A stretch of DNA of 64,000 nt from Actinomycetota bacterium (GCA_048498315.1 JBEHYF010000009.1:1884-65883), one strand, 5' to 3'. Shown: positions 1 to 64,000, counted from the first letter of the stretch. Notes: generated by a model not told the origin, from the letters alone. Made by a program: numbers and translations.

Positions 1-240
1 GCCGGCCAGCTCGTCGACCCACGGTTCGGCGTTCTTGTACCGGCCCTTGGCGAACACCTCGTCGGCGGACCAGTTCTGCTCCTCGGCGGGCAGCCGGTCG
101 CCCCGCTCCAGCAGGAGCACGTCGGCGCCGCTGTCGCGCAGCGCCCATGCCAGCGTGCCGCCGCCCATGCCCGACCCGACGATGGCGATGTCGCAGGTGA
201 CGTCGCCGCCGGGAGGCGGGACCGGTTCGCGGGCGCTCAT
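1..240 (-). CDS. GMC-family FAD oxidoreductase, 5' part only (runs off window start)
   Basis: Hand translation from ATG 240: MSAREPVPPPGGDVTCDIAIVGSGMGGGTLAWALRDSGADVLLLERG; GxGxxG dinucleotide fold followed by LLERG; starts 2 nt after the permease stop. Confidence 0.8.
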   Translation of the reverse strand, partial: MSAREPVPPPGGDVTCDIAIVGSGMGGGTLAWALRDSGADVLLLERGDRLPAEEQNWSADEVFAKGRYKNAEPWVDELAG

Positions 241-241
241 C

Positions 242-1138
242 TCACTTCACCGACCCCGCCGTCAGGCCCCGGACGAAGAACTTGCCGAGGGCCATGTAGA
301 CGACCGCGGTGGGGATCGCGGCGAGCAGCGCGCCCGCCATGACGGTGTTCCACTGCACGGAGAAGTTGCCCGACAGGTTGTTCAGCGCGACCGTGATCGG
401 CTGCTCGGTCGGGTCGGGCACCACGGTGATGCCGAAGAGGAAGTCGTTCCAGATGTTGGTGAACTGGAAGATCCCGCAGACCACGAACCCGGGCAGCGAC
501 AGCGGCAGCATGATCCGCCGGAAGATCGTCCAGTGCGACGCGCCGTCCATCTGGGCCGCCTCGACCAGCTCGTGCGGCAGGCCCTTGAAGTAGTTCCGGA
601 AGATCAGCGTAGTGATCGGGATGCCGTACACGGTGTGCACGAGCACCAGGCCGGTGAGGCTGCCGTACAGGTGGATCGCGGTGAGGAACCGCACCAGCGG
701 CACGAGGATCACCTGGTACGGGATGAACATTCCCATGAGCAACAGCCCGAACGCCAGGTTGGCGAACCGGAACGGAAGTTTCCCGAACACATACCCGACG
801 AGCGAGCCGGCCAGCGAGCTGAGCGCCGTGGCCGGCACCACCATCTCCAGGCTGTTGCGGAAGTTCGGTCCCAGCGCGGCCCACGCCGTGGACAGGCCGC
901 TCACATCGATCCTCTTCGGCAGCTCCCACATGTGCGGCGCGTCGGCCTGGGCGCCCGACTTGAGCCCCGCCACCACCATGACGTACACCGGCATCAGGAA
1001 CAGCCCGGCCAGCGCCACCAGGGCCACCAGCCCGGCGACCCGTCCCCCGGTGATCGGCAGGCCGCCCGGGCGGCGCCGCGTACGATGCGGCCGCCCCGCC
1101 GGCGTGGTCGTGCGGGCGGGCGCGGCGGTAACGGTCAC
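242..1138 (-). CDS. Carbohydrate ABC transporter permease (MalG-like)
   Basis: Multiple TM segments; EAA loop ELVEAAQMDGAS; QWNTVMAGALLAAIP; GTGA overlap with upstream permease. Confidence 0.93.
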   Translation of the reverse strand: MTVTAAPARTTTPAGRPHRTRRRPGGLPITGGRVAGLVALVALAGLFLMPVYVMVVAGLKSGAQADAPHMWELPKRIDVSGLSTAWAALGPNFRNSLEMVVPATALSSLAGSLVGYVFGKLPFRFANLAFGLLLMGMFIPYQVILVPLVRFLTAIHLYGSLTGLVLVHTVYGIPITTLIFRNYFKGLPHELVEAAQMDGASHWTIFRRIMLPLSLPGFVVCGIFQFTNIWNDFLFGITVVPDPTEQPITVALNNLSGNFSVQWNTVMAGALLAAIPTAVVYMALGKFFVRGLTAGSVK

Positions 1139-2163
1139 TTCGCGGCCCCCTTCGTGCTGCGGTACAGGTAGGGCACCATCACGGCCGACACGAGCAGCAG
1201 CATCACCACGGAGGCGGCGGCGCCCGTGTTATAGCGGAGGGCCCGGAACGTCTGGTCGAAGACGAAGATCCCGGGCACGTCCGTGGCGAACCCGGGTCCC
1301 TGCCCGACCATCGCGTAGACGAGGTCGAACGACTTCAGGCTGACATGGGTCAGCAGGATCAGCACCACCACGATGACCGGCCTGAGCAGCGGGAACACGA
1401 CGTACCGGTGGTACTGGAAGGTGCTCGCGCCGTCGAGCTGGGCCGCCTCCCGCAGCTCCGCCGGCATGCCCGCGAGCGCCGCGAGGAAGTTCGCCATGGC
1501 GAACCCGCCGAGCTGCCATGAGGCGGCGATGACGACCGGGATGATCGCCAGCGGGATCCCCAGCTTCGTCTGGATCACCGATCCGAGCGGGATCACGTGC
1601 CCGAGCTGCGCCGACACGTCGCCGGCCACGGTCGGATCGGTGATCCACTTGGGCTTGGCGTGCACGCCCAGGCCGCGCAGGATCAGGTTCGCCCCGGCCG
1701 AGGGCGTGAACACCCACCGCCACACCACGCCGGTCACGATGAACGACAGCGCGTACGGGAACAGGAAGATGCTGCGGAAGACCGGCCGGGCCGCCAGCGC
1801 GTTGTGCACCAGCAGCGCCAGCGTGAGCCCTACGAGCACCGCCACCGCGAGGAACAGCACGGTGAAGATCACAATGTTGCGCAGGTCGGTCTGGAACCGT
1901 GCCCCGGACAGGAGCTGGGTGTAGGTGCTGCCGACCGGCTTCTTGACGCTCAGCTCCGGGACGATCCCGGTCCACCGGGACAGGGAGACCCGGATCGAGT
2001 ACGCGATGAATCCGTAGACGAAGACCCCGACCAGGCCGAGGGACGGCACGAGCACGACGAGCTGGAATCCGTGCGCGGCGAGGAAGCGGGACCGCGGTCG
2101 CCTCCGTCGGGTGGGGGCGGGCGGCGCCGGGCGGGCCGGCGCCTGCGCCGTTGTGGTTGCCAT
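1135..2163 (-). CDS. Carbohydrate ABC transporter permease (MalF-like)
   Basis: TM segments; EAA loop ELREAAQLDGAS; KSFDLVYAM. Confidence 0.93.
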   Translation of the reverse strand: MATTTAQAPARPAPPAPTRRRRPRSRFLAAHGFQLVVLVPSLGLVGVFVYGFIAYSIRVSLSRWTGIVPELSVKKPVGSTYTQLLSGARFQTDLRNIVIFTVLFLAVAVLVGLTLALLVHNALAARPVFRSIFLFPYALSFIVTGVVWRWVFTPSAGANLILRGLGVHAKPKWITDPTVAGDVSAQLGHVIPLGSVIQTKLGIPLAIIPVVIAASWQLGGFAMANFLAALAGMPAELREAAQLDGASTFQYHRYVVFPLLRPVIVVVLILLTHVSLKSFDLVYAMVGQGPGFATDVPGIFVFDQTFRALRYNTGAAASVVMLLLVSAVMVPYLYRSTKGAAK

Positions 2164-2233
2164 GAGATCTCCTGGCCGGGACGGGCGGGGTGCCGGGCGG
2201 CGCGCCCGCCCGTCCCGGACGGTTGCCGGGCTG

Positions 2234-3517
2234 CTACGACTGGGCGGCGTTCGCGAGCGCCCTGGTGAAGGCGTTCACGTCCTTGTTCTGCGCGAACTGC
2301 GTCACGGCGTCGAACATCGCCTGCTGGAACTGCGGGTTCATCGCCTCGCCGTGCACCACGGACTGCACGATCGCGGCGCTCTTGAACGCCTTGGCCGACT
2401 GCTGCTGGTACGGCGACAGGGAGGACAGGTCGACGTCGGTGCGCAGCGGCACCGAGCCCTTCTGCTTGCTGAAGGCGAGCTGGACGTCCTTTGTGGCGAT
2501 CGCCTGGAGGAACTTCAGCGCCTGGACCGGGTTCTTGGCATTCTTCGCCATGACCATCGTGTCCACGACGGCGACGAACGCGCCGTCGGTGCCCGGATGG
2601 GTGGTGTATCCGAAGTCGGTGCCCTCCTTGGCGCCGTCCTTGACCAGCTCCCCGTACGCCCAGTCGCCCATGCTCTCGAACGCGCACGTGCCCGCGGCCA
2701 GCTTCTTGGTGGCCTGGTCCCAGGTGAGCGCGCCGGCGTCGGGGTCGGCGTACCGCAGCATCGTGGCCGTGTTCGCCGCGGCCGTCTTGACCTGGTCGCC
2801 GTCCCACTTGGCCCGGCCGGTGGTCAGCGCGTCCCAGCCGTTCGCGCCGATCGTGCCGAGGAGGGTGTTCTCGAACAGCTCGGCGGTGGCGAAGGTGTCC
2901 TTGGCGCCCAGGCACAGCGGCGTGACGCCGGCGGCCTTGAGCCTGGCCAGGTCGCCGAGGAACGCGCCGACGCTGTAGCCGCTCGGGCCGGGCGGAGTCA
3001 CCTTGGCCTTTGCCAGCGCCTTCTTGCTGAACCACAGGACGTTGCCGCGGTGCGCGCCGGTGGAGACGCCGTACTCCTTGCCGTCCGCGGAGATCGCGTC
3101 GATGAGGTTCTTCGGGATCGCGGCCTTCACGTCGGGGGTGTAGACGGCGGACGCGTCGCCGAGGAGGCCGCCGGCGATGTACTGCTTGATCGCCGCGCCG
3201 GGGTGGGTCTGCCACACGTCCGGCGGGTTGCCGCCCTGCAGGCGGGTCTGCAGCACGGCCTGGGCGTTCGATCCGCCGCCGCCGGCGACCGCGCCGTTGA
3301 CCACGGTGATGCCCGGTTCGGCCTTCTTATAGCCGTCGAACAGGGCCTGCAGCGCGGCGCTCTCGGAGCCGGAGGTCCACCAGGAGAAGACCTCCAGCTT
3401 CTTGGCGTCGGCACCGCTCGCCGACTTCGCGCCCGTGCTGCCTCCGCCGCAGGCGGCGAGGGCTAGGGCGAGCCCGCCGGCCGCCACGGCCAGCGGGATG
3501 TGACGGATGCGCTTCAC
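2234..3517 (-). CDS. Sugar ABC transporter substrate-binding lipoprotein (glucose/mannose-type SBP)
   Basis: Lipobox LALAAC; LEVFSWWTSGSESAAL, AVLQTRLQGGNPPD and MGDWAYGE motifs typical of this SBP group. Confidence 0.92.
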   Translation of the reverse strand: MKRIRHIPLAVAAGGLALALAACGGGSTGAKSASGADAKKLEVFSWWTSGSESAALQALFDGYKKAEPGITVVNGAVAGGGGSNAQAVLQTRLQGGNPPDVWQTHPGAAIKQYIAGGLLGDASAVYTPDVKAAIPKNLIDAISADGKEYGVSTGAHRGNVLWFSKKALAKAKVTPPGPSGYSVGAFLGDLARLKAAGVTPLCLGAKDTFATAELFENTLLGTIGANGWDALTTGRAKWDGDQVKTAAANTATMLRYADPDAGALTWDQATKKLAAGTCAFESMGDWAYGELVKDGAKEGTDFGYTTHPGTDGAFVAVVDTMVMAKNAKNPVQALKFLQAIATKDVQLAFSKQKGSVPLRTDVDLSSLSPYQQQSAKAFKSAAIVQSVVHGEAMNPQFQQAMFDAVTQFAQNKDVNAFTRALANAAQS

Positions 3518-3704
3518 AGCGTCTCTCCTTCGAGGATGCGGCGGTTCCGGCCGCCGGGGTACGGGAGGTGACAGGCCGCCCCGCGGCAGGGAAGCCGCGA
3601 GCCGGGTGTTCGGTTGTGGTCGGGTCCGCCGGACGCCCCTCGGGGGATCGTCCGAGCGGTCGTCGCTCGTGACTGACCAGAGCGCCGCGCGGTCCCCGTA
3701 CCGC

Positions 3705-4931
3705 TCAGGCGCTCGCCGGGCGGGTTCGGGCGTGTTCCTGCGGGCGCGTCCGCCCGCGGGTTCCGGCCCGTTCCGCCAGATGCCGGTCCACGGCGTCCAG
3801 CGCGTCGAGGAACCAGTAGTCGCCCCACATCACGGACTCGTCCACGCCGAGGCCTTTGCCCTGGTGGTAGCTGCCGTGCCGGAGCACGCCCTCCCATTCG
3901 GGGTCTCCGCAGGAGAGGAAATCGGGTTCGCACAGGCGCGTGAGCACGCGCAGCGCGTAGCCCGCGTAGCGGCGGGCGCGGGCCTCGTCGCCGACGAGGC
4001 CGGCCAGCCGCCACATGCCGCCCGCGGCGATGGCCGCGGCCGAGCTCTCATAGGGCAGAGCCGGGTCGGGCTCCTCCCAGTCGTTCGGCGGCACCAGCGC
4101 GGAGCCGGTGCGCTCGATGTAGAAATCCGCGCATGCCTCGGCCGTGCGCAGGAAGCGACGGTCGCCGGTGTACCGGTAGGCGGTGCCGAAGCCGTACAGC
4201 GCCCACGCCTGCCCGCGGGCCCACGAGCCGTCGTCGCGGAAGCCCTGCTGGGTGCTCTGGCGCAGGAACGCGCCGGTCTCCAGGTCGAAGATCCCCTCGT
4301 GGGCCACGCTGCCGTCGCCGCGCACGAGGGTACGGCGGGTCGTCCGGCAGTGCTCGTAGGCGATGCGGGCCAGGCGGGGGTCGCCGGTCCGCTGCGCGGC
4401 GTGGAAAACGATGCCGACGTTCATCATGATGTCGATGAACAGGCTGTCGGGGGCGAGGAAGCTGCGCAGGTAGCGGCCCTTCTCGTTGAACCGCAGCGCC
4501 ATGGTCCGGCCCGCGTGGACCACGACCTCGTCCAGCTCGGGCGCGCCGGTGGCCTCGTACCAGCGCCGCCACGTCGGCCAGAACAGGAAACCGAGGTCGT
4601 GCACGTCCTGGTCGTCCTTGCGGTGCTCGATGAGCCGGGAGTAGTGCTCGGCCGCTTCCCGCAGGTCCGCACGGCCGGTGCGCCCGGCGAGCAGCCACAG
4701 CTGGCCGCCGAGGAAGCCCTCGCACCAGTTGGTCCAGGCCTCCCCCGCAGTCTGCCAGCGGCCGTCTTTCGTATACAGCGGGAAGGCGTCCGGGTGCCGG
4801 CGAACGAGCGCCGTCACCTTGTCCTCGGCGGTTCGCCACGCCCTCCGGGAGCCCTCGGCGTACCCGGGAGGCGGCTCCAGCCCGGCGGGCGGGACGAGCG
4901 GGAGCACCGGGTCCAGGATGAGATTGGTCAT
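3705..4931 (-). CDS. Glycoside hydrolase family 88 (unsaturated glucuronyl hydrolase-like), no signal peptide
   Basis: NWCEGF, HDLGFLF and IDIMMN (both UGL catalytic Asp positions), WARGQAW, WGDYWFLDAL; ATG 4931 overlaps the ALDH stop (ATGA). Confidence 0.88.
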   Translation of the reverse strand: MTNLILDPVLPLVPPAGLEPPPGYAEGSRRAWRTAEDKVTALVRRHPDAFPLYTKDGRWQTAGEAWTNWCEGFLGGQLWLLAGRTGRADLREAAEHYSRLIEHRKDDQDVHDLGFLFWPTWRRWYEATGAPELDEVVVHAGRTMALRFNEKGRYLRSFLAPDSLFIDIMMNVGIVFHAAQRTGDPRLARIAYEHCRTTRRTLVRGDGSVAHEGIFDLETGAFLRQSTQQGFRDDGSWARGQAWALYGFGTAYRYTGDRRFLRTAEACADFYIERTGSALVPPNDWEEPDPALPYESSAAAIAAGGMWRLAGLVGDEARARRYAGYALRVLTRLCEPDFLSCGDPEWEGVLRHGSYHQGKGLGVDESVMWGDYWFLDALDAVDRHLAERAGTRGRTRPQEHARTRPASA

Positions 4932-6433
4932 GACCGGCCTCCGGGCCGCTCCGCCGGGACCCAGCGGGCGGTGCGCTCGCCGACCTGGAGCTGGATGGTC
5001 TTCGTCTGGGTGAAGGAGCCGACCGCCTGGCGGCCGAGCTCGCGCCCTTCGCCGCTGGCGCCGTATCCGCCGAAGGGCAGCTCGGGATAGCCGTCCATCC
5101 ACCGGTTGACCCAGATCGTGCCGGCCCGCAGCGCCCGCGAGGCGGTCAGCGCGGTGTCGATGCTCCGGGTCCAGATCCCTGCGGACAGGCCGTACATGGT
5201 GGAGTTCGCGATGGCGACGGCCTCCTTCAGCGTGTCGAAGGTCAGCACCGACAGGACCGGCCCGAAGATCTCCTCACGGGCGATCGACATCTCGGGCCGT
5301 ACTCCGGTGAACACGGTCGGCTCGTAGAACCGACCGGCGTCGGTGGGCCGCCGTCCGCCGCCCAGGCGCAGGTCGGCGCCGCCGTCACGGCCCTCGGCGA
5401 CGTACCGTTCGATCACGGCGAGCTGCTCGTCGCTGATGATCGCGCCGACCTTGGTGGCGGGATCGAGGGGGTCGCCCACCGGGACGCGGCGGGCCAGCTC
5501 GACGACCTGGGCGGCGAAGTCCTCGGCGATGTCGCGCTGCACCAGCACGCGGCTGCCGGAGTTGCAGCACTCGCCGGCGTTGAAGTACACGCCGAAGACG
5601 ACCGCGTCGAGGGCGGCGTCGAGATCGGCGTCCGCGCAGACGATCTGCGGGTTCTTGCCGCCGAGCTCCAGCTCCACCCGCTTGAGACCGGCCCCGGCGG
5701 CCGCGGCGACCTTGCGGCCGACCTCGGTGGAGCCGGTGAAGGAGATCATGTCGACGTCGGGGTGCGCGCTCATCGCCGCGCCGATCCCGCCCCCGCCGGT
5801 GACGACGTTGACCACCCCAGCGTCGGTGCCGGCCTCGCTGATCAGCCGGGCCAGGTGGACGGTGGTGCCGGGGGTCAGCTCGCTCGGCTTGACCACGGCG
5901 GTACAGCCGACGGCCAGCGCGAACGGCAGCTTCTGGCTCACGATCAGCAACGGGAAGTTCCACGGCGTGATGATCGAGATCACGCCGAGCGGCTCATTGA
6001 CCACCATGGCGAGCACGTCCCGGCCGAGGTCGTTGTGCGCGTCGCCGTAGGCATGCCGGGCGAGGGTCGATGCGTAGTCCCACAGCTCGGCGGAGGCGTC
6101 GACCTCGTCGAGGGCCTGCGTGATCGGCTTGCCGGACTCCAGCGCCTCGGTCCGCGCCAGCGTCTCGCGGTCGCGTCGGATCATGTCGGCCACACGGCGC
6201 AGCACGCGGGCGCGCTCGGCGCCCGGACGGTGCGGCCAGGGGCCGGCGTCGAAGGCACGGCGGGCGGCCGCGACGGCACAGGCCACGTCCCGCTCGCCGG
6301 CCCTGGCGTACCGGGCGACGACGACATCGTGGGCCGGGGACGTGCACTCGAAGCTCTCCCCGCTGAGAGCGCCGGTCTCCCGGCCGTCGAGGATCAGCCC
6401 GTTGTCGGTGACGGCGATGTCGGTGGTTGTCAT
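4928..6433 (-). CDS. NAD(P)-dependent aldehyde dehydrogenase (sorbosone-dehydrogenase-like)
   Basis: ITPWNFP, KPSELTP, FTGST, LELGGKNP, GECCNSGSR (catalytic Cys), EEIFGPV; start MTTTD at 6433 after a GGAAGGGA RBS. Confidence 0.93.
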   Translation of the reverse strand: MTTTDIAVTDNGLILDGRETGALSGESFECTSPAHDVVVARYARAGERDVACAVAAARRAFDAGPWPHRPGAERARVLRRVADMIRRDRETLARTEALESGKPITQALDEVDASAELWDYASTLARHAYGDAHNDLGRDVLAMVVNEPLGVISIITPWNFPLLIVSQKLPFALAVGCTAVVKPSELTPGTTVHLARLISEAGTDAGVVNVVTGGGGIGAAMSAHPDVDMISFTGSTEVGRKVAAAAGAGLKRVELELGGKNPQIVCADADLDAALDAVVFGVYFNAGECCNSGSRVLVQRDIAEDFAAQVVELARRVPVGDPLDPATKVGAIISDEQLAVIERYVAEGRDGGADLRLGGGRRPTDAGRFYEPTVFTGVRPEMSIAREEIFGPVLSVLTFDTLKEAVAIANSTMYGLSAGIWTRSIDTALTASRALRAGTIWVNRWMDGYPELPFGGYGASGEGRELGRQAVGSFTQTKTIQLQVGERTARWVPAERPGGRS

Positions 6434-6449
6434 GGTCCCTTCCTGCTGC

Positions 6450-7259
6450 TCAGCGTCCGGAGAACCGGGGTGTGGCGCCGCTGCGGAAGCCGGCGACGCC
6501 GGCCGCGAGGTCCTCGGTGGCGCTCGTGACGGCGCCCGCGAGGCTTTCGAGGACACGCGACGGCGCGCCGTCGGCCGCCGCGTCGATCAGCTGCTTGGCC
6601 AGCGCGACCGCCACGGGCGCGCCGCCCGTCAGGCGGCCGATCAGGTCGGCCACGGCCGGTTCGAGGTCTGCGGCGGGCACGCAGGTGGTGGCCAGGCCCC
6701 AGGCCTCGGCGGTCGGCCCGTCGATGACCCGGCGCGCGAGGATGATGTCCTTGGCGCGGGCCCGGCCGACCAGCTCGGTCAGCCGCCCGGTGCCGCCCCA
6801 GCCCGGGACGGTGCCCAGGCCGACCTCCGGGAGGCCCAGCCGGGCCGCCTCGCTGACGATGCGCAGATCGCAGGCGAGGGCGAGTTCCAGCCCGCCGCCG
6901 AACGCCGGGCCGTGGACGACGGCCACCGTCGGCCGCCGCAGCGCGGCGAGCGCGTCGAAGACCTGGTGGCCCAGGCCGGTCCAGTCGAGCATGCCGACCG
7001 GGGTCAGGCCCGCGAACCGGTTGACGTCCGCGCCGACGCAGAACGCCCGGGGGCCCTCGCCGCGCAGCACGACGACGCGGGCGTCACTGGCGGCGATGGT
7101 GGCGAGGTGGCCGCCGAGCGCGCGCAGCATCTCGGGCGTGAGCGCGTTGAGCTTGGCCGGGCGGCGCAGGGTCAGGGTGGCGACCCGGTCGCCGACCTCC
7201 AGCGTGACGTGGCCATGGCCGGGCACGGCGCCCTCGCGGCCGGGCGTGCGGGCGGTCAT
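6450..7259 (-). CDS. Enoyl-CoA hydratase/isomerase (crotonase) family protein
   Basis: AFCVGAD, AFGGGLELALACD, LPEVGLGTVPGWGG; both catalytic Glu positions present. Confidence 0.92.
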   Translation of the reverse strand: MTARTPGREGAVPGHGHVTLEVGDRVATLTLRRPAKLNALTPEMLRALGGHLATIAASDARVVVLRGEGPRAFCVGADVNRFAGLTPVGMLDWTGLGHQVFDALAALRRPTVAVVHGPAFGGGLELALACDLRIVSEAARLGLPEVGLGTVPGWGGTGRLTELVGRARAKDIILARRVIDGPTAEAWGLATTCVPAADLEPAVADLIGRLTGGAPVAVALAKQLIDAAADGAPSRVLESLAGAVTSATEDLAAGVAGFRSGATPRFSGR

Positions 7260-8926
7260 CGGCGCGCCTCCGTCCGGCGGACGCCGTTCGCGGACGGCGC
7301 GTTCTCCGCCGCCGGTGGCCCGGCGGCGAACGGGCCGCCGCGTCCGGGGCGCAGGACCAGGCCGATCGGCGCGGGGTCGAACAGCCGGGGGTCCATCGGC
7401 CGCAGGTCACGGGCGACCTCCAGCGGGAAGGCGGCCCTGGCCAGCACGTCGGCCTCCAGGTCGACGCCGGGTGCGATCTCCACGACGGTGGGCCCGGCCT
7501 CGCGCAGCTCGACGACGCAGCGCTCGGTGACGTACCGGACCCGCTGTCCCTGCTCGAGCGCCCGCCGGCCGGAGAAGGTGACCGCGCCGACCCTGTCGAC
7601 GAACTTCGGGATCGTCCCGTCCTGGGCGATGGTCAGCCGTCCGTCCTCCACCCCGATGCGGCGGTGCCCCGCGGTGAAGCCGCCGCTGAACACGATCGCC
7701 CGTGCCTTGGCGGTGATGTCGGCGAAGCCGCCCACGCCCGCCGTGACGTGGCGCCGCCCGGGCAGGTGGTGGACGTTGACGTTGCCCTCGCGGTCGACTT
7801 CGAGGAAGGACAGCATCGCCCGGTCGAAGCCGCCGCCCTGGAGCAGGGTGAACTGGTCGACGCTGGGCATCAGCGCCTGCGGGTTCAGCGCGCATCCGAA
7901 GGCGAACCCGGTGAGCGGCACGCCGCCGACCGCGCCCTGCTCGATCACCCAGGTGACCTCCTCGGCCAGGCCCTCCTCGACCAGCACGCGCGGTACCAGC
8001 GCCGAGACGCCGAATCCGAGGTTCACCACGTCGTCCCGGCACAGTTCGAGAGCGGCCCGCCGGGCGATCACCTTCTCCAGTCCCCAGGGGACGGGCTCGA
8101 TCACATCGAGGGGGCGGCGGGCCTGGCCGCTGATCGCGGGGTCGTACGGGATCCGGGTGGTCTGCCACTGGTCCTCATCGACCACGACGGCGTCCACGAG
8201 GATGCCGGGCACGCGGACCAGCTGGGGGTCCAGGGTGCCCTCCGGCGCGAGCCGTTTGACCTGGGCGATCACCACGCCGCCGTTGTTGTGGGCGGCGTAG
8301 GCCTGATCGAGGGCGCCGAGCGCCGAGCCCTCCTCCTCGAACGTGAGGTTGCCCCGCGCGTCGGCGGTGGTGGCACGGATGATCGCCGCGTCGGGGCGGA
8401 CCGCGGGGTAGAACAGCCACGTCTCACCCCGGAAGTCGACCAGCTCGACCAGATCGGCGGCGGTTCGTTCGTTCATCCGGCCGCCGTCACGGCGGGGGTC
8501 CACGAACGTGCCCAGCCCGACGTGGGTGAGCACACCCGGCTGCCCGGCCGCGCCGGCCCGGTGCATCTGGTAAAGGACGCCGGACGGCAGATTGTACGCC
8601 TCTACCTGCCCGTTCTCGATCATGTGCCAGATCCGTGGCGGCTTCTGGGACGACGGGCCGCTGGGGTACGAACCGGCGATCACCCGCGCCAGCAGGCCGG
8701 GCCGGGCGATGTGGTCGATGCCGGCCACGCCGTACATGTCGCCGGCCGCGATGGGGTGCACGGTGGTCAGGTTCACCGGGCCGCCCTCATCGGCGAACCG
8801 CTCCCCCAGCCCGCGCAGCACCGCGTCGGGGCAGCCCAGGGCCGAAGACGACGACACGGTCACCATGGCGCCGTCGCGGATGAGCGCGGCGGCGGCGCGG
8901 GCGGTGACCACGGGCACGTGACGCAT
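7256..8926 (-). CDS. Acyl-CoA:acetate/3-ketoacid CoA-transferase (YdiF/Pct-like, fused alpha-beta)
   Basis: YNLPSG, IIRATTADARGNL, VNLGFG, EQGAVGG (catalytic Glu), GVGGFADIT; start MRHVP at 8926. Confidence 0.9.
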   Translation of the reverse strand: MRHVPVVTARAAAALIRDGAMVTVSSSSALGCPDAVLRGLGERFADEGGPVNLTTVHPIAAGDMYGVAGIDHIARPGLLARVIAGSYPSGPSSQKPPRIWHMIENGQVEAYNLPSGVLYQMHRAGAAGQPGVLTHVGLGTFVDPRRDGGRMNERTAADLVELVDFRGETWLFYPAVRPDAAIIRATTADARGNLTFEEEGSALGALDQAYAAHNNGGVVIAQVKRLAPEGTLDPQLVRVPGILVDAVVVDEDQWQTTRIPYDPAISGQARRPLDVIEPVPWGLEKVIARRAALELCRDDVVNLGFGVSALVPRVLVEEGLAEEVTWVIEQGAVGGVPLTGFAFGCALNPQALMPSVDQFTLLQGGGFDRAMLSFLEVDREGNVNVHHLPGRRHVTAGVGGFADITAKARAIVFSGGFTAGHRRIGVEDGRLTIAQDGTIPKFVDRVGAVTFSGRRALEQGQRVRYVTERCVVELREAGPTVVEIAPGVDLEADVLARAAFPLEVARDLRPMDPRLFDPAPIGLVLRPGRGGPFAAGPPAAENAPSANGVRRTEARR

Positions 8927-8957
8927 GGGGGTCTTCCTCAGGGTCGTCGGGGCGATG

Positions 8958-9962
8958 TCAGCGGACGGGCTCGCGCCGTCCCGATCGGGTGGATTCCAGA
9001 ACGGCATGCGCGACCGCGAACGCGGCCAGGCCGTCGCGCCCGGTGGCGGTCGGCTCGCCCTCGCCGCGCATGGCCCGGGCGAAGGCGGTCAGCACGATCT
9101 GGTAGAGGTCGCGCCGTTCGCCGACGTCGATCTCGCGCACGCCGGTCCGGTCGCGCAGCGTGATCCGGCCGGCCGGATCCTGGGTCATGACGTCGGTGGC
9201 GACGACGCTGCCCTCGTCCCCGTGCACCTCCAGGCCGGTGGGCGCGTACGGGACGGCGAACGCGTCGTGGGTGGACACCAGCACGCCGCCGTCGTAGCGG
9301 ACCAGCGCCATCGCGGCGTCCTCGCTCCCGGCCTCCCAGGGCCCCTGCCGCGCCGAGAGTCCGATGGCGTCGATGGGGGCGCGGCCGAGCAGCGGGTTCA
9401 CGACGGAGGCGTCATGGCAGGTGATGTCGAGGATCACGCCGGCGCCGGGGGCGCCGCCCAGCCGCCAGCCCCTCAGCCGCGGCGGCAGCGTCACGGCGTG
9501 GAACACGCGGACCGCCAGCGGCGTGCCCACCGCGCCGGAGCGGACCAGCCGCCGCACCGCCCGGTGCGTGTCCGCGCCGGGGAGGTGGTGGTTCACCGCG
9601 AGCACGACGCCCGCGCGGTCGGCTGCCTCGACGATCGCGGCCGCGTCCGCCGGCGAGGCCGCCAGGGGTTTCTCGCACAGGACGTGCCGCCCGGCGCGGA
9701 TGGCGATCTCGGCGTGCTCCCGGTGCCGGTCGTTGGTGCTGGAGACGTACACCGCGTCGACGTCGTCGCGGGCGACGAGGGCGGCGGCGTCGGTCGTGGC
9801 GTACGGGATGCCGGCCGCAGCGGCGTAGGCCGCGGCGCGCTCGGCCGATGCGCTCGCCACCCCGGTGACGTGGTGGCCGAGGGCGCGCATCGCGGGGATC
9901 ATCCGGGTGGCGGCGATGTCGCTGGCGCCGACGAGCGCCCACCGCGGCGTGGAAGAGGTCAT
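8958..9962 (-). CDS. afr: Gfo/Idh/MocA oxidoreductase, 1,5-anhydro-D-fructose reductase-like
   Basis: WALVGASDIA, VYVSSTNDRH, HVLCEKPLA, NHHL, RVFHAVTLPPRLRGWRL, GVILDITCHD, NVMTQ-like DVMTQDP; follows the Sinorhizobium AFR sequence pattern as recalled; ATGA overlap with LacI stop. Confidence 0.75.
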   Translation of the reverse strand: MTSSTPRWALVGASDIAATRMIPAMRALGHHVTGVASASAERAAAYAAAAGIPYATTDAAALVARDDVDAVYVSSTNDRHREHAEIAIRAGRHVLCEKPLAASPADAAAIVEAADRAGVVLAVNHHLPGADTHRAVRRLVRSGAVGTPLAVRVFHAVTLPPRLRGWRLGGAPGAGVILDITCHDASVVNPLLGRAPIDAIGLSARQGPWEAGSEDAAMALVRYDGGVLVSTHDAFAVPYAPTGLEVHGDEGSVVATDVMTQDPAGRITLRDRTGVREIDVGERRDLYQIVLTAFARAMRGEGEPTATGRDGLAAFAVAHAVLESTRSGRREPVR

Positions 9963-10999
9963 GGGGTCTTCCTCGGAGTTCGGGAGACGGCCGCGGGCCA
10001 CCGGGCCGTAGATTCACGGACGACCAGCAGCGGGTCGACGAGGACCCGCCGCGGCGCACGCGCCGGGTCCTCCACCCGCGCCAGCAGGAGGCGGGTCGCC
10101 TCGGTGCCGACGCGCCCGGGGAACCCGGCGACGCTGGTGAGGCCAGGCTGCTGGTCGGCCGCGTCCGGCACGTCGTCGAAGCTCGCGACGGCGACGTCGC
10201 GGCCGGGTTCCAGGCCGCGGGCGCGCAGCCCGTTGAGGATGCCGAAGGCGTACATGTCGTTGTAGGCGACGATGGCGTCGGGGCACGCCGAGCCGGACAG
10301 GAGCGCCGTGACGAGGTCGGTGCCGCCGGGGCCGCCACCGGCGGCGATCGGCGCGCCGTCCGTCACGGAAACGCTGCGGGTGCCGAGCCCCTCGGTCAGG
10401 CCGCGCAGCCGCTCGCTGCGGGCCGTCGACGTCCGCGGGCCGCCGAGGAACGCGACGGAGCCGACACCGATCGCGGCGAGGTGCTCGCCGATGAGCCGGC
10501 CGGAGCGGACGTTGTCGGCGCCGACGTAGTCGGCCTCGTGGCCGGGGATGGATCGGGCGACGAGTACGTGCGGGATGCCGGCGGTGACGACCGTCTCGTC
10601 GAGGTCACCGGCCCTGCTGCCGCCCGCGGGGACGAGCAACAGGCCGTCGACGCCGTGCTCCGACATGGTCTCCAGCAGCCGCCGCTGGCGGGCCGCCTCG
10701 TCGAGGCTGTAGCCCTGCAGGAGCGTGTAGCCGGCCTCGTGGGTCGTCTCCTCGATCGCCATCATCAGCTCGGCGAAGTACGGGTTGCGGATGGTGGTCA
10801 CCACCAGGCCGAGCGTGCGGGTCCGCGGGGCACGCATCGCGGCCCGCCGGTTGTACACGTAGCCGAGCCGGGCCATCGAGGCCCGCACCCGCGCCTTGGT
10901 CTCCGCGCCGATCTGCGGGCTGTTGCGGAGGACGAGGGAGACGGTCGCCCGGGACACGCCGCAGTCGGCGGCCACGTCGTTGATCGTCGGACGTTTCAC
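9959..10999 (-). CDS. LacI-family transcriptional regulator (paralog A)
   Basis: PTINDVAADCGVSRATVSLVL HTH; periplasmic-binding-protein-like effector domain. Confidence 0.93.
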   Translation of the reverse strand: MKRPTINDVAADCGVSRATVSLVLRNSPQIGAETKARVRASMARLGYVYNRRAAMRAPRTRTLGLVVTTIRNPYFAELMMAIEETTHEAGYTLLQGYSLDEAARQRRLLETMSEHGVDGLLLVPAGGSRAGDLDETVVTAGIPHVLVARSIPGHEADYVGADNVRSGRLIGEHLAAIGVGSVAFLGGPRTSTARSERLRGLTEGLGTRSVSVTDGAPIAAGGGPGGTDLVTALLSGSACPDAIVAYNDMYAFGILNGLRARGLEPGRDVAVASFDDVPDAADQQPGLTSVAGFPGRVGTEATRLLLARVEDPARAPRRVLVDPLLVVRESTARWPAAVSRTPRKTP

Positions 11000-11021
11000 A
11001 GAGCCTCCTTCCTCCTCATTG

Positions 11022-11048
11022 CTAGACCGTTCTAGTAGAACGTTCTAG
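11022..11048. promoter_or_regulatory. Tandem LacI operator: CTAGACCGTTCTAG followed by the perfect palindrome TAGAACGTTCTA
   Basis: Two adjacent copies 22-49 nt upstream of the LacI-A start; central AACGTT core typical of LacI sites. Confidence 0.7.
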
Positions 11049-11281
11049 TAGAGAGTGGCGAAGGTCGGCCCCGCGTGTCAATACCTTGTGTTCTGCTTTT
11101 CCGCCCGGTTACGAACGCGCGAGCCGCCGACGGCGACGCCTCGCGCGAACGAATCCGGCCCGGTCATGGCCTCATCGCACGCCGATCGCCGGCCGGCGTC
11201 GCCGGCGCCCCTGGCACGCCAGGGGTGCCATGCTCGGCCGGCGCGGGGCTCGAGTGCCCGCACCGGCCGCGAATGCCGCGC

Positions 11282-12316
11282 TCAGCCGGCGCGGCCCACC
11301 GGCCGCCCCGCCCACGCCATCGTGGACCCGCGCGGGTGCAGCTCCGCGTCGATGAGCACCGCGCGCGGCGGCCGGTCGCGGTCGTCCAGCCGCTCCAGCA
11401 GCAGCCGGGTCGCCTCCGCGCCCACCACCTCGGGGTGACCGACCGCGCTCGTCAGGGACGGCTGCTGGCAGGCGGCGTCGGGCACATCGTCGAAGCTTGC
11501 GACGGCGACGTCGCGGCCGGGTTCCACGCCGCGGGCGCGCAGCCCGTTGAGGATGCCGAAGGCGTACATGTCGTTGTAGGCGACGACCGCGTCCGGGCAC
11601 CCGGCGCGGTCGAGCAGGCGGTCGAGCAGGGGTCCGCCGCCCTCATCGCCGACCGCGGGGATCGACAACCTCGACGGCAGTTCGAGGCCGAAAGGCCGCA
11701 GGCCCGCGCGCAGGCCCTGGACGCGGTCGTCGCGTGAGGACGAGCCCTCCGCTCCCCCGAGGAACGCGACGGTGCCCACTCCGAGCGTACCCAGGTGCTC
11801 GCCGACGAGCCGGCCCGACCCGACGTTGTCGGCGCCGACATAGTCGGACTCGTAGCCGCGCACCGACCGTGTGATCAGCACGTGCGGCAGCGCGGCCGCG
11901 CCGACGGTCTCCCGCAGGTCGTCCGGGCGCGAGCCGTAGGCCGGCAGGAGGATGAGGCCGTCGATCCGGTGTTCGATCAGGGTCTCCAGCAGGCGGCGCT
12001 GCCGGGCGACCTCGTCCCGGCTGAACCCCTGGAGCAGGGTGTAGCCGGCCCGGGACGCCGCCTCCTCGATGGCCATGGTCAGCTCGGCGAAGTAGGGGTT
12101 GCGCACGTTGGTGGCGACGAGGCCGAGCGTGCGCGATCGCTGGGTGCGCATGTCGGCGGCGCGGCGGTTGTAGACGTATCCGAGGCGGGCCATCGACTCC
12201 CGCACCCGCCGCTTGGTCTCGGCGCCGATCTGCGGGCTGTCCCGGAGCACCAGCGACACGGTCGCCTTCGAGACGCCGCAGTCGGCGGCCACGTCATTGA
12301 TCGTCGGGCGCTTCAT
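11282..12316 (-). CDS. LacI-family transcriptional regulator (paralog B)
   Basis: 50 of the first 54 residues identical to paralog A; start MKRPT at 12316. Confidence 0.93.
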   Translation of the reverse strand: MKRPTINDVAADCGVSKATVSLVLRDSPQIGAETKRRVRESMARLGYVYNRRAADMRTQRSRTLGLVATNVRNPYFAELTMAIEEAASRAGYTLLQGFSRDEVARQRRLLETLIEHRIDGLILLPAYGSRPDDLRETVGAAALPHVLITRSVRGYESDYVGADNVGSGRLVGEHLGTLGVGTVAFLGGAEGSSSRDDRVQGLRAGLRPFGLELPSRLSIPAVGDEGGGPLLDRLLDRAGCPDAVVAYNDMYAFGILNGLRARGVEPGRDVAVASFDDVPDAACQQPSLTSAVGHPEVVGAEATRLLLERLDDRDRPPRAVLIDAELHPRGSTMAWAGRPVGRAG

Positions 12317-12353
12317 GACCCTCCCCAGCACCGCCGCACGCGGCCCAGTCTAC

Positions 12354-12365
12354 TGGAACGTTCTA
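12354..12365. promoter_or_regulatory. LacI operator TGGAACGTTCTA upstream of paralog B
   Basis: One mismatch to the palindrome at 11036-11047. Confidence 0.65.
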
Positions 12366-12404
12366 CCTTCCCTCGGCGTCCCGCGTGCGCGGCGGGGCGC
12401 CGTG

Positions 12405-13286
12405 TCAGCCGAAGGCGGCGACGCCCCGGAGCACCGGGTTGGCCAGCCGGCCGACGCCGGCGATGTCAATGATCACCTCGTCACCCTGCTCGAGGGTCAC
12501 GTCGTCACCGGGCACCGCCGAGGTGCCGGTGGCGAGGATGACGCCGCGCGGGAAGACGTCGCCGCGGTAGAGGTGGGAGACCAGCTCGTCCAGCCGCCGG
12601 TGCAGCCGGGCGGTCGAGGTGGCGCCGCTCCACAGGGGCTCGCCGCCGCGCCGGATCTCGACCGAGATCTCCAGGTCGTAGGGGTCGGCGACGGCCGGGG
12701 CGAGCCGTATCCACGGCCCGATCGCGCACGCGCCGCGGTAGATCTTCGCCTGCGGCAGGTAGAGCGGGTTCTCCCCCTCGATGCTGCGGGAGCTCACGTC
12801 GTCGACGACGGTGTAGCCGACGATCCGCCCGGTCCGGTCGCAGACGACGCCGAGCTCGGGCTCGGGGACGTCCCACGTCGAGTCGGCGCGTACGCCGATC
12901 GGCGCGCCGGGACCGGCGACCCGCCAGCCGAGCGCCTTGAAGAACAGCTCGGGCCGCTCGGCGGAGTACACCCTGGCGTAGATCTCCGCCTCGGTGCTCT
13001 CCTCCATGCGGGCCTGCCGGGACACCTCGTACGTGACGCCGGCCGCCCACACCTCGGTGTCGTGGTCGACGGGCGCGAGCAGCTCGGGATCGCCGGCGGG
13101 CGTGCGCGGCACGGCGGCGAGCCGGGCGGCCAGCTCGCCGGCGTCCATCGCGAGCAGCGAGCCGAGGGTGATGCCGTCCGGCAGGGCGCCCGCGCCGCCC
13201 GCGTCGTCGAGCACGACCCAGGCGGGCCGGCCGTCCGCCCACCGGATCCGGGCGAGGCACGTGGGAGGGGATTCGGTCGTCTCCAT
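12405..13286 (-). CDS. Fumarylacetoacetate-hydrolase family protein (2-keto-3-deoxy-pentonate dehydratase-like)
   Basis: [65 protein letters not shown]. Confidence 0.85.
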
Positions 13287-13488
13287 GCCCCGATTCTGAC
13301 GCTCGGCGTCGATCGCGTCTGATTCGGCCGGCGGCTCGTTCCGGAGGGTGATCCATCGTTCCGTACGGGGTGACGGCGCGGGCGAATCGGGCGCAGGATG
13401 CCAGAGAGATTCCGGAGAGGACCGGACACGGCGCCCGTGACGGACGGCCGTGGTCCGGCCCCGGCGGACGAGCGGAGAGGAGACCTTG

Positions 13489-15213
13489 GTGACGAGCGAG
13501 AGGCGGAGCGCGGCGTGGTTCGGGGCCACCGGCAGGGCGGGCATGATCTACCGCTCCTGGATGCGGAACCAGGGCTTCGGGCCTGAGGTCTTCGACGGGC
13601 GGCCGGTGATCGGGATCGCGACCAGCGCGTCCGAGCTGGCGCCGTGCAACGCCCACCTGCACAGGGTGGCCGAGTCGGTCAAGCGGGGCGTGTGGGAGGC
13701 GGGCGGCTTTCCGCTGGAGTTCCCGACGATGGCGACCGGCGAGACGCTGATGCGGCCCACCGCGATGCTCTACCGCAACCTGATGGCGATGGAGGTCGAG
13801 GAGCTGCTCCGGGCGAACCCGCTCGACGGCGTGGTGCTGCTGTCCGGGTGCGACAAGACGACGCCGGCGATGCTGATGGCCGCGGCCAGCGTGGACCTGC
13901 CGGCGATCATGGTGACCGGCGGCCCGATGCTCAACGGGAAGTACCGCGGCGCCGACGTCGGCTCCGGCACGCACGTGTGGAGGTTCGAAGAGGAGCTCAA
14001 GACCGGGCGGATGACCCAGGAGGAGTGCTTCTTCGCCGAGGGCTGCATGGCACGCTCCAACGGGCACTGCATGACGATGGGCACCGCGTCCACGATGGCC
14101 TGCATGGCCGAGGCACTGGGCATGCAGCTGCCCGGGTCGGCCACCTGGCCGGCCGTCGACGCGCGACGGTTCGAGACCGCGCAGGCGGCCGGGCGCCGCA
14201 TCGTCGCGATGGTCGAGGAGGAGCTGCGGCCGTCCCGGGTGCTCACGCGGGAGGCGTTCGAGAACGCCATCCGCGTCAACGCCGCCATCGGCGGGTCGAC
14301 CAACGCGATCATTCACCTGCTGGCCCTCGCCGGCCGGGCGGGCGTCGAGCTGGAACTGTCCGACTTCGACACTCTCGCACGCGCCGTGCCGACGCTGGTG
14401 AACCTCATGCCGAGCGGGCGGTTCCTCATGGAGGACTTCTGCTACGCCGGGGGGCTGCCGGTGGTGATGCGGCGGCTCGCCGAGGCGGGCCTGCTGCACG
14501 ACGACGCGGTGACGGTCACCGGCGCCGGCGTCAAGGCGAACGTCGCCGAGGCGGTGTGCTGGAACGACGAGGTGATCACGCCGGTGGACGCTCCGTTCCA
14601 GCCCGCGGGCACCGGCACCGCCGTGCTGCGCGGCAACCTGTGCCCCGGCGGCGCGGTGATCAAACAGTCGGCGGCCTCGCCGCACCTGCTCACGCACACC
14701 GGCCGCGCGCTCGTCTTCGACTCCGCCGAGGCGTACCACGCCGTGTGCGACGACCCGGATCTGGAGGTGGACGCGACGACGGTGCTGGTCATCCGGGGCG
14801 CCGGCCCGAAGGGATACCCGGGCATGCCGGAGGTGTCGAACGTGCCGCTGCCCGCCAAGATGCTCAAGGCCGGGATCACCGACATGGTGCGCATCTGCGA
14901 CGGCCGGATGAGCGGCACCGGCTACGGCACGGTCGTCCTGCACGTCACACCCGAGTCGGCGGTCGGCGGGCCGCTGGCGCTGGTGCGCACCGGCGACACG
15001 ATCACGCTCGACGTCCCCTCCCGCACGCTGACGCTGGAGGTCCCCGGCGAGGAGCTGGAGCGCCGCCGGGCGGAGTGGCGGGCGCCGGAGTCGCCGTTCA
15101 CCAGCGGCTACGCCTGGCTGTACACGCAGCACGTCCTGCAGGCCGACCGGGGCGCGGACTTCGACTTCCTCGTCGGTTCCCGCGGCCACGCCGTCCCACG
15201 CGACTCGCACTGA
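13489..15213 (+). CDS. IlvD/Edd-family sugar-acid dehydratase (L-arabinonate dehydratase-like)
   Basis: [59 protein letters not shown]; GTG after GGAGAGG RBS. Confidence 0.9.
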
Positions 15214-15469
15214 GCCACGGCCCCGGCGCACCCGCGCGGGCGGGCTTCCGGGCCGACGGCGCCGTGCGTCCGGTCCCGGAGCAGGGACTTACCCCGTCGG
15301 CTCGTTCGCCGCCACGTGCCTCCTCGCCGTCGTCGTGGCGTCCAGGCCGGCGGGCACCTCTGCGGGGTGGCGCCGGCAAGGGTCAAAACGTCCCAGGCTA
15401 GGTTTCGCGGGCCCGTGTACCGAGCAAGTCGTGACAAGGGGCAATAGGTAAAAACAGGGGGGACTGTCA

Positions 15470-15895
15470 ATGACGACGGCACGTGAAGTCATGCATGTCG
15501 GCTGCGAGTGCCTCGGGGTGAACGAGACGCTGACCACCGCGGCGCGCCGGATGGCCGAGATGAACGTGGGCGCGCTGCCCGTGTGCGGCGAGGACGACCG
15601 GCTCAAGGGGATCATCACCGACCGCGACATCGTGGTGAAGGCGATCGCCACGGGCCGGCACCCGGACCAGGTCAGGGCGGGCGAGATCGTTCAAGGCATG
15701 CCCCTTTGGTGGATCGACGCGAACGCCGACGTCGAAGAGGTGCTGCACCAGATGATGGAGCACAAGATCCGTCGCCTGCCCGTGCTGGAGAACAAGAACC
15801 TGGTCGGCATCATCAGCCAGGCGGACCTCGCGGCCAAGTTGCCCGAAGACAAGGTCGGCGAGTTCGTCGAAGCCATCTCCGCCGAATCGCACTGA
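15470..15895 (+). CDS. hrp1: Tandem CBS-domain protein, Hrp1 (Rv2626c)-like
   Basis: MTTAREVM...GALPVCGEDDRLKGIITDRDIVVK...IRRLPV...GIISQADLA pattern. Confidence 0.8.
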   Translation: MTTAREVMHVGCECLGVNETLTTAARRMAEMNVGALPVCGEDDRLKGIITDRDIVVKAIATGRHPDQVRAGEIVQGMPLWWIDANADVEEVLHQMMEHKIRRLPVLENKNLVGIISQADLAAKLPEDKVGEFVEAISAESH

Positions 15896-16383
15896 GGGCG
15901 CCGGCGAGCGCCTTCTTCGCGTCCTCGCCCGGTGCCCGATGTGGTGTCCGGCGCGCGGGCAGGCGCCCGGCACGTGGGCGCCCGGTGTGTGGCATCCGGG
16001 GCACCTGACCCGTTCCGGCGGCGAAAGGCCTCGGCGGAAGGCCCCGATGCCCCGCGCCGGGCGAAGGCACCGGGCGACGCGCCGTCCGGACATAGCCCTG
16101 ACGCGCCAGGCCGTTCCGGGTGCCCGGCACCACGCGGAGCGGTGCTGCCGCGACGCCGGGTGCCTGGACGCGCCGCCCGGGCACCGGAACGGGAACCGCC
16201 GGGCACCTGGACGGGTGCTGCTGCCAACACACCGACTTGGCCCGGCTGCGCGCCGGTGGGGTCGGCGCGCAGTTCGGCACGCGGCTCCGGCCGCTGGACC
16301 CCGGTGCGGGCGTGGGTGCGTCGCGTCTGATCGCGGCCGAAACGACGCGGCGGCGCCGCCCCGTACCGGTTCCCATGCCACCG

Positions 16384-17000
16384 TCACCTTGCCCCGGTGA
16401 TCCCGCCCGGCTGGAGCGTGGACGCGGCCTGGACGATCTCGTCGGTGCTCGCGCCGTTCCGGTCCTGGCTGTCGACCGTCCAGAGCACCTCGAGCAGCTT
16501 CGGCCGCCGCTCGTCCGCCGCCTGGTCGTCGACCTCGCCGTACGGCGGCCGGAACAGGATCGGGGTCCGGCCGGTGATGCGACTGATCGTCTGCTGCGTC
16601 TTAGCGATCTCCTTGAAGGCGGCCGGCTCGCCGATCTGGGGCAGGTGCGGGTGGGTGTAGGTGTGGTCGCCGATCCACATGCCGGCCGCCGTTCCGCCCT
16701 GAGCAGGCCCGGGTACTGGTCGGCGTGCTGTCCCCGGATGAAGAAGGTCGCCCGGGCACCGCCCGCCCTCAGCGCGTCGAGGAGCTTGGGGGTCGAGTTC
16801 GGGTCGGGGCCGTCGTCATAGGTCAGGGCCACGTACCCGTTCGGGCAGTGGGCGCGGTGCGGCGCGGCGGCGTGCACGGCGGTCACGGGGGCGACCGAGG
16901 CCGTCAGCCCGGCCGCGGCCACGCCGACGGCGGCCGGCGCGGTGCGGATCGGCTGCCGTGCGGTGGACGCGTTCGCCGTGAAGAGCCGATCGTTGATCAC
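16384..17000 (-). pseudogene. Polysaccharide deacetylase (CE4; acetyl xylan esterase-like), frameshifted and 3'-truncated
   Basis: TYDDGP and ATFF in one frame; HTYTHPHL, FRPPYG and DSQD in another, with a 1-nt loss near 16690; stops at QPGGITGAR before the MHD motif. Confidence 0.8.
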
Positions 17001-17057
17001 CTGTTCCCCTCGAATCGACGGAACGGCGGCTGCGCGACCAAGGTCGCTGGAGGAAGG

Positions 17058-17091
17058 CGAAATCTTTCGGATTATTTACCGATAGTTTTCA
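17058..17091. promoter_or_regulatory. BxlR-type boxes CGAAATCTTTCG (17058-17069) and weaker CGATAGTTTTCA (17080-17091)
   Basis: CGAA-Nx-TTCG inverted repeats upstream of the CE4 gene; same motif upstream of the xylanase. Confidence 0.6.
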
Positions 17092-17209
17092 ACACGCAAT
17101 GCCGTGGGTGGGTCATTCCGCGATCCGTCTCCCCGCCGCAGGTCCGCCGGCACGGCGACGTGAAAGGACGGGCCGCAGCATCACCCTGCGGGAGGGGCCC
17201 GGCGGGCCT

Positions 17210-18250
17210 TCAGCGACCGGGCGGCGCGGTGCTCTGCCGCACCACGAGGCTCGTCGCCAGCTCGACGCGGGTGCTGGGCGGCTGCTCGCCGGCCGCCAGG
17301 GCCACCACCAGGCGGGCCGCTGCCGCGCCCATCTGGAACAGCGGCTGGCGCACGGTCGTCATCGGCGGGCCCGCCCACCGCGTGAAGGACAGGTCGTCGA
17401 AGCCCACAACGCTGAGGTCGGCCGGGATGCGCAGGCCCGCCTCGCGGGCGGCCTCGTAGACGCCGAGCGCCTGCAGGTCGTTGGCGGTGAAGATCGCCGT
17501 CGGCGGGTCCGGCAGGCGCAGCAGCTCCCGCGCGTCGCGCAGGCCGCCCTCGACGTACAGGGTCGAGGTGCGCATGAGTGCCGGATCGACCGGCACGCCG
17601 GCGGAGTCCATCGCCGCCCGGTAACCGTCGAGGCGCGCCCGGCAGCACGGCCACTCGGTCGGCCCCCCGATCATTGCGATCCGGCGGTGGCCCAGGTCCA
17701 GCAGGTGGCGGGTGGCGGCCAGTCCCCCGCTCCAGTTGGTGGCGCCCACCGACGGCGTCTCGTGCAGCGGCTCCCCCGTCGGATCCAGCACGACCAGCGG
17801 GATGCCGCGGGTCGCCAGGCGGGACTGCTGGGCGACGGTGAGCTCGGAGAAGACCGCGATCACTCCCGTCGGCCGCCGCGCCAGCACCTGCTCGGTCCAT
17901 GCCCGCCCGGGCGTCAGGCTGCCCTCCATCTCGGTGAGGACGACGGCCAGCTCGTTGTCGCGGCAGACCTGCTCGACGCCACGGATGATCTCCAGCGCCC
18001 ACGGGCTCTCCAGCGCGTGGAAGACCAGCTCCACGACGGGCACCGGCCCGGTGCGGCCGGGCGGGCGGTAGCCCTGCTCCCGGATCACCGCCTCGACCCG
18101 CTCGCGCGTGCCGGGCGCCACGCCCGGCTTGCCGTTCAGCACGCGCGAGACGGTCGGCACCGACACTCCCGCGAGCCGCGCGATGCCGGCGGCCGTCACA
18201 CCACCGCGCCGCCGGCCGCTCTCCGCCGTTTCAGAGCCCGTCCCGGTCAC
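17210..18250 (-). CDS. LacI-family regulator, BxlR-like (xylan/xylobiose)
   Basis: IARLAGVSVPTVSRVLNG HTH; VELVFHALESPWALEIIRGVE and SVGATNWSGG segments characteristic of BxlR-like proteins. Confidence 0.85.
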   Translation of the reverse strand: MTGTGSETAESGRRRGGVTAAGIARLAGVSVPTVSRVLNGKPGVAPGTRERVEAVIREQGYRPPGRTGPVPVVELVFHALESPWALEIIRGVEQVCRDNELAVVLTEMEGSLTPGRAWTEQVLARRPTGVIAVFSELTVAQQSRLATRGIPLVVLDPTGEPLHETPSVGATNWSGGLAATRHLLDLGHRRIAMIGGPTEWPCCRARLDGYRAAMDSAGVPVDPALMRTSTLYVEGGLRDARELLRLPDPPTAIFTANDLQALGVYEAAREAGLRIPADLSVVGFDDLSFTRWAGPPMTTVRQPLFQMGAAAARLVVALAAGEQPPSTRVELATSLVVRQSTAPPGR

Positions 18251-18328
18251 CGCCGCAGTTTACGTCGCCGAATCGGCCGATGGTGGACACCGAATGGCAT
18301 TGCCCGGCCAAAAGCGATCACTGGATAC

Positions 18329-18342
18329 TGCGAAACATTTCA
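18329..18342. promoter_or_regulatory. BxlR-type box TGCGAAACATTTCA between divergent LacI and SGNH genes
   Basis: Matches CGAAA-N2-TTTC(G/A). Confidence 0.55.
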
Positions 18343-18403
18343 GCCGACCGGCGTTCGCGAGCGGCGGCCGGCGCTCGTCCCTCCGACTCGTTAGGCGGGT
18401 AGC

Positions 18404-19705
18404 GTGTTCAGCCATCTTCCAGCCATCCGATCGCGCCGCGCGATCGCGTTGACGGCCCTGCCCCTCCTGTTCGGCATGGCGGCCTCATCGGCGAGCGCCG
18501 CCGCGTCCCCCACCAAGACCGCCGCCCATACGGCCGCCAGCGCCCGTACAGGGGCGCCGGGCTGGGTCACGGCGTGGGCCGGCCCGGCCATGTCCCCGTC
18601 GTCCCTGGTGTCGTCGGTGCAGTCGCTGAACGACCAGACGGTGCGGGACATCGTCTACACGAGCGCCGGCGGGAACGCCCTGCGGATCAGGGTGACCAAC
18701 GCCTTCGGCACGGCGCCGCTGACGATCCGCTCGGCCTCGGTCGCCCGGCAGCTCCGCGGCGCCGACGTCGACCCGGCGACGGCGCATCGCCTCACCTTCC
18801 ACGGGAGCCCGTCGGTCGTGGTACCCAGGGGCGGCTCGGTGCTCAGCGATCCGGTCGCGATGCCGGTTCCGGCGCTGAGCGACCTGGCGGTCAGCCTGTA
18901 CGCGCCCGGCTCGGTATCCCCCGCCACCTACCACCAGTACGCCCAGCAGACGACCTACCTGGCGAGCGGCGACCACGCCGCCGACACGAGCGGAGCCGCC
19001 TTCACCAAGACGGTGGGAACCTGGTTCCTGCTCGACGCCGTGCAGGTCCACTCCCCCGCTCGCGGCACCGTCGTCGCCCTCGGCGACTCGATCACCGAGG
19101 TGCAGGACAAGCAGGACGACAACGCCCGCTGGCCGAACTTCCTGGCGCGCGCCCTCGACGCGCGGTACGGGCCGGCCGCGCCCGCCGTCGCCGACGCGGG
19201 CATCGCCGGCAACCGCGTCTTCTCCGACTCGGTGTGCTTCGGCGTCAAGCTCACCGACCGGCTGGAGCGCGACGTGTTCAGCCAGCCGGACGTCCGCACC
19301 ATCGTGTTCCTTGAGGGCATCAACGACCTCGGCTTCAGCCAGGAGCCGGACAGCGGATGCTACAGCCCGAACACCGATATCAGCCCGCGGCGGCTCATCG
19401 GCGCGTACGAGCGGCTCGCCGCCGCCGCGCACGCGCACGGCGCGCGCATCTACATCGGCACGCTGATGCCGGCCCAGGGCTTCGAGTACTGGAGCGCAGC
19501 GGCGGAGAAGAAGCGCCTGGCCGTCAACGCCTGGATCCGCTCCAACCACGTCTTCGACGGGGTGATCGACTTCGCCTCGCTCGTCGCCTACCCGGGCCAC
19601 CCGGAGCTGCTGGATCCGCGCTACGACAGCGGCGATCACCTCCACCCGAACGCCACGGGCACGCAGGCGATGGCCGACGCCGTCGTCCGCGCGATCGCGC
19701 GGTGA
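18404..19705 (+). CDS. Secreted SGNH/GDSL hydrolase (esterase)
   Basis: Signal peptide; ALGDSIT, GIAGN, LEGINDL, DHLHPN blocks. Confidence 0.9.
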   Translation: MFSHLPAIRSRRAIALTALPLLFGMAASSASAAASPTKTAAHTAASARTGAPGWVTAWAGPAMSPSSLVSSVQSLNDQTVRDIVYTSAGGNALRIRVTNAFGTAPLTIRSASVARQLRGADVDPATAHRLTFHGSPSVVVPRGGSVLSDPVAMPVPALSDLAVSLYAPGSVSPATYHQYAQQTTYLASGDHAADTSGAAFTKTVGTWFLLDAVQVHSPARGTVVALGDSITEVQDKQDDNARWPNFLARALDARYGPAAPAVADAGIAGNRVFSDSVCFGVKLTDRLERDVFSQPDVRTIVFLEGINDLGFSQEPDSGCYSPNTDISPRRLIGAYERLAAAAHAHGARIYIGTLMPAQGFEYWSAAAEKKRLAVNAWIRSNHVFDGVIDFASLVAYPGHPELLDPRYDSGDHLHPNATGTQAMADAVVRAIAR

Positions 19706-19959
19706 GCGCCACGTCGCCCGCGCGGCTCTGACACCGGTTCTCCGGCCAGTGGCCGTGGGTGCCGTCCCATGGCCACCGGCCGGCCCCCGCGAACGGCTAC
19801 GGCGGCCGGCCCACCCGTGCATTGCGCGCCGCGCCCCCGCGCCTCCGCCGAGGCCCGGTCCAGGCCGCCCGTACGAGCGTGGACGGCAGGGCCCCGGCCC
19901 GTGATGGCGGGCCCGGGTCCCGGGCCGCGCGGCGGCGACCCGCGAGGGCGCCGGATGGA

Positions 19960-20355
19960 TCAGCCGCAGGCGCTCTTCAGCTCCTTGCCCGCGTTGATCA
20001 GGTCGCTGGTGTCCGGCATCTGCGGCATCGTGCTTCCGCCGGCCGCGATCGACTTCACCTGGTTGCCCAGGTTCTCCAGCGCGGTCGCCGCGTGGTTCGC
20101 CGCCTTCTCAACCGCATCATCGCCGGAGTCCTTGCCCTCCTGACGCATGGTCGTGGCCGCGTTCGCATATGTCTGGGCGAGGCCGTTCGGATCGGAGACC
20201 TGGGTCATGCCCTTCTGCGAGGCGTCCTGGATTGTGCTCTGCAGCTTCTGGCACGCGGCGGCCTTATCACCGCTCCCGCCACAGGCCGCCGCCGACAGCG
20301 CGAGCGCCGTGGTCAGCACAAGCATTCCGGTGAACCGTACGGACGTGGGGGGCAT
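19960..20355 (-). CDS. Small lipoprotein of unknown function
   Basis: Lipobox ALSAAAC-GG; helical body; AGAAGAGAAGG purine-rich RBS region. Confidence 0.75.
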   Translation of the reverse strand: MPPTSVRFTGMLVLTTALALSAAACGGSGDKAAACQKLQSTIQDASQKGMTQVSDPNGLAQTYANAATTMRQEGKDSGDDAVEKAANHAATALENLGNQVKSIAAGGSTMPQMPDTSDLINAGKELKSACG

Positions 20356-20534
20356 CGCCTTCTCTTCTCGTATCGCGGTTTCGCCGGCAGCCGGGACGGC
20401 CGCCTGAGTCTCTCCTTCGATGCGAGCGAGGCCGCTGTGGTTCCCGTGACTTTCGCGGCCGTCCCGGCGGAGCCTCCGTGAACGTTCGTGGATCCGGCTT
20501 GCGCGGGCCCCGGCACGATGGATCTTGGTGGCGA

Positions 20535-21461
20535 TCACACCCCGTCGGACGGGACGGTAAGGACACCGCCTTGACGTTCCCCGCGCTCGCCGGCATGCCC
20601 CTGCTCGCCGGCGTGCTCGCGGGCGACCAGGACGGGGCAGACGGCGTGGTGAATGACGGCGTGCGCGGTGGTGCCGAGGGCGAGCGCGTGCACGCCGAAG
20701 TGGTCGCGCGCGCCGATCACAAGCAGTTCGGCGCGCGCGGACGCCTCCGCCAGCGCGCGCCGGGCGCTGTCGCACACCACCGACTCGACCACGCCGACCT
20801 GCGGGTACTTCTCCCGCCACGGCGCGACGGCCCGGCGCAGCAGCTTCGTCTCGTAGTGCTCGATGTCGGCCAGGGTCTCGCCCATCGGGGTCACGCCGGC
20901 CGGGGTCACCCCCATGATCGGCCGCCAGGCGCGCACCGCCCGTAGGCGTACGCCGCGCAGGTCGGCCTCGGCGAAGGCGGCCGCGAGCGCCTCGTCGGTG
21001 CCGATACCGACGACGATCTCCCGGTCGGCGACCGGTGGCCGCCAGCCGGCGCGGACGAGCACCACGGGAGCCGCGGCGTGGCCGGCGACCTGCAGCGCGA
21101 CCGAGCCGGCCAGCAGCTCGCGGAACCCGCCGCGGCCGCGTGCGCCGAGCACGACGAGGCCCGCGTCGGCGGACCGTTGGACGAGCGCCGCGGCCGGGCT
21201 GTCGGTGACGACCTTCGTCCGCACGTGCACCCCGGGAGCGATCTTCTCCGCCCTCCGCCGGGCGTCGGCCACCAGCCGCTGGGCGCCCTCCCAGCCGGCC
21301 GAACGGCTCGGGTCGGATGAGACGCCGAGCAGCGACCAGGGATAGACGTGGACGAGGTAGAGACCCACGCCGCGCCTGGCCGCCTCATGGGCCGCCCATT
21401 CCAGGCCGGCCTCGCTGGGGGCGGAGCCGTCCAGCCCCACCAGGATCGAGCGTCGCGCCAC
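20535..21461 (-). CDS. Universal stress protein (tandem USP domains)
   Basis: ILVGLDGS, VVLGARGRGGF...GSVA...PVVLV, IVVG, LGTTAHAVIHHAVCPVLV; only the 3' part of the 1126-aa track ORF is real. Confidence 0.9.
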   Translation of the reverse strand: MARRSILVGLDGSAPSEAGLEWAAHEAARRGVGLYLVHVYPWSLLGVSSDPSRSAGWEGAQRLVADARRRAEKIAPGVHVRTKVVTDSPAAALVQRSADAGLVVLGARGRGGFRELLAGSVALQVAGHAAAPVVLVRAGWRPPVADREIVVGIGTDEALAAAFAEADLRGVRLRAVRAWRPIMGVTPAGVTPMGETLADIEHYETKLLRRAVAPWREKYPQVGVVESVVCDSARRALAEASARAELLVIGARDHFGVHALALGTTAHAVIHHAVCPVLVAREHAGEQGHAGERGERQGGVLTVPSDGV

Positions 21462-21593
21462 GATGCACCTCCCCGCCTCGGCGCGCACGGACGGCCCGCC
21501 CGCGCACGCGGGACCCGGGGCGCCGGTCCCGGCCCTACCGCCATCGTCGGCACCGGTTCCGCCGCCTACCAGGGCCGTTCGGGTCCCTCGGGT

Positions 21594-21613
21594 CCCGGGA
21601 CCTTGGTCCCGGG
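21594..21613. promoter_or_regulatory. DosR/DevR-like box CCCGGGAC-CTTG-GTCCCGGG between divergent usp and ftsH
   Basis: GGGAC-N4-GTCCC core with palindromic flanks. Confidence 0.6.
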
Positions 21614-21812
21614 GGCGGCACCGTACGGCCCTACCGGCCGCGCGCGGGGCCGAGGGATGGTCAAGGGGGGAGGTTTGTATGAAACCTGCGGCGGTATTGG
21701 ACGCGGGTGCGGCGAAGGCGGCCGGCGGGCCGCCTGACGCCCGCCGCGCGGCAGTGCTGAGGGAGGACCGGCGCATCGGCGCCGGCAAGGTCGTCGTGCC
21801 GGTGATCAGCCC

Positions 21813-23762
<1,950 letters not shown>

Positions 23763-23838
23763 ACCAGCGGAGACCCGCACGGGCGACGAGGAGGAATGAC
23801 CGGTACCGAGCCCGTGAGCAAGGAAGGTGAGGACCACG

Positions 23839-24342
23839 ATGACCGAGCCGAACCCGGTCGCGGACGTGCTGCGCGACCTCGTCGACGAGTTGTACACGGT
23901 GGACGCGGCCGACACGCCGGCCGCGCTGCGGGCCGCGTGGCGCGGGTTCGACGCGCTCGCCGAGGCCGGGGACCTGCTGGCCGAGTCGCACGTCGACTAC
24001 GGGGTGCTGCAGCGCCACGCCCGCCCGTCGCTGTCGCGGGCCGAGCGGGCGCTGCGCGGCGCGCCCTCCCTGCCCGCCGACGTCAAGCCGCTGATGCTGA
24101 ACGTCGGCGGGTGGCGAACCCGGCCGGTCGCCGAGCACGTCGCCTACGCCATCCATCAGGACGTCCTCGACATCGCGTACGGGATCAACGCGCTGCTGCC
24201 GGCGGTGGCGGGCCACGCCCGCGACCGCGACGACCGCCGGGCCTGCCGCGAGGCGGCACGCCTGGCGCACCAGCTCGTCAACTGCTATGAGGGCCGGCTC
24301 AACCTGTTCACGACCTCACGGGCCCACCTCGCCCCGACCTGA
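23839..24342 (+). CDS. Hypothetical alpha-helical protein
   Basis: GAAGGTGAGG RBS, GC3-rich codons, amphipathic composition; no family recognised. Confidence 0.65.
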
Positions 24343-24509
24343 ACCGGCCCGCCCGGCCGACCGCCACGGCGCGGCGGCCGCGCGTCGGCGCGGTCGTCGC
24401 CCCTCCCGGCCCGGGATCGCCTCCGGAACGCGCCGGGAACCGACACGGCCGCGGCCGGCGACGACGCCGGCCCGTTCACCGCCGTTCACCGAAACCCGCG
24501 CGCTGCGCC

Positions 24510-25448
24510 TCACGGGCGCGGCACGAGGTCGTCCAGCGGCTCGTCGCGGTTCAGCCGGCCGATCGCGGTCGCCAGCAGGGCCGCCACCGACTCGCACTGT
24601 AGCGGCGGACGCGGCAGCGCCGGCCGGGCGAGCGTGTCGGTGACCAGCAGCCGCCGGATCGGCAGGCGGGCGAGCCGGTCGAGGGCATCGCCCACCAGAA
24701 GCCCGTGGGTGGCGGCGACGGCGATCGCCGGGGCGCCGCCGCGGGTCAGGACGGCACGGGCGGCCGCCTCGATCGTGCCGCCGGTGCTGATCATGTCGTC
24801 GACGATCACGGTGGGCCGCCCCTCGACGTCGCCGACCAGTTCCTGGGCGTACACCGTGGTGCCGGTGACGCGGGTCTTTCGCACGACGGCGACCGGCCGC
24901 CGCACCGTTGCGGCGTACCGCTCGGCCAGCTTCACCGCGCCCAGGTCCGGCGCGACGAGCACCGCGTCGCCGGGAACGGCGAGCGCCAGCAGCGCCACCG
25001 CGAGCAGCGGCACGGCGCTCAGCATCTCGACGGGGATGCCGCACGCCGCCTCCAGCGCGGTCGTATGCGGGTCGACGACCACGAGCCGGTCCGCACCGGT
25101 CGCGGTCACGGCGTCGGCGACCACCCGCGCGCCGACCGGCTCGCCCGCCCGGTCCCGGCGGTCCTGCCGGGCGTAGCCGAAGTACGGCACCACGGCGGTG
25201 ACCCTGGCCGCGCCGCCCCGGCGGCAGGCGTCCAGCAGGAACAGCAGCTCGACCAGGTTGTCGCCGACCGGCGGGCCGGTCGGCTGGATCACGTACACGT
25301 CGTCGCCGCGGACATGCCCGATGACGGGCCGCAGCTCGCCGTCGGGGAAGCGGTCCACCTCGCCGGGCACCGGACTGACGCCGAGCGCGTCCGCAACCGC
25401 GACGGCCAGCGCGCGGTTCGCCGATCCCGCGACGATCCGCGCAGGCAC
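24510..25448 (-). CDS. prs: Ribose-phosphate pyrophosphokinase
   Basis: IVAGSAN, RFPDGE, PYFGYARQDRR, VVVDPH, APDLGAVK, IVDDMISTGGT, ATHG; start codon approximate. Confidence 0.92.
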   Translation of the reverse strand: MPARIVAGSANRALAVAVADALGVSPVPGEVDRFPDGELRPVIGHVRGDDVYVIQPTGPPVGDNLVELLFLLDACRRGGAARVTAVVPYFGYARQDRRDRAGEPVGARVVADAVTATGADRLVVVDPHTTALEAACGIPVEMLSAVPLLAVALLALAVPGDAVLVAPDLGAVKLAERYAATVRRPVAVVRKTRVTGTTVYAQELVGDVEGRPTVIVDDMISTGGTIEAAARAVLTRGGAPAIAVAATHGLLVGDALDRLARLPIRRLLVTDTLARPALPRPPLQCESVAALLATAIGRLNRDEPLDDLVPRP

Positions 25449-25452
25449 GGCC

Positions 25453-25692
25453 TCAGGCGGGGACGTGGTCGCGCAGTCCCCGTGCGCCCGCGGACTCGGC
25501 GCACGAAGCACAGCAGAACACCATGTCGCCGGCCTGCACGCCGTGCCCGATCACCCGGCAGTCGCAGTGCCGGCAGGTCGGCGCCAGCCGATGGATCGCG
25601 CACTCGAAGCTGTCGAACACGTGCGTACGTCCGTCCATCCGGACCTCGAACGCGCTGGCATAGTCGTTGCCGCACACCTCACAGACAGCCAT
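25453..25692 (-). CDS. 79-aa Cys/His-rich metal-binding protein (TRASH-like plus metallothionein-like halves)
   Basis: MAVCEVCG...FDSFECAIH...CRHCDC..IGHG...FCCASCA; 9 Cys, 5 His; GGGGGAACG RBS; stop 4 nt before prs. Confidence 0.8.
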   Translation of the reverse strand: MAVCEVCGNDYASAFEVRMDGRTHVFDSFECAIHRLAPTCRHCDCRVIGHGVQAGDMVFCCASCAESAGARGLRDHVPA

Positions 25693-25861
25693 CGTTCCCC
25701 CCCGAAAGCGCAGGTCGCCCGCCACTATCTTCCTACCCAGAACTGACCGGATCGCACGAAACGCCGCTGGGTGCCGTGGGTGGCCCTGATCCGCCCGCCG
25801 TGCCGCGCGACGCCCCGGCAGGCGGATCACGCCGTCTCGCGGTACGAACGCCGGCCTTCCG

Positions 25862-25875
25862 GTGCCGGAGGTCCC
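25862..25875. promoter_or_regulatory. Weak DosR-like box (GGGAC-CTCC-GGCAC on - strand)
   Basis: One perfect half-site, located between divergent genes. Confidence 0.3.
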
Positions 25876-25959
25876 TGGCCGCCGCCGGGCGACGACGGCA
25901 GGCTGGAGATCGGGCGGCCCGCCCGCCGGGCCGCCCGACACGAGGACGAGGAGATCACG

Positions 25960-26130
25960 GTGTTCGAGTTCGCACCCCCGGCCGGACCGCCGCTGCGCCT
26001 GGGCGGCCGGCTGCTGCCGATCGTCGGCCGCGCCCGGATGTACATCTGCGGGATCACGCCCTACGACACCACGCATCTGGGTCATGCGCGGACGTTCGTG
26101 TGGGCGGACGTCCTCGCCCGCGTGCTGCGG
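25960..26130 (+). pseudogene. N-terminal relic of an MshC/CysRS-like ligase
   Basis: GAGGAG RBS then GTG; [30 protein letters not shown] (HIGH motif); homology ends after about 57 codons. Confidence 0.75.
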
Positions 26131-26185
26131 GGTCGCTGTCGTACGGGCTGCCCGCCCGGCGCGCCGCCGTGGTCAGCACCGGGCG

Positions 26186-26809
26186 TCAAGCAGGCGGCGG
26201 GTCGCGGCGGGCGAGGAGGAAGCAGTCGATGGCGAACCTGACGCCGTCGTCATCCGTGACCTCCCGGCGGCGGGCCTCGGCGGTCACGACGCGCAGGCCG
26301 CTGCCGGCGATGTCGGCCGCCGCGTCGCCGGCCGTGTACAGGACCGCCGGGTCCTGCGGGCCGCCGGTGCCGTGCGCCAGGTTGTCGCTGTCGTGCGCGA
26401 CGACGAGCAGCAGCCCGCCGCCGGCCACGGCGTCTGCGGCGGTGCGCAGCGCACGGGCCCGCAGCGCGGCCGGCACCTGCAGGTACGCGCTGATCACCAG
26501 GTCGTACCGGCCGTCAGGGACATAGTCCGCCAGGTCCGCCTCGACCAGCGTGACACGGTCGGCGGCGGCGCCGAGCCGCTGCCCGGCGAGCGAGCGGGCG
26601 CGCCGCAGCGCGACGGCGGAGAAGTCGACCGCCGTCACGGTCCAGCCGCGTTCGGCCAGCCACAGCGCGTTGCGGCCCTCGCCGGCGGCGAGGTCGAGCG
26701 CCCGGCCCGGCGGCAGGTCCGCGGCGACCTCCTCGACCCAGCGGTTCGGCCCCGCGGACCAGACGAGGTCCTTGGCGGCGTACCGGCGGTCCCACTCCGC
26801 GCTGTCCAC
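26186..26809 (-). CDS. Class I SAM-dependent methyltransferase
   Basis: EWDRRY...[39 protein letters not shown]. Confidence 0.9.
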
Positions 26810-26866
26810 GAAACCTCCCCGGTCGTCGGCCTGCAACACGGCGAGACTATCGCCGGCGCGAGCCGT

Positions 26867-26968
26867 TCAGGTCAGGTCGATGCGGACGTCCGGCGGACGG
26901 GTGAGGGTGTTGTGCACGGTGCAGAGCCGGGCGACGGCGAGCAATGCCGCCCTCCGCGCGGCGGGCAG
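26867..26968 (-). pseudogene. C-terminal relic of an OsmC-family protein
   Basis: LPAARRAALLAVARLCTVHNTLTRPPDVRI matches the OsmC C-terminal CTVHNTL motif; no N-terminal part upstream. Confidence 0.65.
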
Positions 26969-27145
26969 GCCACGCGGGGCACGTGGAGAACCTGCAGCCC
27001 TGGGCCGGGACGGCGATCCACCTTCGCCCGTCTGCTGACGGCGCGCTGACGGCGGACGCCGCATCCGGCCCGCCGTCCGGGTTCGGCGGGCGACGTTCAG
27101 GCCGCGCGTGCACGTTCCGCGGCGCGGGTCCCGGAGCCGGCGGGT

Positions 27146-27586
27146 CTACCGGGTCGCGCGCCAGCCGTGTCGGCGCATCAGGACGGCCGCGACGCGGGCG
27201 AACCGTTCCGGTTCCAGCACCGCGCCCTCGCGGCGGATGTCGTCCTCGTCCAGCGCGAACACCCGGTCGAGGCGGAGGTAGGAGCGGCGGCCGTCACGAT
27301 CCCAGGCGCCGGAGCCGAGCTCCAGCCAGTCGGGCGAGTCGTCGTGGGGCTTGCTGGACAGCATCATGGCCAGGAGCCTGCGCCCGTGCCGGCCGATCAC
27401 CAGGAGCGGCCGGTCCTTGCCACGCGCCGGGTCCTCCTCGTACGGGACCCAGGCCCACACGATCTCGCCGGGGTCGGCGAGACCGTCCAGGTCGGGAGAG
27501 TATTCGAGGGTCGCCGCGCGCTCCGGGGTGTAGATCTCCCGGACGAAACCGCGGGCCGGCTTGGGGTCCTCACCATGATCGAGCAC
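27146..27586 (-). CDS. PemK/MazF-fold protein (Rv2405-like), no adjacent antitoxin
   Basis: YSPDLDGLADPGEIVWAWVPYEEDPARGKDRPLLVIG...GSGAWDRDGR.SYLRLDRV...IRREGA. Confidence 0.82.
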   Translation of the reverse strand: MLDHGEDPKPARGFVREIYTPERAATLEYSPDLDGLADPGEIVWAWVPYEEDPARGKDRPLLVIGRHGRRLLAMMLSSKPHDDSPDWLELGSGAWDRDGRRSYLRLDRVFALDEDDIRREGAVLEPERFARVAAVLMRRHGWRATR

Positions 27587-27698
27587 GCGGGCAGCCTACG
27601 TGAATTCCGCGTTACCCGTCGTGTCCTGCCGCGCGCGGGATGCCCCGATCGGGAGGATCGGGCCGTTCTTCACAGTGTCTCCTCGAAGGAGTGCAGCC

Positions 27699-27974
27699 AT
27701 GCTCAGGCGCTCCCGGTTGCTTTGTCGGAAGACCCGCGTCACGTTCAGCCTCCCCGCAGACCGGCCCGAAGGCGTCGTCAGCGTGGTCGGCGACTTCAAC
27801 CGCTGGGAGCCCGGCCGCCACGAGCTGGTCAGACGGCGCAACGGCACTCGCAGCGTCTCGGTCACGCTGTCGTCGGGCGTGCATCGCTTCCGCTACCTGG
27901 CCACCGGCGGCGTCTGGTTCGACGACGACACCGCCGACCGCACCGACGAGCACGGCAGCCTGATCGAGCTCTGA
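27699..27974 (+). CDS. Isoamylase early-set (CBM48-like) domain protein
   Basis: VTFSLP...VSVVGDFNRWEPG...HRFRYLATGGVWFDD; AAGGAG RBS. Confidence 0.85.
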   Translation: MLRRSRLLCRKTRVTFSLPADRPEGVVSVVGDFNRWEPGRHELVRRRNGTRSVSVTLSSGVHRFRYLATGGVWFDDDTADRTDEHGSLIEL

Positions 27975-28190
27975 CGCGACGGCCACGCTGCCCACGACGA
28001 CCGCACGGCCGGGACCGGGCCCCGCCTTCCGGCGCGCGCGGCGGGCGGGCGTCCCACGATGAAGCGTCCCGCCGGTGCTTCCGCCCGGACCGGCGCCCGC
28101 CCTTCCGGACCCGCGCCGGCGGCGCGGTCCCGAGCGTGGCACTGCCACGACCCGGGCCCGGCGCGTCCGGGCCCGGGCGGCGAGCCGCGG

Positions 28191-29276
28191 TCAGCCGGCC
28201 TTCCGGATGTTCGCCGGCACCAGCATGTCGTACGGAGGCGGCTGCTTGATGAGCCCCGTCTCCTGGTGGAACTTCACCGCCGTGTCATAGGAGCCACGGG
28301 CGATGCCGATGCCGTCCGGCACCTCGGTCGCGAGCAGCGCCGGGATGGCGGCCAGCGCCTTCGGGTTCGCGCCCTTCAGGTACTCCGGCAGCAGCGCCTT
28401 AACCTCGGCCGGGTTCGAGTGGATGTCGTGCTCGGCGCGGGCGATGGCGCGCAGGAACGCCGCGACCTCCTTGCGCTTCTTGTCCAGGACCTCCTGGGTG
28501 GTGAAGACGACGCCGTGCGTCACGCGGGTCAGGCCCGGGATGTCGCCCCTCGCCGGGGAGATGTAGGCCGAGCCGATCCCGGCGGCGGCCGCCTGCTGCG
28601 CGATGGGCTGGAAGAACGACAGCGCGTCCACCCGGTGGGACTTCAGCGCGCCGAGCGCTGCCGTCGACGTGCTGCCGAGGTTGACCAGCTCCGCGTCGGT
28701 CTGCGGGTTCATCCCGACCCGGTGGAACAGGTACGTGACCAGCGCCTCGGTCCCGCTGCCCGGCCCGGTGATGCCGATCTTCTTGCCCCGCAGGGCGCGG
28801 ATCCGCTGGTCCAGCGGCGCGGACACGGGCGGCCCGTCGAAGGAGGTGCCGACGACGACGTCGACGTAGTACCGGTCGACGAGGTCGGCGACGAGGCGCG
28901 TCTTGTCGTCGACGCGGGCGAGGTTGAAGCAGTCGGTCAGCACGCCGGCACCCAGGTCGATGCTGCCCGACTTGAGGGCCGCGGCGACCTTCGCGCCGGT
29001 GCCGAGCCGCGGCCGGGCGCCCAGCTTCACGCCCTCCTGGGTGAAGTAGCCCTTCTTCTCCGCGATGAACAGCGGGAAGAAGGCGATCGAGTTGCTGATC
29101 TGGCCGACGTTCAGCACGCCGCGGGCCGTGGCCGAGCCGCGTTTCGCGCACCCGGTCGCGGCCAGCAGCAACGCGACGACGGCGACCAGCACGGTGACGC
29201 TGCCGCGACGCGGCGGGCGCCGCCGGGGGCGGCGGGGCGGGCGGGTGGGTCCGGTGTCGGCGGTCGGATGGTTCAT
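28191..29276 (-). CDS. ABC transporter substrate-binding lipoprotein (NitT/TauT, NMT1/SsuA-like)
   Basis: Lipobox LLAATGC; FFPLFIAEKKGYF, LRGKKIGITGPGSGT. Confidence 0.88.
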   Translation of the reverse strand: MNHPTADTGPTRPPRRPRRRPPRRGSVTVLVAVVALLLAATGCAKRGSATARGVLNVGQISNSIAFFPLFIAEKKGYFTQEGVKLGARPRLGTGAKVAAALKSGSIDLGAGVLTDCFNLARVDDKTRLVADLVDRYYVDVVVGTSFDGPPVSAPLDQRIRALRGKKIGITGPGSGTEALVTYLFHRVGMNPQTDAELVNLGSTSTAALGALKSHRVDALSFFQPIAQQAAAAGIGSAYISPARGDIPGLTRVTHGVVFTTQEVLDKKRKEVAAFLRAIARAEHDIHSNPAEVKALLPEYLKGANPKALAAIPALLATEVPDGIGIARGSYDTAVKFHQETGLIKQPPPYDMLVPANIRKAG

Positions 29277-29281
29277 TTTCG

Positions 29282-30295
29282 TCACTCCAGCGGCTTCCAC
29301 CGGCTGAGCCGGCGGTCGATGAGGCCGACGAGGAGGTTCAGCAGCGCCGCGATGACGCTGAGCACGACCAGGGTGGCGAACACCCCGGCGGTGTCGAACT
29401 GCCCCGCGGCAGAGTTGATCAGATAACCGAGGCCGCGGTTCGACGCGACCAGTTCCCCGATGACGGCACCGATGAGCGCGTACGGCACCGCGACCTTCAG
29501 GCCGGTCAGCATGCCGGTCATCGACGAGGGCAGGATGACCTTCAACGCGACGTCGCGGCGCTTGCCGCCCATCAGCCGGACGGCGTCGATGAGGCCGCGG
29601 TCGACCTCGCGCACGCCGGCCGCGGTGTTGAGGAACACGAGGAAGAAGACGGTGGCCGCGGCCAGCAGCACCTTCATGTGCATGCCGATCCCGAACCACA
29701 CGATGAACAGCGGCGCCAGCGCGACCTTCGGGATCGAGTACAGCGCCATGATGAACGGGTCGAGCACGCGGTAGACCAGGGAGGCCGAGGCGAACAGGAA
29801 TCCGGTGACCGCGCCGGCCGCCGCGCCGAGCAGGTAGCCGTAGACGATCTCCTGGACGGTGATTCCGGTGTTGGTCCACAGCGTCCCGTCCCGCTCCCAC
29901 TGCACGAGCCGGTGCCAGATGTCGGTGGGCCGGCTCGTGAAGGTGGTGTCGAACCACCGGCCGGCGGACCACTGCCAGAGCACCAGCACCGCGGCGACCA
30001 GCAGCAGCCGCGCGATCCACACCGTCGCCGTGGTGCCGTGCTTCGCCCACCAGGTGCGTTCGACGCGCACGGTGACCGCGGCCGGGGCCGCCCCCGGCGT
30101 GGACGCCGTCTCCGCGCGTGTGCCCGCCTCCGGCCCGCCGGTGTCGCGCGCGGCCGCTTCCCGTACGGGCGCCGCCTCCGCCGGCGTCGCCTCGGCGGAT
30201 GCGGGCTCCGCGGGCGCGGGGGCCCGCCCGTCGCCCGCGGCGGTGCGCCCGGCCGGGGAGTGCCCTGCCAGAGGGTGTCCTGCCGGGTTCGTCAT
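29282..30295 (-). CDS. ABC transporter permease (NitT/TauT family) with Ala/Pro-rich N-terminal extension
   Basis: YSIPKVALAPLFIVWFGIG, EVDRGLIDAVRLMG, GAVIGELVASNRGLG; ATGA overlap with ATPase. Confidence 0.9.
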   Translation of the reverse strand: MTNPAGHPLAGHSPAGRTAAGDGRAPAPAEPASAEATPAEAAPVREAAARDTGGPEAGTRAETASTPGAAPAAVTVRVERTWWAKHGTTATVWIARLLLVAAVLVLWQWSAGRWFDTTFTSRPTDIWHRLVQWERDGTLWTNTGITVQEIVYGYLLGAAAGAVTGFLFASASLVYRVLDPFIMALYSIPKVALAPLFIVWFGIGMHMKVLLAAATVFFLVFLNTAAGVREVDRGLIDAVRLMGGKRRDVALKVILPSSMTGMLTGLKVAVPYALIGAVIGELVASNRGLGYLINSAAGQFDTAGVFATLVVLSVIAALLNLLVGLIDRRLSRWKPLE

Positions 30296-31059
30296 GCGGC
30301 CGCTCCTTCCTTCAGCGCCGCCGTCAGCTCCCGGTGGAGCGCGACGAAGTCCGGGTGGACGCGCAGCTCGTCGGCGACCCGCGGCCGGGGCAGCTCGATC
30401 GGGCGGTCGAGCACGATGCGGCCGAGGCGGCCCAGGACGACGACGCGGTCGCCGAGCAGCAGCGCCTCCTCGATGTCGTGGGTGACGAAGACGACGGTCT
30501 GGCCGCTGCCCTGCCACAGCCGGAGCAGCTCGGCCTGCAGGTCGCCGCGGAGCTGGGCGTCGAGCGCCCCGAACGGCTCGTCCATCAACAGCGTCTCGGG
30601 CTCGCCGGCGAGCATCCGTGCCAGGCTCACCCGACGCCGCATGCCGCCGGACAGCTCGCGCGGATAGTGCCGGGCGAAGCCGCCCAGGCTGACCCGCTCG
30701 ATGAGCTCGTCGGCGCGCTCGCGCCGCGTCTTCGCCGGCACTCCCCTGATCTCCAGCGGCATCTCGATGTTGCGGCGGACGTCCCGCCACGGCATGAGGG
30801 TGTCGGACTGGGTGAGGTAGCCGATCTCGGTCCGCGGCCCGGTCACGAGGCGGTCGCGGTACGTGACGGTGCCGGACGTGGGCCGCAGGAGCCCGGCGAC
30901 CAGGTTCAGCAGCGTCGACTTGCCGCATCCGCTGCGGCCGAGGACGGTGACGAAGCCGCCCTCTTCGACGGAGAGGGAGAAGTCGCGCAGCGCGACGATG
31001 CCCGCGTCGTCCTTGATGAAGTGCTTGGTCAGCTCCCGGGTCCGCAGGATCGCGCCCAT
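30292..31059 (-). CDS. ABC transporter ATP-binding protein (NitT/TauT family)
   Basis: GRSGCGKST, LSGGMRRR, LLMDEPFGALD, VTHD. Confidence 0.95.
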   Translation of the reverse strand: MGAILRTRELTKHFIKDDAGIVALRDFSLSVEEGGFVTVLGRSGCGKSTLLNLVAGLLRPTSGTVTYRDRLVTGPRTEIGYLTQSDTLMPWRDVRRNIEMPLEIRGVPAKTRRERADELIERVSLGGFARHYPRELSGGMRRRVSLARMLAGEPETLLMDEPFGALDAQLRGDLQAELLRLWQGSGQTVVFVTHDIEEALLLGDRVVVLGRLGRIVLDRPIELPRPRVADELRVHPDFVALHRELTAALKEGAAA

Positions 31060-31694
31060 CAGCCGCCTCCGCCCTCGTCGGCGGCGCGCATGCCGTACGC
31101 GTCGTAGCTGAGCTCACCGGCCCGCCACCGCTCGCGCAGGCCGGCCTCCTTGGCCAGCCGCTCGCGCACCGCCGCCAGGGTCGGCTCGACGTCGTCCGCC
31201 GGGACGACGACCGCGCCGTCGTCGTCGAGGACGACGAAGTCGCCGGTGCGGATGGTGGCGCCGCCGACGACGACCGGGCCGCCGATGGACCCGCGCGCGT
31301 TCTTCGTCGCGCCGCGGACGCGGACCCACCGGGTCCACACCGGCAGGCCCAGCGCGCGCAGCTCGGCGACGTCGCGGACGGACGCGTCGACCAGCACGGC
31401 CGCGGCGCCGTGCACCTTCGCCTGCGTGGCGAGCAACTCGCCCACCAGTGCGACCGGGCGCGGCTCCGGCATGGTGAGCACGAGCACCTCGCCGGGACGT
31501 ACGTTCGCCATCACCTCGTGCACGGCGCGGTTGTCGTCCTGCCCGCACAGCGCCGTGCGGGCGCGGCCCGCGACGGCGACGCCCGGCAGCACCGGGTGCA
31601 GGTCCGCGTCGATCAGGCCCTTCCGGCCGGCCGCCTCGTACACCGTGGCGACGCCGGCCGCGGCCAGCTCCTTCTCGGGGGTCGCCGCGGTCAC
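31059..31694 (-). CDS. galC: 4-carboxy-4-hydroxy-2-oxoadipate/HMG aldolase (RraA family)
   Basis: GVATVYEA, GRARTALCGQDDN, GELLATQA, DASVRDV, GDFVVLDDDGAVVVP; directly follows galB. Confidence 0.8.
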   Translation of the reverse strand: MTAATPEKELAAAGVATVYEAAGRKGLIDADLHPVLPGVAVAGRARTALCGQDDNRAVHEVMANVRPGEVLVLTMPEPRPVALVGELLATQAKVHGAAAVLVDASVRDVAELRALGLPVWTRWVRVRGATKNARGSIGGPVVVGGATIRTGDFVVLDDDGAVVVPADDVEPTLAAVRERLAKEAGLRERWRAGELSYDAYGMRAADEGGGG

Positions 31695-32407
31695 AGCGCC
31701 TCCACCACGTTGGGCAGGAGCCGCTGGAACGCCTCCGCCTGCCGGATGGCGCCGTCGCCGGTGACCTTGCGGGCGTGGTTGCCGCGCTGGTCGGCGCGCT
31801 GGGTGTAGTACTCCCGCAGGTACTCCTGGGCGGCCATCGCCGCCATCGCCTCCCGTTTTCTCTCGAAGACCGGCGTGATGTCGACGTACACCGTGGGCGT
31901 GAATCCGCACAGCTCGGGCTGGTGCGGCTCGAAGACGAGGAACTCCGACGGCGGCGCGGTGCGGAACCCGCTCGCGACGCCGGCGCCGGAGGTCAGCAGT
32001 CGCGCCTGCGCGACCGCCGCGTGCGCGGCCGGGTGGTCGGGGTTGAACGGGTCGCGCTCGGGGTGGGTCAGCACGACGTGCGGGGCGAAGTCGCGCATCA
32101 GCTCGGCCAGCCGGTCGATCGCCTCCGGGCCGACCCGCAGCGGGTAGTCGCCCAGGTCGAACGCCTCGAAACGGGCACCCACCGCGGTGGCCGCCTGCTC
32201 GGCCTCGATGTGCCGGATCCGCTTGACGTTCTCCTCCGTCTGGCCGGGCTCCTGCCACAGCTTCCCCGACTCGCCCCGCTCTCCGTAGGAGAGGGCGACG
32301 ACGACCGCCTCGCCGCCACGCGCGGTGTGGGCGGCGATGGCGCCGGCGGCGCGCCACACGAAGTCGGCGCTGTGCGCGCCGACCACCAGCATCCGGCGCA
32401 CACTCAA
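31691..32407 (-). CDS. galB: 4-oxalomesaconate hydratase (PIG-L/LmbE fold)
   Basis: VGAHSADFVWRAAGAIA, SYGERGESGKLW, GDYP, DPFNPDH, FEPHQPELC, MAAQEYLREYY; GalB-specific pattern. Confidence 0.85.
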   Translation of the reverse strand: MSVRRMLVVGAHSADFVWRAAGAIAAHTARGGEAVVVALSYGERGESGKLWQEPGQTEENVKRIRHIEAEQAATAVGARFEAFDLGDYPLRVGPEAIDRLAELMRDFAPHVVLTHPERDPFNPDHPAAHAAVAQARLLTSGAGVASGFRTAPPSEFLVFEPHQPELCGFTPTVYVDITPVFERKREAMAAMAAQEYLREYYTQRADQRGNHARKVTGDGAIRQAEAFQRLLPNVVEAL

Positions 32408-33450
32408 CGGACGGCCTCCTCACCGCTCGCACGGCCGGCGGTGGCCGTGCCGCCCGCGCCGGGCGGCGCGCCGCCCCCGCCGTTCCCGTCGTCCGCAGCG
32501 TCCACGCCCGCGGCGCCCGCGGCGCGCTCGGCGTCGACGCCGGCCAGCCGCCGGGAGTTGTCCACCGCCATGGTCCGCACCTCTTCTTCGGTGAAGCCCT
32601 CGGCGAGCAGCCGGTCCGCGAGCAGCGCCAGGCCGTCCTCGACCGGAGGGTTGAACGGCTGGCCCAGGTCGCTGGAGAGCACCGAGTGCTCCGGGCCGAC
32701 CGCGCGGATGTTCCCCAGCCACACGTCCCAGCCGACCTTGCCGGTGTACGGGGTGGTGAAGCAGCGCTCCAGCAGGGCGCCCTTGGCGGCCAGGGCGCGC
32801 TGCCGTTCGATCCCGATCCGCTGGGAGGTGAACTCCGGATGGGTCACCACGATCCGCCGCACGCCCTCCTCGACCGCCGCGCCGACGACCGCGTCGATCT
32901 CGTCCGCGCTGAGATGGCCCGTCGCCAGCGTCATGTCGTACTTGGCGATCACCCGCAGCACCTGCCGGGTCGGCTCCGGGACGCCTCCGTCCGGGTCGAG
33001 CACGTCGACCGGGTCGGCGGCCATGCCCTCGGCGCGCAGCTCGTCTTGCAGCCGCGCCCACATCGGCGGCTTGGCACCCTCGGGGTCGCGGGCGGTGCAG
33101 GACCGCTGATTCGCGCTGTCAACGGTGGGCAGCCACACGACCTGCGCGCCGCAGCGGCCGGCGATCTCCACGGCGATCGGGTTCATGCCGCCGACCGAAC
33201 CGTTCAGGGTGATCGCGCCGACCGCCGCGATGCCCGGCACGGCGGCGCGTACGACGGCGGCGCGCTCGGCCGTAGGGACGTAGTGGGACTTCAGGACGAA
33301 CCCGGCCAGCCCCACCCCGAGGAACCGGGCGGCGAGGGTCACGTCGTCGATCCGGCGGGTCATGACGTCGGGCGCGACGTGGACGTGGGTGTCGTACGCC
33401 CCCGTGACGAGCTCACGCGCCCGGCGGGAGGGGATCGGATGGCCGGCCAT
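32404..33450 (-). CDS. Uncharacterised amidohydrolase-fold metalloenzyme (DUF6282-like)
   Basis: DTHVH, VLKSH, TGH, VTHP, SSDLGQ metal-ligand pattern; translationally coupled to galB. Confidence 0.78.
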   Translation of the reverse strand: MAGHPIPSRRARELVTGAYDTHVHVAPDVMTRRIDDVTLAARFLGVGLAGFVLKSHYVPTAERAAVVRAAVPGIAAVGAITLNGSVGGMNPIAVEIAGRCGAQVVWLPTVDSANQRSCTARDPEGAKPPMWARLQDELRAEGMAADPVDVLDPDGGVPEPTRQVLRVIAKYDMTLATGHLSADEIDAVVGAAVEEGVRRIVVTHPEFTSQRIGIERQRALAAKGALLERCFTTPYTGKVGWDVWLGNIRAVGPEHSVLSSDLGQPFNPPVEDGLALLADRLLAEGFTEEEVRTMAVDNSRRLAGVDAERAAGAAGVDAADDGNGGGGAPPGAGGTATAGRASGEEAVR

Positions 33451-33483
33451 GACACTCCCAACTTGTCGACATGATGATGAAAT

Positions 33484-33513
33484 AGATTGTTAACAATCTC
33501 ATCGACTTGTCAA
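33484..33513 (-). promoter_or_regulatory. Promoter (TTGACA at 33513-33508) overlapped by a perfect palindrome AGATTGTTAACAATCT (33484-33499), probable GntR/FadR operator
   Basis: AT-rich palindrome with TTGT-N2-ACAA core; related ATTGTCACCAAT at 34650-34661. Confidence 0.7.
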
Positions 33514-33610
33514 CCATGTCCGCCTCCGGATCGCGGATCCGCCCGGACCGGCGGTCGGCCCATGCGACCCGCGCCCGGCGGGCCGCCGGCTCCCCATGCG
33601 CCGGCCGACC

Positions 33611-33760
33611 GGCTCCCGCGCCCACGGCAGGTCTCCGCGCCACAACCGATCCCCGCGCCCCGAACGAACCTCCGCACTCCGGGCAGGTCTCCGCGTCCCA
33701 GCCGGCCTTCGCGCTCCGGATCGCCCCCCGCACCCCCGGGCGGACACCGCACCCCCGGCC
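33611..33760. repeat. Degenerate tandem array, 8 units of 18-19 nt, core (C/T)CGC(G/A)(C/T)(C/T)C
   Basis: Core starts at 33616, 33635, 33653, 33672, 33691, 33709, 33728, 33747. Confidence 0.55.
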
Positions 33761-33889
33761 GGGCGCTGCGACGCCTGGCCGGCCGCCGCAGGGCGGCCGG
33801 GTCGCCGACCGGCGCGTGCCGCCGATTCCGGCCGGACGGCGGAGCGCCGCGGCCGGTCACCGCTGGCCGTGAGCCGCCCGGACGGCCGC

Positions 33890-34588
33890 TCAGCGGAGCA
33901 AGCCCCGGGCGGCCGCGCGGTCGGCCTTCCTGAGCGCCTCGATCACGCTGGCGAGGTGCTCCCGCGCGGCCCGTTCGGCCGTCCGCGGGTCACGCGCGCA
34001 GATGGCGTCGATCATGGCCAGGTGTTCCGGCAGCGACACCGCCGGCCGGCCCGGCTGGATCGCCAGCCGGAACTGGTGCCGGACGCTCTGCGCGCGCAGG
34101 CGTTCGATCACGCCCTGCGCGGTCGCCTGCCCGCTCAGCTCCCGGATCCGGCGGTGCAGTTCCTGGTTGAGGTCGGAGTAGCCGAGCACGTCGCCCGAGG
34201 CCACCGCCTCCTGCATGCGCCGCCCGATGCCGCGCAGTTCGCCCGCCTCCGCGTCGTTGATCCGCTCGGCCGCCTTCGCCGCGCACAGCCCTTCGACGAC
34301 CATGCGCACCTCGGTGATCTCCACGGCCTCCTCCAGGGAGACCGCGCGGACGCGGGCGCCCCGGTGCTGGAAGCGCTCGACCAGCCCCTCGTTCTCCAGT
34401 TGCAGGAGCGCCGACCGCACGGCGCTGCGGCTGGCCGAGAACCGCTCCGACAGGTCGGCCTCCACGAGGCGCTGCTCGGGCGCGAACTCGCCGTGGACGA
34501 TCGCGTCCCGGAGCGCCTCGAGAACGGAGCCGGAGGCGCCGGGCGCGGAGTCGGAGGCCGGGACCACGGCGTCATCCTCTGCCGGCAC
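33890..34588 (-). CDS. GntR-family (FadR/FCD) transcriptional regulator
   Basis: LRDAIVHGEFAPEQRLVE..LSERFSASRSAVRSALLQLENEGLV wHTH; NQELH and EHLAMI FCD motifs. Confidence 0.92.
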   Translation of the reverse strand: MPAEDDAVVPASDSAPGASGSVLEALRDAIVHGEFAPEQRLVEADLSERFSASRSAVRSALLQLENEGLVERFQHRGARVRAVSLEEAVEITEVRMVVEGLCAAKAAERINDAEAGELRGIGRRMQEAVASGDVLGYSDLNQELHRRIRELSGQATAQGVIERLRAQSVRHQFRLAIQPGRPAVSLPEHLAMIDAICARDPRTAERAAREHLASVIEALRKADRAAARGLLR

Positions 34589-34649
34589 ATCATCTCCCTG
34601 TGATCCGCCGACCTCGAACCGCCGCCGCGCGGCGGAGATGGCCGGAGAT

Positions 34650-34661
34650 ATTGTCACCAAT
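34650..34661. promoter_or_regulatory. Second GntR-type box ATTGTCACCAAT between divergent gntR and oxidoreductase genes
   Basis: Two mismatches to ATTGTTAACAAT. Confidence 0.5.
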
Positions 34662-34726
34662 TTTGTTGTTAGGTTAGCGTACGCACGACCGGTCCCCGGC
34701 CGCACGACACGAGGAGGCAGCCACCC

Positions 34727-35515
34727 GTGAGCCCCGCTGACGTGGAAGGTGCCCGCATCGCCGTGCTCGGCCTCGGCGAGGCGGGCGGCGCGATCGCCGC
34801 CGACCTCGCGGCCGCCGGAGCGTGCGTGCGCGGCTACGACCCCGACCCCGCGAAGGCGGCGCCGCCGGGCGTCGCCGCCGCCGGTTCGGAGGCCGAGGCG
34901 GTGCGCGGCTGCGTGCTGGTGCTGAGCGTCAACAGCTCGGCCGACGCCGTCGGCGCGCTGTGTGCCGGGCTGGCGGGCGCCGGTCCGGACACCCTCTGGG
35001 CCGACCTGAACACCGCCGCCCCGCGCAAGAAACGGGAGCTCGACGAGATCGCCACCGGGCGTGGCGTCGCGTTCGCCGACGTCTCCCTGATGGCCCCGGT
35101 TCCGGGCCGCGGCCTGCGCACGCCGATGCTGGCCTCGGCCGGCGGCGCGCGGCGCTACGCCGAGTTGCTGTCGCCGCTCGGCGCCGCCGTCGACGTCCTC
35201 GACGGCCCCGCCGGCCTGGCCGCCGAGCGCAAGCTGCTGCGCAGCGTCTTCTTCAAGGGGCTGGCCGCCGCCGTTGTCGAGGCCCTGGAGGCCGGGCGCG
35301 CGGCCGGGTGCGAGGAGTGGCTGCGGGGGAACATCGCCGAGGAGCTGTCCCGGGCCGGCGCCGCCACGGTCGACCGGCTCGTCGACGGCAGCCGCCGGCA
35401 CGCCGTGCGCCGCAGGGCCGAGATGGCGGCCGCCGCCGAGATGCTGGCGGACCTGGGCGTCGAGCCTCTGGTCAGCGCGGCCAGCCGGGACCTCCTCGCC
35501 CGCATCGCCGGCTGA
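34727..35515 (+). CDS. NAD(P)-dependent oxidoreductase (6PGD/3-hydroxyisobutyrate dehydrogenase-like, DUF1932 C-terminus)
   Basis: GLGEAG Rossmann motif; KLLRSVFFKG; GAGGAGG RBS. Confidence 0.85.
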   Translation: MSPADVEGARIAVLGLGEAGGAIAADLAAAGACVRGYDPDPAKAAPPGVAAAGSEAEAVRGCVLVLSVNSSADAVGALCAGLAGAGPDTLWADLNTAAPRKKRELDEIATGRGVAFADVSLMAPVPGRGLRTPMLASAGGARRYAELLSPLGAAVDVLDGPAGLAAERKLLRSVFFKGLAAAVVEALEAGRAAGCEEWLRGNIAEELSRAGAATVDRLVDGSRRHAVRRRAEMAAAAEMLADLGVEPLVSAASRDLLARIAG

Positions 35516-35882
35516 GACGCGGCCTCCCCGCTCGCCGTGCCGGGCTCCCATGCGGCCGCCCGGCGAACGCCGGCCGAGATCCGGCCGCGGCGCGGCACCC
35601 TGTGGAGCACACGGCGCGGTCCCGCGGCGGCCGGCGTCCGCGCCGCCCGCCCCCCTTCCGCCGTCCCGCACTGACCCGCCAGCCCGCAGCCGGACGGCCG
35701 GGCGCGCCGCCGTCCCGCCCGTCTTCCCCCGCCGCCGTGGCACCCGGCACCGTGCGCGGGCCGCCGGGACCGGCCGGTCGTCGGCGGCACGCTTCGCAGG
35801 GCGAACGGGCGGAGACGCGAGGGAGGAGACGACGGAGGGGCCCGGACGCCGGGCGTCCGGGCCCCCTCGCGGGCCGTGGAGC

Positions 35883-37166
35883 TCAGGCGTGCGCGGGCGC
35901 CGTCCGGGTGGGCGTCGACTGGGCCCTCGGCGGCGACGCGGGCGTGCCGCTCGTGCCGCTCAACGGCGTCGTCGTCACCACGTGGTCACCGGCGCTGCCC
36001 TTCAGCCACTTGCTGAACGACATCTGCCAGTAGCCCCAGCCGTTGTTCCACTCCAGCTGGCGGGAGCTGCCGGTGATGATGACCACGTCGCCGCGGTAGC
36101 TCAGGTTGTAGAACCAGCGGGCGCCGGAGATCGACTGCCGCACGCAGCCGTGGCTGCAGTTGCGGTGGCCGAGGCACTCGAAGTCGCCCGGGCTCTGGTG
36201 CATGTACTCGCCGCTGTTGCTGATCTGCACGTCCTTCAGCACCAGCTCGTGGTAGTAGCCCGGCTCGCCCTTCTTGATGTTCGGCGAGGTCATCCAGACC
36301 TCGGGCATCTTCCCCATTGTGAGGTGGATGCCGCTGGTGGTGCGGAAGTCGTTGCCGTGCGAGTCGAAGCCGCCCATGCCCCCGCTGATCGGGATGGTCT
36401 TGGCGAGCTTGCCGTCGACGTAGACCTTGCTCTTGTGGGTCTTCAGGCTCACGTGCGCGATGTGCGAGGCACCGATCTTGAAGCTGCGCGTGTAGTCCCT
36501 GGTGCCGTACACGCCGGGCGCCGCCCGCACCCCGGCCAGGTGCGCGACCAGGCTGACCTGGCTGTGCGCGGGCCAGTACGTCTTGGTGCGGAAGATGGCC
36601 TGCTCGTTGCTGATCCAGCGCCAGGCACCCTGCATCGGCGTGGTCGACCTGACCTCCAGCGCGCGCTCGACGGCGGCCTCGTTGCGGACGGGCCGGTTGA
36701 AGGTCACGGTGATCGGCATGCCGATGCCGACGGTCTCACCGGACATCGGGATCACGTCGCTGATCCGGAGCGTCGAGGACGCCTTGAGGGTCTTGAAGTT
36801 GCTCGTGGCGGTCGTCGTGCGCCCGGCGGCGTTCTTCGCCGTCGCGGTGACCGTGTACGAGGTGCCGGGCTTGAGCGTCCAGGTGCTGTGCCAGGTCTTC
36901 TTGTCCGGCGATAGGGTGCCCTCGACGGTGTCGCCGCCGCCCCGCACCGTCACCTGCTCCAGCACTCCGCCGCCGGCGGTCACTGTCACGCCCTTGTCAG
37001 GGCGTGCCTTGGTGGTGCCGTTCGCCGGAGTGATCGCGGCGGTGGCGGCGGCCACCTTCGCCGACTTGCCGACCGAGGCCGCGTTTCCGCTGGACGAGCA
37101 GGCCGCGGCCGGGATGAGAAGGAGTCCGGCCACCGCCGAAGTGATCACTGATCGCCTGATGCCCAC
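35883..37166 (-). CDS. L,D-transpeptidase lipoprotein (LppS/LdtMt2-like)
   Basis: Lipobox PAAAC; Ig-like repeats; H...SHGCVR catalytic motif. Confidence 0.92.
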   Translation of the reverse strand: MGIRRSVITSAVAGLLLIPAAACSSSGNAASVGKSAKVAAATAAITPANGTTKARPDKGVTVTAGGGVLEQVTVRGGGDTVEGTLSPDKKTWHSTWTLKPGTSYTVTATAKNAAGRTTTATSNFKTLKASSTLRISDVIPMSGETVGIGMPITVTFNRPVRNEAAVERALEVRSTTPMQGAWRWISNEQAIFRTKTYWPAHSQVSLVAHLAGVRAAPGVYGTRDYTRSFKIGASHIAHVSLKTHKSKVYVDGKLAKTIPISGGMGGFDSHGNDFRTTSGIHLTMGKMPEVWMTSPNIKKGEPGYYHELVLKDVQISNSGEYMHQSPGDFECLGHRNCSHGCVRQSISGARWFYNLSYRGDVVIITGSSRQLEWNNGWGYWQMSFSKWLKGSAGDHVVTTTPLSGTSGTPASPPRAQSTPTRTAPAHA

Positions 37167-37349
37167 CTGCTGACCCCACCTTTACGGCAGACGATGCACG
37201 ACGCAGAACCGTTGTTGGTTGCGGCGCACATCCGTAATTCCCCGGTTAATCCGAGCATCATAGTATCGATCATTGGAAATGACCGGAGATCGCGGGATTG
37301 CCCTCCCGCCGGCCCCGTGCGCGCCCGCCGACGGCCGGCCGCCACGCGG

Positions 37350-38588
37350 TCAGAGATGGAGGATCACGAGGGCGATGTCGTCTGTGGCCCCGCCGAGCAC
37401 GCCGAGCTCGGCGATGACGGCGTCGGCCAGCGACTCTGCGCCCAGGCGGCGGTGCCGGACCAGGCTTCCGACGAGCCGGTCGAGCCCGACGCCGATGTCC
37501 TCGCCGCGCCGTTCGACCAGGCCGTCAGTGTAGAGGGCGAGCGTGGCGCCTTTTTCGTAGGAGAGGCCGGCCTGGGGATGCCCTTGGGCCTGGAGGCGGG
37601 CACCGAGCGGGGGTTCGACGACCTCGTCGAGAAGCCGCGGCGTGCCGTCCGGGGACAGCAGGACCGGCGGGAGGTGACCCGCGCGGCTGTAGCCGATGGT
37701 GCGCGCGGCACAGTCGATCACGACCTGGACGACCGTCGTGGCGAGGGCGCCATCGATGCATTCGGCACAGCGGCCGAGGACGTCGAGCGCCCGGGCGGGT
37801 CCGTCGACGGCGCGGACCGCGGTGCTGAGCGCGCTGCGGAGCTGGCCCATCACGCAGGCCGCGTGAAGGCCGTGACCCACGACGTCCCCGACCGCCACGG
37901 CGACGCGTTCGTCGCCGAGGTCGACCAGGTCGTACCAGTCACCGCAGACGTTCAGCGAGCCCACGGCGGGCAGGTAGCGGACGGCGAAGTGCGGGGGGAT
38001 CCGGGGTGGCGCGTGGGGAAGCATGGCCTGCTGCAGGGCCAGGGCGACCTCGCGCTCGTGGGCGTGGGCCTTCCGGAGCTGCTCGTTGAGCCGCTGCAGC
38101 TCGTTCGCCCGCACGTAGAGCTCGGCCTCAATCTCGGACTCGCACGCATCCGGGCCGGCCCCGCAGCATGCATGGCCGCGCTCGCGGATGAACGCCGTCA
38201 CGTCCTCCGCCCGGTGGATGATCGCTGCCACCGAGCCGTCGGGGCGCAGGATCGGGATGTTGATCGGGCTCCAGTACCGTTCCTCGAACGTCCCCGGCTT
38301 GCCCATCACGGGGATGTCGTACTTCTGGGGGGCCTGGGTGTCCCTCCGGCCCGTCTCGAGGACGCGGTTCAGAGAGGCGTACAGGTTCCGCATCCCGTTG
38401 GACTCCGAGTCGGCGGGATTGTCGGGAAACGCGTCGAAGATGTACTTACCGACCAGCTCGTCCCTCTCCCGATCGGTCGCCTGGAGGTAGGCCGTGTTGG
38501 CGTCCGCGATGATCAGATCGGGCGACAGGATCAGGCACGGGCTCGGCGTGGCGTAAAAGAGCGCCCGATAGTCGATCTCTTCTTCCAT
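37350..38588 (-). CDS. PAS-domain PP2C/SpoIIE-family phosphatase (RsbP/RsbU-like)
   Basis: PAS (FDAFPDNP...YWSPIN); VCGDWYD, VGDVVGHG, AGHLPP, LYTDGLVE, DDIAL. Confidence 0.92.
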   Translation of the reverse strand: MEEEIDYRALFYATPSPCLILSPDLIIADANTAYLQATDRERDELVGKYIFDAFPDNPADSESNGMRNLYASLNRVLETGRRDTQAPQKYDIPVMGKPGTFEERYWSPINIPILRPDGSVAAIIHRAEDVTAFIRERGHACCGAGPDACESEIEAELYVRANELQRLNEQLRKAHAHEREVALALQQAMLPHAPPRIPPHFAVRYLPAVGSLNVCGDWYDLVDLGDERVAVAVGDVVGHGLHAACVMGQLRSALSTAVRAVDGPARALDVLGRCAECIDGALATTVVQVVIDCAARTIGYSRAGHLPPVLLSPDGTPRLLDEVVEPPLGARLQAQGHPQAGLSYEKGATLALYTDGLVERRGEDIGVGLDRLVGSLVRHRRLGAESLADAVIAELGVLGGATDDIALVILHL

Positions 38589-38710
38589 GGCATCCCTGCA
38601 TGCCTCATGGTGCCCCCGCAACACCGACAGCCTATGCCAAAATTGGCCACATCATCCCATTGACCTGCGCGTTTACGCTAAGTTGCGACCGGGGCGGACG
38701 CCGCGCCTGG

Positions 38711-39769
38711 TCAGATCAGGGCGCGGAGCGCCGCGAAGAACAGCTCGGCGGAGCGCTCCCACGTCGGGAATCCCTCGGCGCGCCGGCGGGCGGCCGCGCC
38801 GAGCCGGACGCGCAGCGCGGGATCGTCGCACAGCGCGCCGAGCGCGGCCACCAGGCCGCCGGCGTCCCCCGGATCGACGAGCAGCGCCTCCCGCCCGTGC
38901 CGGGCCAGGTGCGGCAGGTTTCCGGCCCGCCGGCCCACCACCGGCAGGCCCGCCGTCATCGCCTCGGCGTACACCATGCCGTACGGCTCCCGCAGGCTCG
39001 GCAGCACGAAGACGTCGGCGTCCCGGTAGAACCCGGCGATCTCCTCCCGCGGGACGCGGCCGTGCCGCACGACCCGCCCGGCGAGGTCGGGACGGGCCAG
39101 CCGCCGATGCACGCGCGCCGCGTACGCCGGGTCGATGTTCTCAGCGCCGGCAAGGTGCAGGCGCGCCGCGCCCTCCGGCAGCGCCGCGACCGCGTCGAGC
39201 AGCTCGAGGATGCCCTTGCGCGGCTGCCAGTTCGCCACACACAGCAGCGCCGCCCGCGCACCGCCGCGCAGGTCGCGGGACGGCCCCTGCGCCTCCCGCC
39301 GCAGCACATCCCGGCCGGGCGGGACCACGACCACGTCCGCGAAGCCCTGCGCGGCGACCTGTTCGGCCAGCAGCGCGCTGGACACCAGCAGGCGAGTGGC
39401 ACGGCGGTAGGTACGGCGGTCCAGCGCCGCCTGCACCCGGGTGCGCACCGGCCCGTGGTCCATGCCGCCGGGCGGCTGGTGCAGCATCCCGGCGACGGGC
39501 ACGCCGGGCGGCGTCCGGTACGGCGCGAGGTAGGCGGCCGCGATGCCGTCGATGAGGATCACGTCGGGCCGCCGCGCCGCGACGGCGCGCAGCACCCGGC
39601 GGCCGTGGACCGAGGGGAGAGGGAACACGCCCGGCGGGAAGGAGATGAACGTCAGCCGGGCGTCGCAGGCGGGGGCCAGCTCGGCCATCCGCCGCTGGTA
39701 GAGGTGGCCGCCGGTGAGCGACCGCGGGTCGCCGACGGTGATGAGGGAGATCGAGACGGTGCGGGTCAT
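38711..39769 (-). CDS. Glycosyltransferase family 4 (GT4-A)
   Basis: TVGDPRSLTGGHLY; CVANWQPRKG; VLPSLREPYGMVYAEAM. Confidence 0.9.
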   Translation of the reverse strand: MTRTVSISLITVGDPRSLTGGHLYQRRMAELAPACDARLTFISFPPGVFPLPSVHGRRVLRAVAARRPDVILIDGIAAAYLAPYRTPPGVPVAGMLHQPPGGMDHGPVRTRVQAALDRRTYRRATRLLVSSALLAEQVAAQGFADVVVVPPGRDVLRREAQGPSRDLRGGARAALLCVANWQPRKGILELLDAVAALPEGAARLHLAGAENIDPAYAARVHRRLARPDLAGRVVRHGRVPREEIAGFYRDADVFVLPSLREPYGMVYAEAMTAGLPVVGRRAGNLPHLARHGREALLVDPGDAGGLVAALGALCDDPALRVRLGAAARRRAEGFPTWERSAELFFAALRALI

Positions 39770-40850
39770 CCACGTGTCTCCGACGGTGTTCGGGGCCGGC
39801 GGGCTGTACGGCGGCGGGGAGCGCTACCCGCTGGAGCTGGCCCGCGCGCTCGCGCCGCACGCCGACTGCGAGCTGGTGACGTTCGGCGCCGAGCCGGGGG
39901 TCGAGCTGGAGCCGTGCGGCCTGCGGGTCCGGGTGCTGCGGCCGTGGGGCCGGTGGCGCGGGCGCACGGTGCATCCGATCGCGCCGGGCCTGCCGGCCGC
40001 GCTGGCCGGTGCGGACATCGTCCACGTCCATAACATGCGGGCGGCGCCGAGCCGGCTGGCGGCGCTGGCCGGGCGGATGTCGGGACGCCGGCTGGCCGTG
40101 ACCGACCACGGGCTGGGCGGGGGCGGCTGGTGCGGCGCGCTGCCCCGGATGTTCCACCGGTTCCTGGTGGTGTCGCGGTTCTCGGCGGCCACGCTGGGCG
40201 CGCCGCCCGCGCGGACGGACGTACTGTACGGGGGCGCGGACGTCTCACGGTTCACTCCCGGCCCGGACGAGCGGCGCGCCGGCGTGCTGTTCGTGGGCCG
40301 GCTCACTCCGCACAAGGGGCTGGACCGGCTGATCGAGGCCATGCCGGACGACGCCGAGCTGACCGTGGCCGGGACCGCCGGGCACGACGCCGGCCCGCCG
40401 GAGTCCGGCTATCCCGACCTGCTGCGCCGGCTCGCCCGCAACCGCCGGGTGCGGTTCGCCGGGGCCGTGGCCGACGAGGACATGCCGGAGCTGTACCGGC
40501 GGGCCGCCGTCGTCGTGCTGCCGTCGGTCGAGCGCACCTGCTACGGCCGCCGGGTGCCGATCTCCGAGCTGCTGGGACTCACGGTGCTGGAGGCGATGGC
40601 CAGCGGCACGCCGGTGGTCTGCAGCCGGGTGGGCGGCGTGCCGGAGATCGTCCACGACGGCGAGACCGGCCTCCTGGTCGAGCCGGGCGACGTCGCCGGG
40701 CTGCGGGACCGTCTTTCCGCCGTGCTCGGCGATCCCGCTCTCGCCCGGCGGCTGGCCGCCGCCGCCCGCCGGCACGTGCTGGAGGAGTTCACGTGGGAGC
40801 GGTGCGCGCAACGGTGCCTGGCCGCCTACGACGCGATGCTCGCCGAGTAG
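39759..40850 (+). CDS. Glycosyltransferase family 4 (GT4-B), antisense to both neighbours
   Basis: YGGGERY; LFVGRLTPHKG; ELLGLTVLEAMASGTPVV; start GTG 39759 (alternative ATG 39741). Confidence 0.88.
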   Translation: MRVIHVSPTVFGAGGLYGGGERYPLELARALAPHADCELVTFGAEPGVELEPCGLRVRVLRPWGRWRGRTVHPIAPGLPAALAGADIVHVHNMRAAPSRLAALAGRMSGRRLAVTDHGLGGGGWCGALPRMFHRFLVVSRFSAATLGAPPARTDVLYGGADVSRFTPGPDERRAGVLFVGRLTPHKGLDRLIEAMPDDAELTVAGTAGHDAGPPESGYPDLLRRLARNRRVRFAGAVADEDMPELYRRAAVVVLPSVERTCYGRRVPISELLGLTVLEAMASGTPVVCSRVGGVPEIVHDGETGLLVEPGDVAGLRDRLSAVLGDPALARRLAAAARRHVLEEFTWERCAQRCLAAYDAMLAE

Positions 40851-41209
40851 CCGCCGAACGCCACCGGTGACTCCCAGACGCGCACGGAGAGGGTCTCCGC
40901 GCCGCCCTTGCGGGCCGGCGCGGCGAGGGTGTCGTGCACCCACCGCGCGAGCACCTCGACGGTGACCGCCGGCTCCTCCACGGGCTTGATCTCGTCCAGG
41001 TCGCGGCCGGCGATGCGGGCGATCAGCTCGTTCAGCGCGGCCTCGAGGATGTCCAGGTCGCAGACCATGCCCGCGTCGTCGAGCGCCCGGCGGCCGACGA
41101 CGACCTCGATCCGGTAGTCGTGCTCGTGCGGTTCGCCCTCGGGCGGCGGCTTGCCCGGCATCGAATGCACTGCGCGCACGGTGCCGCTCAGCCCGGCCTC
41201 GTAACCCAT
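40826..41209 (-). CDS. 6-pyruvoyl-tetrahydropterin synthase/QueD-fold (T-fold) protein, atypical
   Basis: AVH, HEHDYRIEV, GMVCD, TVEVLARW, VWES; no CxxxHGH cysteine. Confidence 0.82.
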   Translation of the reverse strand: MGYEAGLSGTVRAVHSMPGKPPPEGEPHEHDYRIEVVVGRRALDDAGMVCDLDILEAALNELIARIAGRDLDEIKPVEEPAVTVEVLARWVHDTLAAPARKGGAETLSVRVWESPVAFGGYSASIAS

Positions 41210-41402
41210 CCACGGCTCCTCTCCTCCGGCCGTTCCGCAACGGTCCGGCCGCCCTTCCCCGCCGCCCCTCGGCGGCCCGGTCGTCCTTCCGTCTCCGGGA
41301 CGGCCCCGCCCGGCCGTCTCCTCGACCGCCAGGCATCCTTCCCGGCCGTCCCCTGGACCGTCTCGTCCCGCCCGGCGGTCTCCTCGGCGGCCCGGCCGTC
41401 GC

Positions 41403-42392
41403 TCACCCGGCGACGCCGGACGGCTCGTACGCCAGCGCGGCGTGCATCAGACCCTCTTCCCCGCGGTCGAGCGCGGCGAACGCCTCGGCCGCCCGCTCGA
41501 ACGGGTACGTGTGGGTGGCCAGCGGGCCGAGGGGAAGCTCGGCCAGCAGCGCGGCGGCCGTGCGGCGCCGGCGCTCGGGCGTCCACGTGCCGCCGAGCGC
41601 TGCCGGGATCGTCGACACCTGGGTGCTGCGGATCGCCAGGCGGCGGCGGTGGAAGGCGCGGCCCAGCGGCAGCGTCACGTCCTTCGTGCCGAGCCAGGAC
41701 GCCAGCAGCAGCGTGCCCTCGTGGGTGAGCAGGTCCAGCGCGGGTCCGGGCGCGTGCGGGCTGCCGGTCGCATCGACGACCACCGGCGCGCCGGCTCCCT
41801 CCGTCTCCCGCGCGACCGCGCCGGGCAGGTCGCCGGGGGCGAGCGCGCGCAGGCCGAGCGAGGCGGCGATCTCGCGGCGCCATCCGCGCGGCTCCGCGCA
41901 CAGCACGCGCGCGCCCGCGCGGGCCAGCAGGAGGGCGGTGAGCGTGCCGAGCACGCCCGCGCCGAGCACCACGACGGTGTCGCCGTACCGCGGCGCGGCG
42001 TCCAGAGTGATCTGCAGGGCGGTCTCCACGAGCGGGAACAGCGTCGCCACGCGCGGGTCGACCGGCGGCAGCCGCACGAGCGAGTCGGCCGGCACGACGA
42101 GAACGTCCTGGTGCGGATGGAAGGCGAAGACCAGGTCGCCGTCGTGCCGGCCGACGCAGCTGTAGCCGTACGGGAACGGATAGCCGAACGTGCCGGACAG
42201 CGCGTCGAGGCTCTCGTCCAGCTCGGTGTCCGGCGGCACCTCGCCCCGGTAGACCAGCAGCTCGGTCCCGGAGCTGATCCCGGAGAAGAGCGTCTCGACG
42301 CGGACCCGGCCGTCGCCGACGGGGTCGAGGAGGGACGTCTCGCGGATCTCCACCCGCCGCGGGGCGACGTGGACGAGGTGGCGGGCCGTCAC
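41403..42392 (-). CDS. Medium-chain dehydrogenase/reductase (zinc-binding ADH-like) lacking canonical Zn ligands
   Basis: SGISSGTE, YGYSCVG, FHPHQD, VVVLGAGVLG, STQVS. Confidence 0.85.
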   Translation of the reverse strand: MTARHLVHVAPRRVEIRETSLLDPVGDGRVRVETLFSGISSGTELLVYRGEVPPDTELDESLDALSGTFGYPFPYGYSCVGRHDGDLVFAFHPHQDVLVVPADSLVRLPPVDPRVATLFPLVETALQITLDAAPRYGDTVVVLGAGVLGTLTALLLARAGARVLCAEPRGWRREIAASLGLRALAPGDLPGAVARETEGAGAPVVVDATGSPHAPGPALDLLTHEGTLLLASWLGTKDVTLPLGRAFHRRRLAIRSTQVSTIPAALGGTWTPERRRRTAAALLAELPLGPLATHTYPFERAAEAFAALDRGEEGLMHAALAYEPSGVAG

Positions 42393-42402
42393 GGCGGACG
42401 AT

Positions 42403-42428
42403 CTACCCGTATGACCGAATCGCGAAAC
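42403..42428 (-). promoter_or_regulatory. SigB/SigF-type promoter GTTT-N16-GGGTAG for the MDR-PTPS arm
   Basis: -35 at 42428-42425, -10 at 42408-42403, 10 nt before GTG 42392. Confidence 0.6.
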
Positions 42429-42435
42429 ACCTCCT

Positions 42436-42461
42436 GGTTTGGCAGTGATCTTGTGGGGAAA
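42436..42461 (+). promoter_or_regulatory. SigB/SigF-type promoter GGTTT-N15-GGGAAA for the ribA-ribD fusion
   Basis: -35 at 42436-42440, -10 at 42456-42461, 10 nt before ATG 42472. Confidence 0.6.
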
Positions 42462-42471
42462 ATGTTGCCTC

Positions 42472-43845
42472 ATGACAACACCGGTCCGGGAGATAACCCG
42501 CGTACCCCTCCCGACCGCCGCCGGGAACTTCGACGTCGCGGGCTTCGAGCTGCCCTCAGGTCTGGTGTACCTCGCGCTGATCAAGGGCGATATCGGCGAC
42601 GGACGGTCCGTGCTCACCCGCATGCACTCCGAGTGCCTCACCGGCGACGTGCTGGACTCCCTGCGCTGCGACTGCGGCATTCAGCTCCGTTTCGCCCTGC
42701 GCGTGCTGGCCGCGGAGGGCCGCGGCGTACTCCTCTACCTCACCGGCCAGGAGGGCCGTGGCATCGGCCTGGCAGCCAAGCTGCGCGCCTACCGCGAACA
42801 GGATGCGGGCGCCGACACCCTGGAGGCCAACCACCGGCTCGGCCTGCCCGGCGACATGCGCCGCTACACCGAGGCCGCCGCCGTCCTGACCGCCCTCGGC
42901 GTGCGGTCGGTGCGGCTCCTGACCAACAACCCCGCCAAGGCGGAGGCCCTGCGTGCCGAGGGCATCGAGGTCGTCCGCATGGAGGGCATCACCACCGCGC
43001 CGCACCGGAACAACCGGCGCTACCTGCGCACCAAGCAACAGCGAATGGGCCACGTCTCCCCTCTCGGCGCCCCGCTTCCGGAGGTGGCCGAGACCCCGGT
43101 CGACGCCACCACCCTGCTCGGCCGGGTCGCCCCGCCGCCCGGACGCCCGCACGTCCTCGTGAAGTACGCCCAGACCCTCGACGGCCGCATCGCCACCCGC
43201 AGCGGCGACTCGCAGTGGATCAGCGGCGAGCCCGAACGCCGGGTCTCGCACGCGCTGCGCGCCGCCTCCGACGCCGTGCTGGTGGGCGTCGGAACCGTGC
43301 TGCGCGACGACCCGCAGCTCACCGTGCGGCTGGTCACGGGCGCCTCCCCCATCCGCGTCGTGCTGGACTCGCTGCTGCGGACGCCGCCCGACGCCCGCGT
43401 CCTCGACGACGACGCTCCGACGGTCGTGGTCACGACCGAGGCCGCGCCGCCGGAACGCCGCCGTGAGCTGGTCGGGCGCGGCGTCGGCGTACGCGTCGCC
43501 AAGGCGGGTCCCGGCGGCGTGGACCTGACCGACGCACTGTCCTGCCTGCGCGCCGACGGCATCCGCTCGGTCATGGTCGAGGGCGGCGCACGGGTGATCA
43601 CCTCGCTGCTGGCCGCCCGGCTGGTCGACCGGCTCATCGCCTCCGTCTCGCCGCGCGTCATGGGGGCCGGCACCGAGGCGGTCGGCGACCTCGGTTCCGA
43701 CCGCGTCACCGACGCGGTGCGGCTGACCGGCCGGTCGGTCCACCCCGTCGGGGACGACGTGCTGCTCGCCTACGACGTGACCCCGCTGAGCACCGCCGTC
43801 TCCCCCGTCGGCGGGCGGGCCGACGTACCGGCGCCGGCCGACTGA
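42472..43845 (+). CDS. ribA: GTP cyclohydrolase II fused to a RibD_C (pyrimidine reductase) domain, without the deaminase domain
   Basis: RMHSECLTGDVLDSLRCDCG, QEGRGIGL.AKLRAY, LLTNNP; then KYAQTLDGRIA, SHALRA, VGVGTVLRDDPQLTVR, VEGG. Confidence 0.9.
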   Translation: MTTPVREITRVPLPTAAGNFDVAGFELPSGLVYLALIKGDIGDGRSVLTRMHSECLTGDVLDSLRCDCGIQLRFALRVLAAEGRGVLLYLTGQEGRGIGLAAKLRAYREQDAGADTLEANHRLGLPGDMRRYTEAAAVLTALGVRSVRLLTNNPAKAEALRAEGIEVVRMEGITTAPHRNNRRYLRTKQQRMGHVSPLGAPLPEVAETPVDATTLLGRVAPPPGRPHVLVKYAQTLDGRIATRSGDSQWISGEPERRVSHALRAASDAVLVGVGTVLRDDPQLTVRLVTGASPIRVVLDSLLRTPPDARVLDDDAPTVVVTTEAAPPERRRELVGRGVGVRVAKAGPGGVDLTDALSCLRADGIRSVMVEGGARVITSLLAARLVDRLIASVSPRVMGAGTEAVGDLGSDRVTDAVRLTGRSVHPVGDDVLLAYDVTPLSTAVSPVGGRADVPAPAD

Positions 43846-43951
43846 ACCCGCCGGGCCGAAAGCCAGACCCGAACGGCCGGCCGCACGCAGCCGGGCCAAG
43901 GTCCCCGGTGCCCTCTCGCCGCGGCCGGCGGGTACGGGATGGCCGGAGCGT

Positions 43952-45400
43952 TCAGCGGGAGGGCCGCCCGGCGGCGGCGCGTCGCGTGACCGGAGGGAAG
44001 AACTCGCCGACGAGCGTGCGGTGCCACCAGGCGCCGGTCGCGCGCTTCTCCTGCCGGGTGGTGAAACGGTAGCGGTACAGCCGCGCCCGGACGACGGCGG
44101 GCGGGGCGTCGGGGAACGGGTTGCGGCGCAGCAGGCGCAGCGTCGCCCGGTCGCCCTCCAGCAGCCTTTCCAGGAAGGGCGGGAACCACGGCTCGGCGTA
44201 GCCCGGTGACAGCGCCGCGAACCACATCAGCCAGTCGAGCCGCAGGTGGTACGGCGCGACCTGGGGCGGCCGGCGGAACGGGTCGCCGGGCTTGCCCTTG
44301 AACTCGTACTCGCGCCAGACCGCGTCCGGCCCCGCCGCCGGGTCGTCGGTGCCCTCGATCACCACCTCGTACCGGGTCTTGGTGATGCTGCCGAACGCTC
44401 CGTAGGTGTTGACCAGGTGCAGTGGGTTGAAGCTGGCGTTCATCCGCTGGCGCCGGGACAGGAGGTTGACGGCGGGCCAGTAGCTCAGCACGACCACCAG
44501 CACCCCGACCGCGATCACGAGCGCGCCGAACCACACGGGTACGCCCTGCGGGCCGCGGCCCGGCGACAGCCCGGCTGCGCGCACGGCGCCGTGCCAGTCG
44601 ACCACGGACGTCGCCAGGATCACGGTGAGCCAGTTCAGCCACGAGAAGTTCCCCGAGACGATCAGCCAGAACTGGGTCACGATGACGATGGCCGCGGCGA
44701 CGCTCGCGTACGGCTGCGGCGCGAACAGCGCGAACGGGACCATGAGCTGCGTGGCGTGGCTGGCCGCCACCTCGATCCGGTGCAGCGGCCGGGGCAGCAG
44801 GTGGAAGCTGCGGCTGAGCGGGCCGGGCATCGGCTGGGTCTCGTGGTGGTAGTACAGGCAGGTCAGGTCCCGCCAGCACCGGTCACCGCGCATCTTGATC
44901 AGCCCGGCGCCGAACTCCAGGCGGAACAGCAGCCAGCGCAGCAGCCACAGGATCGGCGCGGGCGGCGCGACCCGCGCGTTGCCGAGGAAGATCGTCAGGA
45001 AGCCGGCCTCGCACAGCAGCGACTCCCAGCCGAAGCCGTACCAGGTCTGGCCGACGTTCACGATCGACAGGTACAGCGCCCACAGCACCGCCCACAGCGC
45101 CATCGCGGCCCCGGTGGGCACCACGTCGCCGGCCCCGGCCAGCAGCACCGCTGCGACCGCCGCCCCCGTCCAGGCGATGGTGGCGAACAGCCGGTCGGAG
45201 TAGCGCAGGTGGAACAGGCTCGGCGCCCGCCGGAACGACACGAGGCGCAGGTACGCCGGGATCGGCGTCAGGCCGCGCTCGCCGATCAGCGGGCGGAACT
45301 GGTTCACCGCGACGAGGAAGGCGACCAGGTAGGTCGCGGCCAGGCCGCGCTCGAACACCAGCCGGCTCAGCCGGTAACCGGGCTCGGCGAGCCAATCCAT
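43952..45400 (-). CDS. Lipase maturation factor (LMF1) family membrane protein
   Basis: WYGFGWESLLCEAGFL, RLEFGAGLIK, YHHETQPMP, GNFSWLNW, YGAFG, EYEFKGKPG, RLDWLMWFA. Confidence 0.9.
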   Translation of the reverse strand: MDWLAEPGYRLSRLVFERGLAATYLVAFLVAVNQFRPLIGERGLTPIPAYLRLVSFRRAPSLFHLRYSDRLFATIAWTGAAVAAVLLAGAGDVVPTGAAMALWAVLWALYLSIVNVGQTWYGFGWESLLCEAGFLTIFLGNARVAPPAPILWLLRWLLFRLEFGAGLIKMRGDRCWRDLTCLYYHHETQPMPGPLSRSFHLLPRPLHRIEVAASHATQLMVPFALFAPQPYASVAAAIVIVTQFWLIVSGNFSWLNWLTVILATSVVDWHGAVRAAGLSPGRGPQGVPVWFGALVIAVGVLVVVLSYWPAVNLLSRRQRMNASFNPLHLVNTYGAFGSITKTRYEVVIEGTDDPAAGPDAVWREYEFKGKPGDPFRRPPQVAPYHLRLDWLMWFAALSPGYAEPWFPPFLERLLEGDRATLRLLRRNPFPDAPPAVVRARLYRYRFTTRQEKRATGAWWHRTLVGEFFPPVTRRAAAGRPSR

Positions 45401-45836
45401 CCGGGCCGTCCACCCCCAATCCTGTGCCGGAGCCCCGTCGCCCGCCGGATCCCTGTTTTTCCCGCATGCCGCGGCCGAAACGGCACCGGCGGCGACATCC
45501 TGCCGCGGCCGCGTATCCGGCCATGCGCCGCCGTCCATCGACCCCTCGGAGATGGTGACGCGGGCGCAACGCGACGGGAAAGGGCGCGAGGTGGGTCTGG
45601 GCGGCGGCCCAGGCGATGCCCTCGCCGCGCGCGGGGTGGCGCACCCAGGCCGGCCCGCGCCAGAACCGGCTTGGGCGAACGCGGGGAGGCGGGCTCCGAC
45701 AGAGCCTGACTCGCTTCGTCAGGGTCGGATGGAGCGGCAGGTGAGACTAATGTCCCTAAACCGCGCCGCCGGGCCTCGGCGAAAGTGGCTATGTCATCGC
45801 CGGTCGCCACGGACCGATGCGAGAGGCGGGGGAGCC

Positions 45837-46187
45837 GTGACCGTTCAGCTCAAGAGTAGCCGGGCCGCGCCGGGCAGCGTCGTCGTGCCGCTGCACGGCG
45901 AACTCGACATCGCCACCGCGGGCCCGGCGACCGAGCGCGCGCTCGCCCACGCGATCCCCGGATCCGTCCTGGTCCTCGACGTCTCGCGGGTGACCTTCTG
46001 CGACTGCAGTGGCCTGACCGCCCTGCTGCGTGCGGCACGCCGGGCACGCGCGATGGGCTGTGGCTTCGCCCTCATGGCACCCAGCCCGATGATGACCCGG
46101 TTGCTCGCCATCACCCGCGTGCGCGACCGGCTTCCCGTGCTCGACGAGTTCGTCACGCTCCCGGTTCCGTCGCCGGCGGCGCAGTAG
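45837..46187 (+). CDS. STAS-domain anti-sigma-factor antagonist
   Basis: LHGELDIATA, LVLDVSRVTFCDCSGL; GGGGGAG RBS. Confidence 0.85.
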   Translation: MTVQLKSSRAAPGSVVVPLHGELDIATAGPATERALAHAIPGSVLVLDVSRVTFCDCSGLTALLRAARRARAMGCGFALMAPSPMMTRLLAITRVRDRLPVLDEFVTLPVPSPAAQ

Positions 46188-46399
46188 AACGCACGAGGGC
46201 CGGGTGCGGTCACGGCCGGTGCACGTCGGTGACTCGACGCGACGCCGCGGCTGCCCGCCGGCGGGCCGTACATTTCGGCCGTCGCCCGGCTGCCCGCGGC
46301 CCTCCCCGCCCGGCCCGCGTGCCGATGGCGGCCGGACGGACGGCCGCCGCAGCCCCGGCGCTCCTGGCCTCGGGGGCGGACGCGGGCCGCGGGCCGCGC

Positions 46400-47218
46400 T
46401 CACGCCATGGCGGGCCGGGTGCCGATGACGACGGTGGCGCCGAGGGCCGCGCAGCGGGCGACGGCGGCGGCCAGCCCGCCGGCGGTGACGGCGTCCACGG
46501 CCGCCGCCACCTGCTCTTCGCCGATCTCCGACAGCAGGTGACCGCCGGGTTCGAGCCAGCGCGCCGCGTCCGCGGCCACCCGGCGCAGGACATCGAGGCC
46601 GTCCGCGCCGCCGTCGAGCGCCACGCGCGCCTCGTGGTCGCGCGCCTCCGCGGGCAGCAGTCGCACCCGCGCGGTCGGCACGTACGGGACGTTGGCCAGC
46701 AGGACGCCGACCCGCCCGCGCAGGCCCGCGGGCAGGGGCGCGTAGAGGTCGCCCTCGTACACGCGGCCGCCGGCGGCGGCGACGTTGCGGCGGGCGCAGC
46801 GCACCGCGGCCGGGTCGACGTCGGCCGCGTGCAGCTCCACCGGGCCGGCCTCGGCGGCCAGCGCGCTGCCGAGCGCCCCCGACCCGCAGCACAGGTCGAC
46901 GACGACGAGCTGGCGCGTACGGCCGGCGGCGGCCCGGCCGGCGAGCGCGACGGCGCGCTCCACGAGGAACTCGGTGCGGCGGCGCGGGACGAAGACGCCG
47001 GGGTCGACGGCCACCCGCAGGCCGCGGAACTCCGCCCAGCCGACGACGTGTTCGAGCGGCAACCCGGCGGCCCGGCGTTCGACCAGGGCGGTCAGCTCGC
47101 CGGAGCTGCGCGCCGCGGAGACGAGCAGGCGCGCCTCCTCCTCGGCGAACACGCAGCCGGCGGCCCGCAGCCGGGTCACGATGGCGGACAGGGACGGCGA
47201 AGCCGGTGACGGGGACAC
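46400..47218 (-). CDS. HemK/PrmC-like putative N5-glutamine methyltransferase (actinobacterial paralog)
   Basis: RLRAAGCVFAEEEA, PLEHVVGWAEF, VFVPRRRTE, DLCCGSG, ANVPYVP, ALDGGADGL. Confidence 0.85.
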   Translation of the reverse strand: MSPSPASPSLSAIVTRLRAAGCVFAEEEARLLVSAARSSGELTALVERRAAGLPLEHVVGWAEFRGLRVAVDPGVFVPRRRTEFLVERAVALAGRAAAGRTRQLVVVDLCCGSGALGSALAAEAGPVELHAADVDPAAVRCARRNVAAAGGRVYEGDLYAPLPAGLRGRVGVLLANVPYVPTARVRLLPAEARDHEARVALDGGADGLDVLRRVAADAARWLEPGGHLLSEIGEEQVAAAVDAVTAGGLAAAVARCAALGATVVIGTRPAMA

Positions 47219-47541
47219 GGGATCCTTCCAGGATTCCGGAGGGCACTCCCGCGTCCGGCCGGACCGCCGGTGCGGACGCGGGGCGGGAGCACCCGATTGG
47301 TGATGATGGGTCTCACCTTTCCGCGTTCGGCGACGGCCTGGATGTCCGGACGCTACCAGAGCGGCCGGCGGATGCACCGGAGCGCCCTCCGGCAGGGCAG
47401 TCCAGCGCGCCGTCGTTCGCGGAGGGCTCGCGTCACGAGCGCCGCACGGACATCCCATGGGCGACCGCGGGGGACGGCACATCGCACGGGAACACCGTAC
47501 GGACGTGTCACGGGCTGCCGCACGGACGCCTCACGGGGGGG

Positions 47542-48138
47542 TCATGGGCGGTGCACCACCCGGACGACGCCGGGCACCGTACGCGTGATGGCCTCGGCGA
47601 TCCGCGCCGACCGGTCGTCGCGCTCGCCGGACAGCTCGACGATCCCATCGTGCACGGCGACCCGCGTTCGGGCCGTCTCGGCGGACAGGTCGCGCAGGGC
47701 GGCGACGACGTCGTCGCGGATCCGCTGGTCGCCGTGGGCCAGCACGCCCATGAGGTCGCGGCGGCTGACGATGCCGACCAGCTCGCCGTCGCGGAGGACG
47801 GGAACGCTCTTCAGCGCGGTCGTGATCATGAGGTCGACGAGTTCCATCGCGTCCCCGGTCTCGCGCACCGTGCGGACGTTGGGGGTCATGACCTGCTCGA
47901 CGGTGGTGGGCGGCGCTGACTCCGGCTGCGCCCTCGGGCGCAGGTAGGCGCGCGGATCTGCCTCGAACTCGCCGCGGAGCAGGTCCATCTCGCTGACGAT
48001 CCCGACCATGTGCCCGTCCTCGTCGACCACGGGCGCGGCGGTGATGTCCTCGGTGTACAGCAGGTGAATCGCCTGCTTGACCGTCCACTCCCGGGGCACG
48101 GTGACCACCGGGGTCGTCATCACCTCTCGGACCAGCAT
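47542..48138 (-). CDS. CBS-pair plus BON domain protein
   Basis: VREVMTTPV, GIVSEMDLL, VEQVMT, GIVSRRDL; C-terminal BON-like VHDGIVELSG...VPGVVRV. Confidence 0.88.
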   Translation of the reverse strand: MLVREVMTTPVVTVPREWTVKQAIHLLYTEDITAAPVVDEDGHMVGIVSEMDLLRGEFEADPRAYLRPRAQPESAPPTTVEQVMTPNVRTVRETGDAMELVDLMITTALKSVPVLRDGELVGIVSRRDLMGVLAHGDQRIRDDVVAALRDLSAETARTRVAVHDGIVELSGERDDRSARIAEAITRTVPGVVRVVHRP

Positions 48139-48187
48139 CCCGATCACCTCCACCTTCCATCGCATCCCGCCGGAGACGGCGGCGACA

Positions 48188-48201
48188 TGGGCGAAGGTCC
48201 T
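48188..48201. promoter_or_regulatory. DosR-like box (AGGAC-CTTC-GCCCA on - strand) upstream of the CBS-BON gene
   Basis: Resembles the 53101 box. Confidence 0.4.
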
Positions 48202-48573
48202 TCATGCCGGGGCGGACCATGCTGTGCCGGGGGCGCGGTCGTGCGGGCGGCAGGGAACGAAGAACGGGCTTCCACCCGGGGCCGGACGGGAAATCCCTTT
48301 ACCAGGTCCGCCAGGGCTGCCAGGGGCACGGTTCCGTCGGGGACGCGGCACGGTCCGACAAGGGTCCGGAGAGACGGTTCCCGCTCCCCGGCGCCTTCAT
48401 CGCGGCTTCACGGCGCCCGCTCCCCCGCTGGGGCGTGGGGGCTCCGCGGCGCCGGGCCGGTGAGACGGCCGCCGGCGACCTCGTGCGGCGCGTCGACCTG
48501 GCGCGGCGGCGGGGCCGTTCGCCCCCATGGCGTGCGGGCGGGAATGCGGGCGGCCGATCCCGCCCGTGCGCGG

Positions 48574-50298
48574 TCAGGCGGAGGCATCTTCGCCGGCGGA
48601 CGGCGGGACCTGCCAGTCCAGCACCGTGCCGCCGCCCTCGCGCGGCCCGACCTCGAAGGTGCCGCCGAGGGCGGCGGCGCGCTCGGCCATGTTGCGCAGG
48701 CCGCTGCGCCGGCCGCCCTCCGGGATGCCGACGCCGTCGTCCTCGACCCGCAGGGTGAGCCGGTCGCCGCGGACCGCCAGCGCGACGGTGACGTGCCGCG
48801 CCTGCGCGTGCCGGGCGACGTTGGACAGCGCCTCCTGGAGGACGGCCAGGACGTTCTCGCCGGTGACCTCGTCGACCACCGTGTCCAGCAGGCCGTCGAG
48901 GCGCACGGCCGGGGCGAAGCCCAGGGTCTCGGCGGCGCTGTCGACGACGCCGTGCACCCGGGTGCGCAGCGTCTGCCCCGTCGTGGTCTGCAACGCGAAG
49001 ATCGTCGAGCGGATCTGCCGGATCGTGTCGTCCAGGTCGTCGACGGCCCGCTGCACGCGCACGGCGACCTCACGCTTCTCCGTCATCTTGATGGCGCTCA
49101 TGAGGGTGATGGCGGTGGCGAAGAGCCGCTGGATCACGGTGTCGTGCAGGTCTTTGGCGATCCGGTCGCGGTCTTCCAGGACCACGAGGCGCTCGGCGTC
49201 GCGGCGCCGGTCGGCGAGCTCCAGGGCGACGGCGGCCTGGGCCGCGAACGGCTCCAGCAGGCGGCGCACCGGCTCGCCGAAGACCGCCTTGCCGGGCTCG
49301 CTCGCGACCATCAGCACGCCGCGGGCGCCGGTGCCGTGCCCCAGTGGAACGATGAGCGCCGGGCCGAACGGGACGTCGGCGGGCACGCCGAACCGGCGGG
49401 CCTCGTCGCCGGCGTCCACGAGCGCCAGCGGCTCGCCGCTGCGGTAGACGTGGCTCGCCGCGGCGTCGCCGTCGACCGGCACGTGCAGGCCTTGAAGGCG
49501 GCCGGCCCGCTCGCCGGACACCGTCTCGACGACCAGCCCGTCGCCCTCGGCGAGCGCGACCCAGGCCACGTCGGCGTCGCAGATCTGCCGCGCGCGCTCA
49601 GCCACCAGCGCGATGACGTCGCCGGACCCGGTTCCCGACAGCAGAGACGTCGAGACCTCGGCCGACGCCTCGAGCCAGCGCTCGCGGCGGCGCGCGTCCT
49701 GGTACAGGCGGGCGTTCTCGATCGCCACGCCGGCCGCGGTGGCCAAGGCGATCAGCACGCTCTCGTCGTCCTCGTCGAACTCGCCGCCGCCGACCTTCTC
49801 GGTCAGGTAGAGGTTGCCGAACACCTCGTCGCGGACCCGGATGGGCACGCCGAGGAAGCTGCGCATCGACGGATGGTTCTCCGGGAACCCGGTGAACTCC
49901 GGGTGCGCGCTCAGATCGGCCAGCCGCAGCGCGTGCGGCTCCTTGATCAGCAGTCCGAGGATGCCCTCGCCGTGCGGCCAGTGCCTGATCGCGGCGATCT
50001 CCTCATCGTCGGCCCCGACCGTGACGAACTGTACAAGCCGGTCGCCGTCCCCGATGACGCCCAAGGCGCCGTAGCGGGCGTCGACCAGCGTCTTCGCGGC
50101 CTCGACGATGCGGCGCAGCACCGTCTCCAGATCGAGGTCGCTGCCGATCGAGACGACGGCCTCCAGCAGCGCGTGCACCCGGTCGCGGGTGGCCAGCACC
50201 GCGTTGAGCCTCGTCTGCAACTCGCCCAGCAGGTCATCCAGCCGCAACTGGGGCAGGCTGAGGCGAGTGTCGTCGTCTCCCGGCGGTTGGACAGGCAC
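48574..50298 (-). CDS. devS: GAF-GAF sensor histidine kinase, DevS/DosS-like
   Basis: GFPENHPSMRSFLGVPI (heme-ligand His position), RIAKDLHDTVIQRLFA H-box, EALSNVARHA, DDGVG, GLRNMAERA; AGGAGG RBS before GTG 50298. Confidence 0.85.
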   Translation of the reverse strand: MPVQPPGDDDTRLSLPQLRLDDLLGELQTRLNAVLATRDRVHALLEAVVSIGSDLDLETVLRRIVEAAKTLVDARYGALGVIGDGDRLVQFVTVGADDEEIAAIRHWPHGEGILGLLIKEPHALRLADLSAHPEFTGFPENHPSMRSFLGVPIRVRDEVFGNLYLTEKVGGGEFDEDDESVLIALATAAGVAIENARLYQDARRRERWLEASAEVSTSLLSGTGSGDVIALVAERARQICDADVAWVALAEGDGLVVETVSGERAGRLQGLHVPVDGDAAASHVYRSGEPLALVDAGDEARRFGVPADVPFGPALIVPLGHGTGARGVLMVASEPGKAVFGEPVRRLLEPFAAQAAVALELADRRRDAERLVVLEDRDRIAKDLHDTVIQRLFATAITLMSAIKMTEKREVAVRVQRAVDDLDDTIRQIRSTIFALQTTTGQTLRTRVHGVVDSAAETLGFAPAVRLDGLLDTVVDEVTGENVLAVLQEALSNVARHAQARHVTVALAVRGDRLTLRVEDDGVGIPEGGRRSGLRNMAERAAALGGTFEVGPREGGGTVLDWQVPPSAGEDASA

Positions 50299-50408
50299 GT
50301 CGACGGTTCCTCCTGTAGGCCGCGTCGTCCCCATCATCATCCCAGTCCCGGGCGACCCCCAGGGAGGCCCTCCGACCGGCGACATACAGGATACGAACCG
50401 CCGATCGG

Positions 50409-53043
50409 TCAGCGGAGCCGGCGCAGGTAGGGATCCCAGCGCCGCCCGGGCACCACCCGCACGCGGGCGTCCACGGCGACGGTGCCGTCGGCCCGGGCGA
50501 TGACCGGGTTGAGGTCCAGCTCCGCGACGCCGGGGTGGTCGTCGGCCAGGCGGGACAGCCGCAGCAGGACGTCCTCCAGCGCCGCCGTGTCGACCGAAGG
50601 CCGGCCGCGGTGGCCGAGCAGCAGCGGCGCGCCGCGGATCGAGCGGACCAGCTCAGCGGCGTCCACGTCGGTCAGCGGGGTGAGCCGGGCGCACCGGTCG
50701 CCCAGGACCTCCGTCGCGACGCCGCCGAGCCCGAAGACGACCAGCGGGCCGAACACCGGTTCCTGGACGATGCCGCACAGCACCTCGACGCCCTCGGCGG
50801 CCATCGCCTGCACGAGCACGCCGCGCAGGCCGGCGAAGCGCGCCGCGAACCCGCCATAGGCGCTGCGGACGTCGGCCGCGCCGCGCAGGCCGAGCCGTAC
50901 CGCCCCGGCGTCGCTCTTGTGTATCAGGCCGGGCACGTCCGCCTTGAGCGCGACCTCGCCGCCCAGCTCGGCAGCCGCCGCGACGGCCTCCTCGGCCGTG
51001 CGGGCCCAGCGCCAGGGCGCCAGCGGCAGGCCGTACGCGGCGAGCAGCGCCATCGTCTCCGGCGGTGACAGCCAGCCGCCGTCGGGGTGAGCGCCGAGGA
51101 AATCGGCGATCACCCGCGCCGCCGCGTCCGGCCCTCGACGGCGCGCGGCCGAGGGGACGCCGCAGCCACCGGCCGTAGGCGCAGGCTCGCGCCATGGCGC
51201 GGGCCGCGTCCTCGGGGAACGCGTACGACGGGACGTGCCGGTCGCCCGGCCCGGACCGTACGGCGACGGGCTCGGGCTGGTCGAGGAGGACGGCCGCCAT
51301 CGGCTTGGCGGCACCACCGGCCCCCAGCCGCTCGGCGGGGTCGGACACGGCGGTCGGGACCACGACCGCGATGACCGCGTCGACCGCGTCGTCGGCGGCG
51401 ACGACGTCGAGGCAGCGGGCGAACACGCCCGGGGAGATCGCCGCGGTGGTGTCGACCGGCCCGGCGCACGCAGCGCCGTGCGGCAGCAGCCGCGCCAGCG
51501 CGCGGACGGTCGGCTCCGACAGCGCCGCGGCGGTCAGGCCGGCGTCGGCGCAGGCATCGGCGGTCAGCACGCCGGCGCCGCCGACGTTCGACACGATCGC
51601 CACCCGCGGGCCGGCCGGCACCGGCTGGTGGGCCAGCAGCGCGGCGGCGCCGACCAACTCGCCGAGGCCGCGGGTGACGATGATGCCGGCCTGCTGGAAC
51701 AGCGCCTCCTGGGTCACGGCCGGGGTGGCCGCGGCGGCGGTGTGCGAGGCCGCCGCCCGCTGCCCCGCCGCCGACCGTCCGGCGACGACGGTGAGCAGCG
51801 GCATCCGGCGGGCCACCCGGCGCGCCGTACGGGCGAACTTGCGGGGGTTGCCGAACGACTCCACGTGCAGCACGCCGAGGTGGGTGGTGGCGTCGGACTC
51901 CCACCACATGAGCAGGTCGTTGCTGCTGACGTCGTACTTGTCGCCGACCGACACGAAGGACGACACGCCGATACCCAGGCGCGACAGACGATCGCGCAGC
52001 GCGATGCCGATCCCGCCGGACTGGACGACGATGCCGGCGACGCCGGGGCGGACCGGCCGGGCGGCGAACGTCGCGTCCAGCCCGGCGGCGGTGTCGGCGA
52101 CGCCGAAGCAGTTCGGGCCGACGAGCCGCATGCCATACTTGTGGCAGACGGCGAGCAGCCCGGCACCTTCGACGCCGGAGGTGATCACGACGAGCGCGCG
52201 GGCGCCCCGGCGGCCGCAGTCCTCCGCGACCGGCACCACGGCGTCCGGCGGCACCGCGACCACCGCCAGGTCGGGGGCCTCGGGAAGGTCCGTGACGGAG
52301 CGGAAGCACGGCACGCCGGCGAGCAGCGCGCCCGCCCGCGGGTTCACCGCCCACACCGTGCCGCGGAACGGCGAGGAGACCAGGCGGCGCAGGACCGCCC
52401 CGCCCACGGAGTCCGCCCGGCGGCCCGCGCCGACGACCGCGATCGACGCCGGGCGCAGCACGTGCGCCAGGCTCTCGACGTCGGCGCGCCGCTCCCGTTC
52501 GGCGACCGCGTCGAGGTAGGGCGCGTCGGTCGCGAGCGGCATGGTGACCTCGACGATGCCGCCGGCGACGCGGCGGCGCACCGGCAGCCCGGCGGAGGAG
52601 AAGACCCGTAGCATCGTGACGTTCTGCATCAGCGTCTGGGCGCGGAACTCGCGGACGCCGCGCTCACGGGCCAGCGACACGAGGTGCTCCAGCAGGAGTG
52701 TGCCGACACCGCGGCCGTGCATGTCGTCCGCGACGGCGAGCGCGATCTCCGCGACGCCCTCCTCGCCGGCCGGGTCGTACTCGGCGACGCCGACGAGGTC
52801 CCCGGCGAGCCACAGGCCGAGGGCGGCCCCCTCCGGGCCGGAGTCGCGGCACAGGTGCGCGGCCACCTCGTCGGCGGTGCGCTCGCCATGGCCGAAGAAG
52901 CGCAGGTAGAGGTTGTCGGGCGACATTCCGCGGTGCAGGTCGCGGACGGCGTCGAGATCGTCCGTACCCAGCGCCCGGATCCGCACGGGCGTGCCGTCGA
53001 TGAGCAGCGCGTAGACGGCCTCGGAGGACGCGGTATCCGGCAT
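50409..53043 (-). pseudogene. GNAT + CoA-binding + ATP-grasp fusion (PatA/acetate-CoA ligase-like), split by a frameshift near 51130-51145
   Basis: YLRFF GNAT; GMRLVGPNCFG, SVGDK, ASHT in 53043-51150; LKAD...HKSD.GAV, ELDLNPV continue in another frame; could be a sequencing error. Confidence 0.8.
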
Positions 53044-53100
53044 GTCCCAAGCATTCGCCCGCACGCCGGTCCGGTCAGCAGGCGCAGGTCACCATGGAAA

Positions 53101-53114
53101 GGGACCTTCGGCCC
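53101..53114. promoter_or_regulatory. DosR-like box GGGAC-CTTC-GGCCC between divergent GNAT-ligase and P-type ATPase genes
   Basis: Near-palindromic core in a 127-nt intergenic region. Confidence 0.55.
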
Positions 53115-53170
53115 GCGTCCCGGCCCCGACGGCCGCTCCCGCGCGGCGGTACCCGGCGGACGCTGGGATC

Positions 53171-55921
53171 ATGACGAGTCCCGCGCTGTCGCCCCCCGAC
53201 CCGCGCGAACCGCTCCCCCGGCTGCGCCGCGACCTGCGCACCGGCCCGCGGGGGCTGTCCTCCCGCGAGGCCGACCGCAGGCTCGCCGTGTACGGGCCGA
53301 ACGAGGTCCGGCGGCGGCACCGGCGGTCGCTGCTCGACGAGCTCGTGGGCCAGCTCGTGCACCCGCTCGCCCTGCTGCTGTGGGTGGCGGGCGTACTGGC
53401 GTACGTGGCGGGCACGCCGGTGCTGGCCGCCGCGATCGTCGCGGTGATCCTCCTCAACGCCGTCTTCGCGCTCCTGCAGGAACGGCAGGCCGAGCGGGCG
53501 GTCGAGGCGCTCGCCCGCTACCTGCCCGAGCACGCGCGGGTGGTACGGGACGGCCGCGAGGTGACCGTGGCGGTCGCCGCGGTGGTGCCGGGCGACATCG
53601 TGCTGCTCGGCGAGGGCGACAAGGTGCCCGCCGACGCCCGGCTGATCGACGGCGCGCTCGAGGTGGACATGTCCATGCTGACCGGCGAGTCGCTGCCGGT
53701 GAGCCGGCGGGCCGGCCCGTCCGAGAACGGCGCGCCGGCGCTGCGCGAGCACAACCTGGTCTTCAGCGGCACCACCTGCGCCGGCGGCGAGGCCCGTGCG
53801 GTGGTCTTCGCCACCGGCGATCACACCGAGCTGGGCCGCATCGCGGCGCTCAGCCAGCGCACCGCACGCGAGCGGAGCCCCCTCGAGGTGCAGGTCAAGC
53901 GGGTCGCGTGGCTGATCGCGGCGGTCGCCGTCGGCGGGGGCGCCGCGTTCCTGGTGATCGGGCTGGTGTCGGGGATGGCCGCGGCGGCGGCGCTGACGTT
54001 CGCGATCGGGCTGCTGGTGGCGAACGTGCCGGAAGGGCTGCTGCCCACGATCACGCTCGCGCTCGCCGTCGGCGTGCGGTCGCTGGCCCGCCGGGGCGCG
54101 GTCGTCAAGCGGCTCAGCGCCGTGGAGACGCTCGGGTCGACGGCGGTGATCTGCACGGACAAGACCGGGACGCTGACGCAGAACCGGATGCGCCTGCAGG
54201 CCGTGTGGACGCCGCTCGGCGCCGCCGACCGGTCCGATCCGCACCCGGCCGGATTCGAGGAGCTGGCGGCGGCGATGGCCGAGTGCACCACGGTCGGCCG
54301 CGACGGCCGGACGCTGACCGGCGACCCGACCGAGATCGCCCTCGTGGAGGCCGCGGCCTGGCTGGGCCGCCCGGCCGACCTGGCCGCACGGGACGAGCGC
54401 CGCCTGGCCCTGTTCCGCTTCGACCCGTTGCTGCGGCTGATGTCGGTCGTCACCCGGGCCGGCGCGGCGGAAGGCGACGCGGTGCCGTTCAGTGCCGCGG
54501 CTGACCCGTCCGGGGCGGGCGTGCCACCGGCGGCCGGCGCCGCTCCCCCGGGCACCGCCGGGCCGGTGAGCGTGTACGTGAAGGGCGCACCCGAGGCGGT
54601 GCTCGCCCGCACGGCGGACCCCGGACGCGACCGCGCGCTCGCCGAGGCGGCCGCGCTGGCCCGGCGCGGGCTGCGGGTGCTCGCCGCCGCCCGCCGCGAC
54701 CTCGCCCGGGTGCCGGCGCGGCGAGAGGACGCCGAGCGCGACCTGCGGCTGATCGGCCTGGTCGGCCTGTACGACCCGCCCCGGCCGGAGGTCGCCGCGG
54801 CCGTGCGCCGCTGCCACCACGCGGGCGTGCGGGTGCACGTCGTCACCGGCGACAACGGGGTGACCGCGGCGGAGATCGCCCGCGAGGTCGGCATCGGCCG
54901 GCCGCGGCTGCACGTGGTGGCCGAGGCCGAGCACGTCCACGACCACGAGCTGGACGAGCTGCTCGCCGAGGAGCAGGAGATCGTCTTCGCCCGCTCGTCG
55001 CCGGAGACGAAGCTGCGGGTCGCCGACGCGCTGCACGCCCGCGGGCAGGTCGTGGCGATGACGGGGGACGGCGTGAACGACGCGCCCGCGCTGCACCGCG
55101 CCGACATCGGCGTCGCGATGGGACGGTCGGGCACCGACGTGGCCCGTGAGGCGGCGACGATGGTGCTCACGGACGACAACTTCGCCACCATCGTGGCCGC
55201 GATCGAGGCGGGCCGCCGCGTCTACGACAACGTGCGCAAGTTCATCCTCTACATCTTCGCGCACGCCGTCCCGGAGGTCGTGCCGTTCCTCGTCTTCGCG
55301 CTCAGCGCCGGCGCCGTGCCGCTGCCGCTGACCGTGCTGCAGATCCTCGCCATCGACCTGGGCACCGAGACGCTGCCCGCGCTGGCCCTGGGCCGCGAGC
55401 CGGCCGAGCCGGGCATCATGGACCGGCCGCCGCGCCGCCGCGGCCAGAGCGTGATCACCGGCGGCATGCTCGCCCGGGCCTGGGGGCTGCTCGGCATCGT
55501 GTCCGCCGTCTTGGTGCTGGTCGCGTTCTTCTTCGTGCTGTGGCGGGCCGGCTGGCGGCCCGGTGACGCGACCGGCGCAGGCAGCCCGCTGCACCACGCG
55601 TACGTGGAGGCGACCACCGCGACCTTCGCCGGCATCGTGATGTGCCAGGTCGGCACCGCGTTCGCCGCCCGTACGGAGCGCGCGTCGCTGCGGCGGGTGG
55701 GGCTGACGAGCAACCCGTTGCTGCTGTGGGGCATCGCGTTCGAGCTGGCGTTCACGGCCCTCCTGGTCTACGCGCCCCCCGTCCAGCGGGTGTTCGGCAC
55801 GGCGGCGCTGCCCCTGGACGTGGTCGCGGTGATCATTGCCTTCCCGTTCGTGGTCTGGAGCGTCGACGAGCTGCACCGGCTGCTGATCCGGCGCCGCTGG
55901 GCGGCACGCGGGGCCGGCTGA
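53171..55921 (+). CDS. P2-type cation-transporting ATPase (CtpF-like)
   Basis: [39 protein letters not shown]. Confidence 0.95.
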
Positions 55922-56142
55922 CCGACCGGAGGTGCGGGCGCGGGCCGGTGCGGGCGCCGGGCGGCGCGGCGCCTCCAGCGCCCGGCGCCCCGGCGGGCGT
56001 TCCCGGCCCTCCGGCGCCGACCCCGCGTTCCGGCGGCTCCGCTCCCTCCCCCGGCGGCGCTCCGGGCGGCCCGGCGGCGGCCCTCGCGGCGGTTCCGGCG
56101 TCCTCCGCCCGCGTACCGCCGCGCTCTCCGCCGTGCTCGGCA

Positions 56143-56156
56143 GGGACGGAAGTCCC
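56143..56156. promoter_or_regulatory. DosR-like box GGGAC-GGAA-GTCCC upstream of GH65
   Basis: Perfect GGGAC/GTCCC half-sites. Confidence 0.55.
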
Positions 56157-56238
56157 GGCGCACGGGGAAGTCCGCCTCTGCCGCGGCCGGCGCGGCACGG
56201 ATGGAATCGGGGCAGGGACGAGACGAGGAGGGCAGGCC

Positions 56239-58650
56239 ATGCCGGCGTGGCTTGTCACGTACGAGGGCGTCGACCCGGCCCGCGAACGGCTGCGCGAGGC
56301 CCTGTGCACGCTGGGCAACGGGTACTTCGCCACGCGCGGCTCCGCCCCCGAGGCGACCGCCGACGCCGTGCACCATCCCGGCACCTACATCGCCGGCTGC
56401 TACGACCGCCTGCCGTCGCGGATCGCCGGGCGCACGGTCGTGAACGAGGACCTGGTGAACGCGCCGAACTGGCTGCCGCTGACCTTCCGGCCCGAGGGCG
56501 GCGAGTGGTTCGCGCCGGGCGCCGGGCGGATCCTCGACCACTGGCAGCGGCTCGACCTGCGCGGCGGCCTGCTCACCCGGCGGCTGCGGCACCAGGACGC
56601 CGCGGGACGGATCACCGAGGTCGAGCAGGAGCGGCTCGTGTCGATGGACGACCCGCACCTGGCCGCCCTGCGCACCGTCATCCGCCCGGAGAACTGGTCC
56701 GGCCTCCTGGAGATCCGCTCCGGCCTGGACGGCCGGGTGCGCAACGACGGCGTCGCCCGGTACCGGGGGCTGGCCGACGCCCACCTGGAGATCCGCGGGA
56801 CCGGCGGCGAGGCGGACCTGATCTGGCTGGAGGCCGAGACCGTCACGTCGGCGGTGCGGATCGCGCTGACCGCCCGTACGGCGGTCGCCGGCCGGGAGCC
56901 CGCGGCCGAGGAGACGCGGACCGAGCCCGGGTGGGTGGCCCGGCACGCGACCGTGGCGGTGCGCCCGGAGGAGCCGGTGACGGTCGAGAAGATCGTGGCG
57001 CTGTACACGTCGCGGGACCACGCCACCGGCGGCTACGCCGAGGCGTCCCGGCTGGGCGCCGAGCGCGCCCCGTCCTTCCGCGGGCTGCGCGAACGGCACA
57101 CCCTCGCCTGGGACCACCTGTGGCGGCGCGGCGTGCTCGACGTGGGCCGCACGAGCGCACAGCGCACGATCCACCTGCACCTGTTCCACCTGCTGCAGAC
57201 CGCGTCGCCGCACATCGTCGGCCTGGACGTCGGCGTGCCCGCGCGCGGGCTGCACGGCGAGGCGTACCGCGGGCACGTGTTCTGGGACGAGCTGTTCGTG
57301 CTGCCGTTCCTCAGCCTGCGCCTGCCCGACGTCGTCCGGTCGCTGCTGCTGTACCGGTGGCGGCGGCTGCCGGCGGCCCGCCGGGCGGCGCGGGAGGCCG
57401 GGCACGCGGGCGCGATGTACCCGTGGCAGAGCGCCGGGGACGGCCGCGAGGAGACCCCGCTCGTCCACTTCAACCCGCGGTCGGGGCGCTGGCTGCCGGA
57501 CAACTCGCGGCTGCAGCGGCACATCGGGCTGGCGGTCGCCTACTGCGTGTGGCAGTACTACGAGGCGACCGGGGACGTGGCGTTCCTGTCCGCGCACGGC
57601 GCCGAGATGCTCGTGGAGATCGCCCGGTTCTGGGCCGACCTGGCGGCGCTCGATCCCGCCTCGGGCCGGTACACGATCTCCGGCGTGATCGGCCCGGACG
57701 AGTATCACGACGCCTACCCGGGCGCGGCCGTACCGGGACTGGCCGACAACGCCTACACGAACGTCATGGCGGCCTGGACCCTGTCCCGGGCGCTCGACGT
57801 GCTGGAGCTGCTGCCGCCGGCGCGGCGCGAGGAGCTGGCCGAGCGCCTGGAGCTGTCCCCCGCGGAGCTCGCCCGCATGGACGAGGTGAGCCGGCGGCTG
57901 CGGGTGGTGTTCCACGCCGACGGCGTGATCAGCCAGTTCGCCGGCTATGAGGACCTGGCCGAGTTCGACTGGAACGGCTACCGCGCCAAATACGGCGACA
58001 TCCGCCGCCTGGACCGCATCCTGGAGGCCGAGGGCGACTCGCCGAACCGGTACAAGGCGTCCAAGCAGGCCGACGTGCTCATGCTGTTCTACCTGCTGTC
58101 CGCCGCCGAGCTGAGCGCGCTGTTCGCCCGGCTCGGGTACGCGCTCGACCACGACACGATCCGCCGGACCGTCGAGTACTACCTGGCCCGCACCTCGCAC
58201 GGCTCGACGCTGAGCGCGGTCACGCACGCGTGGGTGCTGGCGCGGTCCGACCGCCGCGCCTCCTGGCGGTTCTTCCTGGAGGCCCTCGACAGCGACGTGC
58301 ACGACGTGCAGGGCGGCACGACCGGCGAGGGCATCCACCTGGGCGCCATGGCCGGCACCCTGGACCTGGCGCAGCGCTGCTACACCGGCCTGGAGCCGCG
58401 CGGCGACGTTCTCCGCCTCAACCCGAACCTGCCGCCGGGGCTGCCCGGCCTCGGCATGGAGCTGCACTACCGCGGGCACTGGGGCGTGCGGCTGCGCACC
58501 ACGCACGAGGGCATCCGGATCGGCCTGCGCCGGTCGGTCCAGCCGCCGATCCAGGTCGCGGTCGGCGGCGGGCCGGTGACCACCCTCCGCGCCGGGCAGA
58601 CGCTGTGGTTCGCCGCGCCGTCGTCGATGCGGAACGAGGAGCCGGCATGA
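56239..58650 (+). CDS. Glycoside hydrolase family 65 (trehalose/maltose phosphorylase-like)
   Basis: LGNGYFATRG, GLHGEAYRGHVFWDE, GPDEYH, KQADVLML, HGSTLS; GAGGAGG RBS. Confidence 0.93.
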   Translation: MPAWLVTYEGVDPARERLREALCTLGNGYFATRGSAPEATADAVHHPGTYIAGCYDRLPSRIAGRTVVNEDLVNAPNWLPLTFRPEGGEWFAPGAGRILDHWQRLDLRGGLLTRRLRHQDAAGRITEVEQERLVSMDDPHLAALRTVIRPENWSGLLEIRSGLDGRVRNDGVARYRGLADAHLEIRGTGGEADLIWLEAETVTSAVRIALTARTAVAGREPAAEETRTEPGWVARHATVAVRPEEPVTVEKIVALYTSRDHATGGYAEASRLGAERAPSFRGLRERHTLAWDHLWRRGVLDVGRTSAQRTIHLHLFHLLQTASPHIVGLDVGVPARGLHGEAYRGHVFWDELFVLPFLSLRLPDVVRSLLLYRWRRLPAARRAAREAGHAGAMYPWQSAGDGREETPLVHFNPRSGRWLPDNSRLQRHIGLAVAYCVWQYYEATGDVAFLSAHGAEMLVEIARFWADLAALDPASGRYTISGVIGPDEYHDAYPGAAVPGLADNAYTNVMAAWTLSRALDVLELLPPARREELAERLELSPAELARMDEVSRRLRVVFHADGVISQFAGYEDLAEFDWNGYRAKYGDIRRLDRILEAEGDSPNRYKASKQADVLMLFYLLSAAELSALFARLGYALDHDTIRRTVEYYLARTSHGSTLSAVTHAWVLARSDRRASWRFFLEALDSDVHDVQGGTTGEGIHLGAMAGTLDLAQRCYTGLEPRGDVLRLNPNLPPGLPGLGMELHYRGHWGVRLRTTHEGIRIGLRRSVQPPIQVAVGGGPVTTLRAGQTLWFAAPSSMRNEEPA

Positions 58651-60929
58651 GGGCCACGCCCGACGCCGCCCTGCTGGCCGGCACCGTCGGCCCGCTCGCG
58701 GCGGGCGGCGCCTGCTTCCTCCTCGGCCTGACCGGCCCGGCGAACGCCCTGTGGGCCGCGGCGACGATCCTCGCGCTCGGCCCGGCGGTGTGGTGGGTGG
58801 TCGACGCGCTGCGGCACCGGCGCCTCGGCGTGGACGCGATCGCGGTGCTCGCGCTCGCGGGCGCGCTCGTGGTCCGCGAGTACTTCGCCGGTGCCCTGAT
58901 CGCGGTCATGCTGACCTCCGGCCGGGCGCTGGAGGGGTACGCGAGCCGCCGCGCCCGGCGCGACCTGCGCGCGCTGCTCGAACGCACGCCGCGGTGGGCG
59001 TACCGCCGTGACGGCGCGGCGGTCGAACGGGTGCCGCTGGAGACCGTGGCGCGCGGCGACCGGCTGCTGGTGCCGGCCGGCGAGGTCGTCCCGGTCGACG
59101 GGGTGGTCGAGCGCGGCCCGGCCGTGCTGGACGAGTCGGCGCTGACCGGCGAGGCCCTGCCGGTGGAGCGCCGGGCGGGCACGGCGGTGCGCAGCGGCAC
59201 GGTCAACGCCGGGCACGCCTTCGATCTGCGCGCGACCGGGACCGCCGCGGACAGCACGTACGCCGGGGTGGTGCGGCTCGCGCGCGAGGCACAGGCCGGC
59301 AACGCCCCGACGGTGCGGCTCGCCGACCGGTTCGCCGCGCTGTTCCTGCCGCTGACGCTGGCCGTCGCGGGCGCCGCCTGGGCCGCATCCGGGCAGCTCG
59401 TGCGGGCGGTGGCCGTCCTGGTCGTCGCGACGCCCTGCCCGCTGCTGCTGGCCGCGCCGGCCGCGATCGTGGCGGGCCTGTCCCGCACGGCGCGGCACGG
59501 CGTCGTCGTCAAGGGCGGCGCCGCGCTGGAGACGCTGGGACGGGCGCGCACGCTGATCCTCGACAAGACCGGCACGCTGACCGCCGGCCGGCCCGAGGTC
59601 GCCGACGTCGTCGCGGCGCCGGGCACCGATCCCGGCGAGATGCTCCAGCTGGCCGCGGCCGTGGACCAGATGTCCTCGCACGTGCTCGCCGAGGCCGTCG
59701 TACGGGCCGCGCACCGCCGCGGGATCGGCCTGCCGCCGCCCCGCGACGTGCGGGAGGTGCCGGGGCTGGGGGCGCGCGGCGTCGTGGACGGGCACGAGGT
59801 CACGGTCGGCAAGGCGGTCTCGGCGCCGGCGCCGTGGGCGGTCGCGGTGCGCGCGCGGGCCGCCCTGGACGGCGCGATGACCGTGTGGGTGGGCGTCGAC
59901 GGCGAATCGCGCGGCGTGATCCTGCTCCGCGACGCCGTGCGGCCCGACGCGGCCCGCACGCTGCGGCGGCTGCGCGCGGCGGGCATCCGGCGGATCGTGA
60001 TGCTGACCGGCGACCGGGCCGACGTGGCCGAGAGCGTCGCCACCGTACTGGGCGTCGACCGGGTGCTGGCCGAGCAGCCGCCGGACGCCAAGGTGCGGGC
60101 GGTGCGCGAGGAGGAGTCGGTCACCGCGATGGTCGGCGACGGGATCAACGACGCGCCGGCGCTGGCGGCGGCCGACGTCGGCGTGGCGATGGGCGCCCGC
60201 GGCACGGCCGCGTCGTCCGAGGCCGCCGACGTGGTGATCACCGCGGACCGGCTCGAGCGGCTGGCCGATGCGATGGACGTCGCCCGCCGGGCGCGGCGCA
60301 TCGCGGTGCAGAGCGCGGGCGCCGGCATGGCGCTGTCGCTGGCGGCCATGGGCGGGGCGGCGTTCGGCTTCATACCGCCGGCGGCGGGCGCCGTGCTGCA
60401 GGAGCTGATCGACGTCGCGGTGATCTTCAACGCGCTGCGTGCCCTGCGCGAGGGCCGCGGCACCCGCGCGGCGCTGGACGCCGACACGGACGCGTTGCTG
60501 CGCCGCTTCGACGAGGAGCACGCGACGCTACGCCCGGCGCTGGAGGACATCCGGTCGGCCGCCGACGCGCTGGGCGGCACGCCGTGCCCGGACGTCCTCG
60601 ACCGGCTCCGCGCGGTGCACCGGTTCCTCGCCGTCGACCTGCTGCCGCACGAGCGCGCGGAGGAGACCCGTCTGTACCCGGCGCTGGCGCGGGCGCTGGG
60701 CGGCCCCGAGGTGACGACCACCATGAGCCGCGCGCACGCCGAGATCGAGCGGCTCGTCCGCCGCCTGGGCCGGCACCTGGACCTGGCCCGCGCCGACGGC
60801 CTGGATCCGGCCCGGCTGGACGACCTGCGCGCCTGCCTGTACGGCCTGCACGCCGTACTCACCCTGCACTTCGCCCAGGAGGAGGAGGCCTACTTCTCCC
60901 TCACGGCCGGCGCGCCCGCCTCATCCTGA
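58647..60929 (+). CDS. Heavy-metal P1B-5-type ATPase with C-terminal hemerythrin domain
   Basis: LTGE, TPCP (TM), DKTGTLT, GDGINDAP, QELID (QExxD); C-terminal H..HxxxE..H..HxxxE hemerythrin pattern; ATGA overlap with GH65. Confidence 0.9.
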   Translation: MRATPDAALLAGTVGPLAAGGACFLLGLTGPANALWAAATILALGPAVWWVVDALRHRRLGVDAIAVLALAGALVVREYFAGALIAVMLTSGRALEGYASRRARRDLRALLERTPRWAYRRDGAAVERVPLETVARGDRLLVPAGEVVPVDGVVERGPAVLDESALTGEALPVERRAGTAVRSGTVNAGHAFDLRATGTAADSTYAGVVRLAREAQAGNAPTVRLADRFAALFLPLTLAVAGAAWAASGQLVRAVAVLVVATPCPLLLAAPAAIVAGLSRTARHGVVVKGGAALETLGRARTLILDKTGTLTAGRPEVADVVAAPGTDPGEMLQLAAAVDQMSSHVLAEAVVRAAHRRGIGLPPPRDVREVPGLGARGVVDGHEVTVGKAVSAPAPWAVAVRARAALDGAMTVWVGVDGESRGVILLRDAVRPDAARTLRRLRAAGIRRIVMLTGDRADVAESVATVLGVDRVLAEQPPDAKVRAVREEESVTAMVGDGINDAPALAAADVGVAMGARGTAASSEAADVVITADRLERLADAMDVARRARRIAVQSAGAGMALSLAAMGGAAFGFIPPAAGAVLQELIDVAVIFNALRALREGRGTRAALDADTDALLRRFDEEHATLRPALEDIRSAADALGGTPCPDVLDRLRAVHRFLAVDLLPHERAEETRLYPALARALGGPEVTTTMSRAHAEIERLVRRLGRHLDLARADGLDPARLDDLRACLYGLHAVLTLHFAQEEEAYFSLTAGAPASS

Positions 60930-61320
60930 CGTACGCCACGCCCGTGTCGCGTACCGCCGATCACGCATCGCCGGTCTGGCGACACCGCGGGTTCGGCGCC
61001 GCACGCCGGGGCATCGGCATCGATCCGGGTCGCCCACGGCCCCACCGGAGAGCTCGCATCCGGCCGGTGGACCCGGTGGCGGGATCGAGCGTCGCGGGGC
61101 CTGCCCCGCGCCACGTCTGATCGCCATGGGCGGCCGGACGGGAAGCGGCGTGCGTCATGAGCGGGACCCGCCGACCCTCATCGGCCGTATCCGCTCCCGG
61201 CCGGCCGTGCGGCATGGCCGTCCCCGGGCGCGGACTCGCCCGAGGGCGACCATCTCCGCAGGCAGATCTCCCGGCGCCACGGCCGGCCGTCGCAACGTCC
61301 ATCCAGGAGACCGATCTGTT

Positions 61321-61464
61321 TGCGAAAGATTTCGCATCATATGTGCCGCCGAACCGGCCTTTCATCGTTTTTCAGGCGAACGCTTCGCCGCCATACATCA
61401 AGGATGGCCATGTCATCGACGTTTCGGCGGGACGCGAGGCCATCGAGACGACCGAAATGTTTCG
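61321..61464. promoter_or_regulatory. BxlR-type boxes TGCGAAAGATTTCGCA (61321-61336), GGCGAACGCTTCGCC (61375-61389), CGAAATGTTTCG (61453-61464)
   Basis: Three CGAA-Nx-TTCG inverted repeats upstream of the xylanase. Confidence 0.7.
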
Positions 61465-61471
61465 AAATTAA

Positions 61472-62611
<1,140 letters not shown>

Positions 62612-62638
62612 CACCGGACACCGGAAGCACCGCACCCA

Positions 62639-62667
62639 TGGCGCGGCGGCCCCCCGGTCGCCGCGCC
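62639..62667 (+). terminator. Hairpin after xlnB (13-bp stem, 3-nt loop)
   Basis: TGGCGCGGCGGCC-CCC-GGTCGCCGCGCCA. Confidence 0.55.
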
Positions 62668-62840
62668 ACGCTGCCGTCCGTCGGCAGCCATCCGCGCGGC
62701 CGGAACGGCCTTCCCGTCCGGCCGGCGGGAGATGCGGCCTCGTCGGCCGCACCGGCGTCCCGGCGGTAGCCGGCGGCCGCCCGCAGCCGGACCCCTCGCC
62801 CTCGGCCTGAACCTTCGGGGTCGGCCGACTGGTTGAGCGG

Positions 62841-63134
62841 CGGATCGCGCAGATAGTTGGTCGCGCCGAGCACGGTCTCCCGGTACACGCGCGGTGCCCT
62901 GGGCCGCAGGTTCTCCCGCCAGGGATATCCCGCCAGCAGGATGTTGCCGAGGACGTCGACGAGGTCGCGGACCTTGACCAGCGCGTCGTCCAAGTCCCGA
63001 CCCATCGGCCTGTGCTGCTGGTCGCTGCTGGTGTACTCGGCCAGGGCCGCGAGCAGGTTCTCATGCAGCGACGCGTACCCCACCATCAGCCCGTCCTGCT
63101 TGTTGCGGAAGGTGCGGTTCACCCGGGCGAGCAG
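62841..63134 (-). pseudogene. hsdR: Internal relic of type I restriction enzyme R subunit
   Basis: LLARVNRTFRNKQDGLMVGY...NLLAALAEYT (helicase motif VI region of HsdR); in-frame stop directly upstream, homology fades after YLRDP. Confidence 0.7.
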
Positions 63135-63379
63135 CCATCAATCGGCATCTGCTCTGGAGAGACTCTAGACCTTCCCCCCGCAGGACGTTGGGCGACCTGC
63201 TGATAACCCGGCTTATCGGAGCTATCGCGTCAACGAAGAATGTGTGTCGTCCGAGTCAGGCGACAAGTCCGTTACTGCTGCGCTTGAGCGGTGTCCGGTA
63301 TGGTCAGACTTACCGTCAAGGAACGGCACGGGCGGGGCTAGCGTCGTCATTCCCGCGACTGATCGCAAGGTTGGGACCG

Positions 63380-64000
63380 ATGGCCTTTGACCGCATCGCC
63401 GCCGGCTCCGACGCGGACGGCGAAAAGGCGGGCGAAGAGCCAACCGGCCGGCGACGGCCGTCTCCACCGGACCGCCCCGGCGTCGAGGGTTTCGCCTCAC
63501 GCGCCGACAGCCGCCATGGCGCAGCCGCCGCCAACGCCACGGAACGCCAGGAGCCGGGCGCCCAAGCCACCACCGACCGGCCAGATGACGCCCGCCGTTC
63601 CGAGAATAAGGCCGACGCAACCGACGACCAGGCACCGGATGCACAGGAAACGCGGCGAGACAATACTCGCGCGACCCCGACAGTCGACGGACCTGGAAAT
63701 ACAACCCGACGATACCAGGTCGACTATCCGATCGACCAGTCCGTTCGAGACGACAGAGGGTCGGAGTCAGAAATCCCCAAGTTCAGCCCGGAGCAACTCA
63801 GTCGCCTGCGGGAGACCGAAAACGCGATCCGTGGTATCGCGGAGAGGTATGGCGTCAGCGTCGACTACACCAGCCATCCGATCGATCCGGCCAATGCCGT
63901 GGAGCTCAACAAGGCAATAGCACGGATGGCTCGCGAGTATCCGGTTGTTTTCCGCCAGGTCGGGAACATCAAGACACTTGACTCCCACAGCATGGCCGAA
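63380..64000 (+). CDS. Hypothetical protein, 5' part only (open to window end); low-complexity N-terminus then a globular domain
   Basis: Hand translation is stop-free for 207 codons: MAFDRIAAGSDADGEK...PPDRPGVEGFASRADSRHGAAAAN...IPKFSPEQLSRLRETENAIRGIAERYGVSVDY...; absent from the ORF track because it has no stop. Confidence 0.7.
   Translation, partial: MAFDRIAAGSDADGEKAGEEPTGRRRPSPPDRPGVEGFASRADSRHGAAAANATERQEPGAQATTDRPDDARRSENKADATDDQAPDAQETRRDNTRATPTVDGPGNTTRRYQVDYPIDQSVRDDRGSESEIPKFSPEQLSRLRETENAIRGIAERYGVSVDYTSHPIDPANAVELNKAIARMAREYPVVFRQVGNIKTLDSHSMAE

Follow-up and report, generated by a model that had tools for sequence, protein, structure and literature searches.

Gene content of the locus

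The window, a 64,000-nucleotide stretch of DNA from an Actinomycetota bacterium, carries a compact group of five protein-coding genes at positions 38711 to 43845. Genes were called by third-position GC analysis together with Pfam/NCBIfam scans, and these scans confirm the content claimed in an earlier note: two GT4 glycosyltransferases, a PTPS-like T-fold protein, an atypical MDR dehydrogenase, and a fusion of GTP cyclohydrolase II (GCH II) with a RibD_C reductase domain. The features are as follows.

38711..39769, minus strand: GT4a, a GT4 glycosyltransferase of 352 aa (Pfam Glycos_transf_1, Glyco_trans_4_4)
39714..40850, plus strand: GT4b, a second GT4 (Pfam), with its start at GTG 39714, ATG 39741 or GTG 39759
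40826..41209, minus strand: PTPS-like T-fold protein of 127 aa (PF01242, 68.8 bits)
41210..41402: GC-rich spacer of 193 nt with three direct repeats of ~30 nt
41403..42392, minus strand: BchC-like MDR dehydrogenase of 329 aa (PF00107)
42393..42471: putative divergent promoter region, 79 nt long, with a back-to-back pair of motifs
42472..43845, plus strand: GCH II::RibD_C fusion of 457 aa (PF00925, 188 bits; PF01872, 185 bits)

The longest open reading frame for the MDR gene extends to 42680 and into the fusion gene, and this start was rejected. GT4b overlaps the start of GT4a at its 5' end and, by 25 nt, the PTPS stop at its 3' end, and the overlaps recur in two other loci (L001 and L003). The repeats of the spacer have no other copy in the genome, and the MDR and PTPS genes abut or overlap in loci L001-L003, in contrast to the 193-nt separation in the window.

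The scanned genes that flank the module code for an L,D-transpeptidase, a PAS-PP2C phosphatase, an LMF1-like membrane protein, a STAS protein and a methyltransferase, and include no rib, que or fol genes. Pfam/NCBIfam scans likewise revealed no ribE, ribH, deaminase, queCE or folE beside the five genes, and no Rfam family matched positions 37000-46500 at E <= 1, hence there is no FMN riboswitch. A riboflavin operon was rejected on these grounds, as the RibD deaminase, RibE, RibH and riboswitch are not in this region and the rib genes lie on another contig (C171). The assertion that the locus does not encode riboflavin, queuosine or folate synthesis therefore holds in the sense that this is no ordinary operon of these pathways and their companion genes are not adjacent.

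Distribution of the module

Geodermatophilus, Blastococcus, Actinoallomurus and many Actinomycetota MAGs share the module at 50-75% identity, with the layout of five genes seen in Geodermatophilus, Actinoallomurus and MAGs, and a core of reductase, MDR, PTPS and GT4 is kept in other gene orders in Rubrobacteraceae and Ornithinimicrobium. A sample of 400 Actinomycetota included 26 with a close orthologue of the PTPS-like protein, and the Rubrobacter family has one in 19 of 31 genomes. Dozens of distant genomes carry these genes together, so the grouping is not due to chance, and the locus indeed represents a coherent conserved module. In two tier-1 loci (L107 and L110) MDR, PTPS and GT4a are directly consecutive, whereas in the window GT4b lies between PTPS and GT4a on the other strand.

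The GCH II::RibD_C fusion and riboflavin synthesis

The GCH II domain of the fusion spans ~42499-42978 and the RibD_C pyrimidine reductase domain ~43147-43767, and the protein passes the NCBIfam cut-offs for GTP cyclohydrolase II RibA (NF001591) and for ribD_Cterm. Its relatives in the PDB are 2BZ0, 6P8C, 2AZN and 2B3Z. Alignment reveals that the zinc Cys residues and Tyr107 of the GCH II domain are retained, the latter in the context KLRAY, and this Tyr is present in all 107 homologues. The fusion thus has the catalytic signatures of both domains, as in eubacterial RibA and RibD reductase and in the archaeal and fungal ArfC/Rib7 enzymes. It differs from these riboflavin steps in being without a deaminase, lumazine synthase, riboflavin synthase or riboswitch, and in its linkage to MDR, PTPS-like and GT4 genes.

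The reductase domain carries Lys231 within the sequence KYAQTLDG, and Lys occupies this position in 118 of 120 homologues. The corresponding residue is Ser or Thr in Rubrobacter reductases, and Ser, Thr or Gln across the sister cluster variants. Work on B. subtilis RibG reportedly indicates that the Lys of eubacterial RibD-type enzymes selects the deaminated substrate. Since the fusion reductase carries this Lys, the previous suggestion that the pathway skips deamination to yield a reduced ribityl-diaminopyrimidinone is uncertain. The cluster has no deaminase although its reductase Lys is of the RibD type, which counts against the pathway proposed below.

The same genome encodes an intact RibBA, RibE and RibH on contig C171, and FolE and FolB on contig C6. 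However, the housekeeping RibD on C171 matches RibD_C at positions 1-111 of 197 only, and eubact_ribD at positions 1-245 of 343. The last third of the reductase domain is missing from this protein, and there is a ~200-nt deletion relative to congeners. The fusion is the sole protein in the genome that exceeds the ribD_Cterm cut-off. Therefore, the fusion reductase is the only full-length riboflavin-type reductase found in this genome, and judging from the truncation it may also serve riboflavin synthesis in place of RibD.

This raises the alternative that the fusion is a second RibA plus RibD reductase for riboflavin (or FO/F420) and that the MDR, PTPS-like and GT4 genes act independently. The truncated RibD, as well as the RibD-type Lys and canonical GCH II Tyr of the fusion, speak in favor of this explanation, but we regard it as quite unlikely. 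The linkage of fusion, MDR, PTPS and GT4 genes spans class-level distances and several gene orders. Moreover, the module is present in 5 of 20 congeners, the 15 that lack it have normal rib genes, and one congener (G408) carries the module together with a full-length RibD. The RibD truncation is confined to the window genome among the genomes compared, and no FMN riboswitch is present at the module. In its strict form, wherein the fusion would be the only entry into riboflavin synthesis, this scenario had been named as one that would refute the pathway. It is partly borne out, in that the housekeeping RibD is truncated; the intact RibBA and the linkage of the fusion to the MDR, PTPS and GT4 genes speak against it.

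The MDR dehydrogenase

The description of the MDR protein as atypical is accurate, as Ser, Tyr and Ser replace the Cys, His and Glu of zinc-dependent MDR enzymes, with ISSGTE and GYSCVG at these sites. An acidic residue (AEP) comes after its GxGxxG Rossmann motif, suggesting NAD(H) as the cofactor. Orthologues are present in all cluster variants, including those of Streptomyces, and share the invariant motifs GIS.G.E, GY, PHQ, ET and FH..R. The best NCBIfam match is BchC (TIGR01202) at 68.3 bits, far under the curated cut-off of 291 bits, and assignment as a true BchC was therefore rejected. An AF2 model (pLDDT 90.2) most closely resembles the folds of threonine, butanediol and sorbitol dehydrogenases (TM 0.7-0.8).

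The PTPS-like T-fold protein

Alignments show that the PTPS-like protein keeps the zinc-binding His triad (H15, H28 and H30) but has neither the catalytic Cys nor the Asp-His dyad, and thus it too is rightly called atypical. Glu24 occupies the position of QueD Cys27, Glu85 and Glu113 are kept, and the dyad positions are Ala and Gly. The motif P[GP]PEG is found in 118 of 120 homologues. An AF2 model (pLDDT 93.8) has as its best PDB match 3D7J (TM 0.85), with QueD next. This structure of SCO6650 is the best match both by sequence profile and by fold. Without the usual Cys/Asp/His catalytic set, the T-fold protein might have a role in binding or as a scaffold.

Three known PTPS classes were considered and rejected. 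PTPS-I (QueD) has the motif CxxxHGH, whereas the window protein has Glu24 for Cys, and QueC and QueE are not nearby. The Cys motif of PTPS-II (CxxxxxHGH) is likewise missing, and in place of the GCH I and SDR enzymes of that pathway the cluster encodes a GCH II and an MDR. PTPS-III proteins are defined by the motif ExxHGH, with Glu three residues ahead of the first His (PMC5041015). The conserved Glu24 of the window protein is instead four residues ahead of His28, and most homologues have Gln where it has Glu26.

The glycosyltransferases

GT4a is the orthologue of the one GT4 present in the Rubrobacter, Ornithinimicrobium and Streptomyces versions of the cluster, with identities of 46-72% among tier-1 loci, 33-39% in Rubrobacter and ~30% in Streptomyces. 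Its closest solved relatives are SPS, MshA and PimB. GT4b is 55-71% identical in most tier-1 loci but has no counterpart in three of them (L107, L108 and L110) or in tiers 2 and 3. Because GT4b is accessory, the view that the product is glycosylated twice does not extend to the core of the system. Both window GT4s have detectable homology to the pteridine glycosyltransferases of cyanobacteria and Chlorobium (E 4e-6 to 7e-10). However, they are closer to SPS, MshA and PimB than to these enzymes, and no specific kinship to pteridine glycosylation stands out, which counts against the pathway proposed below.

Relationship to the Streptomyces SCO6648-SCO6655 cluster

By sequence comparison, the window module is homologous to the orphan SCO6648-SCO6655 (PTPS-IV) cluster of Streptomyces, as the earlier note had stated. 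In S. coelicolor, SCO6650 is the PTPS-IV protein and SCO6655 a GCH II variant. In both clusters, the PTPS gene is directly preceded by the gene of a BchC-like MDR without zinc ligands (the window MDR is 38-41% identical to the Streptomyces one beside the SCO6650 orthologue), a GT4 follows the PTPS gene, and a dedicated GCH II is present. The gene association is already in print (AGeNNT 2017, PMC5445326; COG0720 literature), and in that respect the system is not undescribed. We found no published function for the cluster.

The two versions also differ. The signature of PTPS-IV is FGPAQ (PMC5445326), which is present in Ornithinimicrobium and Streptomyces, whereas Rubrobacter has FGPAT and the window has PPPEGE. 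More broadly, the window PTPS carries P(P/G)PEG..H.H with the full zinc His triad and Glu24, compared with FGPAQ..HGA in SCO6650. The window GCH II is of the Tyr type (KLRAY) and fused to RibD_C, with no creatininase gene. In contrast, the Streptomyces locus L116 has a Met-type, FAPy-forming GCH II (KLRAM) and a creatininase-like deformylase (PF02633), with no RibD_C nearby. The second GT4 is a feature of the window.

A further difference is a CDP-alcohol phosphatidyltransferase gene, which is divergent beside the MDR gene in Streptomyces (L116) and Ornithinimicrobium (L012), and co-occurs with PTPS in 5 of 5 Streptomyces-type genomes. The glycosylated product might accordingly become the head group of an envelope phospholipid through this transferase, with that half of the system on another contig in the window genome. 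Contig C101 carries a 56%-identical orthologue of the transferase beside an LPG_synthase_TM protein and a methyltransferase-like gene that is 37% identical to one in the L012 cluster, and the genome offers this transferase no other PTPS or BchC-like MDR partner. Still, this link is one of presence in the same genome only. At E <= 1e-5 the transferase has no match in five carriers of the module, of which four are tier 1 and one is a Rubrobacter, and Pfam CDP-OH_P_transf is absent within 10 kb of the module in L001-L003, as it is beside the module in the window. We view a membrane role as rather unlikely.

Supply of a precursor for a known cofactor, either F420/FO or a folate- or methanopterin-like pterin, appears highly unlikely. 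Curators of COG0720 assign PTPS-IV a part in F420 synthesis on the basis of unpublished results (PMC5041015), and in Rubrobacter the only FolB of the genome adjoins the operon divergently. However, FolE, FolB and HPPK are located elsewhere in carriers, the known structures of F420 and folate include no sugar that calls for a GT4, and the patchy occurrence of the module inside one genus is unlike that of a core cofactor pathway. A search with PF01933 (CofD) gave matches also in organisms that do not make F420.

Candidate promoters

The motif GTTT-N15/16-GGG(T/A)A occurs back to back in the gap between the MDR and fusion genes, at 42404-42428 (minus strand) and 42437-42460 (plus strand). It has 3 occurrences in the 64 kb, compared with 0.22 expected. 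The same back-to-back pair is present in L002 and L108. Of 16 loci, only 3 show full conservation of the motif, and 8 of the 16 tier-1 loci have a GGGTA[GC] box ahead of the MDR start. These motifs are of the SigB/SigF type and are predicted to drive both arms of the module, so its product is probably made under stress. They lend some support to stress control, and to this extent to the stress role envisaged before.

A proposed pathway

We favor, with moderate confidence, a model wherein the locus is the tier-1 arrangement of a conserved accessory Actinomycetota module, homologous to SCO6648-SCO6655, that converts GTP into a glycosylated pterin- or pyrimidine-type product. The five genes together probably yield such a sugar-bearing compound under stress control. 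The sequence analysis establishes which genes are present and how they are conserved, their homology to the SCO cluster, the residue patterns and the promoter motifs, whereas all chemistry beyond GCH II, the acceptor of the sugar and the role in physiology are inferred.

The Tyr-type GCH II domain would convert GTP to 2,5-diamino-6-ribosylamino-4(3H)-pyrimidinone 5'-phosphate, and the fused RibD_C domain would reduce the ribosyl to a ribityl group with NADPH, a step for which the housekeeping RibD might first have to deaminate the substrate. The BchC-like dehydrogenase, zinc-free and of the NAD type, might then oxidize one of the secondary alcohols on the ribityl chain. At C2', this oxidation would give an Amadori ketone that could cyclize to a dihydroneopterin-like (or dihydrolumazine-like) ring. 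The zinc-binding PTPS-like enzyme, with Glu24 as a putative base, might remodel or close the dehydrogenase intermediate. Finally, GT4a would attach a sugar and, in the window arrangement, GT4b a second, with both arms transcribed from the back-to-back candidate promoters.

Parts of this scheme resemble known systems. The BGluT/PGT enzymes of cyanobacteria and Chlorobium (5ZE7, 9V0L; PMC5683033) are also GT-B enzymes that glycosylate GTP-derived pterins, but their pathways begin with GCH I, a Cys-bearing PTPS-II and sepiapterin reductase. A tetrahydrobiopterin-pteridine-glycoside pathway of the PTPS-II type was rejected for the window, where the cluster has no GCH I or SDR and BGluT is a weak match only. 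In Chlamydia, RibA and TrpF convert the GCH II product to dihydroneopterin phosphate through an Amadori step (PMC4161248), and this Amadori-type channelling to a pterin is the logic we propose for the reductase and dehydrogenase. The Chlamydia bypass differs in that it uses an isomerase and feeds folate with no glycosylation, whereas the window would employ a reduction-oxidation pair. Reduction at C1' followed by oxidation at C2' is less economical than an isomerase, which counts against the proposal. A route from a GCH II product to pyrimidine glucosides rather than riboflavin operates in the vicine/convicine pathway of faba bean, in which VC1 is a GCH II; this plant pathway uses UGT-type glycosyltransferases and has no PTPS-like or MDR enzyme.

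Gene content of the cluster

The window has a G+C content of about 75%, and ORF lists are therefore crowded with spurious frames. The five module genes were called by combining third-position GC selection with Pfam and NCBIfam scans, and they are listed below with their neighbours.

Features of the cluster and its surroundings (window coordinates; module genes called from third-position GC, Pfam and NCBIfam)
37350-38624, minus strand: PAS-PP2C (SpoIIE-family) phosphatase, flanking the cluster
38711-39769, minus strand: glycosyltransferase GT4a (module)
39714/39759-40850, plus strand: glycosyltransferase GT4b (module)
40826-41209, minus strand: PTPS-like protein (module)
41210-41402: GC-rich 193-nt spacer separating MDR from PTPS, in which a direct repeat of about 30 nt is present in three copies
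41403-42392, minus strand: MDR dehydrogenase (module)
42472-43845, plus strand: GTP cyclohydrolase II::RibD_C fusion (module)
43952-45538, minus strand: LMF1-like membrane protein, a neighbour
45837-46187, plus strand: STAS-domain protein, flanking the cluster
Neighbour of the cluster: small-domain methyltransferase

The MDR gene starts at the GTG at 42392, not at an upstream ATG at 42680 that would overlap the fusion gene. GT4b, on the opposite strand, shares its first 11-56 nt (39714-39769; the figure varies with the start codon taken) with the 5' end of GT4a and its last 25 nt (40826-40850) with the 3' end of PTPS. Both overlaps are found again in distant genomes (loci L001 and L003). The MDR and PTPS genes abut or overlap in other genomes, unlike in the window, and no further copy of the 193-nt spacer was found elsewhere in the genome. 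NCBIfam has a specific model for none of the five proteins. The inventory in the earlier note, made from the sequence alone, proved correct, given these calls and the lack of any Rfam match in 37000-46500.

Conservation and alternative arrangements

Homologues of the fusion with the identical two-domain architecture number in the thousands, and the window arrangement is present in thousands of soil metagenome sequences. The gene neighbourhoods of three fusion homologues, from Geodermatophilus sp. CP199955, an Actinoallomurus MAG and a 610-kb metagenome contig, have an identical layout, in which GT4a, PTPS and MDR run in reverse and GT4b and the fusion run forward, in the order GT4a, GT4b, PTPS, MDR, fusion. 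With the five window proteins as tblastn queries, a dozen more loci were found to hold the set, at identities of 50-75%. A close PTPS-like orthologue (E <= 1e-34) is encoded by 26 of 400 evenly drawn Actinomycetota genomes, and a distant one (30-36% identity) by 19 of 31 Rubrobacteraceae genomes. Six weak PTPS matches in the phylum sample (L101, L103-L105, L114 and L115) lack MDR, GT4 and reductase genes nearby and were left out of the module count. A profile search with the fusion alignment was flooded by ordinary RibBA genes; true fusions make up about 9 of the 80 loci returned, and the Streptomyces loci among them are plain rib operons.

The Rubrobacter version is a co-directional operon with the order (GCH II) - RibD_C - MDR - PTPS - GT4, and its GT4 carries a fused SAM methyltransferase domain (L096-L100, L102 and L113). 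Both forms occur in radiation- and desiccation-tolerant lineages, the window arrangement in Geodermatophilaceae and this rearranged form in Rubrobacteraceae. In a third arrangement, seen in Ornithinimicrobium and one MAG, GT4, PTPS and MDR come after the fusion on the opposite strand, and a divergent CDP-alcohol phosphatidyltransferase gene is also present. Because four functions persist across the three arrangements, the module core, as read from gene content, is the reductase, the MDR, the PTPS-like protein and one GT4. Accessory genes encode GT4b, methyltransferases, a HAD phosphatase (L003) and GT2/GT9 enzymes. GT4b is missing from some loci of the window type (L107, L108 and L110), and the GT4a/GT4b pair is turned round as one unit in L007 and L111.

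In Rubrobacter, the sole FolB gene of the genome lies divergently beside the operon, followed by genes for a PlsC-like acyltransferase and an MFS transporter. This position raised the possibility that the cluster substitutes for FolE, which was rejected because FolE and HPPK are present elsewhere in the genome.

Predicted enzymes and proposed chemistry

The zinc-binding Cys residues and the Tyr of GCH II are conserved in all 107 homologues examined, and the predicted product should be the normal 2,5-diamino-6-ribosylamino-pyrimidinone 5'-phosphate. The reductase domain carries the motif KYAQTLDG, whose Lys is present in 118 of 120 homologues and is common to Bacillus subtilis RibG and the RibD of this genome. 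The same position is Asn in archaeal enzymes, Ser or Thr in the Rubrobacter cluster and Gln in the third arrangement. In structural work on RibG, this Lys is reported to select the deaminated substrate, so that modules of the window type may or may not skip deamination.

The window PTPS keeps all three zinc His ligands, and where QueD has its catalytic Cys there is an invariant Glu (E24). It also keeps Glu85 (in a T-x-E motif) and Glu113, positions that in PTPS-family enzymes anchor a 2-amino-4-oxo-pyrimidine ring. These residues point in the opposite direction from the reductase Lys, to a substrate that is not deaminated.

No zinc ligands are present in the MDR, and its GxGxxG motif is followed by an acidic residue, a pattern usual in NAD(H) enzymes. 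In fold it is nearest to threonine, butanediol, sorbitol, arabinitol and xylitol dehydrogenases. Together, these clues make oxidation of a secondary alcohol of the ribityl chain the most natural predicted role for this enzyme. Both GT4 proteins are generic. Among solved structures they come closest to sucrose-phosphate synthase, MshA and PimB, enzymes that transfer sugars to small or phosphorylated polyols, and they match tetrahydrobiopterin glucosyltransferases only weakly.

In the route that we propose, the GCH II product would first be reduced to its ribityl form by the fused reductase. The BchC-like dehydrogenase would then oxidise the ribityl C2' to give an Amadori ketone that closes to a dihydropterin, after which the zinc/Glu PTPS-like enzyme would tailor the side chain and glycosylation would follow. 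We consider it rather improbable that the module makes a stress-induced new pterin or lumazine glycoside in this manner, by reduction and then C2' oxidation as an enzymatic Amadori bypass in which the second ring closes without GTP cyclohydrolase I, with PTPS-like side-chain tailoring before glycosylation. A dihydropterin outcome from the GCH II product has been shown in Chlamydia (PMC4161248), where an isomerase is used instead of the reduction and oxidation pair proposed here. A new GTP-derived glycoside, if true, would be an added branch of purine-derived cofactor and pigment metabolism. We found no published product of the module in the literature on pterin glycosides or on GCH II and CDP-alcohol transferases, and actinobacterial glycosides are absent from a 2026 review of bacterial pterins.

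A possible role in riboflavin synthesis

An alternative explanation, already raised in the earlier note, is that the fusion merely serves as the ribA/ribD entry to riboflavin. The housekeeping rib operon, on another contig (C171), encodes RibD, RibE, RibBA and RibH, and FolE and FolB are encoded on a further contig (C6); the window PTPS is the sole PF01242 member in the genome. The RibD of C171 (C171:6215-7144; L120) is truncated, such that the C-terminal third of the reductase domain is gone: it matches RibD_C only at 1-111 of 197 positions and eubact_ribD only at 1-245 of 343. DNA alignment with a congener reveals a deletion of about 200 nt that takes out the EGG/NADPH half. The adjacent RibE, RibBA and RibH are intact, and RibD is full length (370 aa) in three congeners. 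PF01872 is otherwise represented in the genome by an Rv2671-like member of the pyrimidine reductase family and by two weak matches. Thus, the fusion carries the only predicted full-length riboflavin-type reductase found in this genome and may well also serve riboflavin synthesis here, a natural case in which a module reductase may have assumed a step of riboflavin synthesis.

However, riboflavin supply does not account for the complete gene set. Only 5 of 20 congeners carry the module, and one of them (G408) has it together with an intact RibD.

Relation to the Streptomyces SCO6650/SCO6655-type cluster

Structures and single-enzyme characterisations for the SCO6650/SCO6655-type cluster date from 2006-2008 onwards, and to our knowledge the cluster is still without an assigned product. 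In two Streptomyces-type genomes, the order is CDP-OH_P_transf <- / -> MDR - PTPS - GT4 ... creatininase <- / -> GCH II, and the PTPS is the SCO6650 orthologue. The MDR of these clusters is 38-41% identical to that of the window, with invariant motifs common to both (alignment A4). A PTPS profile built only from sequences of the window type has SCO6650 (3D7J) as its best solved match (E 2e-8, versus 1e-6 for QueD), and the AlphaFold model of the window PTPS (pLDDT 93.8) superposes best on the same structure (TM 0.85). On this evidence the two clusters are homologous, which upholds the kinship given in the earlier note.

The two versions nevertheless differ. The FGPAQ..HGA signature of PTPS-IV is replaced by P(P/G)PEG..H.H in the window PTPS, and the window GCH II keeps Tyr107, which is Met in the Streptomyces copy. 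According to the work of Spoonamore and Bandarian, the Met-type enzyme needs the creatininase-like deformylase. Unlike in the Streptomyces cluster, the window reductase is fused to GCH II and the membrane transferase gene is not adjacent. With its full metal site and candidate catalytic Glu in the T-fold enzyme, its canonical GCH II, and no need for a deformylase or an adjacent membrane enzyme, the window variant offers a simpler entry to pathway reconstitution and the metabolite.

A 2017 paper (PMC5445326) already describes a PTPS subgroup that has PF00925 and PF01872 neighbours, and COG0720 curators list PTPS-IV with an unpublished F420 link (PMC5041015). CofD (PF01933) was set aside as an F420 marker because PF01933 also matches organisms without F420. 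No functional assignment was found in the literature for SCO6650, SCO6655, PTPS-IV or SCO2686-2689. The module is real and conserved, a variant of an already-known kind and not unique to the window.

A membrane transferase as a possible partner

A CDP-alcohol phosphatidyltransferase gene adjoins the clusters in Streptomyces and Ornithinimicrobium, and a membrane link through such an enzyme is a live alternative for this genome. An orthologue 56% identical to the Streptomyces transferase is encoded on contig C101 (C101:15550-19455; L118:6550-10455), unlinked to the window, beside a methyltransferase-like gene whose homologue lies inside the Ornithinimicrobium cluster. Also encoded there are an NAD-dependent sugar epimerase/dehydratase and an LPG_synthase_TM membrane protein whose gene is interrupted by the end of the contig. 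However, five other carriers of the window-type or Rubrobacteraceae version have no match to the C101 transferase, and the enzyme was therefore rejected as an obligatory partner of this variant. With stricter filters, no transferase was found among the window-type families in the phylum sample.

Putative promoters and regulation

A scan for sigma-70 promoters and terminators returned nothing useful in DNA of 75% GC. The 79-nt gap between the MDR and fusion genes contains two opposed GTTT-N15/16-GGG(T/A)A motifs; three occurrences of this motif were counted across the window, versus 0.22 expected. The Actinoallomurus locus and L108 have the back-to-back pair as well, and a GGGTA[GC] box lies just upstream of the MDR start in 8 of 16 loci of the window type. 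The opposed motifs fit putative SigB/SigF-type promoters. The PAS-PP2C and STAS genes on either side of the cluster would be in keeping with partner-switching control in this genome, and their products are candidate regulators of a sigma factor that would read GTTT/GGGTA promoters. Neither gene is kept beside the module in other genomes.

The third and last motif, GTTT-N14-GGGAA at 45459-45481 on the minus strand, precedes an in-frame ATG (45400) of the LMF1-like gene by about 55 nt; this gene does not adjoin the module in other genomes. Given this spacing, the LMF1-like gene may start at 45400, under a common stress-type promoter.
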